From: Candidatus Woesearchaeota archaeon
Lineage (GTDB): Archaea > Nanobdellota > Nanobdellia > CAYMVK01 > CAYYFB01
Assembly: GCA_964622145.1 (NCBI GenBank)
Contig: CAZUOK010000007.1
Coordinates: forward strand, 1-8,208
Reading direction: 5' to 3'
Length of the DNA stretch: 8,208 bases
Part shown: piece by piece, positions 1 to 8,208 of the stretch
Numbering within the stretch: the stretch's first letter is position 1
How the letters are laid out: each line of letters opens with the position of its first letter
The notes under the pieces: model-generated
What the model was told of the DNA's origin: nothing
The model's input: only the letters and a program-made list of their open reading frames with translations
The model's database searches: none
Translations under genes and position numbers: made by a program

Positions 1-1
1 A

Positions 2-1336
2 AGGAGGAAAGATTCGGAAAGATTATTTTATTTTATTGATCCTCCAGAATTTCATCTTTCTTTAAAAGAGATAAAAGAAATACTGCTTGCTGTTTTGAAG
101 GGGGAAGTATCGAAGGATGTTGAGGATGTATACAAGAGGTACATGGAGGGATTGGGGATTATAGAACTTTTGGTTAGGGATGGGAATGTTGAGGATGTGT
201 TTGTTTCGTCGGTGGATGGAAGGGTGTACGTAAATCACAAGAGGTATGGTCTCATGGATACGAACTTGAAACTAAATAGTAGAGATATATCTAGGATAAA
301 TATAAGGGTAAGGGAGATATCTGGAAGGCCTTTTGATGAGGGAGTACCTGTAATACACCTTTCGCTTGGTAAAGCTAGGATAACTGGGATAAGGGAGCCG
401 TTTACATTCAAGGGTGTTGGTTATGCTGTTAGGATACACGAGAAGGTCTCCTGGACGCTTCCAAAACTAATAAAAAACAGAATGCTCGACGAAAAGGTTG
501 GAGCGCTTCTAAGTGTTCTTGTGGATTCCTTTTCAACAATCCTGATAACTGGTCCTAGAGGTGCTGGGAAGACCTCCCTTCTATCCGCCCTCCTGTTTGA
601 GATACCGAAGACGGAGAGGATAATTGTAATTGAGGATACTGCAGAGCTTCCTGTTGAGGAAATGGTGAGGGCAGGCTATGTGGTTGAGCATATAAGGATA
701 TCTGCTTGGGACAGTGAGTACGAAATGTCTCCAGAAGAAGCCCTTAGAGCTAGTTTAAGACTTGGAGAAAGCTTCCTGATAATAGGGGAGGTTAGGGGGA
801 AGGAGGCGATAACACTGTTTGAGGCTATGAGGATAGGGGCTGCTGGAAACACTGTTATGGGGACCATCCACGGGAGTTCTGCTGAGGATGTCTTTGACAG
901 GATTGTAAACGAAATTGGAATACCAAAGACATCCTTCAAAGCTACGGACTTTATAATATCTGTAAACAATCTCAGGCTTGGAGAAAGTACCAAGAGGATT
1001 AGGAGGCTTATTGAAGTAAAAGAGGTTGGAAAGGATTGGAGGGAAGATCCTAGGATTGAGGGAGGATTCTTGGATATCGTTATCTACGACAGGTTTAGGG
1101 ATAAGTGGATTGTTAAGAACTTGGAAAAATCTTCAGGAATAAGGAAAATACTTTTCGTCAGGGGGTGGAAGTTTGATGAATTTAAAGAAGTTCTAAAGGC
1201 TAGGGAGGAGCTCCTTAGGAAATGTATAAGAAAGGGGATTTTGGATCCCTTGGATTACTCAAAAGCAAAATCTCTTTATTACAAGCTTGTTGAGGAAGGC
1301 TTTTCACCAAAGGAGGCAGTTTCGAAGGTGGTTTGA
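2..1336 (+). CDS. Type IV filament / secretion ATPase of the GspE-PilB-FlaI(ArlI)-VirB11 superfamily, 5'-partial
   Basis: The frame of track ORF 95..1336 stays open back to nt 2 (RRKDSERLFYFIDPPEFHLSLKEIKEILLAV precedes LKGEV). The TTG at 95 is therefore an ORF-caller artefact and the window edge truncates the gene. All four signature boxes are present: Walker A GPRGAGKTS, Asp box IIVIEDTAEL, Walker B FLIIGEVRGKEA, His box GTIHGSSAEDVFDRI. Confidence 0.9.
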   Translation, partial: RRKDSERLFYFIDPPEFHLSLKEIKEILLAVLKGEVSKDVEDVYKRYMEGLGIIELLVRDGNVEDVFVSSVDGRVYVNHKRYGLMDTNLKLNSRDISRINIRVREISGRPFDEGVPVIHLSLGKARITGIREPFTFKGVGYAVRIHEKVSWTLPKLIKNRMLDEKVGALLSVLVDSFSTILITGPRGAGKTSLLSALLFEIPKTERIIVIEDTAELPVEEMVRAGYVVEHIRISAWDSEYEMSPEEALRASLRLGESFLIIGEVRGKEAITLFEAMRIGAAGNTVMGTIHGSSAEDVFDRIVNEIGIPKTSFKATDFIISVNNLRLGESTKRIRRLIEVKEVGKDWREDPRIEGGFLDIVIYDRFRDKWIVKNLEKSSGIRKILFVRGWKFDEFKEVLKAREELLRKCIRKGILDPLDYSKAKSLYYKLVEEGFSPKEAVSKVV

Positions 1337-1485
1337 TGAAGATTGAAAGGATTGCTTTGGAAGAGATTATTAGGATGATAAGAGAAATTGAAAAGGAACT
1401 TCACAGACTAAACCTAGAGATAAGGAGCATAAGGGAGGAATTGGATCTAATAAAGGCAAAACTTTTAAATAAAAGGAGGCAATGA
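1336..1485 (+). CDS. Small 49-aa coiled-coil protein (MKIERIALEEIIRMIREIEKELHRLNLEIRSIREELDLIKAKLLNKRRQ), function unknown
   Basis: Translated by hand; it is too short for the ORF track. Its ATG overlaps the ATPase stop as ATGA (1334-1338), with GGTGG 5 nt upstream. Its last codons contain AAAGGAGG (1472-1479), a candidate SD for the ATG at 1492. Hydrophobic residues follow a heptad pattern. Confidence 0.5.
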   Translation: MKIERIALEEIIRMIREIEKELHRLNLEIRSIREELDLIKAKLLNKRRQ

Positions 1486-1491
1486 AAGGTT

Positions 1492-3435
1492 ATGATCTTC
1501 CCTTTCTTGCCCCTTCCTGGAGTGGGTGGGGGAACCATCGCTAGCAAAGTCATTGCAAAACCTGCAGCTGCAATTGCTAGGAGGATTGGGAGGGCCTTGA
1601 TAGTTAATTCCTCCAATTGGTTTAGGAAGAAATTTGGAGGTCTGAAAGCTTTCTTGAACAAAAACAAAGATTTGGTTTCTTTTGGTCTACAAACTATTGG
1701 AATGCTACTTATGCTTACAAAGATCCCTCCCTTAATGGCAATAGGGTCCGGAATGGTAATAGCTGGAGGACTTATGACAGGTGACTGGAAAACAACACTT
1801 GTAATGCTTGGGATAGGCCTTGTTGGGTTTGGGCACGTTGCAGGATCTTTAAACCTTTCATGGCTGGCTTCGGCTCTTAGTCATCTCGGAAGGGCATCCA
1901 TGTTCCTAAGTTCTGCCGGATTCTTTTTGGATGGGTTCAAGAGGCTTAGAAGAGGGGATATAAGTACTGGATTGGAGAGTATGGCAATGGGACTTCTAGG
2001 ACTCTCTGAGGGGCCTTTTGGGGTGATGACAAGGGGATTGTTAAGGATGATGGCAAGTGGGATGTTCGTGTCCTCCGGAGCTCTCGAAATTAAGAAAGGG
2101 AATGTGGTTTATGGAGCTTTATCAGTAGGGTTTGGTTTGGTGATAGGGAGGGTTGGGAGGATAGAGTACAAGTACGGAAGGGTTGGAGGTGAGGTTGATG
2201 CCTTCCTCAGAGAAAGAGTATACAAAGGAGTGGCTGGAGAAGAGGCTGGAAGAGTTGAAGTCAGAGCTAAGAGGAGAATTCTTAGAAAGATTGCGAGACT
2301 TGGAGGAAAGATTTTCAAGAGAATTGGAAGAAGTTTCAAAGGAATTGGACGCTTTGGAAGAAGAATTCTTTCAAGAGCTGGAAAGATTGGAGACATTATT
2401 GTTAAGGGAATTGGAAAAGTGGGAAAAGCGATTAAGAGATTCTTTATCAAAGGAATTCAAAAAGTGGGAGGAATCTTTGTCAGAGGAATTGGAGAAATTA
2501 GACAAAGTGGTGAAAGAGCTGTTAGACTTTCTGTGAGGGGGGAGAGGTATTTCATAGAAAGATTGGCTAGGAGATACAGATCCTTTGTTGCAAGGACAAC
2601 GGATGGGATACTGAAGTGGTTCTTTGGTAAGGGAAAAAGGGTTGTTGTGGACACAAATTCGATAAGGGGAGGGTTTAAGTTCGTTGATGCAGTTGTCCTG
2701 GAAAAGGGGAAAGGAGGGGTGTACGTTGATGTATACGATGTCAAAACAAGGGCTTTGCCACTGGAAGATATAGGGGAAAAGGCCCTTAATAGATATCTTA
2801 ACAGGGATATTCCAAAGCTTGGATCTGTTGGGGCGAGAAATCTTGAGGGGGCTTTCTCAAAGGTAGATAGGAGATTGTGGAGGGTATTTAGGAATGCCAG
2901 GATAAGGAAAAGGACTCTTGTAATAATAGATGGAGCTAACAAGGTTGTTACACCAAGGTCTTTAGAAAAGAAAGCAAGAATTCTGTCAAAAATCCTAAGG
3001 AGGTCTAGGAGATATGGTGTTAGGATTAAGAGCATAACGAATTACTTGGGACCTGCTGTTGGGAAACCTTTTGTAAGGAAATCAAGGAAGGTGGAAAGGT
3101 CTATTAGAAAAGTATTTGGGAGGATTAGGTCAAGACTAAGGAGGATAAGATCGGGTGTTATCAGAAGATTGTTTAAAAGACCCTCAAGACTGAGATGGTA
3201 TAGAAGTTCTGTTAAAAGAACTTTGAGGAGATCCTTAAGAAGGACTAGAAATAGGATTAGAGGAAGAACATTCTTAAGAAGAGTGAGACCCAAGATATCT
3301 AGAAGGTATGCATCTTTTAGGAGGTCGATTTCTAGGTGGTATAGGAGGAGAAGGTCCTGGATATCCAGGAAGTACAGATCTTTTAGGAGGTCTATCTCGA
3401 GGTGGTTTAGGAGTTTTTTTGGAAGGCGTAGGTAA
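1492..3435 (+). CDS. 647-aa multi-domain membrane protein of unknown function: N-terminal glycine-zipper TM region, cationic G-I-G repeat region, globular middle, arginine-rich tail
   Basis: An uninterrupted 1.9-kb ORF in AT-rich DNA, preceded by an SD motif. Residues ~60-235 carry several Gly-rich hydrophobic segments (GSGMVIAGGLMTG, GIGLVGFGHVAG, AMGLLGLSEGPFG, GALSVGFGLVIGRVG). Residues ~262-340 hold KRIGRSF/KGIGRFG/KGIGKVG/RGIGEIR repeats. By hand count the last 120 residues contain 46 Arg, 7 Lys and 1 Glu. I recognise no family. Confidence 0.8.
   Translation: MIFPFLPLPGVGGGTIASKVIAKPAAAIARRIGRALIVNSSNWFRKKFGGLKAFLNKNKDLVSFGLQTIGMLLMLTKIPPLMAIGSGMVIAGGLMTGDWKTTLVMLGIGLVGFGHVAGSLNLSWLASALSHLGRASMFLSSAGFFLDGFKRLRRGDISTGLESMAMGLLGLSEGPFGVMTRGLLRMMASGMFVSSGALEIKKGNVVYGALSVGFGLVIGRVGRIEYKYGRVGGEVDAFLRERVYKGVAGEEAGRVEVRAKRRILRKIARLGGKIFKRIGRSFKGIGRFGRRILSRAGKIGDIIVKGIGKVGKAIKRFFIKGIQKVGGIFVRGIGEIRQSGERAVRLSVRGERYFIERLARRYRSFVARTTDGILKWFFGKGKRVVVDTNSIRGGFKFVDAVVLEKGKGGVYVDVYDVKTRALPLEDIGEKALNRYLNRDIPKLGSVGARNLEGAFSKVDRRLWRVFRNARIRKRTLVIIDGANKVVTPRSLEKKARILSKILRRSRRYGVRIKSITNYLGPAVGKPFVRKSRKVERSIRKVFGRIRSRLRRIRSGVIRRLFKRPSRLRWYRSSVKRTLRRSLRRTRNRIRGRTFLRRVRPKISRRYASFRRSISRWYRRRRSWISRKYRSFRRSISRWFRSFFGRRR
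2275..2511 (+). repeat. Imperfect purine-rich repeat of roughly 21 nt (heptad-like) inside the 647-aa CDS
   Basis: The core GAATTGGA recurs exactly at 2321, 2342, 2408 and 2486, with variants at 2384 and 2452. It encodes [KR]-G-I-G-[KR] units. The tract is open in two sense frames and on the antisense strand. Confidence 0.6.
3301..3411 (+). repeat. Two copies of a 45-nt unit spaced 66 nt apart, inside the Arg-rich tail
   Basis: 3301-3345 and 3367-3411 align at 36/45 nt by hand. They encode RRYASFRRSISRWYR and RKYRSFRRSISRWFR. Five of the differing codons are synonymous (aga/agg, tat/tac, tcg/tct, att/atc, tct/tcg). Confidence 0.75.
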
Positions 3436-3859
3436 TTTCTCTTTTCAAGAAATCCAATACCTTTCTAACAATCCTCATTTCAACACCTATCTTTCTCATA
3501 ATTCTTTCGATGTCTTTATCTCTTAGCCCAGCCTTTTTCATAGAAAGGATTGTCCTAACAACGTTTCTCAAGTAAATCTCCCTTATCCTCCCTCTCTTTT
3601 CTCCGTACTTGAAGGTCGCTGTGAAGGTCAGTATCCTACTAATAACATCTGAGGAAAAACCGACCGTAAAGGAGTACAGGCAAAGAATTTGTTTTGATGT
3701 TCCGAGGAGGTAGTAGGTGTTTGAAAATAGGTAGGCTGATAGAGATATCAGAATGATAAAGGAAAAGAATTCTCTTAAAACATCATTCCTTGAAGGCCTT
3801 GTGAGGATTTCCCCTAGCAGCACTCCAAGTATAAAAGATATTGCCTCCTCCACAAACAC
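3407..3859 (-). CDS. Small membrane protein (about 3 TM segments) with a basic helical C-terminal domain, function unknown
   Basis: It is the only ORF covering 3436-3860. Hydrophobic segments are ISFILGVLLGEIL, FFSFIILISLSAYLF and ILCLYSFTVGF, followed by GRIREIYLRNVVRTILSMKKAGLRDKDIERIMRKIGVEMRIVRKVLDFLKRE. The track start at 3997 would run through the TATA box and the start of the divergent gene at 3906. GTG starts at 3859 or 3853 fit a leaderless start 22-28 nt from the TATA centre. The 3' end overlaps the 647-aa gene convergently by 29 nt. Confidence 0.55.
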   Translation of the reverse strand: MFVEEAISFILGVLLGEILTRPSRNDVLREFFSFIILISLSAYLFSNTYYLLGTSKQILCLYSFTVGFSSDVISRILTFTATFKYGEKRGRIREIYLRNVVRTILSMKKAGLRDKDIERIMRKIGVEMRIVRKVLDFLKREITYAFQKNS

Positions 3860-3874
3860 CTCTTCCTCGGAAAT

Positions 3875-3886
3875 CCTTATAAAAAG
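3875..3886. promoter_or_regulatory. Shared A/T-rich TATA element between two divergent, apparently leaderless genes
   Basis: CCTTATAAAAAG reads TTATAAAAA on the plus strand and TTTTTATAA on the minus strand. Its centre (~3881) lies 25 nt from the ATG at 3906 and 22-28 nt from the GTGs at 3859/3853. This matches the archaeal spacing of about -26 between TATA box and transcription start. Confidence 0.55.
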
Positions 3887-3905
3887 ATCACCGAAGTAAC
3901 AGGTT

Positions 3906-4403
3906 ATGAGGGGTGTTGAGGCGGCACCTTTGGCGTATGTTCTAGCGGCAATATCTGTTGTAATAGCCCTCTCAATACTCGTCATGATGGGGACCACTAT
4001 AAAGGGAGGGGTGAAAGAGGCTACGGAGACGATAAACGAATCGATAGTTGAGGGTGTTAGGAGGGCATCTCAAGAGTTATCAGAGACTTTTGGAGAGGAG
4101 GATCAGATTGTTATAGATTCTGTTAACAAAACAAATAAGACAATTTACTTCAGTGTTTTCAACTGGAGAAATGCTGAGAAGTTTGATGTAGTAATAAAGG
4201 ATAAGTCTGGAACAGAGGAAAAGAAAGATCTCCAAATTGTTGACTACTGCGAGTCAAAAGATCTGGATGGAGATGGAAAGGTTGATGATCTTAACTGTAA
4301 ATATAAATCGGATCTTGAAAAGATGACATCAGGGATATTGGAGATATATCTGAAGAGTTCTGATGGGAAGGTGCTTTCACAGCAGAAATACATTTACAAG
4401 TGA
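3906..4403 (+). CDS. Pilin-like protein P1, a candidate class III signal peptide protein and possible major subunit
   Basis: The N-terminus MRG-VEAAPLAYVLAAISVVIALSILV is a short basic leader ending in R-G followed by a hydrophobic helix of about 22 residues. The rest is hydrophilic, with sequons NES, NKT and NKT. Cys115 and Cys131 bracket DLDGDGKVDD. It is the first gene after a well-spaced TATA box. Confidence 0.7.
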   Translation: MRGVEAAPLAYVLAAISVVIALSILVMMGTTIKGGVKEATETINESIVEGVRRASQELSETFGEEDQIVIDSVNKTNKTIYFSVFNWRNAEKFDVVIKDKSGTEEKKDLQIVDYCESKDLDGDGKVDDLNCKYKSDLEKMTSGILEIYLKSSDGKVLSQQKYIYK

Positions 4404-4407
4404 TCAG

Positions 4408-4860
4408 ATGGTAGAGGAAGAGATATTTAGACCAATTTTAATTTCCCTTTTGATTACAATGACTGCACTTTTAGGTTCAAATGTAATATACAACTTTATT
4501 CTTTCTCAAAAGATTGGAAGATTCTACAAGCAGGTAAATGATATGATAAGGACGATGATTTATATGAGAAATTATCTTGAGAAACCTTCCTTCATGAGAT
4601 TTTACATAGAAATCCCCTCCTACTGCCATTTATCAATAGATAATAGTTCAAACACAATTTCTTATGGATGTTCTGGAAAGAGGTACAAGATTCCAATGAA
4701 ACAATACAAAATAGAAATACTTTTGATAAAAGGAGGAAAAAATTGCAATATAAACAATGGAAGATTCCTACATGGAGAATACAATATTGTACTGGCTTAT
4801 GTTGAAAAAATTCCAGGGGAAAAACAGGAATGCGTGGTGTATTTTGATGATATCTCTTGA
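4408..4860 (+). CDS. Pilin-like protein P2
   Basis: Starting at the ATG 4 nt after the P1 stop places a hydrophobic helix at the N-terminus (MVEEEIFRPILISLLITMTALLGSNVIYNFIL). The protein has 4 Cys and an NSS sequon. Its C-terminal motif VEKIPGEKQEC resembles SEKIPGKIMRC in P4. The track start at 4363 would overlap P1 by 41 nt and bury the helix. Confidence 0.6.
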   Translation: MVEEEIFRPILISLLITMTALLGSNVIYNFILSQKIGRFYKQVNDMIRTMIYMRNYLEKPSFMRFYIEIPSYCHLSIDNSSNTISYGCSGKRYKIPMKQYKIEILLIKGGKNCNINNGRFLHGEYNIVLAYVEKIPGEKQECVVYFDDIS

Positions 4861-5176
4861 GTTTATCATTGAGATTTTTGAATTCTTCCTGTTCGTCTAT
4901 CTACTTATCTTTTTCCAAAAAACTATTTATTTCTTCAGAGAAATGAAGAAGAGTGTTGAGGGAGAAATGATATGCAGCTTGATAAATTTATTGTATGCAA
5001 AGGGGGGAGAAATAAAGCTACATCTTGTGGAGAAAACAGAAATAAAAGGAAATATACTGAATTATTCTGGATTTATATGCTATTCAAAGGGATTTTGCAA
5101 CGAATTTTTTGGATCAGGTTATATAAAGTTTAGATTGAACGGATCTTGCATAGAGGTGGTGGCTTACAATGATTGA
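4847..5176 (+). CDS. Pilin-like protein P3
   Basis: The in-frame ATG at 4847 gives MISLEFIIEIFEFFLFVYLLIFF. Its xxSxEF start resembles the QxSxEF core of archaeal class III signal peptide proteins. It overlaps P2 by 14 nt and has 4 Cys. The upstream part of the track ORF (4757 onward) lies inside P2. Confidence 0.55.
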   Translation: MISLEFIIEIFEFFLFVYLLIFFQKTIYFFREMKKSVEGEMICSLINLLYAKGGEIKLHLVEKTEIKGNILNYSGFICYSKGFCNEFFGSGYIKFRLNGSCIEVVAYND

Positions 5177-5528
5177 CAGGGTTTTGGAATCCCTAATAAT
5201 CTTATTCTTGTTTTTTATCACAATACTCTCAATTCATGCAAAGATTATGGAAGACTTTAAATATTTTAGAAAACTGTCAAAACTTTTCAGATCGTTATCA
5301 GAAATAGAGCTAATTTGCAAAGAATCAACAGGAAACCCACTTTATTTTAACTTATCAGACATAAAAGAATATGATTTAATTGTTGAGACATTTGAAAATG
5401 GAAGCGTAAGAGTTTACTGTGGAAGTGGTGGTTGTGAGATCTCAGACAGGATCTGTTTTGGGTTGCCAGCTGTTATTTTAAAAGGATCTGAAAAGATACC
5501 TGGGAAAATTATGAGGTGTCTTAAATGA
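5169..5528 (+). CDS. Pilin-like protein P4
   Basis: The N-terminus is MIDRVLESLIILFLFFITILSI. It overlaps the P3 stop by 8 nt, and GAGGTGG lies about 10 nt upstream. It has 5 Cys and sequons NLS and NGS. Confidence 0.6.
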   Translation: MIDRVLESLIILFLFFITILSIHAKIMEDFKYFRKLSKLFRSLSEIELICKESTGNPLYFNLSDIKEYDLIVETFENGSVRVYCGSGGCEISDRICFGLPAVILKGSEKIPGKIMRCLK

Positions 5529-5995
5529 GGTCGATTCCAATAATAATATTTTGGATTCTAGCCCTATCTTTTTTCATATTCTATCCTACAGGAAGATCTC
5601 ATGAAAATCTCCTAAAAACTCTTTACTACAAGGAATATTACAAGAGATTTCTTGACGTCTTGATTGAAACAAGAGAAAATGAACTTAAAGAGCTGGGGAA
5701 TCTTATAAGAGAGAGCGGCTGTTACAATAAAACAGTTGTTGAAAAGATAAGAGAAATTGGGAGTGTATACAAGATGTACAGGAAGGGAAATTATGAAATA
5801 TTATTTGGAATTTCTGTAAGATCAAAGAGCACAAATTGTTACATCTATTACAACAGCACCTGCCTTTGTTTCTATGAAGAATTCAAGGATCCTCTTGGTA
5901 GAGGAGAAGTGATTCTTGTTGAGGAAGCTGGAAAGGTATCCAGGAAGGTAAACATTTCTTTTATCGAGGAGGTCTCAATTGGGTACTTCAGATAA
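5525..5995 (+). CDS. Pilin-like or membrane-anchored extracellular protein P5
   Basis: The N-terminus is MRSIPIIIFWILALSFFIFYP. It overlaps the P4 stop as ATGA, and GAGGTG lies 8 nt upstream. It has 4 Cys and sequons NKT, NST and NIS. Confidence 0.6.
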   Translation: MRSIPIIIFWILALSFFIFYPTGRSHENLLKTLYYKEYYKRFLDVLIETRENELKELGNLIRESGCYNKTVVEKIREIGSVYKMYRKGNYEILFGISVRSKSTNCYIYYNSTCLCFYEEFKDPLGRGEVILVEEAGKVSRKVNISFIEEVSIGYFR

Positions 5996-6008
5996 CTTTA
6001 TTTATACT
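5996..6008 (+). promoter_or_regulatory. TATA element for a leaderless transcript starting at about 6027
   Basis: TTTATTTATA (5997-6006) is centred about 25-26 nt upstream of the ATG at 6027, directly after the P5 stop. Confidence 0.5.
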
Positions 6009-6026
6009 TCTTGAGAATCTGTTTTT

Positions 6027-6152
6027 ATGTCCGTGCTTGGAGTGATAATATTGATATTGATCATAACGTTCTTCACGATATATATCGGGATGAGATATCA
6101 GCTGGAACAGAAGATATTGGAGATTGTTGGAGAGGGATTGAAGATATGCTAG
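6027..6152 (+). CDS. 41-aa single-TM protein ([41 protein letters not shown])
   Basis: Translated by hand; it is absent from the track. The ATG sits at the predicted leaderless start, and the N-terminal hydrophobic helix is clean. The competing track frame (6011, TTG start) reads as non-protein-like sequence over this stretch. Confidence 0.4.
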   Translation: MSVLGVIILILIITFFTIYIGMRYQLEQKILEIVGEGLKIC

Positions 6153-6457
6153 ATTTTTTGTTGTTTTTTTCCGGAATACTCATGGCAGAGATGTTATCCC
6201 CAGGGTTTGAATTTTATGAGGAACTGCTCCACGTATTCCTAATCGTTCTTATCGCTGTTACCGTTTTTGGAAAAGATTACAAGATACTTGGAAGTCCTTA
6301 CCTCTACAACTTTTTCTCAGGATTTTCATCAACCATTTCATCAATGTTCCTCGTACAATCTTTCAAATGCTTAAAGCAAATATTAAAGAGAAGGAGGAGG
6401 ATGGAGATTGCTAGGAAAATTAGATTGCTAAGGGATATAAGGGAAAGGCTAAGATAG
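6146..6457 (+). CDS. 103-aa membrane protein with a basic C-terminal helix, function unknown
   Basis: This is the internal ATG of track ORF 6011..6457. It overlaps the 41-aa ORF stop as ATGCTAG. Hydrophobic segments are [16 protein letters not shown] and [15 protein letters not shown], and the tail is [23 protein letters not shown]. The 3' end overlaps uL24 convergently by 9 nt. Confidence 0.45.
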
Positions 6458-6877
6458 TATTTGCTGTATTTCTTCCTCACTAAATCCTTTTGCTCTCAAT
6501 CTTCTTTCTATCACCTTTTTTCTCTCAGGATCTGAAAGATCAAGCTCAACAATCTCAACCTTTGATGGATGGATGGGATATTTTACCCTAGTACCATCCT
6601 TCTTTACTATTTCAGCCTCCTCAACAAATATCCTATACCTCTCGTAGTCCACATCAACAACCTTTCCAACAACATCGTAGAATTTTCCTCTAACAATCCT
6701 AACAACGTCCCCTTTCCTTACAGGAATGTTCCTTATCTTGTACTTCTTTCTCAACTCCTTTGAAAGAGGTGCGCTCATAAGTTTTCTCCTTATGTGAAGT
6801 GGAGCATAATAAATGTACTTCCTCTGTTTCCTTGGTTGGATGGATCTTATCCAGCTCCTGCTCCACTTCTTTTTCAT
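6449..6877 (-). CDS. rpl24: Ribosomal protein uL24 (archaeal L24)
   Basis: It carries the archaeal L24 hallmarks [47 protein letters not shown] and [17 protein letters not shown]. The start abuts the uL14 stop (TAGATG), with AGGTGGTGG upstream. Confidence 0.93.
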
Positions 6878-7279
6878 CTACACCACCACCTTTGCAATCT
6901 TTCCAAGTGGAAGGAACCTTTGTACAGCCTCCCTAGCAACAGGACCTTTTATAATAGAGCCTACAGGCTCTCCTTCCTCATTTTTGACAAGAACGCATGC
7001 GTTGTCCTCAAATTTTATTCTTGTCCCATCAGCCCTTCTATATTCTTTTCTTGTCCTTATTATAACTGCCATAACAACCTTGTGCTTCATTTCTGGTTTT
7101 CCTTCTATCACAGAACCCCAGACCAAATCCGCAATCCCAGCAGCTGGTAATCTTCTCCTAACTCCATGGTATCCTTTTACAGCAATTATTTTTATCTTCT
7201 TTGCCCCTGAATTGTCCGCAACATCAACAACAGCTCCAACAGGCAAGCATCTAACAACACTTGCCTTTATTGGTCTCAT
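6878..7279 (-). CDS. rpl14: Ribosomal protein uL14 (archaeal L14)
   Basis: Motifs are ADNSGAKKIKIIAVKGYHGVRRRLPAAGIADLV, RKEYRRADGTRIKFEDNACVLV and IKGPVAREA. The preferred start is MRPIKA at 7279, which overlaps the uS17 stop as ATGA and follows AGGTGGTG. The track start at 7333 lies inside uS17. Confidence 0.93.
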   Translation of the reverse strand: MRPIKASVVRCLPVGAVVDVADNSGAKKIKIIAVKGYHGVRRRLPAAGIADLVWGSVIEGKPEMKHKVVMAVIIRTRKEYRRADGTRIKFEDNACVLVKNEEGEPVGSIIKGPVAREAVQRFLPLGKIAKVVV

Positions 7280-7605
7280 TTCTTCACCACCTGCAAAACA
7301 ACAAAGTGCTTTGCCTTTGACAGTGGTCTGCATTCCCCAATTATTACCTCATCACCTTCCTTTGCATTTATACAAGGGGGGTTGTGAGCAAAGACCTTCG
7401 TCTTCCTCCTCTCATATCTTTCGTACTTTTTCAAATAGTAAAGCCTTTCCCACTCAACAACAACTGTTTTATCCATCTTGGCTTTTTTCACAATTCCTCT
7501 GAATATCCTGCCTCTAACGGACAGTTTTCCATGCCAAGGACAGTAAGGATCATCACACTCCCTTTCGGGAGGTTCTATTCCCTCTATTCCTATATCTCTA
7601 ACCAT
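7276..7605 (-). CDS. rps17: Ribosomal protein uS17 (archaeal S17)
   Basis: Motifs are ECDDPYCPWHGKLSVRGRIF, KMDKTVVVEWE, KYERYERRKTKVFAHNPPCINAKEGD and ECRPLSKAKHFVV. Confidence 0.93.
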   Translation of the reverse strand: MVRDIGIEGIEPPERECDDPYCPWHGKLSVRGRIFRGIVKKAKMDKTVVVEWERLYYLKKYERYERRKTKVFAHNPPCINAKEGDEVIIGECRPLSKAKHFVVLQVVKK

Positions 7606-7621
7606 GCTTCTTCTAGGAAAT

Positions 7622-7951
7622 TCAATCTTTTTTTAAACCTTTTGTTTCAATGGCCTTTAAGAGGAGCTCAAAATAACTCTTCCTAACCTTTATCCTCTTC
7701 TTTAACCTCTCCTCAGGTCTTCCAACGAGGATTTCTCCAGGTATGTATACCTTAACATTCCCAAGATCAAACTCGAATACACAGATTTCTTTTAAAATCC
7801 TCTTGATACCTTTTTCCGTCCTTATTAGTATTGTATTCCTTGTTTCATCAACAATTTTCCCCTCTATTCCAATACAATCTTTGTTTTTTGACCAAACAAC
7901 TTTGCATTTCAACCCTATTATTTCATGCCATGGAAGCTCTGAAGGTTTCAC
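7622..7951 (-). CDS. rnp1: RNase P protein component 1 (Rpp29/Pop4 family)
   Basis: Motifs are IIGLKCKVVWSKNKDCIGIEGKIVDETRNTILIRT and ILVGRPEERLKKR. It occupies the conserved position directly upstream of uS17. The start is a GTG at 7951. Confidence 0.85.
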   Translation of the reverse strand: MKPSELPWHEIIGLKCKVVWSKNKDCIGIEGKIVDETRNTILIRTEKGIKRILKEICVFEFDLGNVKVYIPGEILVGRPEERLKKRIKVRKSYFELLLKAIETKGLKKD

Positions 7952-7969
7952 AAATCCTACTTGTCTTAA

Positions 7970-7983
7970 AAGAAAATAAAAGT
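7970..7983 (-). promoter_or_regulatory. TATA element for a leaderless rnp1-rps17-rpl14-rpl24 transcript; the same T-tract could terminate the upstream tRNA fragment
   Basis: The minus strand reads CTTTTATTTTCTTTT. TTTTATTTT (7981-7973) is centred 26 nt from the GTG at 7951. The tract begins 9 nt after the tRNA discriminator base. Confidence 0.5.
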
Positions 7984-7990
7984 TTTGGAG

Positions 7991-8062
7991 TGGGCCCGGC
8001 GGGATTTGAACCCGCGACCATCCGGTTAAGAGCCGGACGCTTTAGGCGGAGGGTGGTGGCCT
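7991..8062 (-). tRNA. 3' fragment of a split (or very long-intron) tRNA-Lys(CUU), preceded by a GC-rich leader
   Basis: The minus strand reads AGGCCACCACCCTCCGCC-TAAAGCG-TCCGG-CTCTTAA-CCGGA-TGGTC-GCGGG-TTCAAAT-CCCGC-CGGGCCC-A. The anticodon arm is perfect, with CTT at 8030-8028. The T arm with TTCAAAT loop, the 3' acceptor strand and discriminator A (7991) are all present. No 5' acceptor strand GGGCCCG and no D-arm 5' half occur upstream through 8208. The tRNA-like sequence stops at about nt 21-23 (~8043) and gives way to the leader at 8044-8062. Confidence 0.75.
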
Positions 8063-8208
8063 GGACTTTATTGGTTTTACAAGATTTAAAAACTTTTCTA
8101 AGGACCTTTGATCCGTTATTCTGATAACATAACAGCCCCTATCAAATCCTATCTTTGTTGTCTTTATTTTGAAGTGTTCCATAACTCTTTTAAAAAAGAG
8201 TACAGGGT
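8042..8208 (-). CDS. Possible 3' end of a gene running off the right edge (...PVLFFKRVMEHFKIKTTKIGFDRGCYVIRITDQRSLEKFLNLVKPIKSRPPPSA), unresolved
   Basis: By hand translation the minus-strand frame is open from the window edge to TAA at 8044-8042. It overlaps the tRNA promoter and leader, and the final KSRPPPSA is simply the leader translated. No motif is recognised. Confidence 0.2.
   Translation of the reverse strand, partial: PVLFFKRVMEHFKIKTTKIGFDRGCYVIRITDQRSLEKFLNLVKPIKSRPPPSA
8083..8099 (-). promoter_or_regulatory. BRE/TATA promoter dedicated to the tRNA 3' fragment
   Basis: The minus strand reads AGAAAAG-TTTTTAAAT (8099-8084). The TATA centre (~8088) lies 26 nt upstream of 8062, exactly where the GC-rich leader begins. 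Confidence 0.55.

Follow-up and report, generated by a model that had tools for sequence, protein, structure and literature searches.

A highly divergent, Tad-like archaeal type IV pilus locus with a lineage-specific basic protein and a platform gene probably encoded elsewhere

The window, that is, the whole 8,208-nucleotide stretch of DNA analysed here, probably carries most of a highly divergent, Tad-like archaeal type IV pilus locus whose platform gene is present in the lineage but outside the window; a 647-amino-acid protein encoded beside the ATPase (p647) is not its replacement. The locus is a very divergent yet basically ordinary type IV pilus gene cluster of a tiny symbiotic DPANN/Nanoarchaeota-like archaeon. 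The genes named in a first-pass annotation (an ATPase, a 49-amino-acid open reading frame, the 647-amino-acid protein, a minus-strand membrane protein and five small proteins) are all present where they had been placed, and the description as a type IV filament-like locus holds. Also correct is that the window has no recognisable platform gene and no prepilin peptidase: none of its ten open reading frames matches PF00482 or the A24 peptidase family at E <= 1. The suggestion that the 647-amino-acid protein is an alternative membrane partner did not survive, as the gene order is lost in the related loci L002 and L013 and both relatives carry a platform-like gene. Filament assembly with no PilC-type platform would be remarkable, but this comparison does not bear it out. 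The platform appears to be missing because of limited profile sensitivity and rearrangement. No paper describing this type of locus was found in literature searches.

In the explanation preferred here, the locus would come from a thermophilic DPANN/Nanoarchaeota-type archaeon. A hexameric PilB/FlaI-type ATPase would dock on a polytopic TadC/FlaJ-like platform and pull the major pilin, pil1, out of the membrane. Polymerisation of pil1 may take place on a priming complex formed by four leaderless minor-pilin-like proteins, pil2 to pil5, with the 49-amino-acid coiled-coil protein and small membrane proteins with three predicted transmembrane (TM) segments as putative conserved accessories. The filament would probably serve in attachment to the host or to a surface. 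The platform gene of the lineage would lie beyond detection by PF00482 and would have been shifted out of the window by rearrangement, with the protein P0128 as its likely copy. Despite rearrangement, the same gene set (ATPase, coiled coil, small three-TM protein and pil1 to pil5) is kept in three lineages.

ATPase, pilin-like genes and small membrane proteins

The PilB/FlaI/TadA-type secretion ATPase (positions 2..1336, plus strand; PF00437 T2SSE, E 4.3e-25) is incomplete: the window edge truncates its 5′ end, where the reading frame is open, and about 52 N-terminal residues are missing relative to P0004. With it the locus has the hexameric ATPase (PF00437) of type IV filament systems. The best NCBIfam models are those of the TadA family (E 4.6e-41) and FlaI (E 6.8e-38), and the translated sequence displays Walker A (GPRGAGKT), Asp box, Walker B and His box motifs. 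Identity is 76% to P0004 and 67% to P0005. The single ATPase sequence gave no match when searched against genomes, viral contigs and metagenomes, and scans with an ATPase alignment recovered only L013 and a near-identical copy, L017.

Directly after the ATPase lies the gene of the 49-amino-acid coiled-coil protein (1336..1485, plus strand). Its start codon, ATG, shares 1 nt with the stop codon of the ATPase gene (TGATG), and the two genes are predicted to be translationally coupled. The small gene is conserved, being found after the ATPase in L002 and after pil5 in L013. The protein has no family match, FlaC_arch at E 0.03 not being significant.

Five tightly packed genes, pil1 to pil5, span positions 3906-5995. 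Their first-pass description as pilin-like stands as far as layout is concerned, since each encodes an N-terminal hydrophobic helix (and 2-5 Cys); a prepilin-type cleavage motif is found in pil1 and is missing from pil2 to pil5. The pil1 product (3906..4403, plus strand), a candidate major pilin that is 51% identical to its L002 orthologue, has a three-residue leader, MRG, followed by VEAAPLAYVLAAISVVIAL; the N-terminus thus reads MRG, then VEAAPL and a hydrophobic helix of about 25 residues. A TATA-like sequence, TTATAAAAAG, is located about 25 nt upstream of the gene. The pil1 motif, M[KR]G[IV]E..P[LI], is common to three small genes that follow the TadC-like gene of the Aenigmatarchaeota locus L008, two of which display weak, sub-threshold matches to the N-terminal part of Arch_flagellin.

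The other four genes, all on the plus strand, have orthologues in both L002 and L013 and encode minor-pilin-like proteins. The pil2 product (4408..4860; 41% identity to L002, 29% to L013) has no leader and begins MVEEEIFRPILISLL. Its open reading frame reaches back to 4363, but the extension is not conserved, and the L002 and L013 orthologues begin with MIEEEV or MEEEV at the first start codon past a stop. Following it are the leaderless pil3 (4847..5176; 4 Cys) and pil4 (5169..5528; 5 Cys) and then pil5 (5525..5995; 4 Cys; 36% identity to L002). No pilin family is matched by pil2 to pil5, which are pilin-like by layout only. Among the ten window open reading frames there is no match to PF04021 at E <= 1; the window proteins likewise show no match to Arch_flagellin or, in Pfam, to archaellin, and FlaH is absent from the window. 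A prepilin peptidase (A24, PibD/FlaK/EppA) was found neither in the window nor in the listed flanks of L002, L003, L004, L006 and L008.

The small membrane protein on the minus strand (3407..3859) has three predicted TM segments and a C-terminal helical domain of ~45 residues, and is 40% identical to a 144-amino-acid protein of L002. Its longest open reading frame is 3407-3997, and the stretch past the conserved part, from about 3859, is antisense to pil1. A second copy, a paralogue, is encoded at 6146..6457 on the plus strand (family profile E 5.5e-35); the reading frame opens at 6011 and the conserved part begins at about 6146. The paralogue is 35% identical to a 127-amino-acid L002 protein whose gene precedes the TadC-like gene there, and to a 155-amino-acid protein of L003/L013. 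The family profile also matches one L008 gene and, in L004 and L006, the genes that immediately precede those of the orthologous ATPases; a C-terminal motif is present in the family members. Judged from these sequence comparisons, the small three-TM protein appears to accompany this ATPase clade as a conserved accessory. In the DPANN loci examined, it occurs beside the ATPase more consistently than does the platform gene.

Platform-like proteins of related loci

The closest relative is L002 (ATPase 76% identical), followed by L013 (67%). In L002 the small membrane protein comes immediately after the coiled-coil gene, and the pilin genes come next. The order in L013 is TadC-like, pil1, pil2, pil3, pil4, pil5, coiled coil, such that the TadC-like gene heads the pilin operon. 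Both relatives encode this conserved polytopic two-repeat protein of 512-553 amino acids; the 512-amino-acid L002 and 553-amino-acid L003/L013 proteins are 35% identical (E 4e-105). They display about 7-9 hydrophobic segments along with two helical domains on the cytoplasmic side.

Profile comparison by hhalign aligned the TadC-like family with the product of a gene that overlaps the ATPase stop codon in L008 (probability 93%, E 2.6e-7, 509 columns) and with a Haloterrigena plasmid 'secretion system protein' that adjoins an ATPase (probability 97.5%, E 5e-12, 480 columns). These alignments identify the relatives' protein as a predicted end-to-end homologue of the protein that fills the PilC/TadC slot of other archaeal loci. 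A position next to the ATPase or the pilins, as expected of a platform gene, is found in L013 and L008. The haloarchaeal member has a weak PF00482 match at residues 397-504 (E 0.69), and the same region of the TadC-like profile aligns locally to the opening motif of bacterial TadB/TadC (E 2.3e-4, probability 45%). The N- and C-terminal halves of the family align weakly with each other at that same motif (E 4.6e-4).

Members of the TadC-like family have no significant match to PF00482, NCBIfam or PDB sequences, and hhalign comparison with E. coli GspF/HofC was not significant. The AlphaFold model of the platform-like protein is poor (pLDDT 58.9), and its Foldseek matches are noise. PF00482 and NCBIfam miss the platform proteins of this DPANN/haloarchaeal clade, and a "no PilC" result from automated annotation of such genomes is therefore unreliable.

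A platform was defined as a polytopic PilC/TadC/FlaJ protein encoded with the ATPase; none is found inside the window, a result that pertains to the window and says nothing of the whole genome. The profile of the relatives' platform-like family (alignment A6) likewise has no match there. P0128, a 533-amino-acid TadC-like orthologue, is encoded on a separate 2.2-kb contig. Its identity to the L002 orthologue is 47% and that to the L013 orthologue 35%, which mirrors the ATPase identities (76%, 67%, 65%). From these identity levels alone, P0128 is probably the orthologue that belongs to the window's lineage.

The 647-residue basic protein

The p647 gene (1492..3435, plus strand) encodes a lineage-specific, hyper-basic membrane protein that is not the platform. 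It starts 6 nt past the coiled-coil stop codon, with AGGAGG about 12 nt upstream. Its 647 codons are far above chance expectation, as open reading frames in 300 approximately dinucleotide-preserving shuffles averaged 81 codons and reached 190 at most. The protein comprises a weakly hydrophobic region rich in Gly, basic repeats of the KGIGK type, a central domain and an Arg-rich tail; the overall plan is a single Gly-rich membrane block and then about 400 basic residues. Residues 61-235 contain 19% Gly and weakly hydrophobic segments. In residues 236-647 there are 129 K+R versus 25 D+E, and the whole protein has a pI of 12.0, a net charge of +121 and no Cys. Being hyper-basic and free of Cys, p647 is probably cytoplasmic for the most part.

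The first-pass annotation considered this protein a new kind of membrane partner that takes the place of PilC/TadC/FlaJ. In keeping with such a role are the tight coupling of the gene to those of the ATPase and the coiled coil (the 6-nt gap and the SD-like motif), the membrane region, the lack of a PF00482 match anywhere in the window, and the more distant Nanoarchaeota loci L004 and L006, where the orthologous ATPases also have no platform-like gene within 10 kb. A comparison of the neighbourhoods of ATPase orthologues argues otherwise: the position of p647 is not kept in L002, no counterpart is found within 10 kb of the L013 ATPase, and both relatives retain the TadC-like gene, in L013 within the pilin operon. 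A likely TadC-like orthologue, P0128, exists for the window's own lineage. The membrane segments of p647 are only weakly hydrophobic and the two-repeat layout of helical bundle plus TM segments is not displayed. A T2SSF domain was not found in the protein: Pfam searches of the whole protein (E <= 1) and of the N-terminal 236 residues (E <= 10) were empty. With a single weak counterpart and no other homologue among 1.84 billion representatives, p647 is very unlikely to be such a substitute. The relatives have a normal-looking platform gene, which here probably lies outside the window, and p647 therefore comes in addition to the platform, not in its place.

That counterpart is an 888-amino-acid protein of L002, to which the similarity is weak but collinear (E 8e-4). 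Its gene lies beyond the pilins, at the other end of the locus and on the opposite strand. Each of the two genes is situated downstream of a core pilus gene and reads in its direction: p647 with respect to the ATPase gene, the L002 gene with respect to the TadC-like gene. No match to p647 was obtained in Pfam, NCBIfam, PADLOC or PDB sequences. A word-index search returned p647 itself, and exhaustive phmmer added only P0124, a junk repeat translation. A 902-amino-acid protein of L008 has a comparable layout, but BLASTP detects no significant similarity between it and p647. The alternative-frame coiled-coil open reading frames inside the p647 and L002 888-amino-acid genes are an apparent by-product of purine-rich repeats.

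It is also conceivable, if rather unlikely, that p647 has nothing to do with the pilus and is a mere passenger, for example what is left of a mobile element or virus, or another nucleic-acid-binding protein located in a variable region. Its presence and position vary among three close lineages, it is an orphan, and the extreme Arg-rich tail resembles nucleic-acid-binding arms. In addition, p647 (E 1.7e-4) and the L002 888-amino-acid protein (E 6.7e-5) weakly match the phage tail tape measure family phrog_167 as whole proteins over very long, gappy spans, and the L002 gene adjoins one with a weak HEPN-domain match. The PHROG matches vanish, however, when sub-regions are scanned, that to phrog_167 being lost when the halves are scanned separately; it is probably driven by composition. 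PADLOC gave no match, the ATPase is unmatched in viral contigs, and there is no integrase or other mobile-element gene nearby. The location of the gene behind a core pilus gene, seen in each of the two genomes, also speaks against a passenger.

In the preferred explanation, p647 is a fast-evolving, lineage-specific and mostly cytoplasmic basic protein anchored in the membrane. Its most likely role, at about even odds, is that of an accessory or scaffold; otherwise it would be an unrelated passenger. On a more speculative and rather doubtful reading, the protein and its L002 counterpart could tether nucleic acid or another polyanion at the cytoplasmic face.

Comparison with known filament systems

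The closest known systems are the archaeal clade 4 pili, especially subclade 4F (Makarova et al., 2016; PMC4858521), with which the locus shares a FlaI/TadA-like ATPase, several pilin genes and, in the window's relatives, a TadC-like two-repeat platform. A small intracellular coiled-coil protein of the halobacterial 4F system is comparable to the 49-amino-acid protein. The best archaeal plasmid matches are Haloterrigena pairs of an ATPase and a 'secretion system protein' (39% identity). The window ATPase is a putative member of subclade 4F. Unlike 4F loci, the window has no platform gene and has the additional 647-amino-acid basic protein and small three-TM proteins. The subclade 4F ATPase was found in nanoarchaea without identifiable cognate pilins, whereas here pilin genes are present next to the window ATPase; the locus thus supplies candidate cognate pilins, which the 2016 census did not find (PMC4858521), for a nanoarchaeal pilus ATPase.

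The bacterial Tad/Flp pilus (CpaF/TadA, TadB, TadC, Flp, TadE/TadF) is similar in that its TadA family provides the best NCBIfam model of the window ATPase, that the platform-like family aligns to the opening motif of TadB/TadC, and that the L013 pil1, at only 62 amino acids, is near Flp in size. It differs in having two platform proteins where the relatives have one two-repeat protein. Secretin, TadZ and TadV peptidase are absent from the window, and the minor-pilin-like proteins are leaderless.

A gene order of one ATPase and then five pilin-like genes is reminiscent of ComG and T2SS layouts. In the Firmicutes competence pseudopilus (ComGA-ComGG), the five small pilin-like genes also run in one direction, but the platform gene comGB sits between ATPase and pilins, the Com pilins have leaders cut by ComC, and the window ATPase matches TadA or FlaI far better than ComGA. 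On this model the product would be a short pseudopilus that takes up or transfers macromolecules such as DNA, in place of an adhesive pilus, with the hyper-basic, probably cytoplasmic p647 handling nucleic acid at the cytoplasmic face. By eye, a D...(D/E)VK pattern is seen in the central domains of p647 and the L002 888-amino-acid protein, reminiscent of PD-(D/E)xK nucleases. The nuclease assignment was set aside, as it finds no match in Pfam or PDB sequences and the single-sequence AlphaFold model (pLDDT 34.7) is unusable. With no ComEC/ComEA-like or Ced-like genes in the window and p647 missing from the L013 locus, a pseudopilus is improbable.

In the archaellum, the pilin-like proteins FlaF and FlaG each carry an N-terminal hydrophobic helix, and FlaX is a membrane-anchored cytoplasmic scaffold that offers a possible analogy for p647. 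FlaF and FlaG are not known to be processed by prepilin peptidase and would be a precedent for leaderless pil2 to pil5. Sequence similarity to FlaF, FlaG or FlaX was not detected.

Two nanoarchaea without a prepilin peptidase have been described (Makarova et al., 2016; PMC4858521). A pilus that dispenses with the enzyme, in which the minor pilins are leaderless and the leader of the major pilin is just Met-Arg-Gly, and which has recruited p647 or the 888-amino-acid protein and the small three-TM protein as accessories, is a doubtful proposal. Points of remaining interest are p647, the candidate pilin family with the MRG leader and the leaderless minor-pilin-like genes. A peptidase-free, leaderless set of pilin-like genes, with an orphan protein of pI 12 in the pilus operon, may bear on the attachment of symbionts to their hosts.

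Gene content of the locus and the position after the ATPase

The 8.2-kb window is of archaeal origin and carries a divergent locus that belongs to the archaeal type IV pilus family. The ATPase gene (2-1336, plus strand) is open at the window edge and lacks ∼52 N-terminal residues relative to its closest relative. It belongs to the T2SSE family (PF00437, E 4.3e-25 with Pfam), and its top NCBIfam models are TadA-family and FlaI. A 49-amino-acid coiled-coil open reading frame (1336-1485) follows, its ATG overlapping the ATPase stop codon, and the 647-amino-acid basic membrane protein gene, termed p647 (1492-3435), starts 6 nt past the coiled-coil stop with an AGGAGG motif ahead. Next are a small membrane protein gene (3407 to ∼3859, minus strand), the tightly packed pil1-pil5 genes (3906-5995), all of whose products display an N-terminal hydrophobic helix and two to five cysteines, and a further copy of the small membrane protein gene (6146-6457, plus strand). 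Ribosomal proteins L24, L14 and S17 and the RNase P subunit p29 are encoded on the minus strand in the right-hand third. The first-pass annotation had described a locus with no recognisable platform protein or peptidase in the window, and this is borne out: no window open reading frame matches PF00482 (the T2SSF platform domain), the class III signal peptide family or the A24 peptidase in Pfam. Across the pilin-like genes (window 4001-6000) GC is 0.31-0.36, clearly below the values for the ATPase and p647 genes (0.38-0.46) and for the ribosomal protein genes (0.38-0.41).

Two proteins are closely related to the ATPase, P0004 (76% identity) and P0005 (67%); further matches are at ∼50% and below, with labels that include Nanoarchaeota, Aenigmatarchaeota and Micrarchaeota. 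At locus L002 (ATPase 76%) the gene order is ATPase, coiled coil, small membrane protein (minus strand), pil1-pil5 and a gene for an 888-amino-acid protein (minus strand). Locus L013 (ATPase 67%) comes from a MAG labelled Woesearchaeota, on a contig of 257 kb; it is the same in sequence as L003 across the shared region and 99.98% identical to L017. Here a Trm1-like gene follows the ATPase, and neither p647 nor the 888-amino-acid protein has a tblastn match at E ≤ 0.01 within 10 kb. The position behind the ATPase thus varies among the three lineages. Loss of gene order in related genomes is an outcome that the first-pass annotation itself had named as counting against its proposal, in which p647 could be a different membrane partner in the platform slot. 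The apparent lack of a platform is attributed to profile insensitivity together with local rearrangement, not to a new partner.

The platform-like protein family

A polytopic TadC-like protein of 512-553 amino acids is found in L002 and L003/L013 (35% mutual identity, E 4e-105). It displays two cytoplasmic helical domains, with hydrophobic segments after each. In L013 it is part of a minus-strand operon, divergent from the ATPase, in the order TadC-like, pil1, pil2, pil3, pil4, pil5 and coiled coil. The family is unrecognised by Pfam, NCBIfam and PDB-sequence searches, as is a 617-amino-acid protein of the Aenigmatarchaeota locus L008 whose gene overlaps the ATPase stop. A Haloterrigena plasmid 'secretion system protein' encoded beside the ATPase matches PF00482 no better than E 0.69.

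In profile-profile comparisons, a four-sequence alignment of the family aligns end to end with the L008 slot protein (probability 93%, E 2.6e-7, 509 columns); with the L008 protein added, it aligns end to end with the haloarchaeal slot protein (probability 97.5%, E 5e-12, 480 columns). The combined family profile also aligns locally with the opening motif of bacterial TadB/TadC (E 2.3e-4, probability 45%), in the region of the weak PF00482 match, and the N-terminal and C-terminal halves of the family align weakly at this same motif. There is no significant alignment with E. coli GspF/HofC. On the basis of these sequence comparisons the family is concluded to be the putative TadC/FlaJ-type platform that goes with this ATPase clade; its sequences have diverged beyond the reach of standard models, and the PF00482 link itself is weak.

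P0128, a 533-amino-acid TadC-like orthologue, is found on a 2,163-nt NCBI contig. With P0128 taken to represent the window lineage, TadC-like identities are 47% to L002 and 35% to L013, and 35% between L002 and L013; the ATPase identities are 76%, 67% and 65%, respectively. These matching patterns fit P0128 as the TadC-like copy of the window's lineage, with which they are consistent but which they do not prove. An RNase J-like gene with beta-lactamase, beta-CASP and RMMBL domains (L013 8019-9317, minus strand) is present within the L013 pilus operon, between the small membrane protein and TadC-like genes and overlapping both.

The p647 protein

Part of the value of the locus is p647 itself, an orphan membrane protein of pI 12.0 with a net charge of +121 and no cysteine. 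It is a real gene almost without relatives. Its 647 codons are far above chance, the maximum being 190 codons in 300 approximately dinucleotide-preserving shuffles. Residues 61-235 are Gly-rich and weakly hydrophobic, and a strongly basic part extends from residue 236 to 647. An exhaustive phmmer search of 1.84 billion representatives with residues 1-530 returned only the protein itself and a junk repeat translation, and there is no match in Pfam, NCBIfam, PADLOC or PDB-sequence searches. A single-sequence AlphaFold model was unusable (pLDDT 34.7). A phage tape measure PHROG match (whole-protein E about 1e-4) was lost on sub-regions and is treated as compositional, and a PD-(D/E)xK-like pattern was seen by eye only, with no tool support.

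The L002 888-amino-acid protein shares the layout of p647. Both display the same MxFPxLP motif at the N-terminus, then a Gly/Ala-rich membrane block, repeats of the KGIGK type, a central domain and a tail rich in Arg and Tyr. In sequence the two are weakly similar (24% identity across 384 residues, BLASTP E 8e-4). p647 is an addition specific to its lineage and might be a passenger. In both genomes that carry such a gene, it is downstream of a core pilus gene and shares its strand (the ATPase in the window, the TadC-like gene in L002); this placement tilts the interpretation towards a role as accessory or scaffold.

Alternative-frame, E/K/L-rich coiled-coil-like open reading frames of 117-118 amino acids are found inside p647 (window 2183-2536, plus strand) and inside the 888-amino-acid gene (L002 7180-7536, minus strand). 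Their mutual similarity is weak (E 0.002), and they probably arise as a side effect of the purine-rich repeats encoding KGIGK. L008 encodes a 902-amino-acid protein (12830-15538, minus strand), convergent on the Aenigmatarchaeota pilin genes, that displays an extracellular Cys-rich N-terminal part, a Gly-rich membrane block, a FGKGIGQLGKQGIKFGIK stretch and a basic tail; the layout is like that of the other two proteins, but BLASTP gives E ≥ 1. Between the TadC-like and 888-amino-acid genes of L002 is a gene with a weak HEPN-domain match (8451-8852, minus strand), which has no counterpart in the window.

Pilin-like genes and other small elements

The locus is also of value as a source of candidate nanoarchaeal pilins; cognate pilins were not identifiable for the nanoarchaeal subclade 4F ATPase (Makarova et al., 2016, PMC4858521). 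The pil1 N-terminus is MRG followed by VEAAPLAYVLAAISVVIAL. The motif M[KR]G[IV]E..P[LI] is kept in L002, L013 and three small genes after the L008 TadC-like gene, two of which have weak Arch_flagellin N-terminal matches. Pil1 is thus credible as a type IV pilin whose predicted leader has three residues. The L013 orthologue (6189-6377, minus strand) has just 62 amino acids, essentially the N-terminal helix, and the window (3906-4403) and L002 versions have ∼100 more residues with two cysteines.

Orthologues of pil2-pil5 are present in all three lineages. They lack the [KR]G motif and are pilin-like by layout only; in L002 and L013, pil2-pil4 use the first possible start codon and the hydrophobic helix follows almost at once. 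No A24 peptidase was seen in the window, L002, L003, L004, L006 or L008. A leaderless pilin-like set without a visible peptidase adds to the value of the locus; a prepilin peptidase is missing from two nanoarchaea (Makarova et al., 2016, PMC4858521).

The 49-amino-acid coiled-coil protein is found in three of three lineages; its gene follows the ATPase in two of them and pil5 in the other. A small three-transmembrane protein with a C-terminal helical domain is present in every DPANN locus examined. In L004 and L006, which are more distant Nanoarchaeota loci, its gene follows a tRNA deacylase gene and is directly upstream of the ATPase, overlapping its start; no platform-like gene is within 10 kb of either ATPase. 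Members of the family (window 3407-3859, minus strand, and 6146-6457, plus strand; L004 9621-10004; L006 9511-9954; L008 5701-6291) display the C-terminal helical motif L..L++.G.s.eEI and accompany this ATPase clade more constantly than any other neighbour.

At the window end (7988-8206, minus strand) is the 3′ part of a tRNA without the 5′ part, comprising an anticodon stem-loop with CUU (Lys), the variable loop, the T arm and the acceptor 3′ strand. ARAGORN detects no tRNA here and Rfam the T arm only. Directly before the fragment are the GC-rich 17-mer GGCCACCACCCTCCGCC and an open reading frame that continues beyond the window and matches LAGLIDADG_3 weakly (E 0.08). The segment resembles a tRNA gene that is split or contains an intron.

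What the first reader, a model, noticed from the sequence alone, without database searches (positions are those of the whole stretch)
1492..3435. 647-aa chimera: glycine-zipper membrane anchor, cationic repeats and an arginine-rich tail
The protein has four distinct parts. The first is several GxxxG-rich hydrophobic helices. The second is about 80 residues of [KR]GIG[KR] heptad-like units (RILRKIARLGGKIFKRIGRSFKGIGRFGRRILSRAGKIGDIIVKGIGKVGKAIKRFFIKGIQKVGGIF), whose composition recalls cationic amphipathic membrane-surface helices. The third is a mixed-charge, probably globular segment (VVVDTNSIRGGFKFVDAVVLEKGKGGVYVDVYDVKTRALPLEDIG...). The fourth is the Arg-rich tail. I know of no described family with this layout. 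Inference: a membrane-anchored polyanion binder, perhaps for nucleic acid, acidic lipid or S-layer glycan, coupled to the filament ATPase. A role in DNA handling or in cell-cell contact is conceivable but unproven.
Basis: partly seen in the sequence, partly recalled or inferred. Interest (0 to 1): 0.8.

Follow-up and report, generated by a model that had tools for sequence, protein, structure and literature searches.

The report
Polycationic pilus-locus protein hiding embedded gene
A real but almost orphan gene in the pilus gene cluster of a tiny symbiotic-type (DPANN) archaeon encodes a membrane-anchored, extremely positively charged protein. Its odd "GIGK repeat" segment is also read in a second frame, as a conserved small acidic coiled-coil gene hidden inside it.

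Summary
The 647-aa ORF (1492-3435, +) and its four-part layout are real. The codon model supports this frame throughout. The protein has pI 12 and net charge +121.

It has no match in Pfam, NCBIfam, PDB, phages, plasmids or viral contigs. Searches of 5.8 billion protein clusters and 1.84 billion representatives returned only itself.

Following the neighbouring pilus ATPase found one counterpart. It is an 888-aa protein (net +235) in a related DPANN genome, 24-28% identical, with the same N-terminal motif and the same four parts. There it sits in an operon with the candidate platform gene.

The new result concerns the "cationic repeat" part. It overlies a +1-frame ORF (2198-2536, 112 aa, acidic coiled coil) preceded by GGAGGTGA and ATG. 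The 888-aa homologue carries an equivalent ORF at the same place. Both frames lack stop codons there far beyond expectation (about 10 expected, none seen inside the ORF; P<=1e-4 in each genome). The test is calibrated everywhere else in both genes.

Best reading: a fast-evolving, largely cytoplasmic polyanion-binding accessory of a type-IV-pilus-like machine that carries an embedded gene. The function is inferred, not shown. The tape-measure, platform and nuclease readings are not supported.

The parts
1492..3435 (+). 647-aa ORF: polycationic membrane protein (pI 12, net +121); stop TAA at 3433-3435
   Evidence: A homologue with the same layout is in L001.
1492..1671 (+). N-terminal segment aa 1-60: conserved M-[IL]-x-F-P-x-L-P motif followed by a basic amphipathic stretch (net +10)
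   Evidence: Alignment with the L001 888-aa protein; composition.
1672..2166 (+). Gly/Ser/Ala-rich hydrophobic helices (aa 61-225): the membrane anchor
   Evidence: Hydropathy. This is the only region where the single-sequence AlphaFold model reaches pLDDT 65-78, as a helical bundle. The L001 protein has 2-3 strongly hydrophobic helices at aa 168-225.
2227..2526 (+). Cationic amphipathic 'GIGK' segment (aa 246-345) of the main frame: the dual-coding stretch
   Evidence: Hydrophobic moment 0.72 against 0.31 +/- 0.06 for shuffles. Degenerate 26-27-nt repeats. Ile codons are ATT 14, ATC 2, ATA 0, against 50-62% ATA elsewhere.
2185..2192 (+). GGAGGTGA Shine-Dalgarno-like motif, 5 nt upstream of the embedded ORF's ATG; the only copy in the window
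   Evidence: GAGGTG-type motifs 4-8 nt upstream are the norm for operon-internal genes in this window and in L001.
2198..2536 (+). Embedded +1-frame ORF: 112 aa, acidic (pI 4.65, net -13), E/K/L-rich amphipathic or coiled-coil-like product (MPSSEKEYTKEWLEK...KELLDFL)
   Evidence: With the main frame fixed, 10.5 stops are expected in the +1 frame and only the ORF's own stop is seen (P<5e-5). With the alt frame fixed, 12.4 stops are expected in the main frame and none is seen. The deficit is confined to this stretch and to this frame. An equivalent ORF lies at the same place in L001 (7536-7180, minus strand, 118 aa).
2527..3126 (+). Middle segment aa 346-545: basic, mixed alpha/beta, fold unknown
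   Evidence: No family or PDB match. AlphaFold single-sequence model has pLDDT 33. A PD-(D/E)xK reading is a lead only.
3127..3432 (+). Arg/aromatic-rich tail aa 546-647 (41 R, 0 D/E) with an internal duplication at 3294-3347 and 3360-3413
   Evidence: The L001 homologue has a tail of about 250 aa with (RRxY)-like composition.
2..1336 (+). Context: type II/IV secretion (FlaI/PilB-like) ATPase. It runs off the left end of the window.
   Evidence: Pfam T2SSE E=3.6e-25; NCBIfam FlaI and TadA-type matches; frame continuity at the window start; 77% and 68% identical relatives.
1336..1485 (+). Context: 49-aa basic coiled-coil gene. Its start overlaps the ATPase stop by 1 nt, and it ends 6 nt before the 647-aa ORF.
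   Evidence: A 59-aa counterpart follows the ATPase in L001.
3407..3997 (-). Context: small 3-helix membrane protein with a basic C-terminal helical domain. Its true start is probably downstream of 3906. Its 3' end overlaps the 647-aa ORF by 29 nt.
   Evidence: Homologues lie beside the ATPase in L001 (3013-3447, minus) and L003 (9197-9664, minus).
3906..5995 (+). Context: five pilin-like genes with N-terminal hydrophobic helices (3906-4403, about 4405-4860, about 4847-5176, 5169-5528, 5525-5995)
   Evidence: The same five-gene series occurs in L001 at 3464-5655.

Best explanation
The ORF is a genuine, fast-evolving, lineage-restricted accessory gene of a type-IV-pilus-like gene cluster in a DPANN (Woesearchaeota-like) archaeon.

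Shown:
- It encodes a protein with a Gly-rich hydrophobic anchor and about 420 C-terminal residues of extreme positive charge.
- A related genome has a counterpart with the same layout.
- In both genomes the gene is co-oriented with core pilus genes: the ATPase in the window, the candidate platform in L001.
- In both genomes the segment between the anchor and the middle domain is kept open in two frames. The +1 frame has its own Shine-Dalgarno motif and ATG and encodes a 112-118-aa acidic coiled-coil-like protein.

Inferred:
- By the positive-inside rule, the cationic bulk is cytoplasmic, tethered to the membrane next to the pilus motor.
- The Arg/aromatic tail binds a polyanion, most likely nucleic acid. 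The protein would then hold or hand over DNA or RNA at the cytoplasmic face of the machine. Binding to the anionic inner leaflet is an alternative.
- The embedded gene is translated separately. Its acidic amphipathic helix may pair in register with the cationic helix encoded by the same nucleotides, acting as a neutralising partner or regulator.

The odd 'GIGK' composition is largely the frame-shifted image of an E-L-E-K coiled coil.
For: The gene is real:
- The codon model favours the frame throughout.
- The 888-aa L001 protein shares the N-terminal motif, the order of the parts and 24-28% identity.
- It is an intact ORF in both genomes.

Linkage to the pilus system:
- Window order: ATPase, then the 49-aa coiled-coil gene, then this gene, with 1-nt overlap and a 6-nt gap, followed by five pilin-like genes.
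- In L001 the homologue ends the strand that carries a 127-aa membrane protein, a 517-aa polytopic protein and a HEPN gene.
- The 517-aa protein is conserved in L003 (35% identity, E=2e-107).

Charge: pI 12.0, net +121; the L001 protein has net +235.

Embedded gene:
- Synonymous-codon resampling gives stop deficits in both frames in both genomes (P<5e-5, 1e-4, <5e-5, <5e-5).
- The analytic profile matches observation everywhere else in both genes and in the +2 frame.
- Of five alternative frames, only sense +1 is significant in both genes.
- The two genes rank 1st and 3rd of 74 genes tested.
- ATA Ile codons are absent from the stretch.
- SD plus ATG is present in both; 10% and 4.6% of positions in the two genes have such a motif by chance.
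- The products are acidic, amphipathic (moment 0.48-0.52 against 0.24 +/- 0.04) and weakly similar to each other (E=0.002).
- Hydrophobic positions coincide between the frames (28 of 38 and 35 of 42), and 19 of 20 Gly codons lie over Glu/Asp.
Against: - Only two family members are known. Their pairwise similarity is weak (28.9 bits, E=8e-4).
- A third related genome (L003/L005; ATPase 68% identical) has no such gene within 10 kb of its ATPase. The protein is therefore not a core pilus part.
- There are no expression or proteomic data for either frame.
- No fold information: AlphaFold without an alignment gave pLDDT 44 (full length) and 33 (middle domain).
- Topology and polyanion binding rest on composition only.
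- The dual-frame stretch has degenerate DNA repeats. Part of the codon uniformity could be inherited from a repeat expansion rather than selected.
- A coding-like +1 frame can arise in purine-rich low-complexity sequence, as in the L001 tail, although that tail shows no stop deficit.
Confidence: 0.5

Rival explanations
1. The +1-frame ORF is not a gene. It is a by-product of a purine-rich, repeat-derived sequence: a stop-free unit such as AAR-GGA-ATT-GGA-AAR was amplified and has not yet decayed. The main protein is then simply a polycationic membrane protein.
For: Degenerate 26-27-nt repeats with spacings that are multiples of 3. The genetic code makes the +1 frame of K/G/I-rich sequence read as K/E/L. 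The codon likelihood of the +1 frame is also high in the L001 Arg/Tyr tail, where no ORF is claimed.
Against: The +2 frame of the same stretch has 6-13 stops, as expected. The open run includes non-repeat sequence upstream (2198-2300). The same situation holds in a homologue whose sequence has diverged to 24-28% protein identity. Both ORFs start with SD plus ATG. Repeat copies are only 70-81% alike, so synonymous sites have had time to change.
Confidence: 0.25
2. It is a host-directed, membrane-active effector of an ectosymbiotic archaeon. The cationic amphipathic helices and the Arg/Trp/Tyr-rich tail (which resemble antimicrobial and cell-penetrating peptides, from my own knowledge) attack or fuse with the host membrane. 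Delivery would occur at pilus-mediated contact. The embedded acidic protein would be its neutralising immunity or chaperone partner.
For: Strong amphipathicity and GIGK-type motifs. R/W/Y/F-rich tail. Very fast evolution, 24-28% identity against 77% for the neighbouring ATPase, as expected for host-interaction genes. Presence or absence varies among close relatives. The partner encoded in the same DNA is acidic.
Against: No signal peptide or class III signal. Export of a domain with more than 100 net positive charges is energetically unfavourable. No homology to any toxin or effector family.
Confidence: 0.12
3. It is a remote relative of phage tail tape-measure proteins: a long helical protein with glycine-zipper membrane segments. 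It would act as a ruler or as a membrane-inserting DNA conduit, and might be of viral origin.
For: Both the window protein and the L001 protein hit the same PHROG profile, phrog_167 (tape measure), at overlapping profile positions (E=1.7e-4 at 556-899, and E=6.7e-5 at 664-896 of 1555).
Against: The scores are only 20-22 bits, spread over about 550-600 residues of query. The N-terminal hydrophobic part alone does not hit the profile. tblastn against 50,697 phage records found nothing, and IMG/VR found nothing. No tail, capsid or other viral genes are nearby; the neighbours are pilus and ribosomal genes. Tape-measure profiles are rich in coiled-coil and Gly-zipper composition, so a compositional match is likely.
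Confidence: 0.07
4. The middle domain is a PD-(D/E)xK (YraN/Hjc-like) nuclease fold. The protein would then be a membrane-anchored nuclease and DNA binder of a pilus-based DNA-uptake system, working like NucA/EndA plus ComEA in bacterial competence.
For: In the L001 protein, the helix GEEAEKVARKYLKDLGYEIV gives sub-threshold hits to UPF0102 (Pfam E=0.16) and to the YraN family (NCBIfam E=0.0073, 16.4 bits against a cutoff of 111). BLASTP against an archaeal Hjc aligns KDFVV...VGVEVK with the PD...EVK catalytic motif (E=3.7). The window protein has FVDAVV...VDVYDVK by eye.
Against: Nothing is significant. The window protein gives no hit at all. MAFFT aligns L001's E-V-K with F-S-K in the window protein, so the motif is not clearly conserved. 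There is no usable structure model.
Confidence: 0.12
5. It is the highly divergent platform protein (PilC/FlaJ/TadC type) of the pilus machine.
For: It follows the ATPase, where platform genes often lie. It has several hydrophobic helices.
Against: No T2SSF match even at E<=1. The related genome L001 has, besides the homologue, a separate 517-aa polytopic protein in the same operon. That protein is conserved in L003 (35% identity), is the better platform candidate, and carries a T2SSF-like motif by eye (IPTISQSLKAYLSAGINLETAL). The third genome has this candidate but lacks the polycationic protein.
Confidence: 0.03

Closest known systems
Embedded (+1 frame) gene pairs: phage lambda Rz/Rz1 spanins and Bacillus subtilis comS inside srfAB (from my own knowledge). 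Long overlapping genes in prokaryotes are reviewed or reported in PMC8665328 and PMC8850804.
   Same: A small gene with its own ribosome-binding site lies wholly inside a larger gene in another frame on the same strand. Both frames are kept open. The partners are plausibly functionally linked.
   Different: No sequence relation. This is an archaeal chromosomal pilus locus. The two products are an in-register pair, cationic Gly-rich helix against acidic coiled coil. Translation of the inner gene is not demonstrated.
Membrane-anchored DNA receptors and nucleases of competence pili (ComEA, NucA/EndA; from my own knowledge)
   Same: A membrane-anchored protein encoded with type IV pilus genes and with a presumed nucleic-acid-binding part.
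   Different: ComEA binds DNA outside the membrane through helix-hairpin-helix motifs; none is detected here. The cationic bulk here should be cytoplasmic. No homology.
Phage tail tape-measure proteins (phrog_167)
   Same: Long, largely helical, basic, with Gly-rich hydrophobic segments. Weak profile hits for both family members.
   Different: Scores of 20-22 bits only. No viral gene context and no match in phage genomes. The Arg/aromatic tail and the embedded ORF have no counterpart.
Lineage-specific accessory membrane subunits of archaeal type IV filament systems (e.g. FlaX of the crenarchaeal archaellum; from my own knowledge)
   Same: A non-universal, membrane-anchored, helix-rich protein encoded next to the FlaI-type ATPase.
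   Different: No sequence similarity. FlaX is not polycationic and has no Arg-rich tail. Here the coiled coil is in the embedded frame, not in the main protein.
YraN (UPF0102) / Hjc PD-(D/E)xK nucleases
   Same: In the L001 homologue only: a helix-plus-D...E-x-K pattern and sub-threshold profile hits.
   Different: Below every threshold. Not seen for the window protein. The motif is not clearly conserved between the two proteins.

Membership tests
Type II/IV secretion platform proteins (T2SSF; PilC/FlaJ/TadC) | One or two T2SSF domains detectable by profile (Pfam PF00482) | tested here: not met
   No T2SSF hit at E<=1 in Pfam or NCBIfam.
Type II/IV secretion platform proteins (T2SSF; PilC/FlaJ/TadC) | The single polytopic partner of the ATPase, present wherever the ATPase is | tested here: not met
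   L001 has a separate 517-aa polytopic candidate. L003 has that candidate but no polycationic protein.
Phage tail tape-measure proteins | Significant profile match to a tape-measure family | tested here: inconclusive
   phrog_167 E=1.7e-4 (20.4 bits) and E=6.7e-5 (21.8 bits) for the two family members, diffuse over the protein. No Pfam tape-measure hit.
Phage tail tape-measure proteins | Located in a tail-gene module of a virus or prophage | tested here: not met
   The neighbours are the pilus ATPase, pilin-like genes and ribosomal protein genes. No hits in phages or IMG/VR.
PD-(D/E)xK nucleases (YraN/UPF0102, Hjc) | Profile match above threshold | tested here: not met
   Window protein: no hit. 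L001 protein: E=0.16 (Pfam) and E=0.0073, 16.4 bits against a cutoff of 111 (NCBIfam), helix only.
PD-(D/E)xK nucleases (YraN/UPF0102, Hjc) | Conserved D ... (D/E)-x-K catalytic motif on the beta2-beta3 hairpin | tested here: inconclusive
   The pattern is present by eye in both proteins. MAFFT does not align the two motifs with each other. The Hjc alignment has E=3.7. No usable model.
Archaeal type IV pilins (class III signal peptide) | An N-terminal [KR]-[GA] cleavage site followed directly by one hydrophobic helix | tested here: not met
   The N-terminus is MIFPFLPLPGVGGGTIASK..., with the first hydrophobic helix only at about aa 62. The true pilin-like genes of the locus start MRGVEAAPL....
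Embedded same-strand overlapping genes | An alternative-frame ORF longer than expected given the main-frame protein and the genome's codon usage | tested here: met
   P<5e-5 (window) and P=1e-4 (L001) for the region. The profile is calibrated elsewhere. The two genes rank 1st and 3rd of 74 genes.
Embedded same-strand overlapping genes | Conservation of the ORF at the same place in a divergent homologue, with its own start signals | tested here: met
   L001 7536-7180 (118 aa) lies at the equivalent position. SD plus ATG is present in both. This rests on two genomes only.
Embedded same-strand overlapping genes | Evidence of translation of the inner frame | not testable with these tools
   No ribosome profiling or proteomics is available for these uncultured organisms.
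Competence-type DNA receptors (ComEA) | Helix-hairpin-helix DNA-binding domain | tested here: not met
   No HhH family hit in Pfam or NCBIfam.

The most novel reading that the evidence does not exclude
One stretch of DNA encodes, in two frames, a matched acid-base pair of amphipathic helices. The embedded acidic coiled-coil protein would bind, in register, the cationic Gly-rich helix of the big protein, which is encoded by the same nucleotides. It would thereby gate or neutralise a membrane-tethered Arg/aromatic nucleic-acid clamp. That clamp would work with a DPANN type IV pilus machine to take up or hand over DNA or RNA from the host. This would be a new accessory module for archaeal pili and a new logic for why two genes overlap.
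Probability: 0.1. Interest if true: 0.85.

Novelty: new variant of a known kind. Interest (0 to 1): 0.62.

Why it matters
DPANN archaea depend on contact with hosts, and their pilus-like machines are prime candidates for that contact and for acquiring nucleic acids. The accessory parts of these machines are almost unknown.

This locus offers a concrete, testable candidate: a membrane-tethered protein with one of the most extreme positive charges one can encode, tied to the pilus genes in two different gene arrangements.

Independently, the conserved +1-frame gene inside it would be a rare, statistically well-supported case of an embedded same-strand overlapping gene in an archaeal chromosome. 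Standard annotation discards such genes (PMC8665328, PMC8850804). It also shows how an odd-looking 'repeat domain' can be the frame-shifted image of another protein, which is a caution for reading low-complexity domains from sequence alone.

Tried and rejected
- **Large protein searches.** Only the query itself was found. The one extra hit, P0003, is a translated tandem repeat matched eight times and is spurious.
- **Exact look-up of the protein's contig.** Not on record. The pilin look-up gave only a 929-nt contig.
- **Genome and metagenome scans with the ATPase.** They yielded one other organism, a Woesearchaeota MAG (L003/L005, the same as L002), which lacks the gene.
- **More distant ATPase neighbourhoods (L007-L009).** No similar protein.
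- **Viral contigs, phage and plasmid collections.** Nothing.
- **PDB sequence search.** Nothing for the full protein, and only chance hits for the L001 middle domain.
- **AlphaFold2 without an alignment.** pLDDT 44 and 33. I did not run fold searches on these models because the matches would be meaningless.
- **PADLOC.** Only coiled-coil-type hits of the embedded products to ZorA tails and similar; rejected as compositional.
- **Double frameshift or sequencing error as the cause of the dual frame.** Rejected, because two independent genomes show the same arrangement and all neighbouring genes are intact.
- **Programmed frameshift into the +1 frame.** Considered unlikely, because in L001 a TAG lies two codons before the inner ATG.
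- **Long antisense ORFs over the gene (up to 194 codons).** Explained by composition (P about 0.5).
Full report
**1. What is in the window**

The window carries an archaeal type-IV-pilus-like gene cluster next to a ribosomal-protein operon.
- A FlaI/PilB-type ATPase runs off the left end and stops at 1336. It matches Pfam T2SSE at E=3.6e-25 and gives FlaI/TadA-type NCBIfam hits.
- A 49-aa coiled-coil gene follows. Its ATG overlaps the ATPase stop by 1 nt (1336-1485).
- The 647-aa ORF follows 6 nt later (1492-3435).
- A small membrane protein is encoded on the minus strand (3407 to about 3900).
- Five pilin-like genes lie at 3906-5995, and a paralogous small membrane protein at 6011-6457.
- On the minus strand lie L24, L14, S17 and an RNase P subunit.
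- The nearest relatives of the ATPase are from DPANN archaea. Named hits are Nanoarchaeota, Woesearchaeota, Aenigmatarchaeota and Micrarchaeota.

**2.

The ORF is open for 647 codons. A codon model trained on the window's reliable genes prefers its frame by 9-48 log units in every 150-nt window, except 2212-2400, where the +1 frame ties.

The protein has these parts:
- a basic N-terminal stretch;
- Gly/Ser/Ala-rich hydrophobic helices at aa 61-225;
- a K/R/G/I-rich segment at aa 246-345 that is strongly amphipathic (hydrophobic moment 0.72, against 0.31 +/- 0.06 for shuffles);
- a basic mixed middle segment;
- a tail with 41 Arg and no acidic residue in 102 aa.

Overall pI is 12.0 and net charge is +121. 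The tail contains a 54-nt duplication.

**3. It is nearly an orphan, but not alone**

No database gave a credible match.
- Pfam, NCBIfam and PDB sequences gave nothing.
- The word-indexed search of 5.8 billion clusters found only the protein itself.
- phmmer against 1.84 billion representatives also found only the protein itself, plus a spurious translated repeat.
- Phage, plasmid and viral collections were empty.

I therefore followed the ATPase instead.
- Its closest relative (77% identity; L001, assembly GCA_054036315.1) sits in a cluster with the same small coiled-coil gene, the same minus-strand membrane gene and the same five pilin-like genes. It has nothing between the coiled-coil gene and the membrane gene.
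- Downstream on the other strand, L001 carries an 888-aa ORF that begins MLPFPLLP (the window protein begins MIFPFLPLP).
- That ORF has Ala/Gly-rich transmembrane helices, a GIGK-type cationic stretch, a middle segment and a tail of about 250 aa of (RRxY)-like sequence. Its net charge is +235.
- The two proteins are 24-28% identical (E=8e-4 pairwise). That is too little to be found in a database-wide search, while the ATPases are 77% identical. The family is evolving very fast.
- In L001 the gene is the last of a co-oriented series: a 127-aa membrane protein, a 517-aa polytopic protein, a HEPN protein, then the 888-aa protein.
- The 517-aa protein is conserved in a third genome (35% identity, E=2e-107) and is the better platform candidate.
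- That third genome, a Woesearchaeota MAG (L002/L003/L005; ATPase 68% identical), has no polycationic protein within 10 kb. Three more distant loci lack one as well.

The gene is therefore linked to core pilus genes in two different arrangements, but it is not universal.

**4. The cationic repeat segment is dual-coding**

*The embedded ORF.* The +1 frame holds an ORF at 2198-2536. It encodes MPSSEKEYTKEWLEKRLEEL...KELLDFL: 112 aa, pI 4.65, net -13, E/K/L-rich and amphipathic. The 888-aa homologue has a 118-aa ORF of the same kind at the equivalent place (L001 7536-7180).

*Stop-codon tests.* I resampled synonymous codons from each genome's own usage.
- With the main-frame protein fixed, 10.5 (window) and 9.4 (L001) stops are expected in the +1 frame. 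Only each ORF's own stop is seen (P<5e-5 and P=1e-4).
- With the +1 product fixed, 12.4 and 8.1 stops are expected in the main frame. None is seen (P<5e-5 in both).

*Controls.*
- An analytic expectation tracks the observed stop counts closely along the rest of both genes and in the +2 frame. It fails only at aa 241-330 (window) and aa 271-390 (L001).
- Of the five alternative frames, only sense +1 is significant in both genes.
- The long antisense ORFs (up to 194 codons) are what composition predicts.
- Among 74 genes from six loci, the two family members rank 1st and 3rd. The remaining genes behave as a null should.

*Cause of the deficit.* In the stretch, Ile is encoded by ATT 14 times, ATC twice and ATA never. 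ATA makes up 50-62% of Ile codons elsewhere.

*Start signals.* Both inner ORFs begin with ATG preceded by a Shine-Dalgarno-like motif.
- In the window it is GGAGGTGA, 5 nt upstream, the only copy in the window.
- In L001 it is GAGGTGGT.
- This matches the motif seen before other operon-internal genes of these genomes.
- By chance, 10% and 4.6% of positions in the two genes have such a motif.

*Relation between the two frames.* The two inner products are weakly similar (37% over 73 aa, E=0.002). Hydrophobic positions coincide between the frames (28 of 38, against 12.9 expected). Of the 20 main-frame Gly codons, 19 lie over Glu/Asp codons. 'K-G-I-G-K' is therefore the frame-shifted image of 'K-E-L-E-K'.

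*Caveats.* The stretch has degenerate repeats. There are only two genomes. Translation is untested. I put the probability that the inner ORF is a real gene at about 0.65.

**5. What was not supported**

- *Platform protein.* No T2SSF match, and a separate candidate exists in relatives.
- *Tape-measure protein.* Both family members hit phrog_167 at overlapping profile positions, but with only 20-22 bits spread over the whole protein. The context is not viral, and there is no match in phage genomes. I treat this as compositional, with about 7% residual belief.
- *PD-(D/E)xK nuclease.* The L001 protein gives sub-threshold YraN/UPF0102 hits for one helix, and a motif-level alignment to Hjc. The window protein gives nothing, and the motifs do not align with each other. 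This is a lead, not a finding.
- *Structure.* Single-sequence AlphaFold models were too poor to search.

**6. Most likely mechanism**

Shown:
- a real, fast-evolving gene tied to pilus genes;
- a hydrophobic anchor and extreme cationic charge;
- two frames kept open in the linker segment in both genomes.

Inferred:
- More than 100 net positive charges follow the last hydrophobic helix. The C-terminal two-thirds should therefore stay in the cytoplasm (positive-inside rule).
- There, an Arg/aromatic tail of this kind would bind nucleic acid or the anionic inner leaflet.
- Being encoded with the ATPase or the platform suggests that it acts at the base of the pilus machine, for example by holding nucleic acid there.
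- The inner gene would give an acidic helix that could pair in register with the cationic helix encoded by the same DNA.

The main rivals are a by-product ORF (0.25), a host-directed membrane-active effector with an acidic partner (0.12), the nuclease variant (0.12) and tape-measure ancestry (0.07).

**7. Novelty**

- As a protein family it has no known relatives.
- As a system it is a new accessory module, with an embedded gene, in a known kind of machine.
- Such orphans are common in DPANN genomes, which tempers the score.
- The conserved same-strand embedded gene and the extreme charge raise it.

Noticed in passing
window 7999-8047 (-): A tRNA-like element reaches the Rfam tRNA gathering score (30.3 bits against 29), but only for model positions 10-63. 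It has a D-arm with no loop and a CUU (Lys) anticodon loop. ARAGORN finds no tRNA anywhere in the window. It could be an atypical, intron-containing or split tRNA gene, as known from Nanoarchaeota.
   Followed up: partly
window 3407-3435: The 3' ends of the 647-aa ORF (+) and of the small membrane-protein gene (-) overlap convergently by 29 nt. The extra C-terminal residues of the minus-strand product (EITYAFQKNS) are absent from its L001 homologue.
   Followed up: partly
window 3407-3997 (-) and 6011-6457 (+); L001 3013-3447 (-) and 10691-11074 (-); L003 9197-9664 (-): This is a conserved family of small proteins (127-155 aa) with about three hydrophobic helices and a basic C-terminal helical part. 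They flank the pilus ATPase or platform genes in all three related genomes. They have no family assignment and may be an unrecognised pilus-system component.
   Followed up: partly
window 4250-6250: G+C drops from about 0.42 to about 0.32 across the pilin-like genes.
   Followed up: no
L001 8451-8852 (-): A HEPN-domain gene (weak Pfam hit on record) sits between the candidate platform gene and the 888-aa homologue.
   Followed up: no
L002 1974-3272 (-) / L003 7902-9200 (-): In the Woesearchaeota MAG, an RNase J-like beta-CASP metallo-beta-lactamase gene lies inside the pilus cluster, between the candidate platform gene and the small membrane gene next to the ATPase.
   Followed up: no
L001 5702-6450 (-), aa 640-888 of the 888-aa protein: The tail is about 250 residues made almost only of Arg, Tyr and a few hydrophobic residues (RRYYRR...-type). 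Its +1 frame is also 'coding-like' by codon usage but shows no stop deficit.
   Followed up: partly
window 2109-3293 (-): Three long antisense ORFs (113, 192 and 83 aa) lie opposite the 647-aa gene. Resampling shows that their lengths are what the purine-rich coding strand predicts (P about 0.07-0.55), so they are shadows.
   Followed up: yes

Follow-up and report, generated by a model that had tools for sequence, protein, structure and literature searches.

A candidate 3′ half of a split tRNA-Lys(CUU) gene in an archaeon, probably transcribed on its own, with a break in the D-stem and an overlapping protein-coding gene

Results

A partial tRNA-Lys(CUU) gene upstream of the RNase P Rpp29 gene

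The analyzed stretch of DNA (8,208 nt, hereafter the window) contains on its minus strand, at 8041..7991, a 51-nt segment that corresponds to positions 23-73 of an archaeal tRNA-Lys(CUU). Its assignment as a 3′ exon is based on a partial match to the Rfam tRNA model (8047..7999, model positions 10-63), which scores 30.3 bits against a gathering score of 29, and on the alignment with intact and intron-bearing homologues. The remnant of the D-arm is formed by A23-G24-C25 (8041-8039) and is followed by G26 (8038). The anticodon stem consists of UCCGG and CCGGA and encloses the loop CUCUUAA, in which bases 8030-8028 form the anticodon CUU, the variable loop is UGGUC, and the T-arm reads GCGGG-UUCAAAU-CCCGC. 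The acceptor 3′ strand CGGGCCC (7998-7992) precedes the discriminator base A73 (A7991), and CCA is not encoded.

At least 120 loci, nearly all of them intact tRNA-Lys(CUU) genes, were recovered in a metagenome scan with the 20-mer that spans C25 to position 43. Two of the genes, at loci L036 and L118, match the window tRNA base for base from position 23 to position 65 and differ in the acceptor strand alone, and the D-stem strand UAAAGCG of the window is also present in the intact gene of locus L056. Aligned with intact tRNA-Lys(CUU) genes, the 3′ exon displays no decay. The preliminary description of the locus, in which a 3′ fragment of tRNA-Lys with the anticodon CUU, intact to the discriminator base, had been recognized, is thus borne out by the Rfam match (30.3 bits), by the minus-strand reading, and by the intact homologues.

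No 5′ tRNA portion was detected on either strand of the 8.2-kb window, nor, in particular, within the 146 nt that precede the leader described below. The absence of a GGGCCCG acceptor strand upstream, as noted earlier, holds for the matching strand across the whole window, in which the tRNA segment was found only once. ARAGORN reported no complete tRNA over the window and none for the 3′ exon alone, while joining the exon to a model 5′ exon resulted in a canonical tRNA-Lys. Self-folding of the piece as a D-armless tRNA was no better than that of shuffled sequence (z = -1.3), and the search for a group I intron yielded no Rfam match at E <= 10. Among the lysine codons in the genes of the window, AAG is more frequent (100) than AAA (81).

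The next gene on the minus strand is that of RNase P Rpp29, with a leaderless GTG start at 7951; the genes for S17, L14, and L24 come after it, and the ribosomal operon is broken after L24. Three T4 tracts (7968..7981, minus strand), located 10-23 nt past the tRNA end, resemble an oligo-T terminator, and the transcript of the tRNA piece likely ends there. These tracts overlap the TATA box of the Rpp29 gene.

Predicted promoter and GC-rich leader

A BRE-like purine-rich element GAAAAG (8093..8098, minus strand), which is part of the motif AAAASTTTTW, adjoins the TATA box TTTTTAAA (8085..8092, minus strand). The TATA box ends 23 nt before A8062, leaving 22 nt between its last base (8085) and this A, which follows a C and, as judged from promoter spacing, is the predicted transcription start and the first base of the leader on the minus strand. 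The motif AAAASTTTTW occurs just three times in the window. Two of the window sites share the exact 10-mer AAAACTTTTA, and each copy precedes the start codon of a leaderless gene by 34-35 nt: for the copy at 1458(+) the distance to the ATG at 1492 is 34 nt, and for that at 7986(-) the distance to the GTG (7951) of Rpp29 is 35 nt. The related sequence AAAAGTTTTT at 8097(-) precedes A8062 by 35 nt, so that the BRE/TATA motif assigned to the leader in the preliminary description has proved to be correctly spaced, as at the two leaderless genes. More generally, TATA 8-mers end 22-23 nt before the start points 1492, 3906, 7951, and 8062, which is consistent with the geometry expected for archaeal leaderless transcription. 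Since the degenerate motif was partly defined from the tested site, a further count was based on the protein-gene 10-mer. Forty matches to AAAACTTTTA with at most two mismatches were found in 16.4 kb, and the chance of encountering such a motif within ±2 nt of the right distance is approximately 1%.

In place of the 5′ side of the tRNA, a GC-rich stretch AGGCCACCACCCTCCGCC is located at 8062-8045, in agreement with the earlier reading, and the predicted start A8062 coincides with its first base. Of the 8192 17-mers of the window, only four reach 14 G+C, three of them in the acceptor and T-stem of the tRNA and the fourth, the sole one beyond the tRNA body, in the leader. The 21-nt leader can be divided into 1 + 14 + 4 + 2 nt, namely the initial A, the strand GGCCACCACCCUCC (8048..8061, minus strand), the tetranucleotide GCCU, and the dinucleotide AA. 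The 14-nt strand is GC-rich and its length fits the known duplexes, for which reasons it is proposed as a strand of the h′ helix that would pair with GGAGGGUGGUGGCC of a partner RNA. Leaders of approximately 16-23 nt (pre-tRNA minus mature length) and trans-duplexes of 12-14 bp have been documented for the 3′ halves of known split tRNAs, and the 1+14+4+2 layout proposed here matches that of these halves (PMC3218864). An outer-helix strand such as GGCCACCACCCUCC becomes necessary only for ends that lie far from each other, short cis introns being without such a helix.

An overlapping protein-coding gene and its family

The minus-strand frame that is open from the window edge to the TAA at 8044-8042 had been overlooked in the preliminary description. 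It represents the last 54 codons (8045..8206, minus strand) of a protein-coding gene, here called gene X, as indicated by the ORF and by the homologues P0088 and P0090, and its stop codon is the UAA of the tRNA junction. The promoter and the leader also serve as codons of gene X (ending in LEKFLNLVKPIKSRPPPSA and the stop), with the leader encoding the tail SRPPPSA and the stop. The AT-rich promoter motif could itself partly be coding sequence (codons EKFLN). The earlier notion of a stand-alone piece with its own promoter therefore stands with regard to the tRNA piece and the promoter spacing, and has to be amended in that both leader and promoter lie inside the missed ORF. Because they coincide with the 3′-terminal part of a conserved protein gene, a long intron and an arrangement of adjacent tRNA halves stay in consideration below.

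A word-indexed protein search with gene X gave no match. An exhaustive HMMER search among 1.84 billion representatives detected P0088 (72 aa, 48% identity to gene X, E 2.9e-5), and a profile search added P0090 as a further homologue. P0090 matches the Pfam family LAGLIDADG_3 with 23.5 bits, the cut-off being 22.5 bits, and the gene X tail in the window matches the same family with E 0.08. An AlphaFold2 model (pLDDT 82.6) has a β-α-β-β-α-β arrangement, for which Foldseek returned ACT/ferredoxin-like chains alone, at E >= 0.007, and did not confirm a LAGLIDADG fold. A profile search of the PDB yielded no endonuclease, and the viral collection held no gene X relatives. The protein therefore appears LAGLIDADG-like by sequence similarity, its assignment as an endonuclease being borderline.

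The gene X family is very rare, with two other members found besides that of the window. In locus L132, a tRNA-Lys(CUU) gene with a D-loop intron of 25 nt follows the end of the gene X homologue at a distance of 24 nt, and the homologue is overlapped upstream by an ORF in a different frame that ends in GLAEVYGAMLGDG. Judged from this locus, full-length gene X comprises only approximately 350 nt. A tyrosine integrase gene is located 1.6 kb upstream of the homologue in L132, and tRNA-derived direct repeats were not found in this locus. In locus L133, the homologue shares 10 nt with the start of a tRNA-Lys(CUU) gene whose D-loop intron measures 20 nt, and a gene for class I LysRS comes after this tRNA gene. 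Thus, each of the three family members, on three divergent contigs, immediately precedes a tRNA-Lys(CUU) sequence of the same strand with an interruption in the D-arm, and tblastn revealed no member at the other ~118 tRNA-Lys(CUU) loci. L133 belongs to an ENA accession range shared with contigs whose Rpp29 is 73% identical to that of the window, and its G+C content is similar. On the basis of this relatedness, the linkage of gene X may reflect synteny within a lineage and not mobility.

Position of the break

The position of the interruption was derived from homologous tRNA-Lys(CUU) genes that carry short introns. Two loci, L071 and L066, are interrupted where the window is, which reads CCCTCCGCCTAA/AGCG at the junction (exon borders marked by slashes). 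Locus L071 reads GGGCCGGTAGCTCAGCCCGGGTAG/ATATGTTGCCTAA/AGCG. Locus L066 reads GGTAG/AAGTTATCTACACTGCTTAA/AGCG and contains a second intron farther upstream. The introns of the two genes end in GCCUAA/AGCG (L071) and GCUUAA/AGCG (L066), and removal of the inserts in silico leads to a canonical tRNA-Lys(CUU) in ARAGORN. Compared with these homologues, the break in the window is best placed between positions 22 and 23 in the D-stem, a junction chosen because it keeps the C13-G22 pair. The break in the D-arm inferred earlier is in this way upheld and set to 22/23, a documented site of non-canonical archaeal BHB introns (PMC4090602).

Two other junctions were considered and rejected. For a junction at 30/31, as in Staphylothermus, tRNA homology would have to stop at 30/31, with the 4 nt before it pairing with positions 25-28, and native tRNA sequence in fact runs upstream to 22/23: the nine bases AAGCGUCCG before G31 are the native positions 22-30 and are identical in the intact gene of L056, which excludes this junction. 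By our own reading of the sequence, AAGCGUCCG is also unable to self-pair into a 30/31 BHB helix. A junction at 19/20, as in L132 and L133, needs an atypical D-loop partner YGGR before G18 G19, while the 22/23 junction needs RGGY, overlapping G18-G19-U20.

The tetranucleotide GCCU (8044..8047, minus strand) is proposed as one strand of the central 4-bp BHB helix, since the same GCCU precedes UAA/AGCG in the L071 intron, and would be expected to pair, from 8047 to 8044, with a D-loop RGGY that includes G18 G19 U20. In L071, GCCU is able to pair with GGGU of the D-loop (G18, G19, U20); the minimum-energy structure of this short intron is not a strict BHB. The dinucleotide AA (8042..8043, minus strand) would form the first two bases of the 3′ bulge, the AA/N bulge being recurrent in L071, L066, L132, and L133, and the endonuclease cut is accordingly placed by prediction after A8042.

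Search for the 5′ partner

The preliminary description had postulated a 5′ piece followed by a complement of the leader. Neither strand of the 8.2-kb window contains such a complement. The one 11-bp match, at 5148-5165(+), was discarded, as it lies inside an ORF with no tRNA sequence before it. The pattern GGGCCCGTRGC-N5-35-GGRGGGTGGTGG gave no archaeal match among 185,579 species-representative genomes, a set to which the source genome may not belong; all seven matches in the collection fall in bacterial contigs of 61-74% GC and were attributed to chance. The same applies to nine matches of the leader 17-mer in the viral collection, on contigs of 57-69% GC. In contigs whose Rpp29 is 67-73% identical (L008-L011), another gene is located upstream of Rpp29, and no tRNA was found there.

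Discussion

Model of a split gene and its alternatives

We consider that the locus is probably the 3′ half, transcribed on its own, of an archaeal tRNA-Lys(CUU) gene that is split at 22/23 in the D-stem. This interpretation is favored because it accounts for the promoter, for the GC-rich strand at the predicted +1 position, for the intact exon, and for the layout of the leader. As the spacing of its elements suggests, the BRE/TATA promoter at 8098-8085 would start transcription at A8062 and give rise to an RNA that consists of the 21-nt leader and tRNA positions 23-73 and ends at the downstream T tracts. The strand GGCCACCACCCUCC would then anneal to a complementary trailer behind a 5′ piece of approximately 22 nt, which would hold the 5′ strand of the acceptor stem, the 5′ strand of the D-stem, and the D-loop. 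Pairing of GCCU with the G18-G19-U20 region of the D-loop may create the 4-bp BHB helix, with AA/A23 as the 3′ bulge; the splicing endonuclease would cut after A8042, and an RtcB-type ligase would join G22 to A23, leaving the ends to be completed by RNase P, RNase Z, and the CCA-adding enzyme. Endonucleolytic cleavage, ligation, and end processing are established steps in the maturation of split tRNAs. The cut would call for a splicing endonuclease of a broad-specificity type, (αβ)2 or ε2; no EndA gene was found in the window or among the related loci examined. The 5′ piece might be encoded anywhere in the genome, including a position just upstream of gene X, where the two halves would be adjacent, as in tRNA-Asp of Aeropyrum pernix. 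With the 5′ piece at that position, the interpretations as a split gene and as a long intron merge into one of 'adjacent halves'.

Two other explanations, both of which we regard as unlikely, deserve consideration. The piece might be the 3′ exon of an unsplit gene, with the 5′ exon located a few hundred bases beyond 8208, a long BHB intron carrying gene X, and the GGCCACCACCCUCC strand closing a stem in cis. Such an intron would agree with the ORF that enters from the window edge, bears a borderline LAGLIDADG_3 match, and stops at the UAA of the junction, as well as with the small size of full-length gene X (~350 nt, from L132); a long stem beside the BHB is required in cis too, and ORF-bearing BHB introns with LAGLIDADG genes are known in archaeal rRNA genes (PMC6125680). 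However, an ORF-bearing BHB intron in a tRNA gene was not found in a limited literature survey, the LAGLIDADG fold of gene X was not confirmed by Foldseek, and the presence of a well-spaced promoter just before the stem strand would be a coincidence of approximately 1%. Moreover, L132 and L133 place gene X not in an intron but outside and upstream of a complete tRNA. As gene X of L133 also reads into the tRNA from this outside position, the overlap of ORF and tRNA does not imply an intronic location and does not discriminate between the interpretations. The other explanation assumes a non-functional remnant that had its first 22 nt removed or displaced, either by a deletion or through a mobile element that integrated or recombined, as with the tRNA-Thr fragment of Caldiarchaeum subterraneum; AAG would then be read by another tRNA-Lys. 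Fragments of tRNA genes made by mobile elements are documented (PMC3293823), and a tyrosine integrase is located 1.6 kb upstream of gene X in L132. In both L132 and L133 gene X precedes a complete tRNA, so that the window resembles this arrangement minus the 5′ part, and UAAAGCG could be the native U20-G26 stretch, as in intact L056, in which case GCC alone would be common to the window and the L071 intron. A remnant nevertheless leaves unexplained the correctly placed promoter and the 14-nt stretch that begins at the predicted start and has the GC level of tRNA stems. The exon itself lacks decay relative to intact genes, the window contains neither an integrase nor a second copy of the tRNA segment that would mark an attachment site, and L132 has no tRNA-derived direct repeats.

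It is highly improbable that the locus represents a permuted tRNA gene, transcribed as a single RNA with the 3′ part ahead of the 5′ part, or a tRNA-like element with a role in processing or stabilizing the 3′ end of the gene X mRNA. Permuted tRNAs do exist in Thermofilum pendens, and in Staphylothermus marinus a 3′ half is located 4.8 kb upstream of its 5′ half on the same strand (PMC3218864); the gene X ORF is, in addition, physically fused to the tRNA piece. Against a permuted gene, the 8 kb downstream on the minus strand are devoid of 5′ tRNA sequence, and against both variants, the piece alone folds no better than shuffled sequence (z = -1.3) and is not seen as a tRNA by ARAGORN. The origin of the interruption is a separate question. 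We regard as doubtful, if worth stating, the idea that gene X is a mobile, decaying gene of a LAGLIDADG-type endonuclease that targets the D-arm of tRNA-Lys(CUU). Its insertion here would have acted on a short BHB intron, the outcome being a split gene or, alternatively, the first case of an ORF-bearing BHB intron seen in a tRNA gene.

Implications

Split tRNAs, including tRNA-Lys(CUU), and junctions outside the anticodon loop are established. If the split interpretation of the window holds, the junction at 22/23, the embedding of promoter and leader in a protein gene, and the linkage to gene X would be new. No more than about seven genomes of hyperthermophilic archaea are documented to contain split tRNAs (PMC4033280). 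Such genes hold a central place in the debate over an assembly of tRNA genes from pieces versus their late fragmentation by mobile elements, and a further case would add a 22/23 junction with a 5′ piece of only 22 nt. It would also extend split tRNAs to a lineage that, judged by a ribosomal protein, lies outside the Crenarchaeota: the uL14 protein encoded in the window has its best PDB matches in Methanocaldococcus and Thermococcales ribosomes (4v4n, 4v6u, and 6skf), with Sulfolobus scoring lower.

The presence of ordinary short introns at the same site in homologous genes fits the view that splits are derived from introns. If gene X were the mobile disruptor, the locus would be a direct example of a mobile element creating split tRNAs, and the linkage of the family to interrupted tRNA-Lys(CUU) genes in three divergent contigs makes it a concrete, testable candidate for the agent of tRNA disruption. 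In practical terms, a gene of this kind is missed by standard tRNA finders, and such genomes would appear to be without tRNA-Lys(CUU).

Comparison with known systems

The split tRNA-Lys(CUU) is reportedly the subject of Randau 2005 and of Chan, Cozen & Lowe 2011. It is known in Nanoarchaeum equitans and in Staphylothermus marinus and S. hellenicus, in all cases with a junction at 30/31 (PMC3218864). The isoacceptor is that of the window, and in both the known genes and the window the 3′ piece carries the anticodon and has its own promoter, a predicted one in the window. Further likenesses concern the leader of approximately 17-22 nt, in which a GC-rich strand of 12-14 nt is followed by a 4-nt helix strand and a bulge, as proposed for the window, and the combination of a GC-rich tRNA of the hyperthermophile type with an AT-rich genome. 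The 30/31 junction of Nanoarchaeum and Staphylothermus results in a 3′ piece of 43 nt, whereas in the window the native sequence extends upstream to at least position 23 (51 nt). The Rpp29 gene adjoins the tRNA piece in the window and RNase P is probably present, unlike in N. equitans, which is without RNase P (PMC3491384). The 5′ partner is known for Nanoarchaeum and Staphylothermus and was not found for the window, and, unlike in these archaea, the promoter and leader in the window overlap a protein gene.

The split and tri-split tRNAs of Caldivirga maquilingensis are said to have been described in Fujishima 2009. Besides 37/38, their junctions lie at 25/26 and 29/30 (PMC4090602). The earlier background on the present locus had named 37/38 for the Nanoarchaeum equitans splits; splits at 25/26, 29/30, and 30/31, including that of tRNA-Lys(CUU), were already known. 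The window resembles Caldivirga in the presumed joining of pieces in trans and in a non-canonical site, the Caldivirga sites including the boundary of the D-stem and anticodon stem at 25/26, and the 25/26 case demonstrates that very short 5′ pieces can work (PMC4090602). The tRNAs and the junctions differ, and a junction at 22/23 would give the shortest 5′ piece so far.

In the adjacent split tRNA-Asp(GUC) of Aeropyrum pernix, the halves are approximately 160 nt apart, each has a promoter, and the junction is at 37/38 (PMC3218864). This gene, intermediate between an intron-bearing and a split one, is a possible model for the window if the 5′ piece is located just upstream of gene X; a protein gene between the halves is not reported there. 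Archaeal rRNA introns combine a long terminal stem with a LAGLIDADG ORF but occur in rRNA genes and not in tRNA genes. The closest cis counterparts by position are the BHB introns at 22/23 or 19/20 in the tRNA-Lys(CUU) loci L071, L066, L030, L132, and L133. Unlike the interruption in the window, these introns are short (13-36 nt), follow directly upon the 5′ exon, and are devoid of a long GC stem, whereas the intron of L071 shares with the window both the site of interruption and the 3′ intron end GCCUAA/AGCG.

Gene X family and interrupted tRNA-Lys(CUU) genes

The family of gene X, the borderline LAGLIDADG-like ORF that runs off the window edge, is very rare, with three members among approximately 15 billion proteins: the window ORF itself (8045-8206, minus strand) and one ORF in each of the metagenomic loci L132 (7375-7720) and L133 (1-313). 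In all three cases (3/3), the family member is directly followed, on the same strand, by a tRNA-Lys(CUU) sequence whose D-arm is interrupted. Upstream of both metagenomic members lies an ORF in a different frame that overlaps the family member by 8 nt; in L132, this upstream ORF ends in the LAGLIDADG-like GLAEVYGAMLGDG.

In L133, the intron-bearing tRNA-Lys(CUU) gene (303-398) adjoins a class I lysyl-tRNA synthetase gene (483-803); because of the intron, ARAGORN wrongly called this tRNA as tRNA-Ser(CGA). In L132, a tyrosine integrase gene is located 1.6 kb upstream of the gene X homolog, and a 34-nt direct repeat occurs on either side of a PadR gene, at 6767-6800 and at 7296-7329. The region 5059-7330 of L132 may be a small mobile cassette adjoining the tRNA.

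Unusual introns were also observed in three further metagenomic tRNA-Lys(CUU) genes. The gene in L066 (minus strand) has two introns, in the D-loop/D-stem, that in L030 (minus strand) combines a D-loop intron with a T-loop intron of approximately 110 nt, and that in L071 (27-114) carries a 13-nt intron at 22/23, the minimum-energy fold of which is not a strict BHB.

Promoter motifs

Promoter-like motifs, either AAAACTTTTA or a TATA 8-mer, were found at window positions 1458-1470 (plus strand), 3877-3884 (plus strand), and 7986-7974 (minus strand), each ending 22-23 nt before a start codon (1492, 3906, and 7951, respectively), which suggests that these mRNAs are leaderless and that the BRE/TATA consensus of this organism is well defined. 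The motif at 8089-8098 is nearly palindromic: its plus strand, AAAACTTTTC, has one mismatch to the protein-gene motif, and hence divergent transcription toward the window end may occur from this site.

Neighboring protein-coding loci

On the plus strand, a gene for a FlaI/TadA-like secretion ATPase (95-1336) is followed by one for a protein of 647 aa (1492-3435), the N-terminal half of which is hydrophobic and the C-terminal tail extremely rich in Arg. Small overlapping ORFs of 30-36% G+C (4363-6457), for which no family matches were found, come next. The whole stretch (95-6457) may represent a pilus or secretion locus, or else an integrated element.

The ribosomal operon Rpp29-S17-L14-L24 (6449-7951, minus strand) is broken. 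L24 is its last gene, followed by genes on the opposite strand, and S4e and L5 are absent after L24 in the window; in being broken, the operon resembles those of reduced archaeal genomes.
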